A DNA stretch of 64,000 nt from Pirellulales bacterium (GTDB lineage: Bacteria > Planctomycetota > Planctomycetia > Pirellulales > JADZDJ01): contig CAVTYH010000009.1 in the NCBI GenBank assembly GCA_963738835.1, forward strand, positions 121,533-185,532, in the 5' to 3' direction. The position numbers and the translations under genes were made by a program. Each line of letters begins with the position of its first letter. The stretch's first letter is position 1. Shown here piece after piece: positions 1 to 64,000 of this stretch. The notes beneath the pieces were generated by a model. The model had not been told where the DNA came from. It did not search any database and saw only the letters and a list, made by a program, of their open reading frames with translations.

Positions 1-1322
1 TTGCGGTTGGAATCGGGCGAAGTGACTTTGCGCTCGACTTCCTGGGGCTCGAACTGCGCGCTCATCTTCGAGCAGATCTAGTTGCTCGGCGCCGCTGGTA
101 GTATCGACCAGGCCGACTTGCTCGCCCTCTTGCAAGAAAATGCCTTGCAGCCGGACATTGGAATTAACCTTCACAACGTCGTAATCAACGAGGTACCCTT
201 CACGGACCGCCCGTTCGTATTCATACCGGAAAACCGGTGCGCCAAAATAGCTTGTGGTGTGAACGGCCGGCGTGGCCGTTAAACCAATGCGGATGGCGTC
301 GAAGTGGTTTAGCGTATCGCGCCAGACTGAAAGCTCTTGCCCGGTGTAGCCACGATGACATTCGTCGGCGATGACCAAATCGAATGCGTGGATGGGAATA
401 TCGAGCGCTGTCGGCGTCTTCGTCGCCAGACTCTAATTCGCCAAAAGCCGCTGCGGCGCCTGGCGGCCGTAGAGATTCATCGCCAGTCGCTGGATCGTGC
501 AGACGTAGACGAACGCCTGACCTGGCTTTGGGATCGAGCAGGTAGTTCGATGGGAGGACGGTCGGATCGAAGTGTTCTTCTGCGTCAAAATCTTCCCGTT
601 TGAATTTCTGGCTATAGAGTTCGTAAATCTGATTGAATTTGAGAGCGGGTTCTGGCTCGAAACTTTTGAAGGCGCGGACCGCTTGGGCTGCCAAGGCCCG
701 GCGATCGACGAGGAACAATACGCGTCGCGCGACCTCGGACTTCATCAGCCGGTAGACCTGATTCACCATCGTGAAGGTTTTACCGGTGCCCGTCGCCATC
801 GCCACTAGCATTTCGCGTCTGCGGCCGGCGATTGCCGCTTCGACGGCGGCGTTCGCTTCAATCTGATAGGGCCGTAGCCGAGGATGATGTGTTCGGCGTG
901 GTGCGAAGGCGCTCGCACGCAGCGTCGAAATCGCTGCAAAGCAATTCCTGAAGGGCCGATGGCGTGTGGAACCGGGCCACTTTCCGCGACCGATTCAGCT
1001 CGTTGCGAACGTCTTGGAACCACGTGACTTCGCCATTGGTGGAATAGAGGAACGGAACTCGATACTCGCCGTAGCTCTGACCGTTGGTGGTTGCGCCGCG
1101 GGAGTAGCGCTGCGCTTGTGTGAGCACGTTTTGAGGACCGAGTGAAAGTTTTTTTGCTTCGACAATGCCCAGAGCGATACCGTCGGCGAACAAGGCATAG
1201 TCAGCCGGTCCCGCAGTGGTTTCGAATTCTTCCACTCGGTATACAGTCTGAGCATTCGTGCCTTTTTTGCGCCATCCGCAAGCATCGAGCCTGGGGTCAA
1301 TGCGCCGTTTCGCGTGAGCCAT
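1..1322 (-). pseudogene. hsdR: Type I restriction enzyme R subunit (HsdR), multiply disrupted; 3' part runs off the left edge
   Basis: ORF 858-1322 is the HsdR N-terminal nuclease domain (ADYALFADGIALGIVEAKK). Helicase motif I reads LRPYQIEAN...LVAMATGTGKT. FVYVCTIQRLA, DEAH box IADECHRGY and IGLTATPA are readable only after frame changes near ~890, ~520 and ~65. There is an in-frame TAG at 433-435. Confidence 0.85.
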
Positions 1323-1602
1323 TCACTATTTGTGTCGTCGGTGGGCATCGAACAAGCGCAGGTTAGATATTCGAATCGAGTACTAACAATTTACACTGCG
1401 GAGCACTGGTCCGCCACAAAGAGGGGGACAGAGAAGAGGGGAAGCGGAAGGTGCAGGAAACCCTGGGGGTCCTGATGGGTTTCCGCTCTCGGTGGAGCGA
1501 CAAGGAAAATTTCGCGACAAAGCATCGAAAACCACAAAAAGCCGCAAGTCCCTATTGTGCTGGACCTTGCGGCTTCTTGCGATTACTGTACGTTTGAACA
1601 TG

Positions 1603-1675
1603 TACCCCCACGGGGAGTCGAACCCCGGTTTTCGGACTGAGAACCCGACGTCCTGGGCCACTAGACGATGGGGGC
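1603..1675 (-). tRNA. tRNA-Glu (anticodon CUC)
   Basis: The minus strand reads GCCCCCATCGTCTAGTGGCCCAGGACGTCGGGTTCTCAGTCCGAAAACCGGGGTTCGACTCCCCGTGGGGGTA. It folds as a cloverleaf with a D arm typical of tRNA-Glu, anticodon loop TT-CTC-AG and T loop GGTTCGACTCC. It has a G1-U72 wobble and no encoded CCA. Confidence 0.85.
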
Positions 1676-1835
1676 GTGGCGTGCAGCGTTCGATTAGAAA
1701 CGGAGTTGGCGGTGGTTGTCAATTGGCTGCCGGGCGACGGCGTGAAGTGCGTTTTGCGACCAGGCCTCTCGTGCTATGCTGTAATCAGCGGAAGTGGAAG
1801 TTGGCAATGCTGATGCCCCTGCGCTTGGTTCTGCG

Positions 1836-2782
1836 ATGACTCGATTTTTTGCGATTCTGATCGGCATTCTTTTACTGTGTGGTGCCGTAAAAGCGGTACA
1901 ACCGGCGTTGATGGCGGTCCCCAAGAAAATTAGCGTCGACGGGCTGGAGCGAAAGTTTTTGCTGTTTGTGCCGGCCGGCGCAAGCAGAGCGCTGCCCGTG
2001 GTGGTGGTGCTGCATGGCGGGGGCAGCAATGCCGTGCAGATGGAACGCTACACGCAGTTCGATGAACTTGCCCAGCGCGAAGGGTTCATCGCGGTCTATC
2101 CCGATGCCGTCGCCGGCAACTGGAACGACGGACGCAAAAACAATTTCATCAAATCACAGCGGGAAAACATCGACGATGTGAAGTTCATTCGGGCCGTAGT
2201 CGACGAGGTGGCGAAAGAGCACGCGATCGATCGGAGTCGGGTATTCGTAACCGGCATTTCCAATGGCGGCATTATGTCGCATCGGCTGGCTTGTGAAGCA
2301 TCGGATCTGGTGACGGCGATTGCCCCGGTGGCTGGTGCGATGACACCAGAGATGACAGAGAAGTTCAGACCGGAACAGCCGGTTTCGATTCTCATGATTC
2401 ACGGCGATGGTGATCCGATTGTGCCCATCGCCGGCGGCGATATTCGCATTGCGAAGGGGCAGAGCCGCGGGCGAATTATTGCCGCCCAAGATTCGCTCTC
2501 CAAATATGTAGAGCGAACGGCAACCGCGGCCAGCCAACCGTCGAAACGCTCGACACCAATCCCAAAGACGGCACGAGTGTGGAAATCACGAAATATCCTG
2601 ACGGACCCGGCGGCGTGAAAACGTGGTTCTACCGCGTGGTTGGCGGCGGCCACACCTGGCCCGGGCGTCCGCTGTATCTGACCGAAGACATTATCGGCAA
2701 AGCGAGCCAGGATTTTTCGGCCAGCGACGTGATCTGGCAATTCTTCAAAAGCTGCCCACCGCGTACAGCAAGTTCGCATTAG
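1836..2782 (+). CDS. Secreted alpha/beta esterase, PHB-depolymerase/LpqC-like family (apparent frameshift ~2510)
   Basis: Signal peptide MTRFFAILIGILLLCGAVKA. Family motifs VVVLHGGGSNA, GFIAVYPD...NWNDGR, ISNGG nucleophile and IHGDGDPIVP. The C-terminus (PKDGTSVEITKY...GGGHTWPG) continues in another frame (ORF 2579-2782). Confidence 0.75.
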
Positions 2783-2898
2783 TAATCGAAGAGCTGAGTG
2801 CGCGAACTCTGGCGGTGTCGGCTTTTTATTTGGCTCTTGGCTTGATCTGATTTCCTACAATGCCGCTTTCGATCTTCAACTTTTGAAAGAAGTCTGCC

Positions 2899-3159
2899 AT
2901 GAAAAAAGTTGCTGCCGCGATGGTCGTGCTGCTGATTGTCGGTGCTTCCGTCGGCGCCATGCTCATTACGGAGAACGCCGGGCTGGTGGGGGCGGCGCTG
3001 ACGGAATTGAAGTTCGAGGCGATTCCGGGCAATCCAAAGCTTATTGGCGCTCCGCCGAATTTCAACGTTACCAAAGCCACGATTGAATATCTTCAGAAGT
3101 TATTGAAGGACGGCAAGATTGTGGAAGTGCAAAACGATGGTGCCCTGAAGATCAAATAA
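2899..3159 (+). CDS. Small hypothetical protein with an N-terminal membrane anchor or signal
   Basis: 86-aa ORF with hydrophobic N-terminus MKKVAAAMVVLLIVGASVGAML. No family recognised. Confidence 0.4.
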   Translation: MKKVAAAMVVLLIVGASVGAMLITENAGLVGAALTELKFEAIPGNPKLIGAPPNFNVTKATIEYLQKLLKDGKIVEVQNDGALKIK

Positions 3160-3351
3160 CGTCTGATGTTAGGTTGGCTCCCGCACGTCGTAGAAGTCTG
3201 CGCAAGATTTAACGGACTTGCGGCTGGTGACGACGATTGCCGCCGATGATTCGTCGTGCAGCGGTGGCAGGGCATCTCGACAAAGGCGCGTGGGCGATAG
3301 AATGAACTCGATGTTTTTGAGTTCTTCGCCGCGCGTTTTTGGAGAAGAGCG

Positions 3352-3621
3352 ATGACCGACCACAGTCAAAACCGGGCAATACGTTTGCAGTCAAGTGCGC
3401 TGGTGCTGGCCGCCTTGATCACCACGGCCGGCGCAATTACCTCTGCGGTGATTCAATCAGGCTGGCTGTCAAAACCAGACGCAGCGACGGCGATTGCCAC
3501 GCCGCGTTCAGCACCGGCCAAGCCACTGGCGTCGTTTGTCGGGACGATTGAACTCTTGAGTGAGCTGCCGATTCCGTTGGCAACAACCACGTCGCCGGCA
3601 TTGTCAGCGACATCGCTCTGA
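3352..3621 (+). CDS. Small hypothetical membrane-anchored protein
   Basis: 89-aa ORF with a TM-like segment ALVLAALITTAGAITSAVI and an Ala/Thr/Pro-rich tail. No family recognised. Confidence 0.35.
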   Translation: MTDHSQNRAIRLQSSALVLAALITTAGAITSAVIQSGWLSKPDAATAIATPRSAPAKPLASFVGTIELLSELPIPLATTTSPALSATSL

Positions 3622-3933
3622 CACGGCGTAACATCCCAGAATTATTTCGCCACCACTGATGGGTGTTACCTCAGCGCTATTCTTTGCTAGCCCGACGACT
3701 CATGCGCAACAGGCCGAACCAGCGAAGGCCAGTCAAAAGCCCTTTGATTGGGAGGCGGTTCCCCGATTGCTTCAAGGACGGTAAACTCGGGGCAGAATTG
3801 CCGACAATGTTTGACTAAGCGGCGAGCGACGATGTGATGCTGATCGTGAGTTTTGACGGAGCCCATAAGTAGGCTTTTTTTGACACAGATTATTGTGCAA
3901 GAGCCTGCTTTTTGATTGCGTTCCCGGTTGCCG

Positions 3934-4284
3934 TCAGCTTCCGCGATACGTCGAGTATCCAAACGGGCTCAGCAGCAGCGGCACGTGATAGTGCTCGTCA
4001 GGGATGATGATCTGAAAATCGACAACGACCGTAGGATAAAACGTCGTGATGCCTTTGCGTTTGTAGTACTCGCCGGTGGCGAAAGCCAGCCGGTAATGAC
4101 CAGCCAAGAGCGAGCCCGGCGGAAGTAGATCGCCGATGCGACCGTCTGGATCGGTGCTGCCTTCGCCGAGTTTTTGCCAGCGGCCGCTCTCGTGGCGTCG
4201 CTCCAAAACCACCTCGATTCCGGCCGCAGGTTGACCGGCCGACGTGTCGAGCACGTGGGTTGTGATTGGACTTTTGGCGGTCAT
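3934..4284 (-). CDS. uraH: 5-hydroxyisourate hydrolase (transthyretin-like)
   Basis: 116 aa. Shows ITTHVLDT...G.PAAG and the diagnostic C-terminal YRGS tetrapeptide. Last gene of the ureide operon. Confidence 0.9.
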   Translation of the reverse strand: MTAKSPITTHVLDTSAGQPAAGIEVVLERRHESGRWQKLGEGSTDPDGRIGDLLPPGSLLAGHYRLAFATGEYYKRKGITTFYPTVVVDFQIIIPDEHYHVPLLLSPFGYSTYRGS

Positions 4285-4287
4285 GAT

Positions 4288-4312
4288 GTAGGTCAGGTTT
4301 TTTGGCCCGACC
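4288..4312 (+). repeat. GTAG-hairpin (REP-like) element, 4 nt upstream of the uraH start
   Basis: GTAG followed by GGTCAGG-TTTTTTGG-CCCGACC. The arms are the swapped or complementary version of the element at 57283-57306. Confidence 0.5.
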
Positions 4313-4335
4313 GGAATGTCTATCGGTAATTCATG

Positions 4336-6356
4336 TCAAGCTGAAGCCTGACCTACGAGTTTCCTCAGCCGCAATTCGGTGATCTTCAGTTGCTCCCCGG
4401 CGACGATGCGCAGTTCGGTTTGCGGATCGTTCGGCAAGCGACTTTCCAAGATCGCGAGCATTTCGTCGGCCGATTTGCCAGTGGCACAGACGATGAAAAT
4501 ATAACCGAATCGAGCTTCGTATTCTCGATTGCGCTGGGCCAATTTTTCAAGTGTAGCTTGCGAAGCATCGGCAACGCCGGCCTGTTCCCCGCCGGCCCAC
4601 TGTTTGGTGTTGGCGAATTTCGCCCGCAGGCTATCGACATCGCCAATTTTGGGATGCGCCGCGAAGGCTTGCAGCCAATCTTCGCGGTCGAGATTCCACC
4701 AAAACTCGGCCGCGTCGTGCAACAGCAACCGATCGTTCGAGGTGAACGGTCGCTCGACGACCATCCGATCGACCCACCGCTTGCAAGCGCAACATTTCGT
4801 TAGTGCGGCCCGCAACTCGGCTTCGCCGAGGTTGTTGAGATAGGCGCGAATCGACCAGCCGGTTGGTCGTTGATTTTGATCGGGCGTGAGCATCTGACCT
4901 GATGGAGTGTCAATGAACCGACTTTCGTGGAATACCAATTTTCCGCGAACGTATGTGCGGTGAATTTGCCCTTGCAACTGGGCGCCGTCATAAGGCGTCA
5001 GTTTATGGCGATGGTGCAATTGTTCGCCATGGACCGTCCAAGCGGCTTCGGGGTTCCACACGATCAGATCGGCATCAAAACCGGGGGCGATGCGGCCCTT
5101 GCGAGCGGCCAAGCCGACCAAGTTCGCCGGATTGGTTGATAGCCACTCGAAGATCTGGTGCAGTGCAATGCCGCGCTTTGTGGCATTGGTCCAGACGATG
5201 GGCAGCGTGAGTTGCAGCGAGGCGATGCCACCCCAGGCAGCCATGAAGTCACCGGTTTCGAGATGCTTCATTTCCGGCGGGCATGGTGAGTGGTCGGAGC
5301 CGATGGTGTCGATGATGCCGCGCTGCAGGCCGAGCCACAGCACTTCCTGATGCCGCCGCTCACGGATCGGCGGCGCGCATTTGTAGCGCGTGTCTCCGTC
5401 GGGAATCTTTTGACTCGCATGCAGGAACTTTGCAGCTGCTTCATCTGGAATGTTGAAGTTGAATTCCTCTTCCAATTCCATGACCAGCTCGATTTGCTCC
5501 AGCGAATCGGCTTTGTCGGCAGCGAAGTGCAGATAGTGCGGGCAAGTTTCAACCGAGATCGGAACACCCTCGCGCTTCGCCGCCAGGATCGTGCGCAAGG
5601 CGTCGCCGTTGGCTAAGTGTACGATGTGAACATGGCAGTTCGTTTCGCAAGCTAATTTGATGAGCTGCCGAATGGCGTCGGCTTCCCACTGCGGCGGGCG
5701 AGTCGCTAGGTAATCGACGTACCGCCGCGCCGATTTGGGTCGCGGCGCCGGTGCATCTGTCAGTTCCGCATGCACCAGCAGCGGTCGATGGTGCCGCGCA
5801 AAATCGGCGCGGCGGCCTGCAAATCGGCCAGTGTCGCATTGGGAAATTCGTCGAGCCCGGAATGACACAAAAACGCTTTGATGCCCAGCACGCCGGCTTG
5901 AATCAGTGGTTCGATTTGATCGGCATTGACGGGAATGACCCCGCCATAAAAACCGACATCGACCCAGCATTTGCCGGCCGCTGCTTGTCGCTTCGCTTCC
6001 AGCGCGGCGACCGTCGTTGTCACGGGGCTGTTGTTGAGCGGCATATCGACAATCGTCGTCATGCCACCGGCCGCTGCGGCTTTCGTCGCCGTTTCGAATC
6101 CTTCCCACTCCGTGCGGCCAGGTTCGTTGACGTGGACGTGGGCATCGATGACGCCCGGAGCGATCACCCATTTGCCGAAATCTTCGATCGGCACATTCGC
6201 CGGGAGATTCACTACGCCTTCGCCAATTTCCAATACATCGGCAATCTGCTCACCTTCGACTACCACAACCGCCGACCGGATGCCATCGGGAAAAACGACG
6301 CGACGGCTAGCCAAGGCGAATCGCAGCGGCGATGAACATTCGCGGTCCGCACTCAC
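4336..6356 (-). CDS. allB: Allantoinase fused to OHCU decarboxylase (apparent frameshift ~5799)
   Basis: The N-terminal half is in ORF 5760-6356 (GVIDAHVHVNEPGRTEWEGF). It continues in ORF 4336-6171 (LLVHAELTD, HIVHL, ETCPHYL, KCAPPIR, SDHSP). There is no stop before the OHCU decarboxylase domain (RPF..., AAHPKIGD, IFIVCATGKSA). The GTG start overlaps the uricase stop (GTGA). Confidence 0.85.
5407..5511 (-). other. In-frame 35-aa insert resembling acyl carrier protein helix II/III inside allantoinase
   Basis: ADSLEQIELVMELEEEFNFNIPDEAAAKFLHASQK lies between HYLHFAADK and IPDGDTRYKCAPPIR. It matches the AcpP motif [27 protein letters not shown] at 18 of 27 positions by eye. Hand-counted GC is 50/105. 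Confidence 0.7.
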
Positions 6357-7264
6357 GGCTTACTCTCCGACCGGTCTCGTTGAATTGTCGCGCTGATATT
6401 TCCAAACGGCTCGCTAGTCGGCACAAATACTTCATTCGGATTTTGCAAGCCGAACGGCGTCAAATTTGCAAGCAAATGATGTTGATTTGGCATCACGATC
6501 TCGATTGCATCAATCAGAGGACAGGCCGCAAGAGCTGCGCGACCCATTTCGTACAAAGTGTGCTGCACCGATTTGCTGTACCGGTCGGCGAATACTTCAA
6601 GCATTGCCGCCCGGATTTCCTGGCGGAATTGCGTCCAATCTGCAGTCATATTGAGGTACTTACCGGTGGAATCGAGGCAGAACCAATTCGCAGCAATTGT
6701 CGTGGCAAAAATACGATCTTCGGTTTCCGGCAAAGTCGTGTACTCGTCACGAAGAAAGTTTGTGAAACCCGAGCCCGTGGTTTTCAGCACTTGAAGTCCG
6801 GAAAACCCACATTGCATGACCAGGGGACGATCGGCTGCAGGCTGCCCCGGGCTGTTTAAGCCTGTAACTGTGCAAGTATTGCGTTCGCTCGAATCGCCGA
6901 TGAAAGCATGGTCGTGCGGTTTGCCATCAAATTCCATCCGAGTCCAATGCTTTTCCCCGCAATGGACTTTTGCGTGCGTCACATGTGAATACATGTCTAA
7001 AAAATGTCGGCAAAGCAGTTGCGCGAACGACTCGATTGTTAATACACCATGCCGGCTAGCTAACACGTACACCGTATTCTTCATCGTATCGGTCGCGACG
7101 ATCTTCGAGTTATCAGCGGCCGAATAGGACGAAATAAAATCTCCATCCAACTCGATTGAGATGGTGAGATCGACGAATTGATGGTGTGAGCCGTCACGGT
7201 GAATCCGCGACAGCCGCATCTGCGATTTGCCGTATGATTGATCAAGAACTCTCGGTGGAAGCAT
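6353..7264 (-). CDS. uox: Urate oxidase (cofactor-independent uricase)
   Basis: 303 aa with YGK..., DNSKIVATDTMKNTVYVLA and VLKTTGSGF motifs typical of the uricase T-fold. Confidence 0.9.
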   Translation of the reverse strand: MLPPRVLDQSYGKSQMRLSRIHRDGSHHQFVDLTISIELDGDFISSYSAADNSKIVATDTMKNTVYVLASRHGVLTIESFAQLLCRHFLDMYSHVTHAKVHCGEKHWTRMEFDGKPHDHAFIGDSSERNTCTVTGLNSPGQPAADRPLVMQCGFSGLQVLKTTGSGFTNFLRDEYTTLPETEDRIFATTIAANWFCLDSTGKYLNMTADWTQFRQEIRAAMLEVFADRYSKSVQHTLYEMGRAALAACPLIDAIEIVMPNQHHLLANLTPFGLQNPNEVFVPTSEPFGNISATIQRDRSESKP

Positions 7265-7286
7265 GGTGCAATGTTTGGAGAGAGAT

Positions 7287-8531
7287 TTATTCAGTCGCCA
7301 ATCGGGCCAACGTGCGTGCTAAAACTTCTATACCTCCGGCGATGTGTTCTGGCGAGGCATATTCATCAGGACGGTGGCTATAACCGTTGCGGCAAGGAAT
7401 GAAAATCATGGCCGTCAGACAAATTTGTGCCATGAACAGTGAATCGTGATAAGCGCGGCTGATCATCCGCTGGGATTTTAGTCCGGCATCTGCGGACGAT
7501 GCCTCAATTGCCAACACAATCTGCTGATCGCAAGTGGCCGGCGGGTCGGCGTTGATTAGCTCAACGGTCGTACTTTGTTGGTGCTGCCCGCCCAAGGTTG
7601 ATGCCTGGATGCGAATGAAGTTGAGCACTTTATCGCGCCGCTCTTGGTCGATATCGCGGACATCGATTTCCAAATACGTGCGGCTGGGGATGCTGTTGAT
7701 CGCCCGCGGATGCACATCAAGCACGCCGGTGGTTGCTACGGTGTCGGCGCCGCCAAGCGTCCGCGCCGTGGCATCCACAGCGAGCGCCAATTCTGCGGCC
7801 GGAAGCAGTGAATCGCGGCGATCCGGCATCAACACAGCCCCCGCGTGACCGCCAGTCCCTTCGTAAGTCACGCGCAATGATGCGGGAGCGGCAATCGCAG
7901 TCACGACACCGATCGGCACACCGGACTTTTCCAACAGTGGGCCCTGTTCGATGTGCAGTTCGACAAACGCTTGATAATGGCCCTGCAGCAATCGCACTTC
8001 GGCCAGCCCCCCCTGCCCTGCCGCGCGCCCGGAGAATTCGCCAAAAGTTTTGCCTTTGCTATCGGTGAGTTTTGCGGCCTTCTCCGGCGGCATTACTCCC
8101 GACATTAACCGGCTGCCCAGGCATCCAACTCCGTAGCGTGTCGGTTCTTCGGAAGTGAACATGATAAGTTCAATCGACCGGCGCGGTTTGAATCCGGACC
8201 GTTGCAACGCCCGGATTGCTTCCAAACCGCCAAGCACGCCGACCGTGCCATCAAACATGCCGGCGTGCGGAATGGCATCGGTGTGCGAGCCTGTGGCGAC
8301 CGCCGACGAATTCGGATCGCTTCCAGCCCAACGAGCGAAAATGTTCCCGGCGGCATCGATCCGCACTTGCAAATCCGCCGCTTGAAACAGTCCGATCAGA
8401 TGCTTCCGCGCTGCCAAATCGGTGTCGCTGAGCATCACTCTAGTAACTGCCGGGGCAGGAGCATCAGAGAACTCGGCCAGCCGGTTGAGTTCAGACGACA
8501 ATCTCGCGATGTCGATTTTCAATTCTGTCAC
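7287..8531 (-). CDS. allC: M20-family amidohydrolase (allantoate amidohydrolase or ureidoglycolate amidohydrolase type)
   Basis: Motifs GSHTDAIPHAGMFDGTVGVLGGLE, FTSEEPTRYG and IEQGP. A GTG start at 8531 (VTELKID...) overlaps the upstream stop (GTGA). The longer ATG ORF to 8663 would overlap the neighbouring gene. Confidence 0.8.
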   Translation of the reverse strand: MTELKIDIARLSSELNRLAEFSDAPAPAVTRVMLSDTDLAARKHLIGLFQAADLQVRIDAAGNIFARWAGSDPNSSAVATGSHTDAIPHAGMFDGTVGVLGGLEAIRALQRSGFKPRRSIELIMFTSEEPTRYGVGCLGSRLMSGVMPPEKAAKLTDSKGKTFGEFSGRAAGQGGLAEVRLLQGHYQAFVELHIEQGPLLEKSGVPIGVVTAIAAPASLRVTYEGTGGHAGAVLMPDRRDSLLPAAELALAVDATARTLGGADTVATTGVLDVHPRAINSIPSRTYLEIDVRDIDQERRDKVLNFIRIQASTLGGQHQQSTTVELINADPPATCDQQIVLAIEASSADAGLKSQRMISRAYHDSLFMAQICLTAMIFIPCRNGYSHRPDEYASPEHIAGGIEVLARTLARLATE

Positions 8532-9307
8532 TTTTCGCTCAACCGATCGCGGTGAATGTCTTTGTAGTACAGGTATTTCGCCGGCTTTTTGCCCATTGCC
8601 ACAAACCATTGCGGGCAATAAGACGCCATCCAAATTACATCGCCCGCCTGCACCGGAAACCATTCGTCGCCCAAGCGATAAACACCGGTGCCTTCCAGCA
8701 TCAAGAGGCCGTGCTCCATGGCGTGGATTTCCACCTGCGGCAAATGTCCGCCGGCATCGTATGTGAACAGATTCACCGCCATATCGAACGCCGGTTCGAC
8801 GGGTAACAGCACTTGCAAACGCAGAGCGGGATCGCCCTGAAATGGATCGCCGACGACATCTTTTTGATCGCCAATGCGTACTGGCGGCTCTGCCAGGTCG
8901 AAACCGGGCTGGTAGGGCTTCTCGAACACTGACAGGCGGGCAGAACCGCTTGCCAACGTGGTAATTTCGTGCAAAGTATTGGGTGGAATGAAAGCGAATT
9001 GGCCCGTCGTAATTTCGTGCTTTTTTGCTGTGGCATCGATCTGCACTGCACCGTCGAGCACAAAGATAAATCGTTCAGCGCCTACTCCTGGCGGAGCGCT
9101 TTTGGCTCCAGACTCCAAAGTAGCGGTGTACTGCGTGAACTGCGCGCCCATCTCCGGAGCGATATGCACGACCGCCGACGCATTCGTCCAACCAACCAGC
9201 GGTGAACTGACATGCGTATCTGGCGTGATTAGCGCATAATTACGCGTCACTCGGCTGCGGGTGGTGCCAAATGGTTGAACGCGGAGGGGTTCCATTTCGA
9301 TACTCAT
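8528..9307 (-). CDS. allE: (S)-ureidoglycine aminohydrolase (bicupin, AllE/YlbA-like)
   Basis: 259 aa. The pattern FDM.VNLFTY..GG....E.H.MEHGLLMLEG.GVY.L...W.PV.AGD.IWM ... YYKDIHRD matches the YlbA/UGlyAH family. Confidence 0.85.
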   Translation of the reverse strand: MSIEMEPLRVQPFGTTRSRVTRNYALITPDTHVSSPLVGWTNASAVVHIAPEMGAQFTQYTATLESGAKSAPPGVGAERFIFVLDGAVQIDATAKKHEITTGQFAFIPPNTLHEITTLASGSARLSVFEKPYQPGFDLAEPPVRIGDQKDVVGDPFQGDPALRLQVLLPVEPAFDMAVNLFTYDAGGHLPQVEIHAMEHGLLMLEGTGVYRLGDEWFPVQAGDVIWMASYCPQWFVAMGKKPAKYLYYKDIHRDRLSEK

Positions 9308-9373
9308 CGTCGCAAGCTCGATGGTTGCATAGCCCAGGGGTTGCGGGCACCATCGCCCCGATGGTCCCTGGGC

Positions 9374-10780
9374 TTAATGTGTGTTGTTATTGATTTTGGC
9401 TGGATTACCTGCTGCCAGTTTCATGGCATAGCGCCACAATACTTCCAATGCCACGGCCACGTCGGCTTCCATCACCGATTCGTCGGGATGATGGCTCACG
9501 CCGCCGGCGCAGCGGACGAACAGCATTCCAACTGGAAAACGGCGCGACATGATGGCGGCGTCGTGGCCTGCGCCACTGGGCAATTTGAACGGCCTGACAC
9601 CAGCTTCGATTACACATTGTTCCAAAAGCGATTGATTTTGGGCATCGCAATGCACGGCGCGATATGATTGCGCTCGGCCCAGGTCGAATTCGATTTCTCG
9701 CTCTTCGGCAATCAGAGCCGCTTGATGCGTAATTTCGCGAAATGCAGCGTCCCGCACATCATCGTCCTGATGCCGCACGTCGAGCGATAGGTTCACTTCG
9801 CCTGGAATGACGTTCGAGACATTGGGCAGCACTTCGACTTGCCCGACGGTGGCAACCAGACCGGACCGCTGGCGCGCCGTTCGCTCTACCTGGGCAATGA
9901 ACATCGCGGCGGCTGCCAGCGCATCGTGGCGTCCCGACATCGGCACGGCGCCGGCATGACCTGCTTGACCGACGAATTGAAAATCGGCGCGAGTTTGTCC
10001 GGTGATGCCAGTGACGATGCCGATGGGAAGATTTTCGGCTTCCAAGATCGGGCCTTGTTCGATATGCGGTTCGATGTAGGCAATCACGTTCTCCGGTGGA
10101 TGAACCGCATCCGGCAATGCACCTGGATCGCAACCGAACCGACGCAAGGCATCGAGCAGAGAAATTCCATCAGCATCGGTGCGGTCCAGCAAATCTTTTG
10201 GCATGTCGCCAATCAATGCACGCGAGCCGATGAATGGCGTTTGATATCGGACCCCCTCTTCTTCGCTGAAGGCGATCACATCGATAGAGAACGGCAAATC
10301 GACGCCCATTTCTGCAGCAAGTTCAGTTACGGCCAGGCCCAGTATTACACCCAGAATGCCGTCGTACCGGCCGGCATTGGCGACCGTGTCTAAGTGCGAG
10401 CCAATGAGAAGAATTTTGTGTGCACTCGTCCCCCTCGCCGCGCCTTCCGCAGCCGACGCAGAACTTGGATCTTGAGGACTATTTGATGCCAACCGGCCGA
10501 TCAGGTTGCCAGCGGCGTCGATCCTGCACTTCAGTCCTGCCGTTTCCATCCATTCTCGCACCAGCCGATGGGCCGCTTGCATGGCAGGCGAGCAGAAAAA
10601 TCGCGCGATCTGAGCTGGTCGGTCAGTGCATTTGGCCAGCTCATCGCAGCGATGCATCACACGACGTGCCGCAGAGCGAACGATTGTCGAGTTGACTTCC
10701 GATTTCGCGGTTGGTGCATCACTGGTCATTCGTGCTTCGTCACTGTTCATTCCCAGCCATACCGGTACCCAGAGGGGCAA
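9374..10780 (-). CDS. Second M20-family amidohydrolase paralog (AAH/UAH type)
   Basis: Motifs GSHLDTVANAGRYDGILGVILGLAV, FSEEEGVRY, IEQGP and GQAGHAG. The true start is probably internal (MNSDE... or MTSDA...). Confidence 0.8.
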   Translation of the reverse strand: MPLWVPVWLGMNSDEARMTSDAPTAKSEVNSTIVRSAARRVMHRCDELAKCTDRPAQIARFFCSPAMQAAHRLVREWMETAGLKCRIDAAGNLIGRLASNSPQDPSSASAAEGAARGTSAHKILLIGSHLDTVANAGRYDGILGVILGLAVTELAAEMGVDLPFSIDVIAFSEEEGVRYQTPFIGSRALIGDMPKDLLDRTDADGISLLDALRRFGCDPGALPDAVHPPENVIAYIEPHIEQGPILEAENLPIGIVTGITGQTRADFQFVGQAGHAGAVPMSGRHDALAAAAMFIAQVERTARQRSGLVATVGQVEVLPNVSNVIPGEVNLSLDVRHQDDDVRDAAFREITHQAALIAEEREIEFDLGRAQSYRAVHCDAQNQSLLEQCVIEAGVRPFKLPSGAGHDAAIMSRRFPVGMLFVRCAGGVSHHPDESVMEADVAVALEVLWRYAMKLAAGNPAKINNNTH

Positions 10781-10812
10781 TCCTGGAGTATAGTATGGAC
10801 AGGCGGCCTTGC

Positions 10813-10842
10813 GTAGCCGAGCGGCCCAACTCGGTGCTTTTT
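10813..10842 (+). repeat. GTAG-hairpin followed by a T-run in the divergent xdh/ureide intergenic region
   Basis: GTAG-CCGAG-cggcccaa-CTCGG-TGCTTTTT, about 25 nt before the xdhA start. It resembles the 54576-54600 element. Confidence 0.4.
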
Positions 10843-10867
10843 CAGGCGGCAGTTTGATCTAAATGGC

Positions 10868-12361
10868 GTGCCGATGGCCACCCGCGATCACCTCGTTCTG
10901 TTTATCAATGGAAAGCGGCGCGAGGTTCAGGGCAGCGACTGCTTCCTGAGCCTCAGCGACTTTCTCCGCTACCGCCTTGGGCTGGTCGGAACAAAGATCG
11001 TCTGTTCCGAGGGTGATTGCGGCTCTTGCACCGTGCTGGTTGGCAAGCCCGATCGCAAACCAGGCGGGCCAGCGTTTCGGCATCAGCCGATCGATTCGTG
11101 CATTCGGCTGATGTTCCAGTTAGACGGTGTGCACGTGGTGACGATCGAGGGATTGCGCCACGGTAGCGAACTCACGCCGATTCAGCAGGCGATGGTCGAT
11201 TGCCACGGCTCGCAATGCGGTTTTTGCACACCAGGCTTCGTGATGGCCATGACGGGCGTGCATGAGCAATGCAATGGCGACGCGCCGAGCGAAGACGATT
11301 GGCGACATGCACTGACCGGGAACTTATGCCGCTGTACCGGTTACACGCCGATTCTCAAAGCCGCCAAGCAGGCGATTCCCGATGATTTAGATCGCGACCT
11401 GGCGACATTGAACGATGTTTATTCGCCCGAGCCAATGATCCGCGAGTTGGCGACGTTGGCCGACAATGTGCTCGATCTGCGCGGCGATTGCTGTGAAGGC
11501 GAGCGGCGAGCTTATTGTCCGATAACGATTGACGAGGCAATTGCCTTTCAATCTGAGAATCCGCAAGCAAAGATTGTTGCCGGAGCAACTGATGTTGGCG
11601 TGCAGTTAAATAAACGGGTCATCGAGCCGACGACGACGTTTCTCGATTTGAATCGGGTGACGGAATTGGAGGGCGTGCGAGTCGACGGCGATGAGAATGC
11701 CAAAACAATTGTTGCCGGAGCCCGCAGCGCTTGGACGGAGCTGTTGGAACTCTGTCGTGCCGAGGCGCCTGAATTCGCCGAAATCATTTCCGTTTTCGGC
11801 TCGCCGCAAATTCGGCATGTCGGCACAATCGGCGGTAACATCATCAACGCTTCGCCAATCGCCGATTCGTTGCCATTTTTGTTCGTCATGGAAGCCGAAC
11901 TGGAATTGGCCGGTCCGGCAGGTCGCCGTCAGGTGAACATCAATCAGTTTTATCACGGCTACAAAAAGCTTGATCTTCGGCCCGATGAATTGCTGACGAG
12001 CATTCGCATCCCGTTGCCGAAAGCCGACGAACTGCTGCGGCTGTACAAAATCTCGCGGCGGCGCGATCTCGACATTTCCACGTTTACTGCAGCTATCCGC
12101 ATGCGGCTGGACGGCGACACCATCAGAGAGGCGGCGTTGGCTTACGGTGCCGTTGGCCCCACAGTCTTGCGACTGCGTCGAACGGAAGATTATTTACGTG
12201 GCCAATCCTTCAGCGAAGAAACAATGCAAGCCGCCGGAGACATGGCGATTGAAGAAATCACTCCAATCAGCGATGTCCGCGGCAGCAAAGATTACCGGTA
12301 CCAACTAGCCCGCAATGTGCTTTTGAAGTTTTATCACGAGCAACAAGTGGCGATTGCATAA
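10868..12361 (+). CDS. xdhA: Xanthine dehydrogenase small subunit ([2Fe-2S] + FAD-binding)
   Basis: CSEGDCGSCTV and CHGSQCGFCTPG...CRCTGY iron-sulfur motifs. FAD domain GTIGGNIINASPIAD. The stop overlaps the xdhB ATG (TAATG). Confidence 0.9.
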   Translation: MPMATRDHLVLFINGKRREVQGSDCFLSLSDFLRYRLGLVGTKIVCSEGDCGSCTVLVGKPDRKPGGPAFRHQPIDSCIRLMFQLDGVHVVTIEGLRHGSELTPIQQAMVDCHGSQCGFCTPGFVMAMTGVHEQCNGDAPSEDDWRHALTGNLCRCTGYTPILKAAKQAIPDDLDRDLATLNDVYSPEPMIRELATLADNVLDLRGDCCEGERRAYCPITIDEAIAFQSENPQAKIVAGATDVGVQLNKRVIEPTTTFLDLNRVTELEGVRVDGDENAKTIVAGARSAWTELLELCRAEAPEFAEIISVFGSPQIRHVGTIGGNIINASPIADSLPFLFVMEAELELAGPAGRRQVNINQFYHGYKKLDLRPDELLTSIRIPLPKADELLRLYKISRRRDLDISTFTAAIRMRLDGDTIREAALAYGAVGPTVLRLRRTEDYLRGQSFSEETMQAAGDMAIEEITPISDVRGSKDYRYQLARNVLLKFYHEQQVAIA

Positions 12362-14846
12362 TGCCCAGCGTCGGCAAACCAATTCCGCACGATTCCGCCC
12401 TCGGCCATGTGACCGGCGCCGCGCCGTACATCGACGACATTCCGTCGCGCAGTGATGAACTGTTCGTCGGCTTTGTCGGCAACCCGGTGGCCAGCGGTCG
12501 GATTGAATCGATCGATTCCGCCGCGGCGCAGTCGCTGCCCGGCGTGGTCGCTATTTACACCGCCGACGATTTGCCCGGTGAAAAATATTTCGGTCCGCTG
12601 TTCAAAGACGAGCCGGTGCTGGCCGATGGCGAAGTGCTGTATGTCGGCCAGCCGGTGGTCATTGTCGCCTCCGAAACTCGCGCAGTGTTGGAACGCGCTC
12701 GACGGTTGATCAAAATCAATGTCACGCCGACTGAGCCGATTCTCTCGATCGAAAAGGCAATTGAAATGGGCCGCTTTATCGGACCGCCGCGACAAATTCT
12801 GCGCGGCGATCCGGAGGCAGCCATGAAATCGGCGCCACATCGGCTGTCGGGCGTATTCCACAATTTGGGTCAGGAACAATTCTACCTGGAATCGCAAGCC
12901 GCGCTGGCGTATCCCGGTGAGCAAGGGCAGGTTATCGTCCATAGTTCCACGCAAAGTCCGACGGAAACACAACACGTCGTGGCCGAATCGCTGGGGCTGC
13001 ACATGCACCAAGTTGTGTGCATCTGCAAACGCATGGGAGGCGGCTTCGGTGGCAAAGAAACGCAGGGTGGAATTCCGGCCATCATGGCCGTCCTGGTGGC
13101 CACCAAAACCGGCCGTGCCGCGCGGGTGATTTACAACAAAGACGATGACATGCAATCGACCGGCAAGCGCCATGCCTACCGGGCCGAGTGGGAAGTCGGC
13201 TTTGACGATGCCGGCCAAATCCTCGCCTACCGAGTGCAGTTCTACTCCGATGGCGGAGCGGCGGCCGATCTTTCCACCTCGGTCCTGGAACGCACCATAC
13301 TGCATGCCGAGAACGCGTATTACATTCCGAACATTGACATCCGCGGCCGCGTGTGTTTCACCAACTATCCGCCCAACACGGCCTTCCGCGGCTTCGGCGG
13401 ACCACAGGGGATGGTGACGATCGAGAATGTGGTTTGCGAGATTGCTGCGTATCTGAAGAATCGCGGCATCGAATCCAACGGAAAACAGGAAAGCAACGGG
13501 CAACTGATGCCGGGAGCCACTGCTGGCTTGCTCTGCAATGTTTTGACCAGCGCAGTTTGATATTCAGCTGCGAAATGTCTACGGCACCGACGATCGCAAC
13601 ATCACGCCCTACGGTCAGATTTTCAAAAAGAATCATCTGCCGGAGATTCTAACATCGCTGGCTGATCGCTGCCAATTTCGCCGTCGGCTGAATGATATTG
13701 AAGCGACCAACCGAACCGATCGCTTGTGGCTACGAGGTTTGGCCATTTCGCCGGTGAAATTCGGAATCTCGTTCACGACGAAGTTTTTGAATCAAGGCAA
13801 CGCGCGTCGTGAATGTGTACTATGACGGCACGGTGCAAGTCTCCACAGGCGGCACCGAGATGGGGCAAGGATTGAACGTAAAAATTCGCCAACTCGTGGC
13901 CGACGAATTTGGACTCTCGCCCGCTCGTGTGCTGATCATGTCCACCTCGACCGAGAAAAATCCCAACACTTCGCCCACCGCCGCCTCAGCCGGCACCGAT
14001 TTGAACGGCTTTGCCGCGGTGAATGCCTGCAGACAAATCAAAGAGCGGTTGATGGCTTTTGCAGCACGGCGATTTGCTCATCCAGAGTTGGGTCTGACCG
14101 AATCTTCGGCACACGTTGCATTTGACGATGGCTATGTGTTCGATACACGCAATCCCGAGCAGAGAATTTCATTCAGCGATCTTTGCAATGCAGCACGGCG
14201 GGAACGCGTCGATCTTGGCGCCCGCGGGTTCTATGCCACCCCGGGAGTCGATTACAACCGCGAGACGGGCCGCGGCAATCCGTTTTTGTATTTCACGCAG
14301 GGGGCGGCGGCAGCGGAAGTGAAGATCGATCGCTTCACCGGCGAACTCTCTGTGCCGCGCGTCGATTTGCTGATCGACATCGGCCGCTCGATCAATCCCG
14401 GCGTCGACATGGGCCAGATCACGGGCGGCTTTATCCAAGGCCAGGGCTGGGTGACTGGTGAATGTTTGGTCTACAACGAGCGCGGCGAGTTGCTCTCGCA
14501 CTCGCCAACGACCTACAAAATTCCCGCCATTACTGACGTGCCGCCGATTTTCAACTGCGAGCTGTTCCCCAACGACGACAACACGGAAAACATCGCGGCG
14601 AGCAAAGCCGTCGGCGAGCCCCCGCTGATGCACGCGCTCTGCATCTGGACCGCCGCAAAACACGCGTTGGGCTGTGTCTCGGCCGAATCCGCCAGAGAAC
14701 TCCGCTTGCCGGCCACCGGCGAAGAGATTTTGCGCTGTCTGACGATCTCTCAACAGCGTCGGCAAGTCGCAACCACAAATCAGAACGGACAATCTACCGC
14801 CGAGACGCAGAGACACGGAGAAGAAACACCGATAACCAAGCACTGA
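12361..14846 (+). CDS. xdhB: Xanthine dehydrogenase molybdopterin-binding subunit, reading frame broken twice (13459-13557 and ~13806)
   Basis: N-terminal ORF 12361-13560 (GGGFGGKETQ, AFRGFGGPQG). Middle part in a second frame (PAQFDIQLRNVYG...ISPVKFGISFT..FLNQGNA). C-terminal ORF 13809-14846 (VNVYYDGTVQVSTGGTEMGQGL). Confidence 0.85.
13459..13546 (+). other. 88-nt hairpin-capable insert interrupting xdhB
   Basis: Removing 13459-13546 joins ...EIAAYLK to PAQFDIQLRNVYG in frame (88 = 1 mod 3). It contains stems CGGCATC (13464-70)/GATGCCG (13506-12) and GAGCCA (13514-19)/TGGCTT (13524-29). Confidence 0.45.
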
Positions 14847-14873
14847 TGATCGCTTTTGGATCTCCAGCAATTT

Positions 14874-14901
14874 GTCATTGAGATTTGGTCATTCGTCATT
14901 A
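14874..14901 (+). repeat. Heptad-periodic GTCA leader before the xdhC start
   Basis: TTTGTCA TTGAGAT TTGGTCA TTCGTCA TTAATCG, ending 7 nt before the ATG at 14908. Confidence 0.5.
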
Positions 14902-14907
14902 ATCGCT

Positions 14908-15720
14908 ATGCCCGTCCCTCACGGTTTCGTCGAAAAACTCGCTGAGTTATCCGCCGCGGGCCGACCATTTGTCTCGGTTACGCTGGCCGAAACTGTCGGC
15001 AGCACGCCGCAGGATGTCGGCACGAAAATGCTGGTCGATGAGGTGGGCTTGGTGTTCGGTACTGTAGGCGGCGGGCGAGTCGAGAATAAGTCCATCGGCC
15101 ATGCTCAATCGTTGCTGACCGAGACAGCTGGAACTAACGCGCAAACCTGCTCGCTCGTCGAATGGAATCTGCAGCGCGATGTCGGCATGACCTGTGGCGG
15201 CGTCGTGAAGCTCTTGTTCGAGACGTACAACTTTCGTGATTGGCAGATTGTGGTGTTCGGCGCCGGCCACGTCTCTCAGGCTTTGGTACGCTGTCTGCTG
15301 CTCTTGGAATGTCGCCTGGTGTGCATTGATCAGCGCGACGATTGGCTTGAAAAGATGCCACAATCGACGAAGTTACGGACAGTTCAATTGTCCGAGCCAC
15401 GCGAGTTCGTCAGTCAATTGCAGACAGACGATTTCGTCATCTGCATGACCATGGGCCACCGCACCGACCGACCGATTTTGCAAGCCATCTTCGAGCGCCG
15501 CTTGCAGCCACGGTATCTGGGCGTCATCGGAAGCCAGGCGAAACGCAAGGTGCTGCTGCGCGAACTGGCTGAATCGGGCATTCCCCCTGAAGTTGCCGAG
15601 CAATTCTGTTGCCCAATCGGACTGCCGCTGGGCACGAATCAGCCCGGCGAAATCGCCGTGAGCATCGCCGCCGAGTTGATTCAATGCCGCGATACTGCAA
15701 CCAGCGCCGTGCCAAAATGA
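14908..15720 (+). CDS. xdhC: Xanthine dehydrogenase accessory/maturation protein XdhC
   Basis: XdhC/CoxI pattern: VTLAETVGSTPQDVGTKMLV, GTVGGGRVE, and a Rossmann-like IVVFGAGHVSQAL. ATG at 14908 is preferred over the TTG at 14872. Confidence 0.85.
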   Translation: MPVPHGFVEKLAELSAAGRPFVSVTLAETVGSTPQDVGTKMLVDEVGLVFGTVGGGRVENKSIGHAQSLLTETAGTNAQTCSLVEWNLQRDVGMTCGGVVKLLFETYNFRDWQIVVFGAGHVSQALVRCLLLLECRLVCIDQRDDWLEKMPQSTKLRTVQLSEPREFVSQLQTDDFVICMTMGHRTDRPILQAIFERRLQPRYLGVIGSQAKRKVLLRELAESGIPPEVAEQFCCPIGLPLGTNQPGEIAVSIAAELIQCRDTATSAVPK

Positions 15721-15730
15721 TTTACGCATC

Positions 15731-16642
15731 ATGATGTTATCCCGCAAGCGATTTCGACGTTTGGCGTATCTGGCGGTCTCGCTCACGGCGTTGTGGTTGC
15801 TATGCTCATTCGCAGTTGCTCATCGATATGTTGCTCGTGCTCAACCTATTCAGAATGAGCCAGTGCCTTCGATCCATTGGGGCAATATCCACCCAGTGCG
15901 GTTTACAACCGACGACGGAGAGCAAATTGGCACTTGGTTTATCGACGGCCAAACAGACCATCCTGTCGTGTTGTTTCTGCACGGCAACGGGAGCTGTCGG
16001 TCGACTTGCCTCGGTCCAGCCGAAATGCTTGCCGGGCAGGGCTACTCGGTGTTGATGCTTTCACTGAGAGCCCACGGAGACTCAACGGGCCAATTAAACG
16101 ACTTCGGCTATCGCGCCCGGCTCGATGTTTTGACGGCGGTAAAATGGGTGGAGCAAAATAAGCCTGGCCGTCCAATCGTGGTGTGGGGACAGTCGCTCGG
16201 TTCGGCCGCTGCCGTATTTGCTGCGAACGATCTTGGCAAGCAAGTCGGCGGATACATTCTGGAATGTCCGTATCGAGACTTACGCACGGCGGTTTGGAAT
16301 CGGCTCGCAATGCGACTTCCGCCTCCTCAAGATCACGTTGCCTATGCAGGGTTGCTGACGGTGTCGCCGCTGGTGCTTTCGAATATCGATCAGATTTCGC
16401 CGGTAGATGCGGTTTCCAAGATTCCAGCTTCTATGCCGGTGCTGATTTTGGCAGGGAGCCGTGACCAACGAGCTCCGGCGTCAGACGCACGAGCGATCCA
16501 GAACCGGATTGCGGACCACTCGGAGCTGATCGTAATCGAAGGCGCCGACCATTTGCAGCTACAAACCACTAATCCGACTGCTTACCAAGCCGCAATTTCC
16601 GATTTCTTGACCAACTGCGGCAAAGGCAAGAATGCGCCGTGA
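15731..16642 (+). CDS. Membrane-anchored alpha/beta hydrolase
   Basis: N-terminal TM LAYLAVSLTALWLLCSFAV. Motifs LFLHGNGS, nucleophile elbow GQSLGS, and a C-terminal GADH. Confidence 0.7.
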   Translation: MMLSRKRFRRLAYLAVSLTALWLLCSFAVAHRYVARAQPIQNEPVPSIHWGNIHPVRFTTDDGEQIGTWFIDGQTDHPVVLFLHGNGSCRSTCLGPAEMLAGQGYSVLMLSLRAHGDSTGQLNDFGYRARLDVLTAVKWVEQNKPGRPIVVWGQSLGSAAAVFAANDLGKQVGGYILECPYRDLRTAVWNRLAMRLPPPQDHVAYAGLLTVSPLVLSNIDQISPVDAVSKIPASMPVLILAGSRDQRAPASDARAIQNRIADHSELIVIEGADHLQLQTTNPTAYQAAISDFLTNCGKGKNAP

Positions 16643-16694
16643 TGATGGCAATCGGATGAGCACGACTCGTGCACCGAGGCATGAATTTGTCGCC

Positions 16695-18192
16695 TCACCC
16701 TTTCATATTCATGCTCATCAAGAATTCCCCATTCGTCTTGCATTTCAGCAAGCGGCCGGTGAGAAATTCCATGGCGTCGGGCGGGTTCATGTCGTGCAGC
16801 ACTCGGCGCAGGATGCTGATGCGGCGATGTTCTTCCGGGTCGAGCAGCATTTCTTCGCGACGAGTGCCGCTGCGGGAAATGTCGATCGACGGCCAGATGC
16901 GTTTGTCGACCAGTGCCCGATCGAGCACGATTTCCAAATTGCCAGTGCCTTTGAACTCTTCAAAGATCACATCGTCCATTTTGCTGCCGGTGTCGACCAG
17001 CGCCGTGGCCAGAATCGTGAGTGAGCCGCCTTCTTCGACCTTCCGTGCCGAGCCGAAGAATTTCTTAGGGCGCTGTAAAGCGTTGGCATCGACGCCGCCG
17101 CTGAGAACACGGCCGCTGCTGGGGCATTCGGAATTGTGGGCTCGTGCCAACCGAGTGATCGAGTCGAGGAAGATGATCACATCGTGGCCATATTCCACCA
17201 TCCGCTTGGCCTTTTCGATAACCATTTCGGCCACTTGAATGTGCCGGGCCGCGTCTTCATCAAAGGTGCTGGAAATCACCTCGCACTGCGGACCTTTCAC
17301 CTGCCGCTCCATATCGGTGACTTCTTCCGGCCGTTCATCGATCAGCAGCATGATGACGTACACATCCGGGTAGTTGGCGATGACGGCCTTTGCCATTTTT
17401 TGCAGCAGGATCGTCTTGCCGGCTCGCGGCGGGCTGACGATCAGACCGCGCTGGCCGAAGCCAATAGGTACGATCAAATCGACCACCCGCATGTTCATTT
17501 CATCGGTCGTGGTTTCCAGCACGATGCGTTTATCGGGATGCAGTGGCGTGAGATCGTCGAAGAAGACTTTGTCCGACAGTTTGTTCGGGTCATCGCTGTT
17601 GATTGCCTCGACACGCAGCAAAGCGAAATAGCGTTCGTTCTCTTTCGGCGGCCGAATTTGCCCCGCCACGGTTGCTCCGGTGCGCAGGCCAAAGCGGCGA
17701 ATTTGGCTGGGGGAAACGTAAATGTCGTCGGGACAGGAAAGATAGTGGTAATCGGGGCTGCGGAGAAAACCGAAGCCGTCCGGCAGAATTTCGAGCGTGC
17801 CTTCGCCGAACATCAGACCGTTCATCTTCACTCGCTCTTTGAGCAGTTTGAAGATCAGGTCTTGGCGCTTAATGCCGGTGATTTCGGAGATGTTTTCTTT
17901 GCGGGCTTCGTCGATGAGCTGAGTCATCGACATCCGTTGCAGCTCAGCAATATGGATGTCGCCCTGTTTAACCGATTCGTAATGCTCATGAACGATGTCG
18001 GTTTCGCCGGCATCCAGATCTTCCGCAATTTCTTCTGCCAGCGAGAGCGGCTCGCCTTCGGCTTCTCAGTTGCGCTTCGATTTCATCGAGCGTGGGTTTC
18101 AGCACATCACCATTGGTGCCCTCTGGGCTAATGCCAGCTGCGAAGCCGCGGGATAGGCGCTTTTCGCGATTGGTTGTTTTAGATTCAGGCAT
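16695..18192 (-). CDS. rho: Transcription termination factor Rho with N-terminal extension (apparent frameshift ~18067)
   Basis: ORF 16695-17933 carries the Rho core ([14 protein letters not shown]-like, Walker [17 protein letters not shown]). The upstream frame reads ...[18 protein letters not shown]...HIAELQRM, and ORF 17986-18192 supplies [10 protein letters not shown]...DEIEAQL. Confidence 0.85.
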
Positions 18193-18496
18193 AATTCATT
18201 GAACTCCTGACGAAAGCGATAGTGCCATCGCGCGGAAGGCGACGGCGGCGGGGTAGATTTGGGTGACTTGGCGTTTGCGTTTCTAAGTGTCTTTGTCAGA
18301 CTCTTAGGCACTTAAATGCCTTGCTTCAAACAACCTCGTGTTGTCCGTGGGCAAATACTCGGGATGTGATTGGTAAATCGCCGGCTAACGTTTTCCGAGT
18401 TGCCGGCAAGCGGAATGGCAGTGCGAAGGGCGCGCTGAAAACCGATGGGTCCGATTGGATGGTGGGAGGCCGAACGCCTCAGATGGGATGGCCAGC

Positions 18497-19141
18497 TCAA
18501 TCCATTGCCGGCCGATCTGGCAGGATAGTTTCCGACGCTTGGGGCGAAAGAAGCGTCTGCCAGCAACGTTCAACCTGTGACTGAATATAGCTTACATCCC
18601 GCGAATTATCCAGCACGAAATTGGCACAGCGCCGTTTCTCATCGACCGGCTCCTGAGAAGCCTCCCGGCGCTCGAATTCCTGGGCGTTCCAGCCTCGTTT
18701 TAAGGCCCGAGCCAGCCGCTGGTCGAGCGGAGAATCGACGAATGCTAGCGAATCGCAAAACTGATCCCAACCGGCTTTTAACATGACCGGCGCATCCAGA
18801 ACGACCAGCCGCCTGCCTTCCCGAGCCATTTGCTCCGCCTCGGCTTTGAGCCGCTCGCGAATTTCTGGATGCGTAATGCGTTCCAATTCGGTTAGTTCGC
18901 GCGGGCCACTGGGGGGAGGTGCGAAAACAATCTCGGCCAGAGCTTGGCGATCGACTTCACCGTCGGGACCGATCACGTCTTTGCCCCAACGTCCGCCAAT
19001 GGCCGCCCGCACCGCCGGCAACCGCAGCACTTCGTGCCCAGCCCGATCGGCATCGAGCACCCCAGCACCGAGCTGGCGAAACAACTCCGCCACCGTGCTT
19101 TTGCCACTTGCGACGCCACCGAGCAGACCGAGAATTTTCAT
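18497..19141 (-). CDS. coaE: Dephospho-CoA kinase
   Basis: MKILGLLGGVASGKSTVA P-loop, DADRAGHEVL, about 200 aa. Confidence 0.85.
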   Translation of the reverse strand: MKILGLLGGVASGKSTVAELFRQLGAGVLDADRAGHEVLRLPAVRAAIGGRWGKDVIGPDGEVDRQALAEIVFAPPPSGPRELTELERITHPEIRERLKAEAEQMAREGRRLVVLDAPVMLKAGWDQFCDSLAFVDSPLDQRLARALKRGWNAQEFERREASQEPVDEKRRCANFVLDNSRDVSYIQSQVERCWQTLLSPQASETILPDRPAMD

Positions 19142-19142
19142 T

Positions 19143-19177
19143 GTCAGGAGTCAGAGATCAGAGGTCAGGAGTCAATT
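19143..19177 (-). repeat. Five 7-nt-periodic TGA-containing units abutting the coaE start
   Basis: The coding strand reads AATTGAC TCCTGAC CTCTGAT CTCTGAC TCCTGAC A-ATG. TCA on the plus strand falls at 19144, 19151, 19158, 19165 and 19172, exactly 7 nt apart. Confidence 0.7.
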
Positions 19178-19224
19178 TCCTTGTGGCTTAGTGATTGCCG
19201 AAAATCCATCTGGATCTCACAGTG

Positions 19225-22200
19225 TCACTCGCACTCGGCCCAATTGCGGCCAGTTTTCAGGTCGACTTTCAGCGGTATCGCCAATGGCATGACGCTGGAC
19301 ATTTCGGACTGCACCAGCGATTTCATTTCGTCAAGTTCGTTAGGCGGAGTCTCAAAAATCAGTTCGTCGTGGATTTGCAGTAGCATCTTGCTGCGAAGTT
19401 TTTCACGACGCAGACGGCGGTAAATGTTTAGCATCGCCAGTTTCATAAGATCGGCGGCGCTGCCTTGGATGACCGTGTTAATCGCCGTTCGCTCCGGCAA
19501 AGTGCGCTGGCGAGCGGCCGGATCGCCAAGCTTAGTTGGGGTGATGTCGCGGACGCCTTGAATGGCACGGCGGCGACCAAGAATTGTGGTCACATAGCCC
19601 TGTCGGCGGCATTCGATCAAAATCTCGCGCAAGAACTTTTCCACGCCGGGATAACCATTGAAGTAAGCGTCGATGAAGCGGGCTGCCTCCTCAACTTCGA
19701 TGTCGAGCATCTTCGAGAGTCCAAACGGACTTTGGCCATAGATCACACCAAAGTTCACCGCTTTGGCAACCCGCCGCATGGAAGAATCCACACTCTCCAG
19801 CGGCACGCTAAACACCTGGCTCGCAACGCGGGCGTGAATATCTTCATCACGCTCAAAAGCAGCCCGCAACGTTTCGTCGTCGGAAATGTGCGCCAATACC
19901 CGTAGCTCGATCTGAGAGTAATCGGCAGCCAAGAGCCACCAATCGGGTTCACCAGGCAAGAATGTGGACCGGATTTCGCGCCCTTCTTCGGTACGGATCG
20001 GGATGTTCTGCAAATTGGGGTCGCTGGAACTCAAACGGCCGGTTGCAGCCACGACCTGATTGAACGACGCATGCACGCGGCCGGTTTGTGGATGAACCAT
20101 TTGCGGTAGCGCATCGACATAGGTGCCTTTCAATTTGGAGTATTGGCGATGGGCAATGATTTTCGCGGGCAACGGATGATTTCGGGCAAGCTCTTCTAAC
20201 ACCTCCGCATCGGTGCTGGGGCCAGTTTTGGTTTTCTTGAGCACCGGCAACTTTTGCTCGACAAAGAGGACTTCTTGCAGTTGTTTTGGCGAAGCGATGT
20301 TGAACTCGCGGTCTGCAAGCTGGAAGATCTCCACTTCCAACGCCGCCAGCCGCTCGCCAAATTGCTGGCTTAATTCGCTGAGACGATTCACATCGACCCG
20401 GATGCCATTAAATTCCAGCTCGACCAGCACATCGATCAGCGGCACTTCCAAATCGTTGAACAGCGGTTCGAGTTGGCACTCATGCAATCGCTGCGCCAAC
20501 AGGGGAACCAACCGCAAGGCGACGTCGGCATCTTCGGCGGCGTAATGTGTGATTTGTGCAACCGGCACCTGGTCCATGCGTTTCTGATTTTTGCCACTGC
20601 CGATCAGTGCGCCGATTTTCGTTGTCGTATGGTTGAGATAGCGGCTGGCAAGCTCGTCGAGATTATGATTTCGCTCACCAGCATCGAGCAAATAGCTGCC
20701 GATGATGGTGTCGAACTGCACCCCGGCCAATTCTATGCCCGCGGAACGAAGCACGATCATGTCGTATTTCAAGTTTTGCCCGACTTTTCCGATCGCCGGG
20801 TTTTCCAGCACGGGCCGCAATGCTTCCAGCGTTGATTTCGGATCAAGTTGCGGTTCTCCTTCCGGAGCTCGAACCGGAACGTAGTAAGCCTCGCCTTCTT
20901 TCCAGGCGAACGAGTAGCCGACAATTTCCGCCCAGCGTGGATACAGGCTTGTCGTTTCGGTATCGATCGAGATTTGTTTCTGGCGGCTCATCTCATCGAT
21001 AAGCCAATGCAACCGCTCCGGCGTGGCGATTGCTTCGTACCGGTGCGCGAAAGCGGGCAAATCGGCTTTTGTCCGATCGCGCATCAGGTTGGTGAGGGTG
21101 TGAAATCCGAGTTCGGCGAATAAATCGGCGGCTCCGGCGGGATCGAACCCCCCTGCCCTACCCTGCTCCCAATTGATTGGCACGGGCACTTCGGAATCGA
21201 GCCGCGCAAGTTGGCGGCTGACGAAAATCTGCTCACGAGTCGCCAGTAAATTCTCTTTTCGCTTGCCCTTGGGCAGCTCATCTACTTTTGCCAGCAGATT
21301 CTCTAGCGTGCCGAACTTTGCCAACCACTCGCCAGCCACTTTCGGACCTACCAGCGGTACGCCGGGAATGTTGTCGACGGAATCACCAACCAGCGTCTGA
21401 AAATCGACAACCTGATTGGGGCGAATTCCCCATTCGGCTTGCAGTGCCGCGGCATCGAAAAATGCATTCTTGCGGATGTTGTAGACTTTCACTTGGTCAG
21501 AAATCAGTTGTCGGCAATCTTTATCGCCGGTCACAACCACACATTCGCCACCTGCTTGCTCGGTTAATCGAGCGATGGTCGCCAAAATATCGTCGGCTTC
21601 GTAGGCCTCGCATTCCAAAATCGGGATCCCCAGTGTGGCCAACATCCGACGAATCGTGCCAATTTGCGGCCGCAACTCGTCAGGCATTTCGGTGCGGTGC
21701 TCTTTGTATGCCGCAAACAGCTCATGTCGAAACGTCGGACCCGACATGTCGAACGCGGCAAACAAATAATCGGGCTTTTTCTGATCGAGAATGGTCATCA
21801 TGTCGCGAGTGAACCCGAACACGGCACCGGTCGGCTCGCCGCGCGGACTGGTCATTTCTGGCAGCGCATGGAACACCTGAAAGATAAGCGAATGCGAATC
21901 GATAACCCAAACCGTCTTGCCCTTGAGATCCGGCACGGGCGTGGCTTCGACCGGTTCGATTGGCGTCTCGGCCGTGTCGGTGCCCATTTCCGCGGTTGGC
22001 GAGGCCGCTGGAAAATCGCACTCCGTGGACGACCGCGGATTGGCAACCTCATCCTGCAGATCGTTCATGGCTGGCGCATCGTTTTCCCAACCGGGCAATT
22101 GTGTCTGCTTGGGATCCAATTTTTTTTTGGTGCGCGCCATTTCCGCTTTCGCTGTTGAGATGTCGGGACGTGGAATATTTGGTACGTAAATCGTTGCTGG

Positions 22201-22254
22201 CTCTGAGATACAACGATTTAGTTCACTGATGGATCGTAGGGCCGAGGCTTCCAA
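19225..22254 (-). CDS. polA: DNA polymerase I
   Basis: 5'-3' exonuclease (LFAAFD, EADD), 3'-5' exonuclease (SIDTETTS) and polymerase motifs (DYSQIELR, KAVNFGVIYG, QIHDEL). The start may be the internal MARTKKK at 22140. Confidence 0.9.
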   Translation of the reverse strand: MEASALRSISELNRCISEPATIYVPNIPRPDISTAKAEMARTKKKLDPKQTQLPGWENDAPAMNDLQDEVANPRSSTECDFPAASPTAEMGTDTAETPIEPVEATPVPDLKGKTVWVIDSHSLIFQVFHALPEMTSPRGEPTGAVFGFTRDMMTILDQKKPDYLFAAFDMSGPTFRHELFAAYKEHRTEMPDELRPQIGTIRRMLATLGIPILECEAYEADDILATIARLTEQAGGECVVVTGDKDCRQLISDQVKVYNIRKNAFFDAAALQAEWGIRPNQVVDFQTLVGDSVDNIPGVPLVGPKVAGEWLAKFGTLENLLAKVDELPKGKRKENLLATREQIFVSRQLARLDSEVPVPINWEQGRAGGFDPAGAADLFAELGFHTLTNLMRDRTKADLPAFAHRYEAIATPERLHWLIDEMSRQKQISIDTETTSLYPRWAEIVGYSFAWKEGEAYYVPVRAPEGEPQLDPKSTLEALRPVLENPAIGKVGQNLKYDMIVLRSAGIELAGVQFDTIIGSYLLDAGERNHNLDELASRYLNHTTTKIGALIGSGKNQKRMDQVPVAQITHYAAEDADVALRLVPLLAQRLHECQLEPLFNDLEVPLIDVLVELEFNGIRVDVNRLSELSQQFGERLAALEVEIFQLADREFNIASPKQLQEVLFVEQKLPVLKKTKTGPSTDAEVLEELARNHPLPAKIIAHRQYSKLKGTYVDALPQMVHPQTGRVHASFNQVVAATGRLSSSDPNLQNIPIRTEEGREIRSTFLPGEPDWWLLAADYSQIELRVLAHISDDETLRAAFERDEDIHARVASQVFSVPLESVDSSMRRVAKAVNFGVIYGQSPFGLSKMLDIEVEEAARFIDAYFNGYPGVEKFLREILIECRRQGYVTTILGRRRAIQGVRDITPTKLGDPAARQRTLPERTAINTVIQGSAADLMKLAMLNIYRRLRREKLRSKMLLQIHDELIFETPPNELDEMKSLVQSEMSSVMPLAIPLKVDLKTGRNWAECE

Positions 22255-22270
22255 AGCGTCAAGCGCCGCC

Positions 22271-22500
22271 GAATTGTGTCCGCCGCTGTTGTGAATTTGC
22301 GCTCCTTGCGCGATTGATTTTTAAAAAAATGCCGCAATTTCTTGACTCGATGGTGTGCGGACGAATTTTGTCGCAACTTCTGGGGGCCCCTATTTTTTCG
22401 GCGAAATTCCCCGATTGTGTCGCCGCCCGCGCAGAATCGTTCGGCATTCTACGAGCGAGTAAGCGTTTGAAGTGGACAATATGCGTTGAATTTTGTCGCA
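22271..22500. promoter_or_regulatory. Four copies of a GAATT(G/T)TGTCGC-like box in the polA upstream intergenic region
   Basis: gaattgtgtccgcc (22271), gaattttgtcgca (22363), cgattgtgtcgcc (22412), gaattttgtcgca (22488). Confidence 0.35.
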
Positions 22501-22631
22501 TAGGAGTGGTCGAAGCTCATGAGTTAAGAGTCCGCCGAAATCCGAGCCGCGACTGTGAGGGAGGGACGAATATCATTTGTCCCTTGTCCTTTGCCAAGCA
22601 AATCGCCCTGGTGATCAGCTAAAATGCGGGC

Positions 22632-22910
22632 ATGAAGATCGAACGGAAAGACCTACTGTGGGGCGTAGGGCTCCTGCTGACCGCAGTGAGCATTGTCTTT
22701 TTATGGGTCGCCATTCTGACACCGCTGGCCCGTTGGGCTCCGATTTGGGTTTTCGAGACGTGCGGTAGAGTGCTTCAAGCGTGCTCTTTCGTAGCAATCG
22801 GGGCTGGAATTGGAGCGCCATTTAAGAAAAAGATGACCGGAGCGTTCGTCTGTGTTACCGTCTTCTTGCTCTTGCTGATGCTTACGCATTTGCCATCGCG
22901 AATCCGATGA
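22632..22910 (+). CDS. Small hypothetical polytopic membrane protein
   Basis: 92 aa with 3 predicted TM segments (LLWGVGLLLTAVSIVFLWVAIL, SFVAIGAGIG, AFVCVTVFLLLLML). Confidence 0.45.
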   Translation: MKIERKDLLWGVGLLLTAVSIVFLWVAILTPLARWAPIWVFETCGRVLQACSFVAIGAGIGAPFKKKMTGAFVCVTVFLLLLMLTHLPSRIR

Positions 22911-22979
22911 TGCGACCGCGCCGAATTTATGCACAGCCGGCGCGATTAAATACACAGAACGGATTTTGTACCCAAAATC

Positions 22980-23008
22980 TTGAATTATAGTGTACGTATG
23001 AATAAATT
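22980..23008 (+). promoter_or_regulatory. Sigma70-like promoter candidate in an AT-rich patch
   Basis: TTGAAT (22980-85), 17-nt spacer, TAAATT (23003-08). Lies in a locally AT-rich stretch upstream of the structured element and the LRR gene. Confidence 0.3.
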
Positions 23009-23051
23009 AGCAAGCCATTTTTTTTGGGCCATGCGGAAAACAATCTTGTGC

Positions 23052-23171
23052 CGGTCTTCCAGACCTTTGCAATCGAAAGGGGGTTGCCAACCCTGGCCTC
23101 CCGGCCGTGGCTATTACGGCCCTCAGGGCCATACCGCGTTGAGGGTTTGAGATCGAAGGTCTGGAGGACCG
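23052..23171 (+). ncRNA. Candidate structured RNA or leader: 16-bp closing stem enclosing 88 nt with three internal hairpins
   Basis: ccggtcttccagacctt (23052-67) pairs with aaggtctggaggaccg (23156-71) with one T:G wobble that is valid only on the plus strand. Internal hairpins are GGGTT-gcc-AACCC, GGCCGT-ggctatt-ACGGCC and CCTCA-...-TGAGG. Confidence 0.4.
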
Positions 23172-23249
23172 ACACTTGCTTCTGCGAGACGTTAGATCGA
23201 TGATCAATACCAAGTCGCCGGCGGCCGGCATTGTTTCCGCCGCGCCGAA

Positions 23250-25102
23250 TTGGCATTGAAGCACATGCGCGAGACGGACATGAAATACTCGACCAAATCC
23301 CGAGCACACGTCCATCCAACTTTGGCCCGCATCGTTTCGGCAATTATTGCGGCGGCTTGCCTGGAACTTGTTCTCAATCACAATTGCGCTGTAGCCCAAT
23401 CGCCGGCCGATACGCCGCAGAACTCCGCTCCTGACGGTCGCCGCGTGCTGCGGTTTCCGACCGATCGGGCGATGGGCGTAATCTATTGGCGAAAGGGGCC
23501 AGTTGAGGAGCATGATCCCAAATGGATGTACGGCGAGGAGTGGCGGCGAGTCGCTGAAGCACGCGGCAATGTGCGGCTGCCGACGAATGGCGAGGCACGG
23601 CTGGATGTCAATAAAGCGACCTCTAAGGATTTGAGCGGGCTAGCACAACTTGATCCTGAATTGCTGCAGGCGGTCGGTTTTGACGAATCGGAAGTGAACG
23701 ACGAAGGGCTCGCGCAGCTCAGTCGGCTTACCGGCCTCAAAATGCTGGACTTGCGCTCTACACCTATCACCGATATCGGCATCGCTAAGCTAGCCAACCT
23801 GAAAAAGCTGCAGCGGCTGGCGCTTAGTGCGTTTCGGACTCGCGAAAAAGGATTCGGTCCCAGCGATGAATCGATGAAAGCGCTTGCCACGCTGCCGCAA
23901 CTAGAAGTGCTGGGGTTACGGCACACGAAGGTCAGCGACAAAGGACTGGCCGAACTGGCAAAGCTGAAGTCCCTCCGCGATCTGGCATTCACCGATGGTG
24001 GGATTACCGACAATGGATTGATGGTACTCAAACAACTGCCCAATCTGGAATGTTTGCGGCTCGGTGTGTTGATGGAAGGCGCGAACATCACAGACGAGGG
24101 GCTCAAAACAATCGGCGCGCTGACGAACTTGCGGGAACTTGATCTGGGGGCCACGAAAATCACGACGGTGGACTCGTGCATTTGCAATCTCTTAAACGAT
24201 TGCAAGAATTGTCGCTTGATAACACCAAAGTGACGGAAGCCGGGCTTGAACAATTGGGGCCGCTAGAGTCGCTGGAAGAGTTGCGGCTTTACCTGGGCAC
24301 GCCGGTGACCGACATTGGTGCCGCGTACTTAGCAAAAATCAAATCCCTGCGTCGAATTACTGATAGTTTGCAAGTGACCGACAAAGGCATCGCTCTGATT
24401 GCATCGCTACCGAATTTGGAATGGGTCGAGTTCTACGGACCAAAAGTGACTGATGAAGGCGTGAAGCATATTGGCGGTGTGAAATCGCTCAAGTGGCTCT
24501 GGCTTCAGGAATGTCCGGTCACCGACGACGGTCTGGCAGCTTTGGCGGACATGCCTAACCTGGAATTACTGCGGGTTCTGCGGACGCATGCCAGCGGTGA
24601 AGGATTCAAGTATTTGCGTGGTTCGCCGAAACTCGCACTGCTTGGTGTTGACTTTGGGAACCGCAACGAGCAGCCGCCTGATTTTCATCCGACGCTCGAT
24701 GATATTGCAAAGCTCGACCAGGTGACCTGGCTGGAGATCAATGGACATGGTCTATCGAATTCCGATCTGCAAGCGGTCTCACAAATGCGGCAACTTAACA
24801 AGCTGCTGATTGAAGATGAGTTTTCGGTCAATGACGAGGGGGCAAAAGCCATCGCAGCACTATCGAATCTTGACGAGCTTTCGATCAGGAAAGGCTCGAT
24901 TACGGATGAAGGCTTGAAAGAGATCGCGAAACTAAGTCACCTCCAGGTTTTGCAGCTCGAGGGCAAATTCACGGACGACGGAATCAAGTCGCTGGTGGAT
25001 TTAAGATTGCTGAAAATCCTTTATCTCGGATCGCCCAATGTAACACCGGCGGGAATCAGTGCCCTTGAGAAACAACTTCCGGCCCTGCAACTTGGGCAGT
25101 AA
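23250..25102 (+). CDS. Secreted leucine-rich-repeat protein (apparent frameshift ~24164)
   Basis: ORFs 23250-24233 and 24176-25102 join as ...LGATKIT(D)GGLVHLQSLKRLQELSLDNTKVTEAGLEQL. Contains about 20 LRR units (L..L..L.L..T.ITD.GL..L). The likely start is MKYSTK at 23280, with a signal peptide. Confidence 0.75.
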
Positions 25103-25284
25103 TCCGACCGTTTGGCGATTCGCAGCGATCTTTTAGACCCCTGGGTTCGTACAGTCTCATGCCATCCCTGTAAGAATCCTAAAATCCGGCTGTGACAACT
25201 TTTAGGTTGCTTGCCAAAACCGCTGCGGACAACTAGGTTAGAAGTAAGGCCTAGAGCGGAGAGGAACAGGCATTCTTAGGGGAT

Positions 25285-27375
25285 TTGCCGCTCGGCTTAA
25301 TTCTGCACCATTGCTCTACCCGCTGGAGATCCCACGTGTCGTTCTGGAACCCATTGCAGACATTGTTTGGCCGTTCAAGCTCTTCGCGGAATCCGCAATC
25401 GATTTCAAAAAATCGCAGCCGTCGTCGGACCAGATTTCACGCTCGAGTCGAGCAGTTGGAAAGCCGAGCCTACTGACGTCTGTCACCGGCGATTTCAATG
25501 GCGACCATATCGCGGATTTAGCGATTGGCATTCCAACACAAATGGTCAACGGTGGGGCCAATGCAGGGGCTGTGCAAATTCTGTATGGCGCACCGCCCAA
25601 CGGCGAGCCATTAGGATTGACCGTGATTAACAACCAGTTGTGGACGCGGTCTAGCATCAACAGTACGCCCACTGCGAACGATCAATTCGGCGCTGCACTG
25701 GCCGTTGGCGATTTCAATCGGGATGGGTTTGCCGACCTGGTCATCGGCGCACCGGGTCAAAATGGCAACGGTATGGTCTATGTATTTTTCGGAGGTCGTC
25801 AAGGAATCAAGAACGCAGGTGTCCAGCTAATTACGCAGGCGTCGTTGAATCGGGCGTCGCAGTCGGGCAGTAATTTTGGATCGGCTTTGGCGGTCGGCGA
25901 TTTTAATAACGACCATTTCGCCGACCTGGCCATCGGCACGCCGAACCGAACGGTAAACGGTTTGGCCAACGCCGGGGCGGTCAATGTTGTGTACGGCAGA
26001 CCGCTTGGGCTGCGTGCCATCAACAATCAGCAATGGGATCAGACTCAACTTAACGCTGCTGCGCCGGCGGCGGCCGGCAATCTGTTCGGCAGCGCACTGG
26101 CCGTGGGGGATTTCAATGCGGATGGATTCCGCGACCTGGCCGTGGGCTCGCCGGGACAAAATAACACTGCGGGAGCAGTCAACGTAATTTATGGCCGCCC
26201 CGGAGGTTTGAAAGCGTTGAATAACCAGGTGTGGATGGTGGGCTCGAACGGCATTCAAGGCACGTCAAATGTGGCTGCGCAGTTTGGATTTAGTCTGGCG
26301 GCCGGCGATTTCAACGACGACAGCCGCACCGATTTGGCGATCGGCGCTCCTGGAGAGAATATTCCCGCGGTTGGCAGTCAAGCGGCCGTTAGTCTGGCGG
26401 GGGCAGTGCATGTATTGTTTGGAAGTTCTGCTCGCCTGACGTCCGCGAATAATCAACTGTGGCATGAAAACGTCGCGGGAATTACGAATTCCACAGCAGC
26501 GGCTGGTGATCGGTTTGGCGCGGCACTTGCCGCGGGCAGAATGAACGGAGACCGCCCAGACGATCTGGCAATAGGTGTGCCGGGACAAAGTGTCACTCCT
26601 TCAGCCGGCGGAAGTGCGGTATCCGCGGCGGGCGCGATTCGTGTTTTGTATAGCGGCGGCACGAGCGGCTTGGGAACCACCAACACGACCCTGTTTTCTC
26701 AGGACGTGAACGGAATCATCGGCGACGGAGTAGTGCAGGACGAACGCTTCGGATCATCAGTGGCCATCGGCGATTTCAATGGTGACCGGATACCGGACCT
26801 GGCCATCGAAGTGCCGGGCGAAGACGACAACAAAGCGCAACAGGGGGGCGACGCCGTGGCTGGCAGCGCGAACATTATTTACGGCAGTAATTCCGGACTG
26901 ACCGTGGGCGGCACAACCGGTTCCGAGGCGAGCCAGTTCTGGCTGCCGCGGCTGGGCATCGTCGTCGAGGATCCAGCGCTGGCGGCGAAGAATTTGCGCG
27001 ATGGCAATACATTTTTAGCCGCCAATAAGAACAAGGCCGGCATCACGACGTTACCCGACGGTTTGCAATACAAAGTGCTAAGCAGCGGCAACGGGGCAAT
27101 GCCAACCGCCAGCGATTCTGTGACCGTGAATTACACCGGCACCTTGATTAATGGCACCAAGTTTGATGCGTCGGTCGATCATGGCGGACCGCAGACGTTC
27201 CAAGTCAGCGGTGTCGTCGCCGGCTTCGCCGAGGCGCTGAAAACACATGAAGGTCGGCGACCACTGGCAGATTTTCATCCCAGCTAATTTGGGCTATGGA
27301 AATTCGAACTTCCCGCGAAACATCGGCCCGAACCAAGTGCTGATTTTCGACTTGGAACTGTTGAGCATCAATTGA
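25285..27375 (+). CDS. FG-GAP (integrin-alpha-like) repeat protein with C-terminal FKBP-type PPIase domain (frame breaks ~25470 and 27240-27243)
   Basis: N-terminus ...RRRTRFHARVEQLESRAY in ORF 25285-25476. Repeated FG.ALA.GDFN.DG..DLA.G.PG units. FKBP part NYTGTLINGTKFDAS...FQVSGVVAGFAEALK continues after an A-run as MKVGDHWQIFIPANLGYG...VLIFDLELLSIN. Confidence 0.75.
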
Positions 27376-27383
27376 ACATCGCC

Positions 27384-28427
27384 TCAATCGGCCGGCGGCG
27401 GCTCGTATTCGAAATCTTTCCACTTCATGGCACGGCGGAAAGGTTCGATGCGCAGAAAGACTTCGCCATTGGCGAAAATGCGCACCGTGCCGTTCGATTC
27501 GCTGACGACCACGGCCACGGCTTTGGTCTTGCGCGTAATTGCCGCGGCGGCCCAATGTCTGGCGCCTAAGCCTTTGGAAAGAGTAATATTTTCAGCCGAC
27601 GCATCGATATAGCGCGACGCGGCCTCTACCGTGCCATCAGGGTTGACGATGAACGCGCCATCCATCTGTGCGATCTCTTTGATTCCCTCACGCACTTTTG
27701 GATCGAATAAATTACGCTCTTTGCGGCTGTACCCGCGCACCGGATCGAACACCAGGGCGTGACTGGCGGTCAGCACTTTGCGCGTGTCGCCGACGACAAA
27801 CAATGTGCCGACCGGTTTGCCTTCCCGTCCTTCACGTCCAACTTCAACGGCCAAATCGACCACCATTTTGAGCGTGTCCAGAGGAACTTTCGTTTCCAGT
27901 TGACGCAGGTCGCGTGAGGTGAGCCGACCCAGATGCTCATCCAGATGAATCACACTGATCGAGTCGATTGTGTTAGCTTCGAAGCCGCTATAAATCGCCA
28001 CCACTCTGGCGCCCGGCGCGAGGATGTCATCGGCCACGCTTTCCAACAGGGCCTGCGTCAATTTTTCATGCACTGGACTGTCGGGCATGTTGAGAGCGAC
28101 AACGGGAAAGCCCGCCTCGGCAGCGCCTTCCAGCTCGGCCGGAAAATCGGCTGCCAACAACACCTTCTGAGGGCCGACAGCCTCCCGAAGCAAACCCCAA
28201 TCGGCCTGACCTTCCAGCAGAATCATGAGCGCATCGGCGGCCGCCTCGCCCGCCAATTGAACGGCCAGATCGATGATATTTTGAAACTGTTTAGTGAGTC
28301 GCTGGGTTTTCATCCGGCTGATGAGGCTTCCGGAAGTTGCTGCGGCATTCGAGGTCTTGGCATCAAAGATCATCTTTGTGTCGCATGGTACGGACTTTGG
28401 CGAATCGCGGCAAGCACAAAGCAACAT
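27384..28427 (-). CDS. Diadenylate cyclase (DAC/DisA_N domain) protein with an uncharacterised N-terminal domain
   Basis: C-terminal DAC motifs GTLFVVGD, MDGAFIV, LGARHWAAAAIT and VVVSESNGTVRIF. The N-terminal ~170 aa are unassigned. Start is uncertain (MIFDAK or MKTQRL). Confidence 0.7.
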   Translation of the reverse strand: MLLCACRDSPKSVPCDTKMIFDAKTSNAAATSGSLISRMKTQRLTKQFQNIIDLAVQLAGEAAADALMILLEGQADWGLLREAVGPQKVLLAADFPAELEGAAEAGFPVVALNMPDSPVHEKLTQALLESVADDILAPGARVVAIYSGFEANTIDSISVIHLDEHLGRLTSRDLRQLETKVPLDTLKMVVDLAVEVGREGREGKPVGTLFVVGDTRKVLTASHALVFDPVRGYSRKERNLFDPKVREGIKEIAQMDGAFIVNPDGTVEAASRYIDASAENITLSKGLGARHWAAAAITRKTKAVAVVVSESNGTVRIFANGEVFLRIEPFRRAMKWKDFEYEPPPAD

Positions 28428-28553
28428 CTTGCGCTGGCCAGTGGCGTGGCCCAGAGCTAGACTGAACTTGAATGGCGCGAGGCTTGGCTGGATTCACTCA
28501 CGGGGGTCAATCGGTGGAGCAAGGCCTTGGGGCCAACATAGCGGTGTTAGTCA

Positions 28554-29468
28554 ATGCCAACGAGCGATTCATCTCAAACGACGCGCACCGTGCTGACGAT
28601 GTCGGCGGTCGCGGCAATCGATTCGCCGAGGCCAACTACGGCAGCGAGTACTTCTGCGCGATCATCTAGTTACTGGTCGGGAAAAGTAGCCCTGGTCACC
28701 GGCGGTTCCAGCGGCTTAGGCCGCGCGCTAGCCGAAGCGTTCGTCCGTGCCGACGCAAACGTCGTGATTTCCGCCCGATCGTCGGCTGCCTTGGAATCGG
28801 TGGCGGCAGAACTGAGGCAATACGGCACCCAGGTACTGGCGATTCCGGCCGACGTGACTCAGCAACAGCATGTCGAATCGCTGATCGAACAGACAGTGCA
28901 GCGATTAGGCCGGATCGATGTTTTGGTGAACAATGTCGGTCGTTCCGCACGTGGCACCGCACTCGACACTACCCCAGAGGACTTTTCGACGCTGATGGAT
29001 TTAAACTTCCTTAGTGCCGTTCGTTGCACTCGGGCCGCCGCGCCACATTTGATCCGCAGCCGGGGCCATTTGGTGAATATCGGCTCGCTCTCGGGCAAAT
29101 CGGCCAGCCGCTATCTGGGGGCATATTCCGCCACGAAATTCGCACTGGCCGCCTATTCGCAGCAATTGCGATTGGAATTGGAACCACAGGGTCTGCACGT
29201 ACTTTTGGTTTCGCCAGGCCCAATTGAACGTGAAGATTCCGGCCGACGCTACGCCGATCAATTGGAAGGACTTCCCCCCAGCGCTGCCAAACCGGGCGGC
29301 GGAGCGCGGATACCCCGTATTCGGCCCGAGAAACTCTCGGAAGCCATCCTTCGCGCCTGCCGCCGCCGGCAACCGGAGTTGGTCTATCCGCCACTGGCCC
29401 GACTGTTCATCGGCGTCATCCAATTGTTTCCGCGCCTGGGCGATTGGCTGGTGCGGAAGATGACGTGA
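28554..29468 (+). CDS. Short-chain dehydrogenase/reductase (SDR)
   Basis: GKVALVTGGSSGLGRA cofactor motif, NNVG, and catalytic YSATKFAL. The start is possibly internal (MSAVAAI). Confidence 0.8.
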   Translation: MPTSDSSQTTRTVLTMSAVAAIDSPRPTTAASTSARSSSYWSGKVALVTGGSSGLGRALAEAFVRADANVVISARSSAALESVAAELRQYGTQVLAIPADVTQQQHVESLIEQTVQRLGRIDVLVNNVGRSARGTALDTTPEDFSTLMDLNFLSAVRCTRAAAPHLIRSRGHLVNIGSLSGKSASRYLGAYSATKFALAAYSQQLRLELEPQGLHVLLVSPGPIEREDSGRRYADQLEGLPPSAAKPGGGARIPRIRPEKLSEAILRACRRRQPELVYPPLARLFIGVIQLFPRLGDWLVRKMT

Positions 29469-29500
29469 TCTTGGCATAACCTCTTATCAGACCGCTGGCT

Positions 29501-29919
29501 TTACGCTGCCGCCGCCTGTCGGACTTGCTCGCGGATGTGGTGTTGGATGGCTGACAAACCGCGCATGCGTACCATGCCGAGAGCTTCCAGCAATCCCAGT
29601 CGTTTGAGCAAATCGGGCGGAGTGGCAAGCACTTCCTCTGGCGTCGCGCCGCTGAAGGCATCGACAAGGATTCCGACAAATCCTTTCACCGTGGGGGCTT
29701 CAGGTGCGACGTCGGCGTGAACCTGAACGCGGCCGTCGTTCACGCTGACCCAGATGAAAACCGGCGTCTGACATTCGGCAATACGGTGCAAACCAGCATC
29801 GCGTTCGGCACGAAAACGTTCGGGTAGCGGCGGCAGATCTTCGGCGAACTCGAGGAGAAGCTCCAGCCGTTCCGCGGGTCGAGGTCGGCAAATTCGGTGA
29901 CGATGTCGTCAAGTTTCAA
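29501..29919 (-). CDS. sufE: SufE-like sulfur acceptor protein (apparent frameshift ~29872)
   Basis: ORF 29501-29791 has [13 protein letters not shown]...VKGFVGIL...LS..R..GL. The N-terminus [16 protein letters not shown](E)[26 protein letters not shown] needs one extra base. The TTG start overlaps the sseA ORF stop (TTGA). Confidence 0.75.
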
Positions 29920-30890
29920 CCGTGCACCTCGTTGACTTCGACCGCTCCAGCGTCCCGGTACCTTAGCTCTCTTTCAACTTCAACTGCTGAACGTGATGGC
30001 TTGTTCCGGTTTTGTCGCTTGCACGGCCGACCCGTCCGGTTCGGCGCCCGTACGATCGGCACGCCAACCAGATTGCCCCATTCGGTCCAAGAGCCGTCGT
30101 AATTCTTGACGTTGTTGAATCCCAGCAGATATTTCAACACGAACCAGGTATGGCTGCTGCGTTCGCCAATGCGGCAATAGGCGATGGTCCGACCGCGGCG
30201 TGAGAGGTGGTTTTCTTTGCAGTACAGCTTTTCAAGTTCTTTCGCCGACTTGAACGTGCCGTCTTCCTGCACTGCTTTCGACCAGGGAATGCTGACGGCT
30301 CCGGGAATGTGACCGGCTCGCAGAGCGCCCTCCTGCGGATAATCGGGCATGTGAATTGTCTCGCCGGTGTACTCGCCAGGGGACCGTACATCGACCAGCG
30401 GTTTGCCGGCTCGGCTGTGCTTTAGCACTTCCTCACGAAAGGCGCGGATCGCGAGATCGGGCTCCTTTGCCGTGTAATCGGCCCGCGGATACGTCGGTTC
30501 CGGATCGCGCGACCACTCGCGGCCATCTAACTCCCAGCGCATGCGGCCCCCGTCCATGACGAGGCACTTCTCATGACCATAAAGTTTGAAGACCCAGAAC
30601 GCATAGCACGCCCACCAGTTGTTTTTATCGCCGTAGAAAACAACCGTGGTGTTGTTGCCAATCCCCTTGGCGGCACATAACTCGGCGAAGTGGTCTTTGT
30701 TGACATAATCGCGAACGGTCGTATCTTGCAAATCGGTGTGCCAGTCGATCTTCACTGCTCCGGGGATGTGACCCTGGGTGTAAAGCAGCACGTCTTCGTC
30801 CGATTCGACGATGCGAACTTCGGGGTCGTTCAAGTGATCGGCTACCCATTGGGTTGTGACCAAAACTTCGGGATGTGCATATTCAGCCAT
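29916..30890 (-). CDS. sseA: Tandem-rhodanese sulfurtransferase (thiosulfate/3-mercaptopyruvate type)
   Basis: Two rhodanese domains with active-site loop [11 protein letters not shown] and GSWTEWGN. The ~45-aa basic C-terminal tail is atypical. An alternative frame gives ...TGAEPDGS... ending at 29980, so another indel near ~30040 is possible. Confidence 0.8.
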
Positions 30891-31292
30891 ATCGAATTTG
30901 TCTTTCGGTAGTGGAGTAGTGGAATTGTTGGTGTGGGCGGAATCGCTCGATTTTCTAGCCGATTATTCGTTAGACATCCTATCTGGGGTCAACTGTCCAG
31001 TGCCGCCTTATTTACCCCGACATGGTCGAATGGTGGGCGAGCAGCCGACCTGAACGGCAAGTCTTCTGAGGAATTTCAGTCAAATTCGGCCAGTCGTAAG
31101 TGCCAATCTGCCGCCGTGTTCAGCCTACAGCAGTGGAATATGGGGTGCAATTGGCGCATTCCGGAGAACCTTCGTCAATCCGCTGGCAATCTTAACCCCT
31201 CGGCAATAAGAGCTTGATTCGTTCTGTGGGGTGTGAGAAACTATTGGAAACCTGCCACACAGGTCTTGCCCATAGCGTGTATTACTCGCAGC

Positions 31293-31348
31293 CGGGGTTG
31301 CTAACCCCGAGCATATTGGCAATCGGGCCCAAGGATTGGGCCGCCAAT
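31293..31348. promoter_or_regulatory. Two adjacent perfect or nested palindromes in a 540-nt intergenic region
   Basis: CGGGGTT-gct-AACCCCG (31293-31309). ATTGGC-aatcg-GGCCCAA-gga-TTGGGCC-GCCAAT (31315-31348). Confidence 0.35.
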
Positions 31349-31428
31349 GAGTCGTGCAGCGCCTAGTTCGTTAGTGTCAAGACTTCCGACCAAGCATTCC
31401 TAAACCACACGGCGCCATAGGGATACCC

Positions 31429-33845
31429 ATGTTGCCCAACCAGGGGCCGGTCGCAATCGAAGCGGCCCGGGACCGCAGCCGCATTGCGGTGTTCATTGTT
31501 TGTATTTTGTTTGGCGGTTCGTTGTCATTCTGGCCCGGGCGTACAAACTGCGTCTTGGCGTCAGAGCTCAGCGTTGCGCAAGGCGACCAAAAGAGCAAGC
31601 CACCTGCGAACGAATCTAGTTCGTCTACTTCGCTCACCACAGGCGCAATTCAACGAAGGGCCAGTTCAATCGAGGCGATTGGCCGTTTCAACCGTTAGCC
31701 CGGCCAGCGTTGCCGCAGCTCAAACGGCTTAGCAAATGGGTTCGCAATCCGATCGACGCTTTTATAGCTGAGAAGCTCGAAACCAAAGGTTTGGAGCCAA
31801 GTCCGCCAGCCGACAAATTGACGTTACTAAGGCGGGTAACTTTCGATCTTACGGGGCTTCCGCCCACACCAGCTGAACAAACTGCGTTTGTGACCGATCA
31901 GTCAAGTGATGCTTATGCCAAAGTCGTCGATCGGCTTCTGGCGTCGCCGCACTACGGCGAGCGTTGGGCACAGCATTGGCTTGATGTGGTGCGTTACAGC
32001 GAAACCGAGGGATTCAAAAAAGATGGCCTGCGACCCGATGCATACAAGTATCGCGACTACGTCATTCAGGCAATGAACGACGATTTACCGTACGATCGGT
32101 TCATTCGTCAGCAATTGGCGGGCGATGAGCTGGAGCCCAATAATCCCGACGCACTGGTTGCCACGGGGCTCATCCGGCTCTATCCGGAAGACATCAACGC
32201 GTCGAACATGCTGCAACAGCGGCAGGAGATTCTGGATGACATTACCGAGAACACAGGGCTGGCATTTTTGGGAATGACCGTTGGCTGCGCCCGCTGTCAC
32301 GATCACAAGTTCGACGCCATCAAGCAATCCGATTTCTACCGTTTGCAAGCCTGTTTCGCCGCGGTGCTCCCCGGCGACAATGTGTCGATCGCCACCAAAC
32401 AGCAGGCAGCCGAGTTCAAACAGCGAATGGAGAGATGGGAGAAAGCTACGAAACCGCTCCGCGATGCCATCGATACAGAGCTCGCGGACGAACGGCAACA
32501 AGCCCGTCAAGAGGCGATTTCTGCTTACGACCCAGAGACGCTCAAAGCCATCAACACGCCTGCAGAACATCGTTCCTGCCTGCAGAAACAGCTCGTCGCC
32601 GAGGCGGAAGAGTGGATTGAGTCGCGAATCGACAGGGCGTATCGTCGGTGCCCTCCTGAGGAGCGGAAATTGTACGATAGGCAAGTCGAAGAGCTGGCAA
32701 AATTCGACTCGATGAAACCCGACCCGCTCCCGACCGCGATGGCGGTGTTTGACGGCGACGGACAGGCCCCGCCAACATGCGTATTGGCCGGCGGTAATTA
32801 TCTCAAACCGGGCCAAGAAGTGGCCCCGGGGTTTCCGGAGTTTTTGGGGGCTAGCGAACCGGAAATCGTGCCGCCGGAAGGACGACCCAACTCGACCGGC
32901 CGGCGATCGGCGCTGGCCGAGTGGCTGACGCGGCCCGATCATCCGATGACAGCCCGGGTGATGATTAACCGCGTATGGCAATATCATTTCGGCCAGGGGA
33001 TCGTGGCTACGCCGAACGATTTCGGCGCCATGGGAGGTAACCCCAGCCATCCGGAATTGCTCGATTGGCTATCGTCGGAATTCGTCGCTAATGGTTGGCA
33101 CTTGAAACCAATTCAACGGCTGATTGTGCTGTCGGCAAGTTACTGCCAGTCCTCGAAAGTGAGTCCATCCACCGCCGCTCACGCTGCTGCCATTGCCGCC
33201 GACGTCGCCAACAACTTGCTGTGGCACGCTCGCCGACAACGGTTAGAAGGCGAGGCACTGCGTGATGCCGTGCTTGAAGTATCCGGTCAGCTCAACCCGA
33301 AAATGTATGGGCCAAGCGTCCATCCGGAGCTGCCACAAGTCCTGGTCGACTCGCGCTACGGTTGGGATCCAGATGAAAAGCCGGACGATCGCAATCGTCG
33401 ATCGATTTACGTGCTGGCCAAGCGCAACATGCGGCTGCCGATGCTGGAAGCCTTTGATCAGCCCGACGAATTAAATAGCTGCCCGCGCCGCACCAACACG
33501 ACAACAGCGCCGCAAGCGCTCGAGTTGCTCAACGGCGAGATGACCCAGCAGGCGGCGCGCCAGTGGAGCGGCAAGCTGCTCTCGGAATGTGGCAACGACG
33601 AAGCCAAATTGGTTCGTGAAGCCTACTGCCAAGCGTTTGGTCGCCAGCCACAAGACACGGAGATTAAGGCCGCCGAAGAATTCGTAGAAAAGCAAGCGGC
33701 CGAAATCAAGACGGAGTCCGCTACGCCTGACGAGAAGCAGTTGCCCCTTCCAGTCCCTGTCAAATTGGATCGCGTCAAAGCCGCGGCAGTCGTCGATTTC
33801 TGCCACGCCCTGCTCTGCTCGAACGAGTTTTTATTTCTGGATTGA
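31429..33845 (+). CDS. DUF1549/DUF1553 (PSD1-type) protein (apparent frameshift ~31650)
   Basis: Signal-anchor ORF 31429-31698, then DWPFQPLARPALP...VRNPIDAFI..KLE..GL (DUF1549) and the C-terminal DUF1553 pattern (GCARCHDHKFD, RVWQYHFG.GIV.T.NDFG, NEFLFLD). Confidence 0.8.
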
Positions 33846-33851
33846 GGACGA

Positions 33852-33877
33852 TGTCCGACACAAACGTCCGACACAAA
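33852..33877 (+). repeat. Perfect 13-nt tandem duplication abutting the DUF1501 start codon
   Basis: GTCCGACACAAAC GTCCGACACAAAC followed directly by the ATG at 33879. Confidence 0.7.
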
Positions 33878-33878
33878 C

Positions 33879-35355
33879 ATGGATCAATGCACTCCACACC
33901 CCGAACTCCGAATTCCGCACTTCGAAACTGCTCAATCGCGCCGCGACTTCCTGACTCGTGCCGGCGGCGGATTCGGCGCCCTGGCGCTCTGGTCGTTGCT
34001 GGCTCGTGATGCCAAAGCGACGGAGTTGGCCGCGAAGGGACCGATTTCGCTTACTAATCCTCTGGCCGCAAAAGCGCCGCCAATGCCGGCCAAAGCCAAG
34101 TCGGTCATCTGGTGCTTTCTCGACGGCGGGCCGAGCCATCTCGACCTTTTCGATCCCAAACCGACGCTGACGAAACTTGCTGGCCAACCGCTGCCCGACA
34201 GCTTTCCTCGCCCCCTGACCGCCATGGGCAAGACGGCTTTTACGCCGCTGATGGCCAGCCAGCGGAAATTCAAACAGTACGGGCAATCGGGAATTTGGGT
34301 CAGCGATTGGTATCCCGAAATCGCCAGTTGTGTGGACGACATGGCCGTGGTTCGTTCGTGCTGGGCCGATGGTCTGACGCACGTGGGCAGTGTCTGTGAG
34401 ATGAACACGGGCAGCATTTTGATGGGACGACCATGCGTCGGCGCGTGGGTGCTCTACGGATTGGGCACTGCCTGCGACAACCTGCCCGGCTACGTCGTGC
34501 TGACCGACTATCAACAAGAACCGCCCGGCGGCAATCGCCAGTGGAGCACCGGCTTCATGCCCTCGACCTATCAGGGCACGAAATTCCGCGACGGCAAAAC
34601 GCCGATTCTGCACGTCGCCCCGCAAGACGGTTACTCCGACAAGCGGCAGCGCAGCAAAATCGATTTCATCCAGCAATTGAATCGCCAGCATCTGGAAGGA
34701 CGTGAGGGCGACAGCAATCTTGAAGCGCGAATCGCCTCGTACGAGTTGGCGTATCGAATGCAGGCCGCCGCGCCGGAAGCCGTGGACATCACGACGGAAA
34801 CCGCCGAAACACAGTCGCTGTACGGAATCGACGCCCAAGAAACCGCCGCCAATGGCCGCAACTGTTTGATGGCGCGCCGGCTGGTCAGAACGCGGCGTGC
34901 GCTTCGTCCAGCTTTACATGGGCTCGGGCAGCAAGTGGGATGCCCATACCGATGTGGAAGGCAATCACAGCCAGTACTGCAAAGAAACCGACAAGCCGGT
35001 CGCCGGGCTGCTGAAAGATTTGAAGCGTCGTGGTCTTTTGGACAGCACACTGGTGATCTGGGGCGGCGAATTCGGCCGCACCCCAATGAGCGAAAGCGGC
35101 ACCGGCCGCGACCACAATCCGTACGGCTTCACCATGTGGATGGCCGGCGGCGGCATCAAGCCGGGCACAGTGTACGGCGCGACCGACGAAATCGGCCTGT
35201 ACGCTGTGGAAAACAAAGCCCACATCCACGATGTCCACGCGACGCTTCTGGCGCTCTTGGGCCTCGACCACGAACAGCTGACCTTCCAGCACAACGGCCG
35301 CGACGAGCGCCTGACGATCACCAGCGGCACGGTGATCAAAGACATCATCGCCTGA
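33879..35355 (+). CDS. DUF1501 (sulfatase-fold-like) protein with Tat signal (apparent frameshift ~34887)
   Basis: Twin-arginine signal [18 protein letters not shown]. Motifs [16 protein letters not shown] and RRLV(E)[15 protein letters not shown]. The C-terminal ORF 34897-35355 has [17 protein letters not shown] and [12 protein letters not shown]. Confidence 0.85.
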
Positions 35356-35359
35356 TTCT

Positions 35360-36965
35360 TCACGCGACCGTCGGCGTCAGATTTTTCGCCGGGCTCGACT
35401 GCCGGCGTCGGTGGATCAAGGTATTAGAGCGCCGCACCAATAGGACAGGAATAAGTCCAACCGCGGTGATCAGTGCTAGGTCGTATAGCACATCTTCAAG
35501 CGCAAAAGCGCGTGCATTGGCGTGAGTCCACTTGGCCGCGAGCGCTTGAGACTGCTTGACACTTTCATCAAGCCCACTTCCTTGGCTCGTGAAATGCTGC
35601 CGGGTTGCCGAATAAGTTTCGCTGACAATCGGCCGATTGTATCTGACATTCTGCCGCAGCGTGTCGAACTGGGCATCGGTCAATTGGGTCCACAAAGTCA
35701 TCAGCGTCACGGTGGCAAGATACGCCGGCAGCGACCGCATGATGTTGAATACGCCGGCCAGCATCATCGTTTCATCGATTGGCAGCGCTTCGAAGATGGT
35801 CATCAGTGCCGGGCCAATCACCAGCCCTGCGCCGATTCCCCAAGTGCCCAGCGCGCTGGCGATCCAGAATTTGCTGGTGTAAAGATCGACGGTCGCCAAT
35901 TGCCACGTGACAATCGCCATGACGCCCAATCCGACCGCCATGCGGAGTTTGCGATTGCCACGGGTTCCCACGCTAGTGGCCAGCAGAATCGCCAGCGTCA
36001 TCGTTCCGACAGCCGGCGAAACCGCCAGTGCCGCTTGCCACCACTGATAGCCGCGCAGATTGATCATGTACACCGAGAGCAGCGAGAGCAGCGCGTACAA
36101 ATTGATGCTGAAAATCACCTTGATCATTAGTCCCAGGGTCGTGTTCCGTCGACCGAAGACGTGCAAATTGATCAATGGCTTGCGCCATCAGCCCCCAGCA
36201 AACGAACGCGCCACAGGCAGCCAGAAATCCAACCAACCAAATGACGAAATGCCGCGACGTCGCCCAGCCCCAATACTGACCCAAATCCAATACGACGTTC
36301 AGCGTGATGATGCTTCCTGCCAACAGTGCCAGACCCACCAAATCCAGCTTGATCCAGGATTGCTTCTCCGGTCTCGGCTCGCGGGGCAGCAGCATCGAAG
36401 CCATTGCAAAGACGACCGTGCCCAGCGGGAAATCGATAAAAAAAATCCACCGCCACGATAACCACGCCGTCAGCATTCCACCGATCAAGGTGCCTGCCAC
36501 GGCCGGCACGTACACGGCCATGCCATACAGCGCCATGGCCGTTTTGCGCCCTCGCGGAAACGCACACCAGATCAGCACCATGCCGACGGAAATCAGCAGG
36601 CCGTTGCCCAACCCCTCGAACCACCGCAGCGGCGTCATCCACACAATTTCGGTCACCAAGCCGCAAGCAGCACCAGCCAGCGTGAACAACAGAACGCCTA
36701 GCAAGTAGGCCCCGCGCAATCCCAAGCGACTGCTGCAGAAACCGGTCAGCGCCATGCCCAGGGCCGATCCCAACAGATAGCTGCCGCTGATCCAGTGAAT
36801 GCGGTAATGGTCCGTATCGAGCGCATCAACAAAATCGGCGCTGGGCACATTCAGCATCGTGGAATGGGCCAGCGCCAGCGCCACGCCCGGCAGTACCGCC
36901 GCCATAATGGACCACCGTTTGCGGAGCGTCCACCACAAGCGATCGGCCAAAGTCACCCGATTCAC
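35360..36965 (-). CDS. MFS drug-efflux transporter, EmrB/QacA-like 14-TMS type (apparent frameshift ~36180)
   Basis: ORFs 35973-36965 and 35360-36175 join as ...FVCWGLMAQ-PLINLHVFGRRNTT.... Multiple TM segments. The start overlaps the HlyD gene end. Confidence 0.75.
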
Positions 36966-38311
36966 GGCTGCACTCCGGATTGCGGTGATGTCGCAGAAGG
37001 CGATTCAACATCGGCCTCTTTACGTTCCCGTTCCCATTCCTCGGCGGCCCACTTGGCGTCGCCGGGGCCATGTTCGATGTCCACCGTCACCGACAAACCG
37101 GGTTTCAAGAGCGGCCAGCGATCGTCGCGCTGGATGGCAATGCGGGTCGGCACGCGCTGCACCACGTAGGTGAATTCGCCAGACGAAAGATCGCGTGGAA
37201 TCAGCGAAAAATTCGCGCCAGTGGCTGAGCCGATCCAGGCCACGCGACCACGGAATGGCTCGCTGTAGGCCTCGACACGCAGCGTTGCCTTGTTGCCCGG
37301 ATTCACGCCTTCCAGCCGGGTCTCTTCCAAGTTCACGGTAACGTACATGAAGTCGGGATTGTAGATGCTGAAGATCGGATCGCCGGTGTGCGAATAATCG
37401 CCCAGGTGCCGCCATTTTTTGGCAATCACGCAATCGAATGGTGCCGTGATCCGCGTATAGCCCAAGTTGGTTTGCGTGAGCTGCAAAGCCCGATCGGCTT
37501 CTGCGACATCTTGTTTGCGCTCGACAACTTCGTTTTGCAAGACGAGAATTTGCGAATCGCCGAGTTTGGCTAGTTTCAAATCGGCCCCGGCTTGGGCCAC
37601 CGCGTTTTTCGCTTGGGCCAATTCTTGCTGGGCAATGTCAATCTGTTTGCGGTTCGCCTCGGCCTGTCCCAGTTTGGCATCGGCAATTTTTCGCTCGGCC
37701 TGCGCCACGTCGTGAATTTTTGTGGCTTCCTGAAATCGCCGTTGACTCACGGACCCGTCGGTAAATAGTGCGCCGTAACGCTGATAATCTTCCTGGGCTA
37801 AAACCAAAGAAGCCTGTGATGAATCGACAGCATGCTGGGCGGCCACCACCGCGTCGTCTACATTCTGCGAAATCATTTGCACCGCGGCCGCGGCTTTGGT
37901 CTCATTGTTTTGCGCCGCCGCTAACTTCGCCGACATCGCGGCTACCTGTTGCGGTACCTGCTTCTGCAGTAAAGCCAAGTCAGATTCCGACTTCGCCAGC
38001 GCCGCTTTGGCCACTTCAGTTTTCGCGCCCGCCAAATCGACTTCGCGCTGATAGATCGACGGATCGACCAGTGCCAGCAGTTGACCCTTCTTTACCTGCT
38101 CCTGCTCCTGAACGTACACCTCCACCACGTTGCCGGCGACTTGAGGCGAGAGATTCACCAAATGCGATTCGATAAACGCATCTTTGCTGAGAGAATGCGT
38201 GAACCGATAGGTGACCCAACTTCCACCCCATAAAATTCCCACGACAACTAGCGCGACAAGCACGGCCAGCAGCAGCATGCGGCGAAGGGTCGAAGCGGCG
38301 GGCCAATTCAC
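36962..38311 (-). CDS. HlyD/EmrA-family membrane fusion protein
   Basis: N-terminal TM, long coiled-coil (AKTEVAKAALAKSESDL...), then a beta-barrel part (ITAPFDCVIAK..., RVEAYSEPFRGRVAWI). Confidence 0.8.
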   Translation of the reverse strand: MNWPAASTLRRMLLLAVLVALVVVGILWGGSWVTYRFTHSLSKDAFIESHLVNLSPQVAGNVVEVYVQEQEQVKKGQLLALVDPSIYQREVDLAGAKTEVAKAALAKSESDLALLQKQVPQQVAAMSAKLAAAQNNETKAAAAVQMISQNVDDAVVAAQHAVDSSQASLVLAQEDYQRYGALFTDGSVSQRRFQEATKIHDVAQAERKIADAKLGQAEANRKQIDIAQQELAQAKNAVAQAGADLKLAKLGDSQILVLQNEVVERKQDVAEADRALQLTQTNLGYTRITAPFDCVIAKKWRHLGDYSHTGDPIFSIYNPDFMYVTVNLEETRLEGVNPGNKATLRVEAYSEPFRGRVAWIGSATGANFSLIPRDLSSGEFTYVVQRVPTRIAIQRDDRWPLLKPGLSVTVDIEHGPGDAKWAAEEWERERKEADVESPSATSPQSGVQP

Positions 38312-38351
38312 GGCGGGATTCTCAGATGCGCAAGTCAGCTATGCGGTTTAT

Positions 38352-40058
38352 CTAGCGTTGGGCGGGCATTGCCAGAAAGCTTTCCGGTGGCAGCCCGGCG
38401 GCATAGGCTAGGCGGGCCAGGGCCGTCTGATAATCATACGTCGCAATCAGGTAGCCCTGCTGCGCCCGGGTTAGGGATAATTGGGCGTCGATCACGTCGG
38501 TCACAATGGTATCGCCTTGGCTGAAAAGCAACTCGACCACCCGCATGTTCTCGCTGGCCTGGGCAACGGCCGCCCGAGAAACTTTGATTCGCTCGGCAGC
38601 ATCGGTAAGGGCCAGATATCCGACCTTAACCTCATAAGCAATCTGGTCGCAGACCTGTTTGCCGGCGGCCACGGCCAGATCGATTTCTGCCTGAGCGCCG
38701 TGCAGCTGGCCAACTCGGCGACCGCCTTGGTACAGCCCCAGCTCGATGCCGATTCCGGCCGATCCCAATTGGGAAAAGCGCGTCGGCTCGTGCTCCTGCT
38801 GCAAACTGCCGACGCTGCCGGCGACGATTTTTGGCAGAAAATCCGACCCCGCTAGGTTCTGCCCGAGCTTGGCTTTGGCGATGCCGCGTTCCACCACGCC
38901 GAACTCGCGCCGATTTTCCACTGCCAGTTGCAGGCATTGGGCGAGCGGCTGGTCGAACGGCGGCGCATCGCTGAGTTCAACCACTTCCGTCGGACACGTC
39001 GGATTGATGCCAATCGCGCGGTTAAGCTTAGCTATGGCCACGCCTTGGGCGGTTTCCGCTTTGACCAGGTCTAGCTGCATTTCTTTGACGAACACATCGG
39101 CCCGCAGCATGTCATTGCGGATGGCATTGCCGCGACGCAGATAATTTTTGGCGTCCGTCCACGCTGATTGGGCTCGACGGACTGCTTCCTTGGCTGCCGT
39201 GCGGGCCGCTCTGGCGCTCAGGGCTTCGAAATACGCGGTGGCCACGTCGAACGACACGGTTTGTTGGGTGCGCAGGTACTGCAAGCCAGCGATGTCTTGC
39301 AGGATGAGCGATTGGCCGAACTTCGACGCCGTGCGGCCGAAATCCCACAGCGTCCATTGGGCCCGCAGCTCGGCCACGTCGAATTCTTGCGCCGCGCCGC
39401 CGTAGGCCACGTTGCCGACCGCGGTGGGAATGGTCGGCAGAACAAATCCATCTGGCGTGTTGCCGGCGACATGACGGTAGCCGATGTCCAGCTGCGGCAA
39501 AAAATCGGCGTAAGCAATTTCCTTACCGGCCTGCGCGAGGTCTACTTTCGCCCGCGCTGCTTGGATTTGCGGACTGTTGCGGTAGGCCAAATCGATGGCC
39601 GAAGCCAGCGTCAGTTGGTTGCCGGTTTCGTCTTCGCGATTTTTTTCTGTCGGCTGGCTGGATTCGTTTTGAATGACTGGCGGTGGATGATCGATGGGCT
39701 CCGAAAGCGCGCTGGCCTGGCTGATCTTCAATCGCCGGCCCGCTGTTCGTGCTCGCTGCATGTTTTCGTTCTGCGAATCGGTTTCATCAACTTCGTGGGC
39801 AACGGCATAGACGACATCAGGCAGCGACCGGCGCGGCGAAGTGTTTACATTTCGACTGGGAGCTGGCAACTCCTGCCGTTCCGAATTCTGCGAAGGCAAG
39901 TCGATGTGCGTCGGCGGCGGTTGGAGAATTCGCTCTGCCAATTCACCGTGCGGCACAGGCGGATAGGGAGCCGGGCATCCGGTGCAGAGCACCAGCGCAA
40001 GCCAAGCCCAATGGCATTGAAACCGCTGCATGAATCGTGTTGCCCGACGCCGGCTCAA
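38352..40058 (-). CDS. TolC-family outer membrane efflux protein
   Basis: Two TolC repeats (LTLASAIDLAYRNSPQIQAARAKVDLA..., LRAQWTLWDFGRT, YEVKVGYLAL...). First gene of the efflux operon. Confidence 0.8.
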   Translation of the reverse strand: MSRRRATRFMQRFQCHWAWLALVLCTGCPAPYPPVPHGELAERILQPPPTHIDLPSQNSERQELPAPSRNVNTSPRRSLPDVVYAVAHEVDETDSQNENMQRARTAGRRLKISQASALSEPIDHPPPVIQNESSQPTEKNREDETGNQLTLASAIDLAYRNSPQIQAARAKVDLAQAGKEIAYADFLPQLDIGYRHVAGNTPDGFVLPTIPTAVGNVAYGGAAQEFDVAELRAQWTLWDFGRTASKFGQSLILQDIAGLQYLRTQQTVSFDVATAYFEALSARAARTAAKEAVRRAQSAWTDAKNYLRRGNAIRNDMLRADVFVKEMQLDLVKAETAQGVAIAKLNRAIGINPTCPTEVVELSDAPPFDQPLAQCLQLAVENRREFGVVERGIAKAKLGQNLAGSDFLPKIVAGSVGSLQQEHEPTRFSQLGSAGIGIELGLYQGGRRVGQLHGAQAEIDLAVAAGKQVCDQIAYEVKVGYLALTDAAERIKVSRAAVAQASENMRVVELLFSQGDTIVTDVIDAQLSLTRAQQGYLIATYDYQTALARLAYAAGLPPESFLAMPAQR

Positions 40059-40286
40059 AAGGCCGTCGCGCTAATTCAGACGTGATACGAAACGAGACGA
40101 GAATCGATTGACAAACGGTTTGTTGGGCGCGCAACTGTAGTTTTGCCGACGAATAGGTAAGCCCACGGCGCAGCGACATCGCCAAAAAACCGGCGATTTG
40201 TACAGTGAGGCAGGATGCGGCGTCAAGGCAAACACTTCGCTGCTAGCATGGCCACGAACATCATCGCCCGCAGCGGCTTGGCGGAC

Positions 40287-40997
40287 TTACCTCGATCTCG
40301 CGATCTCTTCCACGAGTTTCCGCGGCGCTCCAATATCGAGCACGTGCAATTTGCCGACGAATTGATTTGCACCGGCCGCAAAGAATCCCGGCTTGGCCGC
40401 GACAAACGTGCAAGTGTGACTCGCGCGGATGGTGTGCTTGGCCGCCGCGCCGGTATCGCAATCCAAGCCGCTGGGAAGATCGACGGCCAAAATCGGCACG
40501 CCGCTGGCATTCATCCGATCGATTGCCTGGGCCAATGGCGACTTCGGTTCGCCGGTGGCGCCGGTTCCCAAAATCGCATCGACGAGCCAAGCTGAACCGG
40601 AAATCACAGCATTAAAGCGCTTGCCATCCAGCGGCGCGGCAAAGCACTCGATCGACAAGCCGGACTTTTCGATGATTGCGAAATTCTCAGCCGCATCGCC
40701 GGCGAGTTCTTGGGGATCGCAAAGCAGCAACACGTTCGCAATAACAAGCCGTATATCCAAGTGCCGTGCAATCGCGAATCCATCACCGCCATTATTTCCT
40801 TTCCCGCAGACAATTGTCACAGGTCCGGATGCTCGAAAGTCGTCTTCCATCAGCCGACAAAGAACGTCGGCCGTCCCGCGGGCGGCATTTTCCATGAGTA
40901 CGAGGCCCGTCATTCCATAATCTTGGACCGCACGCCGATCGATTTCGCGAATCTTGGCACGAGAAAGTACACCCGACAGATTCATGACAGCATGCAA
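40287..40997 (-). CDS. nnrE: NAD(P)H-hydrate epimerase (YjeF N-terminal domain only)
   Basis: LMENAARG, VCGKGNNGGDGFAIARHL, DAILGTGATG and LAVDLPSGLD. Confidence 0.8.
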   Translation of the reverse strand: MHAVMNLSGVLSRAKIREIDRRAVQDYGMTGLVLMENAARGTADVLCRLMEDDFRASGPVTIVCGKGNNGGDGFAIARHLDIRLVIANVLLLCDPQELAGDAAENFAIIEKSGLSIECFAAPLDGKRFNAVISGSAWLVDAILGTGATGEPKSPLAQAIDRMNASGVPILAVDLPSGLDCDTGAAAKHTIRASHTCTFVAAKPGFFAAGANQFVGKLHVLDIGAPRKLVEEIARSR

Positions 40998-41120
40998 GTC
41001 TTGTTTTGCGGGGTATTATGATTTCGACGGCTGTCAGTCGGCGCAAGGGCAGTGTTGCGCTCGTTGCCTTGTTATAATATGTTAGCATTTCATGCTCACG
41101 GAAACACCGAGTCAATCCCA

Positions 41121-41350
41121 GTGCCCATCTACGAATACAATTGCCGACTTGTTCGAAAGACTTCGAACTGCTGGTGCGCGGCGGAGAGAAGCCGAGCTGT
41201 CCGGATTGCGGTTCGAGCCGGCTGGAAAAGCTTTTGAGTGTGCCGGCGGCCCATACCGGGTCCAGAAAATCGTTGCCGATTTGCGAAGCGCCCAATGGCA
41301 GTGGTTGTGGTCTGCCTCAATGTGGCGGCGGAAGCTGTGCGATGGAGTAA
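41121..41350 (+). CDS. FmdB-family zinc-ribbon protein (apparent frameshift at C-run ~41145)
   Basis: GTG-PIYEYNC then (P)TCSKDFELLV...CPDCGSSRLEKLLS. Adding one C in tgcc(c)gact restores the CxxC...CxxC pattern. Confidence 0.65.
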
Positions 41351-41493
41351 TCCACGCCTGTTTACGCTGAAGCCTGCGGTATAGCCGGTGGCAAACTGTC
41401 TCCAGAGATCGCCGCACGACTTGGAACCGCTTGGTTGTTATCCGGAGGACGCTACACATCCGTCTAACACGGACGGAGAAAACTCCTCGTGAC

Positions 41494-42532
41494 TTAAGGG
41501 AAAAGTGCGACCACGCCGCAGTAGCCGACGGCGGCCGTCGCGGCACCGCGCAAACTGAACGGAAACGGATCAAACATGTACGGCGCACAATCGCCGACTC
41601 GATACTCGCCCAGGTCGTAAATGCACTCGCATGGTGTTTCGATGCCCACGTGATATGGCAGCAGCGCCACATCGCCGAAGAAATGGGCGAACGAGGCCAC
41701 GTACTCCAACCCTGGTCCGTGCGAATGGCCGTAGCGTTCCAGCGCATTGTCATCAAAGTACAAAGGCTTGTGGCACAAGGCCGACGCTTTCCAGGTGTAC
41801 GTGGTCAGCTGCCAGCAGCGCGGCTGGAACGGATCGCTGGAGAGCGAACATTCCTCAGGAATATCGGTCCCTATGCGGCCAGCCACACCAATATCGATGC
41901 TCAGCTTATTTAGCGTAATGCTCTTGATCCGGTCGTACTCAATCTTGCAGTTCTCTTGCGCGGTGTGCTGCACCTGCTGCGGTTGATCGGGCATGCGCCT
42001 CTGGCCCAGGAATGAAAGGCTCGGTTTGATTGGTGGGAATCGTACGCTTCAGTGTTCCATTACGCAGCGGATCGGGCGGCATCAACTCGGCCGGTTCACG
42101 CTGAGTGGGTGTGGGATCGATTTGCAGCGTCGGCGGCGCCTCGCGGGTCGGCGGCGGAAGCGTGTCGATCATCTCCGGCTCGACTTTGGCCGCATCCGAC
42201 TTCATCTTGCGGCTTTGAACCGATTGCACGCTGTCGCCAAACGGGTCTGATGTGGCATTAGTCGATGTATCGCTGGCGCCGGCGGTCAAACGAATGCGCT
42301 TCGGCGGTGCAGGCACATCGTCGAAGACATCTTGCTCGTAGGTGGCGTTGCGGACCAACGAATCGTCAACCGACTTCGTAACCGGCGAATCGGTTCGCTC
42401 TGGTCGTACAGGTCTCCAGACAAGTTTCGGAGGCGCGCCGTTGTTCCAACCAAGATCGGCGGCAAGGGCAAATGTCGGTCCGATAGTAAACAGCAAAACT
42501 GCGGTAAGGCCAGCGGCGAACAGCCCCCCCAC
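41494..42532 (-). CDS. Hypothetical secreted Pro-rich protein with conserved Cys-rich C-terminal domain (apparent frameshift ~41997; start uncertain)
   Basis: GTG start at 42532 gives signal peptide MGGLFAAGLTAVLLFTIGPTFALA. The C-terminal ORF 41494-41994 has WKASALCHKPLYFDDNALERYGH...LPY, a pattern I recall from planctomycete hypotheticals. Confidence 0.45.
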
Positions 42533-42559
42533 CCCAGCCCTCTCCCGCCAGGGGAGAGG
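42524..42559 (-). repeat. REP1 copy (GGGAGAGGG..GGGGTGGGG type)
   Basis: The minus strand reads CCTCTCCCCTGGCGGGAGAGGGCTGGGGTGGGGGGG, between the guaB stop and the next gene start. Confidence 0.6.
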
Positions 42560-42569
42560 TAGTGATGAT

Positions 42570-44045
42570 TTAGTCGAGTGCTTCGCGATGTTCCGCGGTG
42601 TAATTTGGCGCTTCCTGCGTAATGGCGATGTCATGGGGATGGCTCTCCCGCACACTGGCGTGCGATACCTGAATGAATTGTGCGCTGCTTCGCAGCTCAT
42701 CGATATCCTTGGTCCCCAAGTAGCCCATGCCGGCTTTCAGGCCGCCGACCAACTGATACACAAACGTGCTCAGCGGTCCTTTGAAAGGTACGCGGCCTTC
42801 CACGCCTTCGGGCACTAGTTTGCTTGGTCCTCGCTCGGGTCCTTGGCGATATCGTTCGCTCGATCCTTTCACCATGGCGCCCAGGGAACCCATGCCCCGG
42901 TACACCTTGAACGTTCTTCCTTGATACAAAATCTGCTGGCCCGGACTTTCGGCGGTGCCGGCAAACAATCCGCCAATCATCACCACGCTGGCTCCGGCGG
43001 CAATCGCTTTGGTGATGTCGCCGGAGTAGCGAATGCCGCCATCGGCCACAATCGGCACACCAGCCGCGCTGGCCGCCTCGACCGCATCCATGATCGCCGT
43101 GATCTGCGGTACGCCCACTCCGGAAATCACCCGCGTGGTGCAAATGGAACCTGGCCCTATGCCCACTTTCACCGCGTCGGCTCCGGCCGAAATTAAATCG
43201 GCCGCTCCGGCTTTGGTCGCTACGTTGCCGGCAACCACGTCGATCTTCCACCGCTTTTTGATCGTGCGAACCGTCTCCATCACGTTGGCCGAATGGCCGT
43301 GGGCACTGTCGACCACCAGCACATCGACCGCTTTACCGATCAGGCTTTCGGCCCGTTCGTAATCGTGAACGCCCAGGGCGGCGCCCACCCGCAGTCTGCC
43401 CAGCTTGTCTTTGCAAGCCTGGGGGAACCGCTTCTGCATGTCGATGTCTTTGATGGTAATCAGGCCCGTCAGCGTATAATCTTCGTCAACCAGCAATAGT
43501 TTCTCGACCTTATTTGCCATCAAAATCTTCTCAGCTTCCGCAAGCGTCACAGTCCCTTGGGCGGTCACAAGCTTTTCGCGGGTCATGATTTCCGAGATCG
43601 GCGTCTCGCTCGATTCGAGAAATCGCATGTCTCGGCGGGTGATAATGCCGACCAGCTTTTTGTTGCTAGCAACAATCGGCACGCCGGAAATGTTCGATTG
43701 GTTCATCACCTCTCGGGCCTTTGCCACCGTTGCTGTCGGTGGCAGCGTCACCGGATCGAAGATGATACCATTGGCACTCCGCTTCACTTTGTCGACTTCT
43801 TCGGTCTGCTGAGGGATCGACATGTTCTTGTGAATCACCCCCAGCCCGCCTTCCTGCGCCAGCGCAATGGCCATGTCACTTTCGGTGACCGTATCCATCG
43901 GCGAGCTGAGGAGCGGAATATTGAGCCGAATGTTCCGCGTCAGCTGCGTGCCGACATTCACATCACTAGGCACGACTTCGCTAAAGCGCGGGACGAGCAG
44001 AACGTCGTCAAAGGTGATGGCTTGCGTGACAATCTTCTGTGCCAT
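42570..44045 (-). CDS. guaB: IMP dehydrogenase
   Basis: 491 aa. [10 protein letters not shown]-like start, CBS pair, and catalytic loop [11 protein letters not shown]. Confidence 0.95.
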
Positions 44046-44110
44046 ATTTCTGATTTGCGTTTGCCGATTTCTCTCTGATTCGGATTCGCTTCTTAGCCCC
44101 GGCCTTCAGC

Positions 44111-44158
44111 AGAGGGTTATGTCTCCCTCTTCCCTTGTGGGAGGGGCCGGGATGAGGG
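44111..44158 (+). repeat. REP1 copy
   Basis: CCCTCTTCCC-TTGT-GGGAGGGG-CCGGGATGAGGGT upstream of guaB, adjacent to the transposase relic. Confidence 0.55.
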
Positions 44159-44218
44159 TTTAAGCCCGACTGCTTATCAAGCTGCCAAAAGTGCAATCCG
44201 GCATTATTATCCTTATGC

Positions 44219-44359
44219 TTAATAATGACAATCGGCGACGCCAGTGCGAACCACATCCAAAATGGCGTCGATCCCGCGCCGTTCGATCGGACCTCGCCCG
44301 TGCGGGGCAGGTTTCGGCAGCAGCGGTCGAATCAATTGCCATTGCTCGTTATTCAAATC
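44219..44359 (-). mobile_element. Relic of an IS5/IS4-family transposase N-terminus (DUF4096-like), truncated
   Basis: The minus strand translates to DLNNEQWQLIRPLLPKPAPHGRGPIERRGIDAILDVVRTGVADCHY*. This matches the L.DEQW..I.PLLP....GRP......vl..ilyvlRTG pattern. There is no start codon and no DDE domain. Confidence 0.55.
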
Positions 44360-44378
44360 ACTTTTGTAACTGGCGCGC

Positions 44379-45308
44379 TCACGTCACCAACCCCTTCGTC
44401 ACCAGCATAAACACGTCTTCCAGCGTCGGGTCTTTGTCGTTGAAGCTTCGCATTTTCACGCCCTGGCGAGTCAGTTGATCCAGGAGCTGGGCCACACGCT
44501 GGTCGTCGGCTTCCAATTCCACGGTCACGCTGTGGTCTTCAATTTGCACCCCGCGGGTTTCGGGCAGGCTGCGGATGATCGAGAGGCCAGCGTCCATGCC
44601 GCCGTCCATGAATTTGATTTCGATCAGCCGGTTGCGATGGATGCGACGGTAGACTTCGGCAATCGGCCCGTGCATCAGCAGTTGGCCGCGTTCGATGATG
44701 CCGACCGACGTGCAGCAATCGGCCAGCTCGCTGAGGATGTGGCTGGAAATCAGAATCGTCTTGCCCATGCGGCGCAGCTCTTTTAAGAGCGCTTTGAATT
44801 CCATGCGCGCCCGCGGATCGAGGCCGCTGGAAGGCTCGTCGAGAATGAGCACCGGCGGATCGTGGACCAGAGTTTTCGCCAGGCACAGGCGTTGCTTCAT
44901 GCCTCGTGACAGACTGTTGACGAAATCGTCGCGCTTGTGCGTCAGGTCCAACAGTTCCAGCACGTCGCCGATCACTTGCTTACGCCGGCTGCGCGGAATC
45001 TGATAGGCCACGGCAAAGAAATCAAGAAACTCCCAGACTTTCATGCCGTCGTACACGCCGAAGTTATCGGGCATGTAGCCGACCACACGGCGCACACCCA
45101 ACGGATCGCGCGTCACACTATGTCCGGCCACCACGCCGTCGCCGCGCGTGGCTTTCAGCAGTGTGGCCAAAAAGCGAATGGTCGTGCTTTTGCCGGCGCC
45201 ATTGGGACCGATGAAGCCGAACAGCTCTCCCTTGCTGATGTGCAAGGTAAGGCCTTCGACCGCGGTAAAATCGCCGTATTGCTTACCGAAGTTGATAAGA
45301 TCGATCAT
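44379..45308 (-). CDS. ABC transporter ATP-binding protein (ABC-2/DrrA-like)
   Basis: Walker A GPNGAGKST, signature LSRGMKQRL, Walker B LILDEPSSGLD. No permease gene is adjacent. Confidence 0.85.
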   Translation of the reverse strand: MIDLINFGKQYGDFTAVEGLTLHISKGELFGFIGPNGAGKSTTIRFLATLLKATRGDGVVAGHSVTRDPLGVRRVVGYMPDNFGVYDGMKVWEFLDFFAVAYQIPRSRRKQVIGDVLELLDLTHKRDDFVNSLSRGMKQRLCLAKTLVHDPPVLILDEPSSGLDPRARMEFKALLKELRRMGKTILISSHILSELADCCTSVGIIERGQLLMHGPIAEVYRRIHRNRLIEIKFMDGGMDAGLSIIRSLPETRGVQIEDHSVTVELEADDQRVAQLLDQLTRQGVKMRSFNDKDPTLEDVFMLVTKGLVT

Positions 45309-45314
45309 AGAGCG

Positions 45315-45348
45315 GTCGTCGGTTGTCAGTTGTCAACGGTCAGTAGTG
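45315..45348 (-). repeat. Heptad-periodic TGA leader abutting the ABC ATPase start
   Basis: The coding strand reads CTACTGA CCGTTGA CAACTGA CAACCGA CGACCGCTCT-ATG. Three TGAs 7 nt apart fall in all three frames relative to the ATG. Confidence 0.65.
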
Positions 45349-45372
45349 GCAATTGGCGACGAGCTATCGAGT

Positions 45373-45394
45373 GTAGCGGCGGGGCTTGCCCCGC
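45373..45394 (+). repeat. GTAG-hairpin (REP-like) element
   Basis: GTGTAGCG-GCGGGGC-TT-GCCCCGC-G between the 855-aa gene stop and the ABC ATPase start. Confidence 0.5.
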
Positions 45395-45412
45395 GTTTGC
45401 ACCACGAGACGA

Positions 45413-47980
45413 TCACGATTCTGGCGCCGTCACCGCATCCACCGGGTCGGGTTCAGTGACATCGCGTTCGCCGCGGTCCGGAGCCACCTGCCGGCGGTTG
45501 TTAATATCTGGCGTGGCGGCATCAAGCGGCGGCGGTTGTAGGGTGCCCACCACTAGCGTGGCGCCGCGGCCGGTTTGCGAAGCGGCAGGATCGACGGCGA
45601 GGCCGGGCAACGGTCCTTCGATCATGGCAATCAGTCGCGTTTCTCCGTTTTCCAGCTTTTTCTCGCCGCGCACTAAATCAACCATATGGTCCAGGTTTAG
45701 CTTCGGCCCATGTTCGTCGCTGGTGGTGTTGATTTCGAACGACCACTTGGGCACCACCTCGCTGAATGTCTGCGGTCGCAAGAACGAGATTTTGGCGCCG
45801 CGGCCGGCGGGCAATTCGCCGATCCAGCCCAATTGATAATCGCCGTCGTCGGTACGGCGAATGACGGCGGCCCGAGTTAGCGTGTGTCTGGTGTGATTGG
45901 TGATTTCACCGCCACCCGGCTTGGCGATATAATCGATTGCTCCCCCCAGATCGATCATCTGCTCGCTGTGCAACATAGCGGTCGAGTTCGACGACACGGC
46001 AAAATCGCTCAGTTGCACCGCCGGATCGGAATGGTAGGTGACGGTGTCGTACGCCTGACCGGGGATGGGGGTAAAGTTGGGGTCCGCGGAAAAAGGCAGC
46101 ACGACCGTGCTCTGCTCCTCGGAGTTCACGTCGTACGTGGTTGAAAGCGACGTGTAGAGCGCCGTGTAGCGCGTCAGGTGCCCGCGTGGGTAACCGTTGT
46201 GCGTTTCGAGCACCGCCAGTTCGGTTTGCGAACGGGCAAAACCAATATCGAGCTGGGCGAGCTTGACGACGGCCGCCATGCCGCCAATGGCGATAATGGG
46301 CGCGGCAATCCACGCCCATTCCACACGGCCTAGGCCCCAAAATAAGAGCCAATTGAGCGGCACCAGCACGACGAGATACAAAATTAACACCCAGACGACG
46401 AATTCCGCGTTGGGAATGACAATGCCGGCGGCGTCTTGCAGCGAAACGCGAGCAGCGTTGGAGATTTCGCTGAAATCGTTCCAGGCAGCAACGCCGGGGC
46501 CAATGCTGGAGGTCGCGTCAAGTTCGAGCGGTAAGTCATCGGATGGAGGGGGGGTGCCGAACAGATTTCCCCGACGATTGTAAGCTTGTTGCTGGGAAGT
46601 TGTATCTTGTTCCCGATGTGGCAGCGGCGGAGTGAACCCGTCCGCATCGCTCCAGTCTCGACTGAAGTAACGCACTCGAGTCACCAGAGCAGGATCGCGA
46701 GCTCGGCTCGCAGCAGACTTCCAATTAACGCTGTATCCGGGCGGTTCGGGCGATTCGGAAAACGCGCGCGGTGGTCGTCGCAACAAGCAGGCGTTGAGGA
46801 ATCCGTCGAAACTCGGCCAGTTCAGCAGTTGACGCTCGCAGAGACGGAACGCCGTGACAACAATGCGGCCCCGCCCTACTTGCCGTTCGATCACCAACCC
46901 CGCCGTTTCGTCTAATGGTTTGGAACCAGGTTCCGGCTTGAGGGTGATGCCGCTCCAGGGATTGATGGGCGCCAATTGCCGCCCTGCGTCTGGCACCGTC
47001 CAGTATTTGCTCAAGGGCTTGAGCATCTCGGCGGTAATTTTCAGCGGCTCGCCCGGCAGCGCTGGCAAATACGGGCCCAGAAACGATGTGCCGCGCAATT
47101 GATCGAGACTCTTCGGCCCACTGATGATCAGTTGCCCGCCCCAGTGCAACCAATCGACCATCGCTTGTTGTTGCTCCGGCGAAAGCAATGCCGGATCGAC
47201 ATCGTCCCAGATGACATAAGCGATGCTGGTCCAGGCCATGGCGTTGGAGGGAATCGGCAGCGGTTTCACCAGCGGCGGCGCAATGACCTGATAGTAATTC
47301 AGCGCGTTTTCCAAATCGGGCGGTGCATTGAAAGAGAGACTGGCAGAGTGCGGCGCTTTGATGGCGTCGAATTTTTCCAGCGGCCGGTAACGATCGGCCT
47401 CGGCCCCCAGCACCACCAGGTTGTACTGATACGCTTTCATCAACTGCAGCGGCTCAGGCCCCGGCGTGGCGGCGATGCTGCCGCCGCGGCTGCGCAGCTC
47501 GCTGGCAAACCAGGCCTTGATGCGATCGCGCGGCACGAAAAACAGCAGCTCGAAGTATTTCGCCACGCCCTTGGCGAGCGGCGCCGGGCGGATGAACGCC
47601 AGCCGATGCGGCGTGCGCTCTAAATCTACCGGTTTGCCCAGGCCGTCTTCGCGAACTTCGCTGAAAATTTGGCCGACGAAATCGAAGTTGTTGGCCTTGG
47701 TCTCTTCGACGGCGGCCGTCCAGTGGCCCGGCTTCACGAGTTTGATTTTCGTCTCGTTCTCGCCCGTCTTCTGCGGCACGATGGATAGTTTGACCGACTC
47801 GAAATCGGGCTTGGGCTTCTCCTTTTTCTTCAGCTCCCTTTTTTCAAGAGCTTCGGGAGTCAAGTTTTCATCGCCCGGGTCTTCCGAACAGCCGCGGCAG
47901 CCCGGCAGCGTCAGCGTGACGCTGACCAGCAGGATGAGCCACCAGAACAGAAGCGATGAATTGGTAGTGCGACTGGCCAT
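45413..47980 (-). CDS. Large hypothetical lipoprotein with C-terminal transmembrane segments
   Basis: Start MASRTTNSSLLFWWLILLVSVTLTLPGC (lipobox-like). Contains WLHWGGQLIISGP (GldG/DUF4350-like flavour, weak). TM pair VVWVLILYLVVLVPLNWLLFWGL / WIAAPIIAIGGMAAVV. Confidence 0.5.
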   Translation of the reverse strand: MASRTTNSSLLFWWLILLVSVTLTLPGCRGCSEDPGDENLTPEALEKRELKKKEKPKPDFESVKLSIVPQKTGENETKIKLVKPGHWTAAVEETKANNFDFVGQIFSEVREDGLGKPVDLERTPHRLAFIRPAPLAKGVAKYFELLFFVPRDRIKAWFASELRSRGGSIAATPGPEPLQLMKAYQYNLVVLGAEADRYRPLEKFDAIKAPHSASLSFNAPPDLENALNYYQVIAPPLVKPLPIPSNAMAWTSIAYVIWDDVDPALLSPEQQQAMVDWLHWGGQLIISGPKSLDQLRGTSFLGPYLPALPGEPLKITAEMLKPLSKYWTVPDAGRQLAPINPWSGITLKPEPGSKPLDETAGLVIERQVGRGRIVVTAFRLCERQLLNWPSFDGFLNACLLRRPPRAFSESPEPPGYSVNWKSAASRARDPALVTRVRYFSRDWSDADGFTPPLPHREQDTTSQQQAYNRRGNLFGTPPPSDDLPLELDATSSIGPGVAAWNDFSEISNAARVSLQDAAGIVIPNAEFVVWVLILYLVVLVPLNWLLFWGLGRVEWAWIAAPIIAIGGMAAVVKLAQLDIGFARSQTELAVLETHNGYPRGHLTRYTALYTSLSTTYDVNSEEQSTVVLPFSADPNFTPIPGQAYDTVTYHSDPAVQLSDFAVSSNSTAMLHSEQMIDLGGAIDYIAKPGGGEITNHTRHTLTRAAVIRRTDDGDYQLGWIGELPAGRGAKISFLRPQTFSEVVPKWSFEINTTSDEHGPKLNLDHMVDLVRGEKKLENGETRLIAMIEGPLPGLAVDPAASQTGRGATLVVGTLQPPPLDAATPDINNRRQVAPDRGERDVTEPDPVDAVTAPES

Positions 47981-48161
47981 AGTCCGATTTTGGCGTTGAT
48001 CGCGAAGAAGCGCCGCCAAGATTGAGTGTATCGTGTGCCCCACCCAAATGAAACGCGCCAGCCGTAACGTGTCGAACTTGGTAGCTGGATTCGCAAGAAT
48101 TCAGCCCTGCACCTCGAATGACTTGCGATGCTAGCCACCGGCGCGGCCTGCGACTGCGGCG

Positions 48162-49442
48162 TTATGGCGTCGCACTTAGCCGCTTTAGAATTTCCCGGTG
48201 CAAGGCGGCCACAGGCTCGGGCTTGGGTTCGCCTAAAACGTTCCAGTGATCGAAGCCTAGCAGCGTGGTGTCAGAAACGCCGTCGAGCTTGCCGCGGGCC
48301 ACGCTCACAACACCGTCGCCCACTTCCACCGAATCGTCCAGATCGGTAATGGCACGCTCAAATGCCGGCCTGATGACCGAAAGAAACGCATCGGCCTGGC
48401 AGCACTTATCGAGAATCCGCCGGGCGTGATCCAATTCCGTGCGGGTGAACATGGTGCCGGTGCCCAGAAAAATCGTGTAATGAACATTGGCATTCCGCGG
48501 CCTGTCGTTCAGTTGTTTGAGGAACACGGAACCAGGTTTCAGATCGTTGCGGCCTTCCCCCAGGCCGTCTTCCAAACTGGAATACAAGTAATCGAGCACG
48601 TTGTGATCGTGGCTGCGAATGTAGTGTTCCCAAACGTCGCCGCTGAGCGTGATGTAGGCGCAACTGGTGCCGTGCGACGGCGGAGCAATCATAATCAGCT
48701 GGCTCACATTGCCCGGATCGAGCGCCGGGTTCTCGATTGCCTCTCGCGCCACGAGGCCGCCCATCGAGTGCGTGACGAGGACAATTCTTTGATTCGGGTG
48801 CTGCTTTTTGATTGAGGCCAGTTCGCTCGAGAGCAGCGATGCGGAATCGGGGATGGCTTGATCGTTCGGATAGCGGAATGTGCCGCAGATGTAGCCGGCG
48901 TCGCGAATGCTTTTCTGGAGAGCCGCCATGCGCTCGGGGCAGGAATTGTAGCCGTGAATGACGATGACCAGCGGGCGATCGGCAGCTTGATTGTTCACGG
49001 CATCGAGCTCGATGCCAAATTTCGTCGTCGGCCGGCTGTGTGAGCTGTTGAGGAGCTCCATCGCCACGGTTCGCACTTTGGCACGAACGCTCGACTCCCT
49101 CTCTCCATGGGAGAGGGTTGGGGTGAGGGTTTCCGGCTGTTGGGAGGTATTGCGATTTCCGACGCTGGCTTCAGCACCCTCGCCCTGCCCTCTCCCAAGG
49201 GGAGAGGGTTCAGCAATCGGAACCGGAATCTTCGCGGACGTGGCGGAAACTGTCGCCGACGAATTCGGCGGCGCGGCAGCAGTCAGTTCTTCACCAAATG
49301 AGCGGCCGGCAAGAGAAAATATCGCAGCGCAGAGAATTACGGCGACGGCGGAAAATGTAATTCGGCTGTGCGGCATTGGCCCATCCTTCCAGGACGCGAC
49401 GAATCGTGAACGGTTTGACTCCACGTGTGGGTATACTCTCAC
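48162..49442 (-). CDS. Secreted alpha/beta hydrolase (lipase/PGAP1-like)
   Basis: LVIVIHGYNS and nucleophile elbow THSMGG. The signal peptide starts from MPHSRITFSAVAVILCAAIF (alternative start 49376). The N-terminal linker is encoded by two REP1 copies. Confidence 0.7.
   Translation of the reverse strand: MRVYPHVESNRSRFVASWKDGPMPHSRITFSAVAVILCAAIFSLAGRSFGEELTAAAPPNSSATVSATSAKIPVPIAEPSPLGRGQGEGAEASVGNRNTSQQPETLTPTLSHGERESSVRAKVRTVAMELLNSSHSRPTTKFGIELDAVNNQAADRPLVIVIHGYNSCPERMAALQKSIRDAGYICGTFRYPNDQAIPDSASLLSSELASIKKQHPNQRIVLVTHSMGGLVAREAIENPALDPGNVSQLIMIAPPSHGTSCAYITLSGDVWEHYIRSHDHNVLDYLYSSLEDGLGEGRNDLKPGSVFLKQLNDRPRNANVHYTIFLGTGTMFTRTELDHARRILDKCCQADAFLSVIRPAFERAITDLDDSVEVGDGVVSVARGKLDGVSDTTLLGFDHWNVLGEPKPEPVAALHREILKRLSATP
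49095..49213. repeat. Inverted pair of REP1 copies inside the hydrolase ORF
   Basis: CTCCCTCTCTCC-ATGG-GAGAGGGTTGGGGTGAGGGT (plus orientation) and CACCCTCGCCCTGCCCTCTCCC-AAGG-GGAGAGGG (inverted). They are translated as ...TLTPTLSHGERE... and ...PSPLGRGQGEGA.... Confidence 0.65.
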
Positions 49443-49555
49443 GCGGCGAGAATTGTGTCGCCGCGGTAGGGCGGTCCGTCACAACTCATGGTAGCGAACG
49501 CGGATAAATTGGCAAGTTTCTCGGCAGCGGGACTCGTCGCCTCCCAAACGAGCGA

Positions 49556-50680
49556 CTACCAGCCGGCGCCCTTGATGTTTGTCTTGATGCGGGCCAGCTT
49601 GTTGTTCACGGTCATGTACAGCGTCGAGCCATCATCGCCCCAGGCGCAGTTCGAAATCGGATCGCTACTATCAGGATTGATCGTGCCGAAGTGCTTGCCA
49701 TCGGGAGTGAAAATGTGCAATCCGCCCGGACCGGTTGCCCAAAGATTGCCGTCTTTGTCGACTTTCATGCCATCGGGGTTGCCGATTTTGCCAGCTTTGG
49801 CCCACGCGGAGGCGTCGAAGAAGACTTTGCCTTTATCGACCGTGCCACCGTCTTGCACATCGAAGACCATCCACAAGGCGCGATCAGGGCCATCGCTGTT
49901 GGAGACGTATAGTTCCGTACCGTCTGGCGAAAGCGCGATGCCGTTGGGGCGCGTCATGTCTTTGGTGAGAAGGATAAGCTCGGTTCGAGGCGGCGTGGGA
50001 GCAACCGGACCGTCTTTCGTGGGAGCACCCAAGTACATTGATGGCTTGCCTTCAAATTGACGAAGAAGGAAAACACCACAGAAATCCAACTCACGTCGCG
50101 GATCATTTTCGTGCTTCGGTAAGCCGTAGATTGGATCCGTGAAATACAAGTTGCCCTTCGAATCGTAACACAAATCGTTCGGGCTGTTCAGGCGCTTGCC
50201 CTGATGGTTATCTGCAAGCGTTCGCTTGCCGCCATCTTTGGTGAGGACCGAGATGCGCCGATCGCCGTGCTCGCACTGCGTCAGCCGGCCTTGCGAATCG
50301 AACGTGTTGGCGTTGCTGCCCGGTTCGCGGCCGTAATCGACGATGCCGGTGTAGCCGGAGGGCTTCATGTACAGCGTCACCCCCTCGCCCTCTTTCCACT
50401 TCATCAGCGAGTTGCGGGGGATGTCGGAAAACAATAGGTAGCCACCGTCTTTTGCCCACACGGGCCCTTCGCACCATTCGAACCCTTCCGCCAGTTTTTC
50501 CATTTTGGCGTCGGGCGAAATCAACTTGTCGAACCGCGGGTCTTTGCTTTCCAATTTGCCGAACGTCGGATAGGGCTTGGCATGACTCTTGATCGGATTT
50601 TCGTCGGCGGCCATGGCAACTCCGTAAATAGATGCAAAAAGCGCGACGGTGAGCGCAGCGCAGTAACGGCGGATCAACAT
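49556..50680 (-). CDS. SMP-30/gluconolactonase/LRE-family protein, secreted
   Basis: Signal peptide MLIRRYCAALTVALFASIYGVAMA. Motifs EGPVW, LLFSDIP, NSPNDL, FTDP, RPNGIALSPD and PDGMKVD. Confidence 0.8.
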   Translation of the reverse strand: MLIRRYCAALTVALFASIYGVAMAADENPIKSHAKPYPTFGKLESKDPRFDKLISPDAKMEKLAEGFEWCEGPVWAKDGGYLLFSDIPRNSLMKWKEGEGVTLYMKPSGYTGIVDYGREPGSNANTFDSQGRLTQCEHGDRRISVLTKDGGKRTLADNHQGKRLNSPNDLCYDSKGNLYFTDPIYGLPKHENDPRRELDFCGVFLLRQFEGKPSMYLGAPTKDGPVAPTPPRTELILLTKDMTRPNGIALSPDGTELYVSNSDGPDRALWMVFDVQDGGTVDKGKVFFDASAWAKAGKIGNPDGMKVDKDGNLWATGPGGLHIFTPDGKHFGTINPDSSDPISNCAWGDDGSTLYMTVNNKLARIKTNIKGAGW

Positions 50681-50887
50681 AAAATCGGTTCCCTTGTGGC
50701 GTGGTGTGAATGGCCCGAATTTGAGTCGGACACAATGCCCGACATCTTAACCCGTGCGCCGCAGCGTTTCAAAGAAGCGAACTCGCCTCGCGCCATCATT
50801 TTGACTCTGCCGGGGTTTAGCGCGCCAAAGTCGAAAAAAAACAGTGATTTTCGAGGGTCCGCGAAGAGGTCTCCTGCCTCGTTGGCT

Positions 50888-52465
50888 TCAACCGACTCGC
50901 TGCTCGGTAATCTCAATCGCCTTCAGCAAGCCGCGGGCTTTGTTGAGGGTTTCTTGCCATTCAAGCTGTGGTTGGCTGTCGGCAACGATGCCGGCGCCGG
51001 CTTGAAGATAAGCGGTTTTTGCGGTCGTCTTTGCCGGATAACCCTCGGCGGAAGCCGGGGGCTGCGGAATCACAATGGTCCGTAGCGCGATGCACGTATC
51101 CATGTTGCCGCTGTAATCGACATAGCCGACGGCCCCGGCGTACGGCCCGCGGCGGTGCGGTTCCACTTCGTCGATAATTTCCATCGCCCGCACTTTGGGC
51201 GCGCCAGAAACGGTGCCGGCCGGCAAGCAGGCCCGCAAGGCATCGAAAGCGTCTTTCCCATCGGCGAGCATGCCAGTGACGTTGCTGGTGATGTGCATCA
51301 CGTGGCTGTAACGTTCGATGGTCATCACATCGGTCAGTTCGACCGAGCCATAGCGAGCCACGCGGCCCACATCGTTGCGGCCTAAATCGACCAGCATGAC
51401 GTGCTCGGCCCGTTCCTTGGGATCGGCCAACAGTTCTTTGGCCAAACGGTTGTCTTCTTCATCGGTTTGCCCTCGACGGCGTGTGCCGGCCAGCGGGCGT
51501 ACGGTCACTTTACGATCGACGACGCGGACCATCACTTCCGGCGAGCTGCCCACGAGCGTGACGCTGGGTGTTCGCAGGTAAAACATGAACGGGCTGGGAT
51601 TCACGACTCGCAGAGTTCGGTAAATTTCGAACGGATGCGACTTGATCGCCAGTTCCAGCCGCTGACTGATGACGACCTGAAAAATATCGCCCGCTTGAAT
51701 GTACTCGACACACTTATCGACCGCTTTCTCAAACCCCGACTGCGTGAAGTTCGATTTGTAGGTGATTGTTGAATCGCCTCCGGGGCGGATATCGACTGGC
51801 GTCAAATCGGCGGTTGGCGTCGAGAGTTTTGCCACAAGTTCGTCCACGCGACGGCAGGCATCGTCGTACGATGCTTTCAAATCGCCGTTGTCCACACGCG
51901 CCATCGCCACAACGACTATGGTTTTGGTGATGTTGTCGAACACCACCATGCGATCGTAAAAAGCGAACGACAGGTCGGGCAGTTGGCGATCATCGGGGGG
52001 TGCATTCGGCAACAGTTCGCTGTAGCGGACCACGTCGTAGCCCGCGTAGCCGATGGCTCCGCTCACGAATGGCGGCAGTTCGGGCAGCCGCACAGCTCGC
52101 AAGGCATCGACACGGCGGCGGAGTTCTTCGATGGGATCGGGCGATTCGAATTCTTCAATGTTCGCGATGGGTTGGTCGGCGCGACCCACGGCTGCCGCCG
52201 CAAGCTGTTGGGAAGTTTTCGTGCGAACGACCACGCGATGGCCCCAGGCCTCGATTTCTTGAAATGGCTCGGCCGTGAGAAAACTGTAACGCCCCACTTT
52301 TTCGCCACCGACCACGCTTTCGAACAAACACGCCGACGAGCCGGCATCTAGTTTGTGAAACGCGGAGACCGGGGTGAGCGAATCGCCAATCAATCGCCGA
52401 TACACCGGCACCAAATGCACACCCGAGGCCAGCCGCGAGAACGTTGCGAAGTCAGGATAGTGCAT
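50888..52465 (-). CDS. trpE: Anthranilate synthase component I
   Basis: 525 aa. [52 protein letters not shown] and GAPK.RAMEII. Confidence 0.9.
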
Positions 52466-52468
52466 TGA

Positions 52469-52503
52469 GAGTAGTGGTCGGTAGTCCGTTGTCAGTGGTC
52501 CGT
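52469..52503 (-). repeat. Degenerate heptad (NNNGACN) leader abutting the trpE start
   Basis: The plus strand reads GAGTAGT GGTCGGT AGTCCGT TGTCAGT GGTCCGT. The coding strand reads ACGGACC ACTGACA ACGGACT ACCGACC ACTACTC TCA-ATG. Confidence 0.55.
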
Positions 52504-52711
52504 TGCATAAGGCCGACTGGATGCGCGGGAAGTTGGCCGCGAGGAAGCACTAATCGGTCATGCCGTCGGTCAGGGCTTGCCGCAGAATAACAGTCTCGCC
52601 AATTGCAGACAACCAAAGCTTTACTCGTGTTCGCCGTTGTCGCAAAAGATGCCAGCACGCTGTCCAGTGCTTGTCGCGTAACCTGAAATCACGACCGGAT
52701 TTTCGTTCGCC

Positions 52712-52739
52712 TTGACACCCCCTAGCCCATTGCTAGAAT
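52712..52739 (+). promoter_or_regulatory. Near-consensus sigma70-type promoter upstream of mcsA
   Basis: TTGACA (52712-17), 16-nt spacer, TAGAAT (52734-39), about 130 nt before the mcsA ATG. Confidence 0.45.
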
Positions 52740-52868
52740 CCCAACGGGATCAAGCGCGAAACGCATAACATTCCCCAAGTGCCCGCCCAAACTTGTCCTG
52801 TCGGACCAAACGAGCGCTGGTTGATCTCATACCCGGTTCAAAACACCTCCGCCGTTTCTCATGCTCCT

Positions 52869-53375
52869 ATGAAGTGTCAAAAGTGCGAACGTCCGGCCAC
52901 GTTCCACATAACGGAACTTGAAGGGGGCAAGCATACCGAGTTGCACCTTTGCGAAGAGCATGCGCGACAATACCTGACGCAGGGTGAAGGCGAGCCCGGT
53001 TCGGCCCCCACCATTGCTGGCGCCCTGGCCCAGCAATTGGCGGTCGGACAGACGGCGGAAGAATTGGCCCGGCTCGATCAGCGGGCCTGTCCTGTGTGCG
53101 GCATCACGTTTTACGAGTTTCGCAACCAAGGACGGCTGGGTTGCCCCCACGATTATGTGTTTTTCGAAAAAGAGCTTGAGCCGTTGATTGCCAATATCCA
53201 CGGCGAGACGACGCACAAAGGAAAAAAACCGAAACAAGGCGCCACGGGCACGCAACAACGGACAGAGCTAATTCGCATGCGGCGCGAAATGAAAGAGGCC
53301 ATCGAAAAAGAAAACTACGAACGGGCCAAGGAACTGCGCGACGAAATCAAACGCATCGAAGCCACAAAAGAGTAG
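52869..53375 (+). CDS. mcsA: McsA-like protein arginine kinase activator (UvrB/UvrC motif protein)
   Basis: MKCQKCERPATFHITE...HLCEEHA and CPVCG...GRLGCPHDY zinc fingers. C-terminal UVR motif EKENYERAKELRDEIKRIE. Confidence 0.8.
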   Translation: MKCQKCERPATFHITELEGGKHTELHLCEEHARQYLTQGEGEPGSAPTIAGALAQQLAVGQTAEELARLDQRACPVCGITFYEFRNQGRLGCPHDYVFFEKELEPLIANIHGETTHKGKKPKQGATGTQQRTELIRMRREMKEAIEKENYERAKELRDEIKRIEATKE

Positions 53376-53454
53376 ACGCTATTCAACCAGCCGCCGACGG
53401 AAGCCGGGGGTTGTTTAAATTCAAACGGCGATTTGTCACCAAAGCGAATCATCC

Positions 53455-54534
53455 GTGGAACTCAACGATCTGACGAACTCGATCGGCGAATGGCTGCGCG
53501 GCAACGGGCCGCAGGCCGACATCGTCATGAGTACGCGCATCCGGCTAGCGCGGAATCTGGCCGAATTCCCCTTCATTACGAAGGCGTCGGACCAAGATCG
53601 GGGCGACATCGAGCGAATTTTGCGCGACCGGGTGCTGAAAATTCACGAAGCGTCCGGCGAATTACTGTATGTGAACGTTAGCGATCTGGACCGTATCGAT
53701 CGGCAGTTTTTGGTGGAACGGCAGTTGATTAGTCGTGAACATGCCGATGCTAAGGGAGCGCGAGGTGTCGTCATCGATCCGCGGGAGCAGATCAGCCTGA
53801 TGATCAATGAAGAAGATCATCTGCGGATCCAGTGCATGCACAGCGGACTCGATGTGCAAGGTGCCTGGGAGCAAATCAATCGGATCGACGACCTGGTTTC
53901 CGACCAAGTGACCTACGCGTTTCACCCGCGGCTCGGCTATCTGACGGCCTGCCCGACAAATGTCGGCACCGGCGTGCGAGTCAGCGTGCTCATGCACCTG
54001 CCGGCATTGGTGATTACCCGGCAGATTGACAAGGTCTTTCGCAGCCTGCAAAAGATCAGCCTGGCGGTTCGCGGCCTGTACGGCGAGGGTTCACAGGCGA
54101 TGGGGGATTTCTATCAGATCTCCAATCAGCAAACTTTGGGTCGCAGTGAGTTGGAGTTGGTCGAGCAAGTTGCCGATGTTGTGCCAGCGCTCATTCATTA
54201 CGAGCACGAAGCCCGCGAGTTTTTACTCAAGGAAAGTCAGCAAACGTTGCACGATCAGGTCAGCCGGGCATATGGAATCTTGCGGACGGCCCAGACGATC
54301 AGCTCGGAGGAGACCATGCATTTGCTTTCGAAGGTGAGGCTGGGCATCAATTTGCAATTGATCGAAGATTTGCCAATGCCGAAGCTCAACGAGCTATTTA
54401 TTCGCACGCAGCCCGCTCATCTGCAAAAAATTCGCGGCGTGGAGTTGAATACGGCCGACCGAAATATCGAGCGCGCCCGCTATTTGCGGCGCTATCTGAA
54501 CCGCGAAGAAGACGGCAACGGCGGGGCGAATTAA
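53455..54534 (+). CDS. mcsB: Protein arginine kinase McsB (ATP:guanido phosphotransferase)
   Basis: GTG start. RIRLARNL..FPF, NEEDHLRIQ, LGYLTACPTNVGTG.R.S..LHLP and GVRGLYGEGS. Confidence 0.85.
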   Translation: MELNDLTNSIGEWLRGNGPQADIVMSTRIRLARNLAEFPFITKASDQDRGDIERILRDRVLKIHEASGELLYVNVSDLDRIDRQFLVERQLISREHADAKGARGVVIDPREQISLMINEEDHLRIQCMHSGLDVQGAWEQINRIDDLVSDQVTYAFHPRLGYLTACPTNVGTGVRVSVLMHLPALVITRQIDKVFRSLQKISLAVRGLYGEGSQAMGDFYQISNQQTLGRSELELVEQVADVVPALIHYEHEAREFLLKESQQTLHDQVSRAYGILRTAQTISSEETMHLLSKVRLGINLQLIEDLPMPKLNELFIRTQPAHLQKIRGVELNTADRNIERARYLRRYLNREEDGNGGAN

Positions 54535-54575
54535 GAATTCTGATTGTCGCGTGTTGCGGTTCGCTTTGCGGGCGG

Positions 54576-54600
54576 ACGCCGAGCAAGCTCGGCCGCTACA
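54576..54600 (-). repeat. GTAG-hairpin (REP-like) element between convergent genes
   Basis: The minus strand reads GTGTAGCG-GCCGAGC-TT-GCTCGGC-G. It has the same frame as 45373-45394, with compensatory stem changes. Confidence 0.55.
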
Positions 54601-54608
54601 CTTTCTGG

Positions 54609-55172
54609 TTAGACGTTCCTTGGCAGATTCCCATTAAAAATCATCGCCATGCGGATGACATCGTCGAACCGGCCGTCGATGTAGCGGCCTTTAATCATTC
54701 GGCCCTCTTCCACGAAACCGAGCTTGCAATACAGGCCATGCGCGGCCGGGTTCGAAGAATACACGCTGAGCTCAAGACGCATGTATCCGGCTGCCTTCGT
54801 GGCGTCAATTACTGCTTGCAGCAGCCGTGTGCCCAATCGGCGGCGGCGATAATTGGGATGTACACCCATTCCCAGCTCCACGCGATGCCGACTGCCAAGA
54901 GCCTCTGGACGGCGCGTATCGGCCCAACCGACCACGCGGCTTGATGTCGTCAGCGAATGATGATTGGCCAGAGGGGTTTCGACTGCAAAAAAGGCGGGAT
55001 TGCTTTCGCGGATGTTTTTGGCCACGAACCGACGCGTTTCTTCCAGCGGAAAGGCTTCGACAATCGCCAGCCATTTTCGCTCCCGAGCCACGCAATCGAC
55101 GCACTCGCGGTAACTTTCCACGAGTTCCATCGATGCCGGCACGATCTGAATTTCATGGTCGCTTGCCGACAT
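54609..55172 (-). CDS. GNAT-family N-acetyltransferase
   Basis: Start MSASDHEIQIV at 55172. Acetyl-CoA motif YRRRRLGTRLLQAVIDA, about 187 aa. Confidence 0.7.
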   Translation of the reverse strand: MSASDHEIQIVPASMELVESYRECVDCVARERKWLAIVEAFPLEETRRFVAKNIRESNPAFFAVETPLANHHSLTTSSRVVGWADTRRPEALGSRHRVELGMGVHPNYRRRRLGTRLLQAVIDATKAAGYMRLELSVYSSNPAAHGLYCKLGFVEEGRMIKGRYIDGRFDDVIRMAMIFNGNLPRNV

Positions 55173-55177
55173 GCGAT

Positions 55178-55684
55178 TCACTTTAAGCCTGAACAATGGC
55201 TGCGGAGATGTGGAATAATTTCGCGCGGCACAAATCGCACGAGCTCCTCGTCGGACGCCAAGGGCGTGATTTGCTTCAGTAGCGAGCTGGATACATGCGA
55301 AAACTGTTCGTCGGCCATGAGGAATACCGTTTCGATCCCCGGATCGAGCTTGCGGTTTGCGAGTGTCATCGTGAATTCCGACTCGATATCGGTCAAGGAC
55401 CGCACGCCACGCAGCATCACGCGAGCACCGCACTCGCGGACGAAATGCACAGCCAGGCCGCTGAATTGCCGCACCTCGACGTTCGACAAATGCCGCGTGG
55501 CGCTGCGAGTTAATTCCACGCGCTCTTCGGGCGTGAACAGCGCCTGCTTTTCGATGTTGATGCCAATGCCGACGATCAGCTTATCCACCAGCCGGCTGGC
55601 GCGTTCGATCACATTGATGTGCCCCAGCGTGATCGGATCGAACGATCCGGTATAAACGGCAACGCGTGAATCGTTGACAGCCAT
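55178..55684 (-). CDS. coaD: Phosphopantetheine adenylyltransferase
   Basis: Start MAVNDSRVAVYTGSFDPITLGHINVIERA (T/HxGH motif). ISSSLLKQI-like C-terminus. Confidence 0.9.
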   Translation of the reverse strand: MAVNDSRVAVYTGSFDPITLGHINVIERASRLVDKLIVGIGINIEKQALFTPEERVELTRSATRHLSNVEVRQFSGLAVHFVRECGARVMLRGVRSLTDIESEFTMTLANRKLDPGIETVFLMADEQFSHVSSSLLKQITPLASDEELVRFVPREIIPHLRSHCSGLK

Positions 55685-55757
55685 GAATAGTAGTCGGTGG
55701 TTGTTGGTTTGTTGCAATAGCCAGAGGCAGAAGCCGGGGTTGCCTCGCCAAATTATC

Positions 55758-56951
55758 TCACGTCGGAGCAGCGGTGCAAACTTTTCGCCCTTCCTCCAGT
55801 GCCGCAATCAGTCGATCGATATCCTCATCGTTGATGTACGCATGCGGGCTGATCCGCAGTTTACCGGCCCGTTGCGCCATTGCCACGTGTTTGACGTAAC
55901 CAAATTTTCGCAGCGCTAGCGAATCGCAACCGGGCATCTCAAATAACACGATCCCGGAACATCGGTCCGGATTCTCGCGGGGACTGGCGATTTTAGCACC
56001 GATCACCTCGAGCTGGCGGCAGCACAAGTCGGTAATTTCGAGAATTCGGTTGCCGATCATCGCAGTTCCGATGTCGGCTAGCAAATCGAGACTGGCGCCC
56101 AAGCCGATGAAACCCACACAGTTGGGCGCGCCCCCTTCATAGCGACTGGCTGTGTCTTTGAGCTGTAGCTCAATGTGCGTGTAATTGCTCTGCTGCACCA
56201 CGCTGTTCCAGCCCACGCCAAAAGGCCGCAGATTGGAGAGGTGTTCGCGACGGATGTAAAACAAGCCTGCGCCTTCCGGGCCGAGCATCCATTTGTGTCC
56301 ATCGGCGGAAAAGAAATCGATCTGCGTTTCGCACACATCAAGTGGAAATGCACCGAGGCCTTGAATAGCATCGACCAGCAGCAGCGCTCCGCGTCGATGA
56401 GCCATTTCTGCGGCGGCCCTTAGATCGGTGCGCCAGCCGCTCAAGAAACCGACCCAGCTGAGGGCCACAATCCGCGTTCGTGCATCGCAGGCCGCTTCCA
56501 AACGGTTCAAATCGAGCCGGCCATTTTCTGTCGTCACGCGACGGGTTTCCACGCCGCGCGATGCCAGATTCAGCCACGGGTATTGGTTCGTCGGAAACTC
56601 GTCGGTTGGAATGACGACGTTATCTCCTTTGCGCCAGGGAAATCCTTCCGCGACCAGCGTGACCCCTTCCGTGGTGCTGCGAACTAAGGCGATTTCTTCC
56701 GGCGTTGCGCCGACCATGGCGGCTGCCCTGGCCCGAACTTCTTGCAGGCGCCGGTCCCAACGCCCCCAGGCCGGCCCGCCCTCTCCGGCTGCTTCGGCCA
56801 ACCATTGACCTATGGCATCGCGGGCCGTAGCTGGTATCGGGGCGACGGCCGCGTGGTCAAAATAGGCCCACTTGGCGGTCACCGGTATTTGCCGGCGGAA
56901 GTTCACCCAGCGGTCGTCGACGCTAAGTCCCATCGGGCTCTGGTCCTGCAA
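55758..56951 (-). CDS. Class V aminotransferase (cysteine desulfurase/selenocysteine lyase-like)
   Basis: FDHAAVAPIP, DAIQGLG, and the PLP-lysine region FFSADGHKWMLGPEGAGLFYI. Confidence 0.75.
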   Translation of the reverse strand: MQDQSPMGLSVDDRWVNFRRQIPVTAKWAYFDHAAVAPIPATARDAIGQWLAEAAGEGGPAWGRWDRRLQEVRARAAAMVGATPEEIALVRSTTEGVTLVAEGFPWRKGDNVVIPTDEFPTNQYPWLNLASRGVETRRVTTENGRLDLNRLEAACDARTRIVALSWVGFLSGWRTDLRAAAEMAHRRGALLLVDAIQGLGAFPLDVCETQIDFFSADGHKWMLGPEGAGLFYIRREHLSNLRPFGVGWNSVVQQSNYTHIELQLKDTASRYEGGAPNCVGFIGLGASLDLLADIGTAMIGNRILEITDLCCRQLEVIGAKIASPRENPDRCSGIVLFEMPGCDSLALRKFGYVKHVAMAQRAGKLRISPHAYINDEDIDRLIAALEEGRKVCTAAPT

Positions 56952-57048
56952 TTGCCGATAAGTCCTGAAATAACGGCTGAATTGGGCGAAATCTCACCAA
57001 ATCACCCCCGTTGAACTACACTAGCTAGGTTGACTAAAGTAGGACAAC

Positions 57049-57267
57049 TTGGCCGCAGCCGCTCGGGATGCTCATTCGATGCCCAAAGCCTTATCCATTA
57101 TGGGGATGCTAATTGCATTCCTCATTCTACTGGTATTTGTGCTCGATTTGACACTGCACATTCCCTTTGGCGGCACGAACGCCGGCATTTCAATGCATGT
57201 CGGCATGATCATCGGTGCCGGCGTCCTGGCGTACCTGAGTTGGGCAGCCTACCGCGAGCAGAGCTAA
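57049..57267 (+). CDS. Small hypothetical two-TM membrane protein
   Basis: 72 aa. LSIMGMLIAFLILLVFVLDL and MHVGMIIGAGVLAYLSWAAY. Confidence 0.4.
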   Translation: MAAAARDAHSMPKALSIMGMLIAFLILLVFVLDLTLHIPFGGTNAGISMHVGMIIGAGVLAYLSWAAYREQS

Positions 57268-57282
57268 GCGGCAAGCGAAGCT

Positions 57283-57306
57283 GTAGGTCGGGCTTCAGCC
57301 TGACCT
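57283..57306. terminator. GTAG-hairpin between convergent genes (likely bidirectional terminator / REP-like)
   Basis: CTGTAG-GTCGGGC-TTCA-GCCTGAC-CT. A 9-bp stem (57285-93 / 57298-306) with one G:T, 16 nt after the 57049-57267 stop and 5 nt before the 57312 stop. Confidence 0.55.
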
Positions 57307-57311
57307 GCACA

Positions 57312-58100
57312 TCACGCGGCCCGAAGGATTGATCGGGCGGGTGCTGAGTTCCGCTTTCGCTGTAGCCGGGCCGCAATTTGGCCAAGGTTTTCGATTGCGA
57401 TGCGTCCGCTAATGTGGAGTCCATCTAATTGCGCGAGCAGTCGATCGACGGTTTGCAATACTGCTGACGAGTCGGACCTGGTAATAGATGCCAGATCGAT
57501 CCGCAAGTGACAGAAACCGCCGGAAGTCGCCGCTTCGTGGATTGCTCGAGTTGCCGCACGCGCGGTGAGCCAACTGCCTCCGGAAACTGTCGCGGTGACT
57601 CCGACATGCGTAAGTCCGTAACAAACGGTTTGAAGGTCTCCGGATCCCTGGACTGAGCTGAACCGGCGCGGGCTACGAACCATAGTCACACCGGTTTTTA
57701 TCAGCAGATCGACGTGCTGCGGTTGCCAAGGTTCAGACATCGACATCGTCGAAATGGGTCGCTGCAAATCGGCCGCCATTTGCAGTGGCCGAATGATGCT
57801 TTGCATGAAATCGAACCGCGGTCGCTGCGAATTGGAAAATAGCGAGCCATCGGCCAGCATTGAAATTTCTTGCTGTGCGGTGGCGGCAATCTGCGCGACC
57901 TCCCACATCGTGACTGGGTCGGCCAACGCCCAAGTGGCGGGCATCTGAAAATCATCGAACCGCTTTAGCAATTGGGTCAGCAGCGATTCGGTCGCTACGA
58001 CGCCGGTGACCAATGATTTTTCATGCCGTTTCACATCGATCGAAATAGAAACACAACCGCAGGCCACTGTGATCGACATCGAAACGCCCTCCGTGGACAT
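57312..58100 (-). CDS. Hypothetical protein, weakly polysaccharide-deacetylase (NodB)-like
   Basis: ISIDVKRHE...LLKRFDDFQMPATWAL resembles the lsvDvE....l....g..aTwf N-terminus of NodB-fold proteins. Otherwise unassigned. Confidence 0.35.
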   Translation of the reverse strand: MSTEGVSMSITVACGCVSISIDVKRHEKSLVTGVVATESLLTQLLKRFDDFQMPATWALADPVTMWEVAQIAATAQQEISMLADGSLFSNSQRPRFDFMQSIIRPLQMAADLQRPISTMSMSEPWQPQHVDLLIKTGVTMVRSPRRFSSVQGSGDLQTVCYGLTHVGVTATVSGGSWLTARAATRAIHEAATSGGFCHLRIDLASITRSDSSAVLQTVDRLLAQLDGLHISGRIAIENLGQIAARLQRKRNSAPARSILRAA

Positions 58101-58267
58101 GCCGCTCGAAAGTTCCTTCGCATCAAAAAACGTCGGCCTGACGCTGGCACCGGCTGCACGAAAACAACGAACGGTCCGATTGCAACGACCGGTTATGACG
58201 ACGTGGAAAACTTTGACGGCCCGATGATGATTTGCCGTGAGATGGTGGCTTTAAGGCAAAACAGGCA

Positions 58268-59005
58268 TCAATGAATCGAATCCGGCGCTAATCGGCCAAT
58301 GACCAAATGCTCGTCCGAGGGGTCCTTGACTTTCGATGCGTTCAGCGTGCTCCAGGCAAACCCAACTACTTTGCCGGCGGCGTCGGAATAAATTCGCAGC
58401 ACACCTTCGCCCAAACCGTCGCGATCTTTTCCTCCCGTGCCTTGATGGTGCCGCGTATCGCTTGGGCCGTGGCCCGATTCAGAGCTGTCGATTATCGTGA
58501 CGGACCACTGAATTGTGTCCGGAACGATTGGTTCTTTTTCTGCCATTCGCTGGGCTCGGCTCGCCGCCAACATGACGTGGCCGGTGTTGTCTTTGCGATT
58601 CAGATATTTGACCGCTAGAAAATCGCCGGACCGCATGTCTTGAACGTGCTCGATCAGCTTGAAGCCCTTTTCCTCGGCGATCGCATCGTGATAACGCTTT
58701 GCCGTGGGCCGACCAGAGCCGAACCGCGACCGGAATTGATCTTTATCGTAACCGTAGGAGTAGGCCAGCAGTGCATCGGCAAATCCGCTGCAATCGGTAT
58801 GCGATTCGAAGGGCGCGGTGAAGCTGACCGAGCCGGCGCCGTGCTCGTAACTGGTATGTTGCAAATCAAGATGCTCGACAAGCGATTGGGCAATTGCCAA
58901 ATGCTTGGGCACCGCAATTGCTTGCGGCCCGGTGCTCCGCTGGGCTAACGCCGTCTGAGAGATTGCCAGAAGTACAAAGACAAATAAAGCGCCGATCTTG
59001 TTCAT
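58268..59005 (-). CDS. Secreted hypothetical protein, possible NlpC/P60-like papain-fold hydrolase
   Basis: Signal peptide MNKIGALFVFVLLAISQTALA. Candidate Cys/His pair in HTDCSGFADALL and NTGHVMLAAS. Confidence 0.35.
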   Translation of the reverse strand: MNKIGALFVFVLLAISQTALAQRSTGPQAIAVPKHLAIAQSLVEHLDLQHTSYEHGAGSVSFTAPFESHTDCSGFADALLAYSYGYDKDQFRSRFGSGRPTAKRYHDAIAEEKGFKLIEHVQDMRSGDFLAVKYLNRKDNTGHVMLAASRAQRMAEKEPIVPDTIQWSVTIIDSSESGHGPSDTRHHQGTGGKDRDGLGEGVLRIYSDAAGKVVGFAWSTLNASKVKDPSDEHLVIGRLAPDSIH

Positions 59006-59070
59006 GATTGCACCCAGCATAGCTTCAAAAATGCGGACCCGGCTATTCAAGCGCACCGCCGAGAGACTTG

Positions 59071-60626
59071 TTACGCCGATTCTTTCCGCTCGGCGGCCAA
59101 AATCGAGTCGATAACGCCTTGCATCGTATATTGCTCAGCTTCCGCGGCAGCCTGGAAGCCAAGTTCGGCGAGGGTTGCCGATGTTACCGGGCTGATACTG
59201 GCAATTTTCGTCTTTTGTAAGTCGTCGCCGAACATTTTCACGAGCGATCGGCCAATGGCCGAACTGGTTACGGTGACCCAATCGATGCGACCAGCCTTCA
59301 TGGCCGCGGCGATCTCTGGCTCGGGTTGTGCAACATTAGTGCTTTGATAGACGACGATTTGCTCGACTTGCCCACCGGCGGCTCGCAGCGTTTCGGCCAA
59401 CACTTCGCGGCCACGGCTTGCTCGGGCCAGAAGATAGCGTTTTCCTTTGGCATCGGTCGTGAGCAGTTCTGCAAGCGCTTCAGCACGGTAAACATCCGGG
59501 GGTTGACGATCGACTTTCAAATAGTAGCGAGCCAATTCTTCGGATGTGCCTGGCCCGATGGCAGCTAGATTGACGCCAGCGAGTCGCCGCAAATCGCCGC
59601 CAGTTTCAAGCAGGCGGTCAAGCAAAAACTGCACGCCATTTACGCTGGAAAACACCAGCCAGTTAAATTCTTCGATCCTCGTGAGTGCTGCATCGACCGC
59701 TCGCCAATCGGTCGGTGGAGAAATTTCGATCGCGGGTTGAATCAGACAATCGGCCCCCAATTCCGTCAACGGTTGATACAGCGATTCCGCGCGATCGATT
59801 GGCCGGGTGAGCACGATCCGCTTGCCAAACAGCGGACGACGGGTGAACCAAGATTTGGCTGTAGAAGCCGCCGTGACGTCGCCCAAAATGATTGCCACCG
59901 GTGGCCGTATTCGGGCCGCTTCCAAACTTTCGACCACCGTACCCAGTGTGCAGCGAATTATTGTCTGATCCGGCCACGAACAACGGCGAACAATCGCCAC
60001 CGGCGTGTCGCGAGACTTACCAGCGGAAATCAACGCCGCGCTCCATTCTTGCGCCGTCGTCACACCCATGTAAAAAACTAGCGTCCCGGGAAACTTCGCG
60101 AGTGCTGCGTAGTCCAAGGCCGGAGCATGCTTGGAATCGCCTTCGTGACCGGTGATGATTGCGACTGCTGATGCCACATCGCGCTGCGTAATCCACACAC
60201 CGGCGTAGCTGCCTGCCGCCAGCGCTGCGGTGATGCCGGGGACAATTTCGTAATCAATCTTTGCCGCTTCCAGGGCTTCAGCTTCTTCGGCCAATCGACC
60301 AAATACCGCCGGGTCGCCACCTTTCAGCCGCACCACGCGCTGGCCTTCGCGCGAAGCTCCAGTAATCGTTCGTTGATTTCGCGCTGATCCCAAATTCGAT
60401 CTCCCTGTTCACTTTTTCGCTGACCGTGCCGACCCAAACAAATCAAATTTGCGCCCGGCCTTGCATGTCGCAGAATGGCCGGATTCACCAAATAATCGTA
60501 CAGCACAGTGTCGGCCAGCCGCAGGCATTCGACCCCACGCCAGGTAATCAAGCCAGCATCGCCGGGGCCAGCGCCGACGAGAAAGACTTTGCCAGTCGAG
60601 TGACACGATTGTCGTTGTTTTGACAT
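59071..60626 (-). CDS. cobA: Uroporphyrinogen-III C-methyltransferase fused to uroporphyrinogen-III synthase (apparent frameshift ~60352)
   Basis: ORF 60324-60626 has KVFLVGAGPGDAGLIT. It continues as EL(A)REGQRVVRLKGGDPAVFGR, VPGITAA and VRRCSWPDQ. The HemD domain then follows from GKRIVLTRP. Confidence 0.8.
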
Positions 60627-60645
60627 CTTCCGATGTTTAGAATGG

Positions 60646-60670
60646 CTGTAGGTGAGGCATCACCCCACAG
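60646..60670 (+). repeat. GTAG-hairpin element in a divergent intergenic region
   Basis: CTGTAG-GTGA-GGCA-TCAC-CCCACAG. Shares the CTGTAGGT head with 57283-57306. Confidence 0.4.
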
Positions 60671-60715
60671 GAAGTCGTTTGCCGAAACAATCGTTGGCCG
60701 CGTACCCGCCCAACT

Positions 60716-62173
60716 ATGGCCGCCGATCAAAAAAATCCACTGCCTGTCGAAGCTGAAGCCATTTCGCCGGCCATGCGACGCCGGCTGCAAGAATGCTTCA
60801 ACCGCGGTGTGCAGAACACGCAAAGCGGCAATTTCGATTACGCCACCGAATTGCTTACTCAATGTGTGACCGGCGACCCGGGCAACTTGGTTTACACCCA
60901 GGGTTTCCTGGGTAATCTGCAGCGCAAGTATAACAATAACAAGAAGGGCAGCACACTGGCGAGCATCCGTTCCAGCGGCTCCAAGATGAGCATGATGAAC
61001 GCCAGCCGAAAGAAAGATTGGCCAGCGCTGATCAAGACGGGTTTGGAAGTGCTTAAAGTAAATCCGTGGGATGTCTCCACGTTGCTGCAAATCGCCCATG
61101 CGTGTGCGGAATTAGGCTATGTCGAGTGCCGACTGGTGTATCTCAAAGGCGCTCAGGACGCCGATCCAAAAAGTGTAGAAGTCCAGCGCAAGTGCGCCAA
61201 AGCATTGGAAAGCATTGGCGAATACAACCAGGCGATTTCCTGTTGGACTCGGGTCGATAGTCTCACGAAGGGAGGCAATGAAGAGGCGAAACGAGAAATC
61301 GCCAAGCTGCAAGTCGATCTCACGATGAACGCCGGCCCTGTGAAGCACGACGAAGAAGACGGCCAGGAATCCGAGGGGGGCAGCGCCGGAGCCAAAACTT
61401 CATCGTCTGGTCACGTGACCGTAGGACCGGCCAAAAAGTCGCCGACGCAGGAACTCGAAGTCCAGATTGCCGAGAACCCGGGTGAAGTTCTGGGCTATGC
61501 TCAGCTGGCCGAAAGCCACGCCAAAGTCGAGAAATGGAGTGAAGCGGAGAATGTGCTCAATCGAGGGCTGGAAGCCACGGGCGGCGACTTGCGGCTCCGC
61601 GAACAGTTGGAAGATATCCAACTTCGGCGAGCCAAACAGCACTCGCTCATTGCCGATAAGCGAGCCGCGGAATCGAAAACGCCCGAAGCCAACGAACAAG
61701 CCCAAAAAATGCGACGTGATCTGAGCCGGTTGGAGCTTGATATCTTCCGCAAACGGGTCGATCGATATCCAACCAACACGCACTGGAAGTATGAACTGGG
61801 CATCCGTCTGAAGATGACTGGCAATTTCAATGAAGCTATCAAAATGCTCCAGGACGCGCGGCAAGATCCGAAGCATCGCGGAACTGTAATGCTCGAGATC
61901 GGCGAGTGCTTCCAGCAAATCAAGCAATACAGCCTGGCGATGCAGCATTACAAAAAGGCAATTGAGGAAATTCCCGAACGCGACGAAGAACTGCGAAAAA
62001 AAGCCCTCTATCGGGCCGGCGTTTTGGCGATGGGTTTGAACGAACTGGAAGCGGCGGAGCAATACTTTTCGCAGTTGGCCGAGCGTGATTTTGGCTACCG
62101 CGATGTGTCCGACCGGCTAGACAAAATCGTTTCGCTCCGCGATAAAGGTGGTTCGGCTGAACCTGATTCCTGA
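60716..62173 (+). CDS. TPR-repeat protein, function unknown
   Basis: 485 aa with several TPR-like helical pairs (e.g. YSLAMQHYKKAIEEIP, LEAAEQYFSQLAE). Confidence 0.6.
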   Translation: MAADQKNPLPVEAEAISPAMRRRLQECFNRGVQNTQSGNFDYATELLTQCVTGDPGNLVYTQGFLGNLQRKYNNNKKGSTLASIRSSGSKMSMMNASRKKDWPALIKTGLEVLKVNPWDVSTLLQIAHACAELGYVECRLVYLKGAQDADPKSVEVQRKCAKALESIGEYNQAISCWTRVDSLTKGGNEEAKREIAKLQVDLTMNAGPVKHDEEDGQESEGGSAGAKTSSSGHVTVGPAKKSPTQELEVQIAENPGEVLGYAQLAESHAKVEKWSEAENVLNRGLEATGGDLRLREQLEDIQLRRAKQHSLIADKRAAESKTPEANEQAQKMRRDLSRLELDIFRKRVDRYPTNTHWKYELGIRLKMTGNFNEAIKMLQDARQDPKHRGTVMLEIGECFQQIKQYSLAMQHYKKAIEEIPERDEELRKKALYRAGVLAMGLNELEAAEQYFSQLAERDFGYRDVSDRLDKIVSLRDKGGSAEPDS

Positions 62174-62196
62174 ACCCTGAACCCTGAACCCTGCTC
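62163..62196 (+). repeat. Tandem heptamer CTGAACC run bridging the TPR stop codon and the rpsT start
   Basis: CTGATTC CTGAACC CTGAACC CTGAACC CTGCTC-ATG. CTGA falls at 62163, 62170, 62177 and 62184. The TPR stop TGA (62171-73) is one of the units. Confidence 0.75.
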
Positions 62197-62466
62197 ATGC
62201 CCAATATAGCCAGTGCCCGGAAGCGTCATCGCCAGAATCTGAAGCGTCGCGCCCGAAACCGTTCGGTGAAGAGCGAATTAAAGACTGAAATCCGCAAGGT
62301 GCATGAGTCTACGGCGGCGGGAAAAATGGACCAGGCGGAAGCGGAATTCCGTGTGGCCGTTACCAAGCTCGATCGGGCGGCCGCCAAGCGAATCATCCAT
62401 CCGAACCGTGCCGCACGGCTGAAATCGCGCTTATCGGCAAATATGAAAGCGGCGAAGAAGAAATAG
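62197..62466 (+). CDS. rpsT: 30S ribosomal protein S20
   Basis: MPNIASARKRHRQNLKRRARNRSVKSELKT..., 89 aa and basic. Confidence 0.9.
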   Translation: MPNIASARKRHRQNLKRRARNRSVKSELKTEIRKVHESTAAGKMDQAEAEFRVAVTKLDRAAAKRIIHPNRAARLKSRLSANMKAAKKK

Positions 62467-62493
62467 CCGACTTATCGTGCCGGGGAGATTGCT

Positions 62494-64000
62494 TTGGCTA
62501 TTTCCCGCTGTCTCCCGCTCTTCGGTCTGCAATCTTGGCATTGGTTTTGGCTGGCGACGGTCGGTGCGGGACTGCTCGTCATTCTCTTGTTGCGGCCTTA
62601 TATGCTGGGCCGCTGGTTGCTATGGCTGTTCGTTCGGTTGTTCTATCGAATGAAGGTTCACGGCTGCGAGAACATTCCGGTCAACGGTCCGGCGCTGTTG
62701 GTCTGCAACCATGTCAGCTACATCGATTGGGCGCTGATCTTGGTGGCGCAGCGCCGGTTCGTGCGGTTTGTGATTTACTCCGCCTGGACAAAAAAATTCT
62801 TCCTCCGGCATTTGCTGCGTTGGGAACGGGTAATTCCGATCGATGCCTCGTCAGGACCCAAGGCCATTCTGAAATCGCTGGCGCCGGCGGCGAAGCGCTC
62901 AATGAAGGCAGCCTGGTGTGCATCTTTGCCGAAGGCCGATTCACACGCACCGGCTTCATGCTGCCGTTTCACCGTGGACTGGAGCAGATTGTCAAGAATA
63001 CAAACGCGCCGATCATTCCGGTGTGCCTCAATGAATTGTGGGGCAGCATTTTCAGTTTCTACGGCGACCGCACCCTGTGGAAATGGCCGCGTATGCTGCC
63101 TTATCGAGTGAGCGTGGCTTTCGGAAAGCCGATGCTGCCCACGTCCACTGCAGCGGAGGTGCGGGAGGCCGTTCAGAAACTTTCGGCAGATTGTGCCATC
63201 GCTCGGTCCGATCAGTGCCGGCCGGTGCCTGCGGAGTTTGTGCATGCTGCGGCACGGCGGCCATTTCGGCCCTGTGTGATTGACGCGACCGATCCATCGA
63301 AACAGCCGCTGACATTGAGTTATTCGACGGTATTGGCACGTGCCATCTGTTTGGCTCGGCAATTGAAATCACGTTTGGATAACAGTCTGCTGGTGGGGAT
63401 TTGGCTGCCGCCGGGCATCGATGCCGTGACGGCACATTTGGCGGCCGCGTTCTGTGGCAAAGCGGTCGTGCATTTGGATCATTCTTCAGCCGATGCCGCG
63501 CGCTCGGTTATTGACGGGTGTCAATTGAAACAAGTACTGACGACCGAACACTTTTTGCGGCGGGAATCTCTACCCGATTTGCCTAGTGTCGAATTGATCG
63601 ACACTGCCGGCCTGCTTGCAACTTTGTCGTTCGGTCAACGATTTCTCGCACATGCAGCCGCCGTGACATTGCCGGGTTTCGTGATTGAACGTTGGCTGCT
63701 TGGCCTTCATCACCACGGCCTCGACGATTTAGCGGCCGTGGTTTTTACTCGTGGAACCACGGGCAAAGCGAAGGGAGTCATGCTGACGCATCGTAATCTT
63801 GCGGCCAGCGTGAGCTCGCTTGCGAAAACAGTTGACCCCTTGCCGCGCGATCGGCTACTTGGCGTGCTCCCGTTAAGCCAGAGCACGGGCTACGTCTGCA
63901 CTTTGTGGGCGCCACTGGCGATTGGCGCATCCGTTGTTTACGCCAAGACATCTCTCTTGCCCTCGGTGGGAGAGGGCCGGGGTGAGGGGGAATCGAAACC
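62494..64000 (+). CDS. Aas-like bifunctional acyltransferase / AMP-dependent acyl-ACP synthetase, 3' end off-window (apparent frameshift ~62884)
   Basis: PlsC motif LVCNHVSYIDW, then (after a -1 shift) LVCIFAEGRFTRTG and PIIPVCL. The AMP-binding motif FTRGTTGKAKGVMLTHRNL follows. The frame stays open to the window edge. Confidence 0.75.
63951..63990 (+). repeat. REP1 copy translated inside the Aas-like ORF
   Basis: TCTCTCTTGCCCTCGGTGGGAGAGGGCCGGGGTGAGGGGG encodes ...SLLPSVGEGRGEG... in the open frame. Confidence 0.55.

Follow-up and report, generated by a model that had tools for sequence, protein, structure and literature searches.

How start sites are found in bacteria that barely use Shine-Dalgarno (SD) sequences (Planctomycetes, Bacteroidetes, Cyanobacteria) is the question on which tandem 7-nt arrays set against start codons bear. 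The stretch of DNA analysed here (the window) comprises 64 kb of the genome of a soil Pirellulales planctomycete, and the array counts given for this genome are those of the window, in which three strong arrays of 4–6 units and two degenerate arrays were found:

14871-14901, plus strand: degenerate array 6 nt 5′ of the xdhC ATG (14908)
19143-19177, minus strand: coaE array, five 7-nt units, 1 nt 5′ of the ATG (19139-19141)
45311-45345, minus strand: ABC-transporter ATPase array, last clear unit 9 nt 5′ of the ATG (45306-45308)
52466-52503, minus strand: degenerate trpE array, 4 nt 5′ of the ATG (52463-52465)
62157-62196, plus strand: rpsT (S20) array, running directly (0 nt) into the ATG at 62197

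The coding (minus) strand upstream of coaE reads AATTGAC TCCTGAC CTCTGAT CTCTGAC TCCTGAC, then A and then the ATG (GTCAGGA GTCAGAG ATCAGAG GTCAGGA GTCAATT on the plus strand). It contains five TGA in exact 7-nt phase, in agreement with the first-pass annotation of this DNA, which had pointed out five such units next to the coaE start. At the TGA frequency of the window (0.0146) the number of five-unit in-phase TGA runs expected by chance on both strands is 8.5 × 10−5, and the array was also reported by Tandem Repeats Finder. The coaE ORF (214 aa) matched the Pfam family CoaE (dephospho-CoA kinase) with profile positions 2–177 aligned from residue 3, and for this reason the start is credible. 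The spacer between polA and coaE is 83 nt long, its start-proximal 35 nt being filled by the array.

The rpsT array (CTGAAC CTGATTC CTGAACC CTGAACC CTGAACC CTGCTC), likewise reported by Tandem Repeats Finder, contains four in-phase TGA and abuts the ATG, as had been claimed for it. One of these TGA (62171-62173) terminates the TPR gene that lies upstream, and the 23-nt spacer between the two genes is wholly occupied by the array. The same architecture as in coaE had been proposed for the ABC ATPase gene. This holds for the period-7 array itself, which reads TACTGAC CGTTGAC AACTGAC AACCGAC GACCGCT on the coding strand (plus-strand units GTCAGTA, GTCAACG, GTCAGTT, GTCGGTT and AGCGGTC) and has three in-phase TGA, but not for its position, which is near the ATG without abutting it. 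The two remaining arrays had been described as degenerate versions, that of xdhC in the opposite orientation, and both descriptions were borne out. Upstream of trpE the coding strand reads AACGGAC CACTGAC AACGGAC TACCGAC CACTACT, then CTCA and the ATG, with GAC in phase four times and TGA once; this array lies just beside the start in a divergent spacer of 313 nt. The xdhC array reads TTTGTCA TTGAGAT TTGGTCA TTCGTCA.

When a sliding autocorrelation with periods of 4–12 was run over the window with a peak threshold of 21/28, period 7 alone gave peaks at or above this threshold. For comparison, about 1.4 Mb of fetched loci was scanned, namely 39 Planctomycete and 41 non-Planctomycete loci centred on polA and taken from a collection of species-representative genomes, the best polA identity to the window being 88%; these loci place the window in an uncultured lineage of the Pirellulales. 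The Planctomycete spacers contained 17 period-7 arrays per 68 kb and those of the other phyla 16 per 59 kb; each other period within 5–12 gave 0–6 arrays, so that 7 is the sole enriched period in both groups. An array was counted as start-abutting when it ended at most 12 nt from the ATG of an ORF of 80 aa or longer, with gene starts taken from crude longest-ORF calls. By this definition 22 of the 59 period-7 arrays (37%) in the polA loci and in loci fetched later abut an ATG, whereas among arrays of other periods 27 of 195 (14%) do so (Fisher p = 2.4 × 10−4). Of the arrays whose period, like 7, is not divisible by 3 (5, 8, 10 and 11), 3 of 31 abut an ATG (p = 0.006). The spacers of the window show the same tendency, their arrays being shifted toward the start relative to uniform placement (combined p = 0.016), and on the strand read toward the ATG there is less G than C in 16 of the 22 start-abutting arrays (sign test p = 0.05). 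The arrays are thus non-random, and this result is statistically solid. Both the 7-nt autocorrelation and the enrichment near start codons, which the first-pass annotation had put forward as genome-wide checks, were seen over the window and the fetched loci.

The heptad units vary between genes and between genomes. In the Planctomycete loci CCCCAAT-type units dominate the heptad families, which rules out CTGA as the dominant heptad core of this sample, and arrays of CCCCAAT adjoin ATGs in L005, L020 and L033. The locus L144 (21 kb) contains four arrays.

The arrays occupy the position in which an SD sequence would usually be found and point toward the start codon, as had been stated. No GGAG, GAGG or AGGA motif was found in the array leaders, and no array offers a purine-rich GGAGG-like motif 4–12 nt 5′ of the start; the sense strand is pyrimidine-rich, and its CUCCU resembles the anti-SD and not the SD sequence. 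SD-like motifs precede 7 of the 39 genes of the window and its close relatives, a frequency roughly equal to a chance rate estimated by hand, and 43 of the 82 genes in Desulfobacterota and Chloroflexi loci. This is in keeping with published work in which SD genes are few in Planctomycetes, Bacteroidetes, Cyanobacteria and Chlorobi and in which non-SD genes show weaker folding near the start (Nakagawa 2017, PMC5397173).

The predicted folding of the region from −40 to +20 was compared for the starts of the window. The least structured regions are those of rpsT (−1.1 kcal/mol), trpE (−3.5) and the ABC ATPase gene (−3.6), the median being −12.6, and the values for coaE and xdhC also lie above the median. 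The difference between the five array leaders and the 23 other ATG genes (Mann-Whitney p = 0.0024) is not independent evidence, because a G-poor composition entails low structure. When 130–150 nt of surrounding sequence was included in the fold, the arrays remained largely unpaired in the centroid structures; these folds gave z-scores of 0.56, −0.63 and 1.15, none of them significant. Scanning of the entire window against Rfam gave one tRNA as the sole match and no family overlapping any array. Promoter and terminator scans of the four main spacers gave no site overlapping the arrays; a single strong sigma-70-like site turned up in these spacers (52712-52739, plus strand), and it serves the divergent UVR-domain gene. 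Rho utilisation (rut) sites are unstructured RNAs, rich in C and poor in G, of about 60–80 nt; the arrays have an excess of C over G and low predicted structure, and measure only 30–40 nt.

Comparison of orthologous leaders revealed a rapid turnover. None of the three closest relatives (L001, L003 and L004) has the array in its coaE leader, and in more distant Planctomycetes the coaE spacer contains arrays built from quite different units. The AACTGAC array of the ABC ATPase leader is not present as such in relatives whose protein is 90–97% identical. What was found at these two positions is as follows:

coaE spacer of L020: GGGGATT ... CCCCAAT
coaE spacer of L029: AGTCCAA / GGACTTT
coaE spacer of L025: CAAATCA / TGATTTG
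coaE spacer of L054: GATTGTC / CAATCGA
ABC ATPase leader of L148: period-8 TTACTCAC repeat
ABC ATPase leaders of L150 and L151: degenerate CCACTGN heptads
ABC ATPase leader of L144: proto-units only, after a shared ATTGCCA anchor

In L004 the xdhC ortholog (86% identical) lacks the array of the window; its leader is pyrimidine-rich and contains TTTCCTGG twice. The xdhC unit belongs to a TTCGTCA family, members of which were also found 5′ of starts in L016, L144 and L145, and the trpE leader of L145 and L146 has a TTCGTTA/TTCGTCA array. Since relatives lack the coaE, ABC ATPase and xdhC arrays, single arrays are dispensable and young, which is equally in keeping with a neutral repeat.

At rpsT the repeat is more persistent. 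Six related metagenomic loci, L097 being the more distant one and the other five close, keep the TPR–rpsT gene order, and in all six a repeat array abuts the rpsT ATG or lies just 5′ of it. Arrays of CTGAACC abut this ATG in L081 and L082 (S20 identity 82–83%) and in L097 (59%), and their copy number varies among these orthologous loci of species-level relatives, a comparison that the first-pass annotation had suggested. In L083–L085 (S20 identity 81–88%) arrays of the (T)AGACACC type stand in place of CTGAACC. Exact-protein look-ups of coaE and S20 for same-species contigs that could reveal copy-number polymorphism returned no record. What comes back at the same leaders, and with the greatest persistence at rpsT, is therefore the state of being a short-period, G-poor repeat.

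Inverted pairs of arrays are present in the relatives L001, L020, L025, L029, L045, L054, L084, L085, L097 and L144, among them an inverted partner upstream in the rpsT leaders of L084, L085 and L097. In L029, L084, L085, L097 and L144 the array and its inverted copy would lock the leader in a long hairpin. No inverted partner of the window arrays was found within 600 nt.

The reading favoured here, although given a little less than an even chance of being correct, is that slippage-born repeats are kept as structure-free leaders for SD-independent ribosome loading, to which S1 or cold-shock proteins may bind. Heptanucleotide simple sequence repeats (SSRs) would originate, and vary in copy number, through replication slippage, and would persist, and form anew time and again, within the final 25–40 nt of mRNA leaders. 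If the arrays are transcribed, the transcript would be unable to fold because this strand is G-poor, each unit having at most one G, and the unfolded array could serve as a landing site for the 30S subunit in a lineage essentially without SD sequences, thereby acting on translation initiation. Single-strand binders of the OB-fold type, such as ribosomal protein S1 and cold-shock-domain proteins, may recognise the array or keep it open. The same candidate binders were put forward for the TAACTGA repeats (MacGregor 2015, PMC4679880), and the literature cited there gives one protein per heptamer for CspB of Bacillus subtilis. That the arrays are reiterated binding sites on single-stranded RNA is a live hypothesis. 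The three-frame TGA would be a by-product of the unit that this genome happens to use (NNCTGAC or CCTGAAC), with at most the secondary benefit of stopping upstream ribosomes of any frame. The hairpin-paired arrays of the relatives are the opposite of unstructured, and they count against a structure-free leader.

The main rival, itself judged rather unlikely, is that the arrays are neutral: heptamers, as the unit most prone to polymerase slippage, would be merely tolerated near starts and inactive themselves. Since 7 is not divisible by 3, heptamers would be lost from coding DNA and collect in spacers, and only G-poor orientations would be tolerated at starts because others add structure or false starts. 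In agreement with such an origin, no class of long SSR is reported to be commoner than heptamers in many bacteria (Mrazek 2007, as summarised in later papers), the units vary by gene and genome, the copy number varies among the rpsT orthologs, unrelated phyla are also enriched in period 7, and the coaE, ABC ATPase and xdhC arrays are gone from relatives at 79–97% protein identity. However, the arrays are start-proximal even in long spacers such as that of trpE, period-7 arrays abut an ATG far more often than those of other periods, and the periods 5, 8, 10 and 11, which likewise are not multiples of 3, behave otherwise. The retention of arrays at rpsT in six of six related loci despite replacement of the unit also speaks against mere tolerance.

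The favoured reading of a structure-free leader may be extended further. G-poor 7-nt arrays might be a phylum-spanning substitute for the SD sequence, with a single OB-fold module (a cold-shock or S1 domain) covering each heptad and the array nucleating a protein-coated, structure-free landing pad for the ribosome. This proposal is speculative and considered fairly improbable as it stands. Selection on the state of the leader, and not on its sequence, would explain why arrays recur in Pirellulales at rpsT, trpE, coaE and the ABC ATPase gene with different units. It would also explain why such arrays have been described mainly in the SD-poor Cyanobacteria and Bacteroidetes and in Beggiatoaceae, in which SD-less genes are prevalent; the Planctomycetota, likewise SD-poor, would now join them.

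A dependence on sequence would be expected if the arrays marked a lineage-specific regulon, in which an RNA- or ssDNA-binding protein sits on CTGA(C/A), one protomer per heptad, and co-regulates the genes; co-regulation by a heptad-binding protein was proposed for TAACTGA (MacGregor 2015, PMC4679880). A sense CTGA(C/A) is common to three independent arrays in 64 kb and is found again in L097 (before and after rpsT), L011, L081 and L082, and cores containing TGA occur in other phyla (TAACTGA, and Nostoc GAC(C/T)AAT with TGAC in another register). The downstream genes are nevertheless functionally unrelated (coaE, ABC ATPase, S20, trpE), the units diverge beyond the 4-nt core, and CCCCAAT-type units, not CTGA, prevail in the Planctomycete loci. 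The xdhC array and the trpE array of L145 moreover belong to a family of the opposite orientation, and orthologous leaders exchange units. A regulon of this kind is therefore regarded as quite improbable.

The first-pass annotation had offered the TGA themselves as the function, as a three-frame insulator or re-initiation platform in which in-phase TGAs halt ribosomes of any frame beside the ATG and allow re-initiation. The strong arrays of the window do have sense TGA in three frames, with 5/0, 3/1 and 5/1 sense/antisense stops, and the TPR ORF terminates on a TGA of the rpsT array 23 nt before the ATG. This excess is not general, since the 22 start-abutting arrays have 10 sense versus 7 antisense stops (Wilcoxon p = 0.15), and units without any stop are found at the same leaders in relatives (CCCCAAT and GGACTTT at coaE, AGACACC at rpsT, TTCGTCA at trpE), CTATCCG being another stop-free unit among arrays at equivalent positions. 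In these arrays the orientation that gives sense TGA is also the G-poor one, so that the two features are inseparable. Because the nearest upstream stops are distant, that of polA lying 83 nt from the coaE ATG and that upstream of the ABC ATPase ATG 104 nt away, and because the trpE spacer is divergent, termination followed by re-initiation is not a mechanism common to the arrays; trpE is the first gene after its spacer and no upstream ribosomes are expected there. The stop counts and the stop-free orthologous leaders rule out three-frame TGA as a generally selected feature, and the insulator or platform proposed for these genes is very improbable.

It is hardly probable at all that the arrays are relics of a hairpin-type element, RNase III-processed or REP/MITE-like, that has lost its partner arm. 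Many arrays of the relatives do form inverted pairs, and a heptamer hairpin processed by RNase III is documented in the hmw (ATCTTTC)n repeat, yet the window arrays have no partner nearby and stay unpaired in their in-context folds, the z-scores of which are not significant. A helix-phased regulator on duplex DNA is considered unlikely, as a spacing of 7 bp would rotate each site by about 240 degrees.

If the arrays do set translation efficiency, they would constitute a compact, tunable and sequence-agnostic initiation element, and experimental work and synthetic biology on SD-poor bacteria would gain a natural handle. Neutral arrays would still be useful as markers of leader regions that are prone to slippage and intolerant of structure.

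The first-pass annotation had taken the element to be undescribed, and this has to be corrected, since repeats of this kind have been published as TAACTGA, as Nostoc heptamers and as GGGGAYT/GGGAATC heptamers. The arrays belong to a known, poorly understood repeat class, in which the Planctomycetota and the units are new. The closest resemblance is to the TAACTGA heptamers of marine Beggiatoaceae and some Cyanobacteria and Bacteroidetes, of which 169 sets of 2–6 copies, mostly forward and without a ribosome-binding site (RBS), were reported, the commonest class ending 1 nt before the start codon (MacGregor 2015, PMC4679880). Both are tandem direct repeats of a 7-nt unit (2–6 copies there, 4–6 here), forward and a few nt from the start, in some cases overlapping the end of the upstream ORF (rpsT here), with no canonical RBS between repeat and start; copies of TAACTGA are sometimes separated by related units. 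Both precede ribosomal-protein genes, are predicted to be unstructured and include CTGA in the unit, which gives stops in three frames. The BOGUAY genome has essentially a single heptamer, TAACTGA (MacGregor 2015, PMC4679880), whereas the units of the window depend on the gene (TCCTGAC/CTCTGAC, AACTGAC, CCTGAAC) with only the CTGA core in common, and their host belongs to the Planctomycetota. Since the unit sequence differs and varies, the window arrays are not members of the TAACTGA repeats.

Like the window arrays, the heptamers of cyanobacteria (Calothrix and Nostoc STRR) are contiguous, lie within 30–100 nt of starts or overlap them, and are accompanied by an absent or non-canonical SD sequence; a translational role is suspected there. 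The STRR units CCCCAGT, TTGGTCA and CAACAGT were reportedly described by Mazel et al. in 1990 as long tandem arrays of heterocystous cyanobacteria. The window comes from a planctomycete, and TTGGTCA occurs in its arrays just once, in that of xdhC. Cyanobacterial heptamers differ further in their more uniform units, which are often present in at least 8 copies and of which some act at promoters. The repeats of Nostoc PCC 7120 include GAC(C/T)AAT and TTTTGAA, and eight copies of GAC(C/T)AAT overlap the recO start codon (Pradhan 2022 preprint). In another register GAC(C/T)AAT holds TGAC, as do the units of the window.

GGGAATC in Xanthomonas and GGGGA(C/T)T in Nostoc are intergenic heptamer SSRs that, when upstream of ORFs, lie mostly 0–50 bp away with the G-rich strand non-coding, and their length and sequence vary among close relatives at conserved positions (Rehm 2015, PMC4692102). 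Because the G-rich strand is the non-coding one, the mRNA of these repeats would be C-rich and G-poor, as would that of the window arrays; the repeats have been read as G4-forming DNA or RNA, whereas the window units are incapable of forming G-quadruplexes or i-motifs.

Another related system is the phase-variable (ATCTTTC)n repeat in the hmw1A 5′-UTR of H. influenzae, the copy number of which tunes expression and the hairpin of which is processed by RNase III (Rapun-Araiz 2025, PMC12721329). It is a pyrimidine-rich heptamer SSR that is transcribed, and its design of an array with an inverted arm resembles the paired arrays of the relatives; long hairpins of the hmw type are lacking in the window and present in L029, L097 and L144. 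The hmw system depends on RNase III, on a partner arm rich in G and on at least 10 repeats, and it belongs to a contingency locus of a host-adapted pathogen, unlike the window arrays, which have 4–6 units, no partner arm and housekeeping genes downstream.

More generally, the arrays fall among the long SSRs with units of 5–11 nt for which polymerase slippage is reported to have been proposed as the origin (Mrazek 2007, as summarised in later papers); like these, they are tandem repeats beyond compositional expectation, and the class is purely descriptive and implies no position relative to start codons. To these systems the window adds the extension of start-abutting heptamer arrays to the Planctomycetota, and the comparison of loci adds that period 7 alone is enriched among periods 5–12, that about a third of the arrays touch starts with the G-poor strand as the mRNA, and that the repeat state is kept at some leaders, above all that of rpsT, while the unit is replaced.

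Tandem arrays with a period of 8 nt were also mildly enriched in the spacers of the Planctomycete loci L001-L039 (n = 6 at thresholds 19-20), and the ABC leader of L148, a locus from a relative, was built from a period-8 unit. These two observations indicate that a period of 7 nt is preferred without being exclusive. The features of the window considered here are as follows.

1603-1675, minus strand: tRNA gene, the sole Rfam match within the 64-kb window
19225-22254, minus strand: longest polA ORF (1009 aa, TTG start)
30908-30923, minus strand: exact 8-nt repeat, two copies of TCCACTAC on the coding strand
33853-33878, plus strand: exact 13-nt direct repeat, two copies of GTCCGACACAAAC, abutting the DUF1501 ATG at 33879
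33889-33926, plus strand: period-7 stretch CACTCCA CACCCCG AACTCCG AATTCCG CACTTCG
45378-45393: strong GC hairpin with the coding-strand sequence GCGGGGC-AA-GCCCCGC
52712-52739, plus strand: predicted near-consensus extended sigma-70-type promoter (TTGACA, 16-nt spacer, TG, TAGAAT)

The period-7 stretch at 33889-33926 is coding: it belongs to the 5'-terminal part of the DUF1501 ORF (33879-35525), where its heptads precede the twin-arginine SRRDFL motif. In the corresponding region of L001 (653-757), the 78%-identical homolog carried coding heptads as in the window, together with a complementary array immediately upstream of its ATG; a hairpin formed between the two would thus have the start codon inside it. 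The place of this upstream arm is taken, in the window, by a different repeat. A gap of 17 nt separates the 8-nt repeat from the downstream rhodanese-domain gene (29916-30890), the leader of which is G-poor and the fourth least structured in the window.

The GC hairpin, which lacks a U-tract, is placed between the DUF4350-like gene and the period-7 array preceding the ABC-transporter ATPase gene; it was kept in the related locus L144 and was also found, with changes, in L148. The gene downstream of the predicted promoter, at 52779, is the divergent one encoding a UVR-domain (McsA-like) protein; an ATP:guanido phosphotransferase (McsB-like) gene was among the neighbours of the corresponding UVR gene in the relative L145. 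The longest polA ORF is unusually long, and its first ~100 residues have a low-complexity appearance, so that the real start is probably located downstream of the TTG.

Further arrays were observed near ribosomal-protein genes in the relatives L097 (5271-5316) and L144 (19303-19350 and 19844-19917). In L097, a GGTCAGN array was found directly 3' of the stop codon of rpsT (the S20 gene), with the CTGAC core in antisense orientation. L144 contained a TTGTCNT array between ffh and rpsP, and an inverted GCAAAAT/TTTTGCA pair between rpsP and trmD, touching the trmD ATG.

Follow-up and report, generated by a model that had tools for sequence, protein, structure and literature searches.

A CTGAACC heptamer array in front of rpsT in a soil planctomycete belongs to a dispersed population of heptad repeats and is a candidate unstructured leader

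In an uncultured soil planctomycete (Pirellulales bacterium), the gene of a TPR-repeat protein is directly followed by rpsT, the gene of ribosomal protein S20, and the stop codon of the first gene is embedded in a short tandem repeat that extends to the start codon of the second. This arrangement raises the question whether the repeat is a specific device of these two genes or a local example of something more general, and what it may do at the start of a ribosomal protein gene. The relevant features of the window, i.e. the whole stretch of 64,000 nucleotides that was analysed, are the following:

60716..62173, + strand: TPR-repeat protein gene, 485 aa, directly upstream of rpsT (ORF list; Pfam TPR families)
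62150..62156, + strand: single inverted unit GGTTCGG, the reverse complement of the variant unit CCGAACC, directly 5' of the array (sequence)
62157..62193, + strand: heptanucleotide tandem array, consensus CTGAACC (GGGTTCA on the complement), 5.4 copies (Tandem Repeats Finder, sequence, shuffle control)
62171..62173, + strand: TGA stop codon of the TPR gene, within a repeat unit (ORF 60716..62173)
62178..62187, + strand: TGA 62178-62180 and TGA 62185-62187, which close the remaining two frames ahead of the ATG (sequence)
62191..62196, + strand: degenerate terminal 6-nt unit CTGCTC, which abuts the rpsT ATG and sets it in heptad register 6 (sequence)
62197..62466, + strand: rpsT, ribosomal protein S20, 89 aa (ORF list; Pfam Ribosomal_S20p, E 3.6e-26)
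19143..19177, - strand: second array of the same class, with CTGACTC/CTGACCT/CTGATCT units in the - strand reading, abutting an ATG (Tandem Repeats Finder, sequence)

On the + strand the order is CTGAAC (62157-62162), CTGATTC (62163-62169), three CTGAACC units (62170-62190) and CTGCTC (62191-62196), followed by the ATG at 62197, and Tandem Repeats Finder (TRF) reports a period of 7, 5.4 copies, 87% matches and a score of 53 for 62157-62193, so that both agree on a real heptamer array. The preliminary description had the units from 62163 onwards right and had overlooked the extra 6-nt unit at 62157-62162. Its other details hold: the TPR gene stops within what it counted as the second unit (62171-62173 in the ORF list), two more TGAs follow in the other frames at 62178 and 62185, and the array as delimited by TRF ends at 62193, 3 nt ahead of the ATG, the gap being filled by the degenerate sixth unit. 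As had been claimed, it is truly a short tandem repeat, and no other heptad array of the window is as regular, since the other period-7 arrays score 34 (19143-19174) and 31 (33901-33926, within a coding region). The tandem arrangement is the non-random part of it, because the two-unit 14-mer with at most two mismatches is found 3 times in the window at a shuffle mean of 0.38 (0 of 100 shuffles reach 3), whereas the single heptamer is not enriched there (11 matches versus 7.2, with 10 of 100 shuffles reaching 11). The array fills the entire 23-nt spacer between the two genes, and no SD-like motif is present in the rpsT leader sequence. A scan of 60300-62700 for sigma-70-type promoters gave 0 sites where 0.9 were expected, for a consensus that may not fit a planctomycete. 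At the locus no Rfam family reaches its gathering score, the best E-values of 0.86 and 0.94 belonging to archaeal snoRNA models, and a covariance-model match to a known structured RNA, ribosomal protein leaders included, is thus lacking; the predicted fold of the locus is no better than that of shuffles, with the array unpaired in the centroid.

The gene order is widely kept, as the TPR gene stands on the same strand directly upstream of rpsT in 26 of 30 related loci and the rpsT start aligns with an ATGCC start in 30 of 30 relatives. A CYGAACC array is found by TRF at the rpsT leader in 5 of the 11 family genomes, with 5.4 copies here, 4.1 in G002 and 2.6 each in G003, G006 and G008. The leaders of G001, which belongs to the same genus, and of G005 contain no array by sequence and TRF, and G010 possesses an octamer hairpin instead (TRF), the like of which is recognised in G009 and G004 by eye and by folding, their octamer runs being below the TRF threshold. 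The copy number, which the preliminary description had proposed to compare, thus differs among relatives at the orthologous leader, as a slippage-prone repeat predicts. With 4.1 copies, 2.6 copies, no copy or an octamer hairpin in relatives, the leader shows a fast turnover of the array, and a coupling of stop and start is not conserved; as G001 has no array before rpsT, the array is dispensable in that genome. A lack of conservation in relatives had been named in advance as evidence against the preliminary reading, and in the closest relative, G001, this is what is seen; a by-eye comparison with G001 found arrays retained in only 1 of 6 syntenic spacers. At the same time, three genera with S20 proteins of only 76-82% identity, and with a spacer that otherwise cannot be aligned, have the CYGAACC unit in this leader. 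Contigs match with full identity only over 61754-61904, and one soil run contains 0.12 of the sampled words, with no RNA run among the matches listed. Short contigs over 62158-62193 continue into unlike flanks and are thus from other loci or organisms, and exact-pattern scans of metagenome contigs, either for the flanks with a variable gap or for the array-ATG junction, returned 0 records each.

The array before rpsT belongs to a population of 7-8 nt repeats that are dispersed over intergenic spacers. The heptad motif is real at rpsT but no special feature of this gene, being one of hundreds of arrays in the genome. Period 7 is the commonest TRF period of the genome (569 of 2930 rows), exact 4-mers that recur three times at fixed spacing number 2890 at period 7 versus 288-1364 at periods 5, 6, 8, 9 and 10, and arrays of (CTGANNN)x3 or longer number 43, versus 3 in the control at period 6, 0 in that at period 8 and 4 in the reversed one. 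The features of a dispersed heptamer repeat (many copies, over-representation relative to other periods, location outside genes) are thus present, with the remark that 204 of 393 arrays overlap ORFs of a crude rule under which ORFs cover 86% of the genome. There are at least 195 canonical unit classes in this one genome. Most unit families, for example the complements of CTGACCA, CGGACAA and AATGACG, have no G3 tract and follow the same positional rules, and single arrays mix CTGA units with stop-free ones, for example CGGACAA and CCGAACC. Beyond this genome, such arrays are common to many but not all Planctomycetota, the CTGA-core heptads being patchily distributed with 10 or more matches in 48 of 251 sampled genomes.

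Mobile or palindromic elements do not account for this population. A miniature transposon (MITE) with conserved internal sequence is ruled out, as the loops between the arms do not align between copies in the four array families compared, and a REP/BIME-type palindrome is ruled out as well, because the repeat is a direct one without partner here and paired arrays have loops that vary from copy to copy. Separately from these arrays, the genome does contain a true REP-like element. Inverted arrays stand on both sides of each 23S rRNA intervening-sequence protein gene, but as the genome has only 2 such genes, array-bounded cassettes of this kind cannot account for hundreds of arrays.

The arrays have a clear orientation. 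On the sense strand of the gene that follows, they are rich in C and poor in G, and in many cases 0-8 nt separate them from its ATG. With starts defined by a crude ORF rule and not by a gene caller, which applies to all orientation, distance and folding controls, the first ATG in -3..+30 nt begins an ORF of 80 aa or more at 92 of 373 period-7 arrays in the C-rich sense and at 37 of 373 in the G-rich sense, versus 9.9% of random positions, so that C-rich-strand arrays are found just before starts at 2.5 times chance (the ATG-only rule was used; when any start codon is allowed, 38.5% of random positions pass). Conversely, of 373 arrays, 36 stand at most 15 nt behind a stop when read in the G-rich sense and 20 when read in the C-rich sense, compared to 1.2% of random positions, and among octamer arrays the corresponding numbers are 20 of 165 and 1 of 165. 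There are 218 arrays with at least three C[TCG]GANNN units in tandem, and at 66 of them an ATG in -3..+30 nt opens such an ORF, most commonly at a distance of 6 nt; an SD-like motif is found at 4 of these 66 starts. The ATG stands in heptad register 6 at 18 of 53 close arrays, where about 7.6 are expected, and the CTGYYC-ATG ending with its register, as seen at rpsT, recurs genome-wide. Closure of all three frames is not a general requirement, since only 20 of the 66 start-abutting arrays achieve it, and the class overall is not a start-codon device, as only about a quarter to a third of the arrays abut starts and many lie after stops or elsewhere.

Short tandemly repeated repetitive (STRR) heptamers of heterocystous cyanobacteria are likewise tandem, dispersed and intergenic, with other units and in another phylum. 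Related systems have been described in other bacteria as well. Rehm et al. (2015, PLoS One, PMC4692102) reported G-rich heptamers, GGGAATC in Xanthomonas and GGGGA[C/T]T in Nostoc, which are dispersed in hundreds of copies, over-represented outside genes and typically about four units long. Their G-rich strand is the antisense one in the 50 bp that precede an ORF and the sense one in the 50 bp that follow a stop. Arrays after a stop sometimes overlap it, 70-75 convergent inverted pairs occur per genome, the length differs between related genomes, and no particular class of neighbour genes stands out (PMC4692102). The arrays of this genome share the 7-nt unit with G3 on one strand, (GGGTTCA)n being the complement of the rpsT array, and also the dispersal, the positional rules (C-rich before starts, G-rich after stops, genome-wide) and the inverted pairs, but they differ by the phylum, by the unit and by the 195 canonical classes, most of which have no G3. 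MacGregor (2015, Front Microbiol, PMC4679880) described TAACTGA direct repeats in marine Beggiatoaceae and some Cyanobacteria and Bacteroidetes that stand in forward orientation within few nt of a start codon, provide stops in three frames, rarely leave an SD in between, overlap the upstream stop in 13 cases and precede, among others, ribosomal protein genes; binding of S1, Csp or CsrA was proposed. The array at rpsT resembles these in its CTGA core, forward orientation, few nt to the start, three-frame stops and lack of an SD, but its unit is CTGAACC, and many related units coexist and mix here, whereas heptamers related to TAACTGA were rarely repeated (PMC4679880); one TAACTGA-type array was seen in this genome. 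Planctomycetes do not occur in that article's text (0 occurrences in PMC4679880). According to Mrazek et al. (2007), as cited in PMC4679880 and PMC4692102, heptanucleotides are the most abundant class in repeat-rich genomes, and polymerase slippage was proposed as the origin of long simple sequence repeats; as far as these citations go, this was a survey, and positional rules or Planctomycetota do not appear in them. The uspA2 gene of Moraxella catarrhalis has phase-variable AGAT repeats in its 5' untranslated region (as cited in PMC4679880), and there, too, copy number differs, in that case across strains and with the repeat between promoter and start codon, but the gene encodes a pathogen surface protein, whereas here a housekeeping gene and a genome-wide array population are concerned. 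One survey lists 29 satellites in Rhodopirellula baltica, giving no detail. The same positional rules are thus already known from Xanthomonas and Nostoc (Rehm 2015) and Beggiatoaceae (MacGregor 2015), and an account of heptamer tandem arrays in Planctomycetota was not found in the article texts covered.

What the array may contribute at a start is indicated by folding. The region from -35 to +25 has an MFE of -5.7 kcal/mol at 53 array-abutted starts versus -12.3 at 400 controls (Mann-Whitney p 8e-19), and the unpaired probability around the start is 0.62 versus 0.48, which may be a trivial result of G-poor low-complexity sequence. The genome is poor in SD sites, with SD-like tetramers at -20..-4 at 389 of 1590 ORF starts, although the 16S 3' end is canonical. 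Direct pairing of the arrays with 16S rRNA was rejected, because three-unit arrays are equalled or surpassed in pairing by 147 to 200 of 200 shuffles, be it with the whole 16S rRNA or with its 3' terminal 30 nt.

The best reading, and on balance a probable one, is that the array was made by slippage and serves as an unstructured leader without SD. Arrays would arise and change their copy number through replication slippage and would be retained at sites at which their sequence does no harm or is of use. Over the 40 nt that lead up to a start, a C-rich sense strand would provide a leader with neither structure nor SD-like motifs nor start codons, and CTGA units would additionally close all three reading frames. 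At rpsT, the array would be the translation-initiation region, because it makes up the whole spacer, and in that case S20 synthesis must start without SD, either through ribosomes that load directly onto the open leader or through those that have finished the TPR gene a moment before, at its stop 23 nt upstream. The position of this stop inside the array probably has its own history. In other genera of the family the TPR gene ends with ...K[GE]-TGA-TTCG, and in this genome and G001 the protein is 8-9 aa longer, so that the stop of the other three family genera (after ...KG or ...KE) is probably unused in this genus, and translation would continue for 8 codons to the first in-frame TGA, which is supplied by the array. 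This is uncertain, as an acidic, extended tail is present in several relatives farther away as well.

It is possible, if somewhat doubtful, that the arrays are only neutral or selfish by-products of slippage that survive where they do no harm and have no effect on S20 or TPR expression, the orientation rule then reflecting what is tolerated beside starts and stops. The fast turnover (no rpsT array in G001 and G005, the one retained array among six syntenic spacers), the at least 195 unit classes in one genome and the patchy spread over order and phylum would suit such an origin, and Rehm et al., too, could assign no role in regulation to the repeats they describe, which were distributed at random among gene classes (PMC4692102). 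It explains less well why CYGAACC recurs at the same leader in three genera whose spacers are otherwise unalignable, why the ATG prefers one register, and why start regions are so strongly open. A loss of mismatch repair as the cause is rejected, since MutL scores above the cut-off in 39 of 41 relatives, array-rich and array-free alike (the two others are genomes of 72% and 78% completeness), and thus does not sort the array-bearing genomes, which also speaks against a purely neutral origin.

A role as one half of an intercistronic hairpin, with a G-rich arm after the TPR stop and a C-rich arm before the rpsT ATG, is unlikely at this locus. Such a hairpin might be an mRNA stabiliser, a processing site, a partial terminator or a translational occluder, and its 5' arm would here have decayed to one unit. 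Genome-wide, inverted partners are frequent (within 200 nt at 152 of 382 period-7 and 61 of 169 period-8 arrays), lie upstream of the C-rich array in 57 of 218 cases and downstream in 1 of 218, and among 48 adjacent pairs the G-rich arm is 5' in 38, the order is opposite in 6 and mixed in 4; as the G-rich partner is 5' of the C-rich array on either strand read, the pair can form a long hairpin. The TPR-rpsT spacers of G002 (-58.1 kcal/mol, z -5.8), G009 (z -4.3) and G010 (z -5.4) indeed fold into long hairpins of inverted arrays, each equalled by 0 of 200 shuffles, and the frequency of G-rich-sense arrays directly after stops fits a 5' arm in that place. The GGTTCGG that persists at 62150-62156, now translated within the TPR tail, may be a leftover of the G-rich arm known from sister genera. 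It pairs with the array in the predicted fold, but this fold is no better than shuffles (z -0.08), a partner array is absent both here and in the genus g3, 43 of 53 start-abutting arrays of the rpsT type are solo, and the three perfect CTGAACC units appear undecayed.

Distinctly unlikely as a whole is a more elaborate view, by which the C-rich heptad arrays of SD-poor Planctomycetota are modular, register-locked leaders that keep the start single-stranded. They would offer sites spaced by 7 nt to a single-strand RNA-binding protein (S1 or a cold-shock-domain protein) and would stop ribosomes that arrive in any frame; an upstream inverted G-rich array would form a switchable hairpin that masks the start, and slippage would tune the output of hundreds of genes, including that of a ribosomal protein.

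A dedicated translational coupling, in which ribosomes that terminate on the TPR gene in any frame stop before the rpsT ATG and reinitiate there, is very unlikely. The stop 23 nt before the ATG, the TGAs in three frames, the lack of an SD and the same-strand adjacency of both genes in most loci would all suit it. In relatives, however, the spacer ranges from 21 to 192 nt (leaving out rows L002, L004, L011 and L025, which are script artefacts) and the TPR stop usually lies ahead of any array, only 3 of 53 start-abutting arrays of the genome contain an upstream ORF stop, and stop-free units such as CGGACAA and CCGAACC are freely mixed with CTGA units. The stop within the repeat, which the preliminary description had put at the centre, is thus not upheld as a specific device. 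It is highly improbable that the array acts at the DNA level as a (GGGTTCA)n G-quadruplex on the template strand that affects transcription or replication. A quadruplex has been proposed for the Xanthomonas GGGAATC repeats (PMC4692102), successive G3 tracts on the opposite strand of the array are separated by 4 nt, and, as in the repeats of Rehm et al., this G-rich strand is the antisense one in the 50 bp preceding an ORF (PMC4692102), but there are three G3 tracts at rpsT where four are needed, and since most unit families of the genome follow the same positional rules without G3, quadruplex formation cannot be the common denominator. A phase-variation switch (contingency locus), in which copy-number changes toggle TPR or S20 expression, can practically be dismissed, because, even though a short tandem repeat of unequal copy number among relatives stands beside a start codon, a change by +/-7 nt leaves the rpsT frame intact and the TPR gene still ends within the array as each unit carries a TGA, the downstream gene encodes a housekeeping ribosomal protein, and such arrays stand before hundreds of unrelated genes.

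If the arrays are only tolerated products of slippage, their value lies in the annotation and assembly of planctomycete MAGs, as they point to intergenic spacers and, in many cases, to the correct start codon, and are likely sites of assembly errors. If they do function as leaders, they would be a widespread and sequence-flexible alternative to the SD in a phylum in which most genes have none, and slippage of their copy number would be a simple route to retuned translation. Three measurable features are at hand for this: the open start regions, the preferred register of the ATG, and the near-absolute rule that the G-rich arm stands 5' of the C-rich one.

The repeat before rpsT, the gene of ribosomal protein S20, and the TPR gene directly upstream of it are arranged as follows in the window:

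60716..62173 (+): TPR-repeat ORF, 485 aa (ORF list, Pfam)
62157-62199 (+): units CTGAAC, CTGATTC, CTGAACC, CTGAACC, CTGAACC and CTGCTC, then ATG (sequence)
62197..62466 (+): ribosomal protein S20 ORF (Pfam, E 3.6e-26)

The array is real and non-random and belongs to an already described class of repeats, one without an assigned function. The preliminary description had claimed a heptamer array at this place, and it is borne out by the sequence, by Tandem Repeats Finder (TRF; period-7 array 62157-62193, 5.4 copies, score 53), and by a shuffle control in which two tandem CTGAACC units with up to 2 mismatches are found 3 times in the window vs 0.38 times in shuffles, none of 100 shuffles reaching 3. 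The single heptamer is not enriched in the window (11 vs 7.2 in shuffles). Also the claim that this is the most regular heptad array agrees with TRF, which ranks it best among the period-7 arrays of the window. The start-proximal units are as had been described, but an extra unit at 62157-62162 had been overlooked. The TPR ORF indeed stops within a repeat unit, at the TGA 62171-62173, and the TGAs said to shut the remaining two frames are present at 62178 and 62185. The fold of the rpsT leader is unremarkable (z -0.08), with the array unpaired in the centroid. No Rfam family matches at the locus, and a search of 60300-62700 for sigma-70-like promoters was negative, though such a scan says little for Planctomycetota. 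The anti-Shine-Dalgarno sequence at the 16S rRNA 3' end is the usual one; a pairing of the arrays with 16S rRNA was considered and is rejected, as they pair less well than most shuffles and have no complementarity.

Two described repeat types are comparable. Rehm et al. 2015 (PMC4692102) reported on the heptamers GGGAATC of Xanthomonas and GGGGA[C/T]T of Nostoc, which are over-represented outside genes and favour four units. Their G-rich strand is antisense where they precede an ORF by up to 50 bp, and sense where they follow a stop codon by up to 50 bp or even overlap it. They form 70 and 75 convergent inverted pairs, respectively, are mostly transcribed and differ in length between species, and the study identified no function for them (PMC4692102). 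The TAACTGA repeats of MacGregor 2015 (PMC4679880) lie mostly few nucleotides before start codons, have stops in all frames, overlap the upstream stop in 13 cases and are seldom accompanied by a Shine-Dalgarno (SD) motif; their targets include ribosomal protein genes, and S1, Csp or CsrA have been proposed as binders (PMC4679880). The rpsT array obeys the positional rules of both types, with a different unit. The string 'planctomyc' has 0 occurrences in either article, and literature searches brought up no specific account of repeats of this kind in Planctomycetes.

The array is one member of a large population. In the genome of 5.97 Mb (12 contigs, the window falling on contig 9), TRF gives 2930 rows. 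The most frequent period is 7 (569 rows); periods 9, 8 and 6 have 463, 332 and 168. The 569 rows represent 195 different canonical unit classes, such as AATGACG (57), ACCACGG (37), AACGGAC (31), CTGAACC (29) and CTGACCA (21). Exact 4-mers occurring three times at fixed spacing number 2890 at period 7 vs 288-1364 at other periods, and there are 43 arrays of at least three CTGANNN units vs 3, 0 and 4 in the period-6, period-8 and reversed controls; with the looser C[TCG]GANNN, it is 218 vs 34-56. At seven or more loci of the genome (C1:780338, C1:801649, C1:1116113, C2:188250, C9:213973, C10:9476, C10:65313), GACCACG (or its complement) forms arrays of one and the same length, 59 nt with exactly 8.4 copies; these probably belong to a multi-copy mobile element and not to the independent arrays.

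For the position of arrays relative to genes, greedy ORFs of at least 100 aa were used without a gene caller, and starts had to pass a stricter test, by which the first ATG within -3..+30 nt of the array must begin an ORF of 80 aa or more. Overlap removal left 382 period-7 arrays with 2.8 copies or more, of which 373 could be oriented, 9 ties being dropped. Arrays adjoin a start in about a quarter of cases and in the C-rich sense only, because 92 of the 373 pass in this sense vs 37 in the G-rich sense, with 1988 of 20000 random positions (9.9%) passing. An enrichment is seen behind stops as well, stronger in the G-rich sense: up to 15 nt after a stop are 36/373 period-7 arrays in the G-rich vs 20/373 in the C-rich sense, and 20/165 vs 1/165 period-8 arrays (random positions 1.2%). 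A qualifying ATG follows 66 of the 218 CTGA-type arrays, most often at a distance of 6 nt (11 cases). In 20 of these 66, and in 18 of the 53 at a distance of up to 13 nt (about 7.6 expected), the ATG is in heptad register 6, usually reached via a degenerate final unit (CTGCTC, CTGTTC, CTGCCC), just as at rpsT. An SD-like motif accompanies 4 of the 66, and in only 20 of them are all three frames shut; the stop of the upstream ORF lies within the array in only 3 of the 53. Crude ORF starts in general have an SD-like tetramer at -20..-4 in only 389 of 1590 cases vs 118 at -60..-44. The region -35..+25 folds with a mean of -5.7 kcal/mol at the 53 array-abutted starts vs -12.3 kcal/mol at 400 control starts (Mann-Whitney p 8e-19), and the unpaired probability near the start is 0.62 vs 0.48.

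Arrays are often paired in inverted orientation. An inverted two-unit partner within 200 nt is found for 152 of the 382 period-7 and 61 of the 169 period-8 arrays, a further direct copy for only 19 and 2, respectively. Among 48 adjacent array pairs, with a median loop of 48 nt, the G-rich arm is the 5' one and the C-rich arm the 3' one in 38, irrespective of strand; the order is reversed in 6, and 4 are mixed. The partner of the 218 CTGA-type arrays is upstream in 57 cases and downstream in 1, and 10 of the 53 start-abutting ones have a partner; like most of these, the rpsT array is solo. Loop sequences compared between copies within array families show no conservation.

At the rpsT locus, turnover of the array is fast. 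S20 is present in all 41 genomes searched (the genome under study and 40 relatives of the order), and a same-strand TPR gene is directly upstream in 26 of 30 loci, one of the other four having just 153 nt of upstream sequence. TRF was applied to the 160 nt before the rpsT ATG.

Arrays before rpsT in the genome under study (G000), its same-genus relative G001, other genomes of the family (G002-G006, G008-G010) and other families
G000: CTGAACC, 5.4 copies (TRF)
G002: C[CT]GAACC, 4.1 copies, the last one 7 nt from the ATG, with an inverted array of GGGTTCA directly behind the TPR stop (TRF)
G003, G006, G008: 2.6 copies, 15-16 nt before the ATG (TRF)
G010: inverted octamer arrays in place of heptamers (TRF)
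G009, G004: similar octamer arms (by eye; below TRF threshold)
G001, G005: array absent (TRF)
19 loci of other families: nothing near the ATG but two weak duplications of heptamers, scoring 27 and 29 (TRF)

The expectation that the region recurs in relatives with varying repeat number thus holds for several family genomes (4.1 and 2.6 copies) but not for the same-genus G001. In metagenome contigs, exact patterns of the flanking sequence with a variable gap and of the array-ATG junction matched 0 records, and reads yielded nothing on polymorphism in copy number or on expression. The TPR-rpsT spacer ranges from 21 to 192 nt among the usable rows of relatives (L002, L004, L011 and L025, script artefacts, were left out), and it folds into a long hairpin in G002 (z -5.8, -58.1 kcal/mol), G009 (z -4.3) and G010 (z -5.4). 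In the family's other genera the TPR protein ends with K[GE], followed by TGA and TTCG, and the reading frame is 8-9 codons longer in G000 and G001. Because these two read further, the stop inside the repeat looks secondary, as if captured by the array, although acidic extended tails in some distant relatives leave doubt. The motif AAAGGGTGATTCG, a stop codon plus four bases, is kept at the end of the TPR gene in several families among the loci L001-L030; together with the gene adjacency (26/30), this suggests that an operon, or else a signal at the 3' end, has been conserved.

When 400 kb of G001 were compared with contig 9 (about 75% identity over 100 kb), six syntenic spacers, which account for 12 of the 19 arrays present there and were compared by eye, had kept the array in one case, an AATGACG-type hairpin, and lacked it in the other five, including rpsT. 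All 11 family genomes contain three tandem CTGANNN units (3 to 104 overlapping matches), as do 19 of the 30 genomes from the order's other families; 11 genomes have none, and the reversed-pattern control gives mostly 0-5 in the order. In the phylum sample, 133 of 251 genomes have a match and 48 at least 10 (counted from the table), with a maximum of 1050. High loads of CTGA-core heptads are found in three other Planctomycetota genomes, G025 (388 overlapping matches, the order's highest), G133 (1050) and G134 (355). G025 prefers its own unit CTGAC[CG]G and has, by eye and among the matches listed, about 7 minus-strand arrays with a plus-strand array 60-170 nt on and 0 in reverse order. The mismatch-repair protein MutL is above the cut-off in 39 of 41 relatives, array-rich and array-free alike.

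Several other elements were seen. A REP-like extragenic palindrome distinct from the heptamers has the form of a GC-rich hairpin, CGCCGGGC..GCCCGG in type, then GCCGCTACAC; its 10-mer occurs 138 times in the genome vs about 18 expected, frequently as one of an inverted pair and frequently on the upstream side of a heptamer array, and twice in the window (45371-45380, -; 54592-54601, +), which 0 of 100 shuffles reach. Both PF05635 genes of the genome (23S rRNA intervening-sequence protein family; C9:63699-64244 and C5:483150-483626, outside the window) are bordered by inverted arrays, octamers TGAACGGG / TTCACCCC at one and heptamers AATGACC / CATTGGT at the other, and the C9 cassette is absent from the syntenic site of G001. 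A long-hairpin family (C9:70345-70485 and seven similar loci; about 140 nt, loops of 66-79 nt) has arms that blend AATGACG units, the palindrome TTCGAA and CCAAATT-type units, and the C9:70345 copy is retained at the syntenic site of G001. A perfect 13-nt direct repeat, GTCCGACACAAAC twice (33853-33878, +), ends 1 nt before an ATG (33880); the ORF that begins there has a twin-arginine-type signal and, in its first codons, a weak period-7 array (33901-33926). The gene after rpsT (62494-63998, +) is spread over two overlapping frames. It encodes an acyltransferase (PF01553) to which an adenylate-forming domain seems to be joined; one frame has the first acyltransferase motifs and another the FAEGR motif, with the shift near 62870-62880 by a short A-run. 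The cause may be either a genuine frameshift or an indel in the assembly.

As to origin, we infer that the arrays arise by slippage. A specific coupling of S20 to TPR termination at the rpsT locus is possible, as a feature of this genome without conservation, and the array itself would serve as an SD-less open leader for S20.
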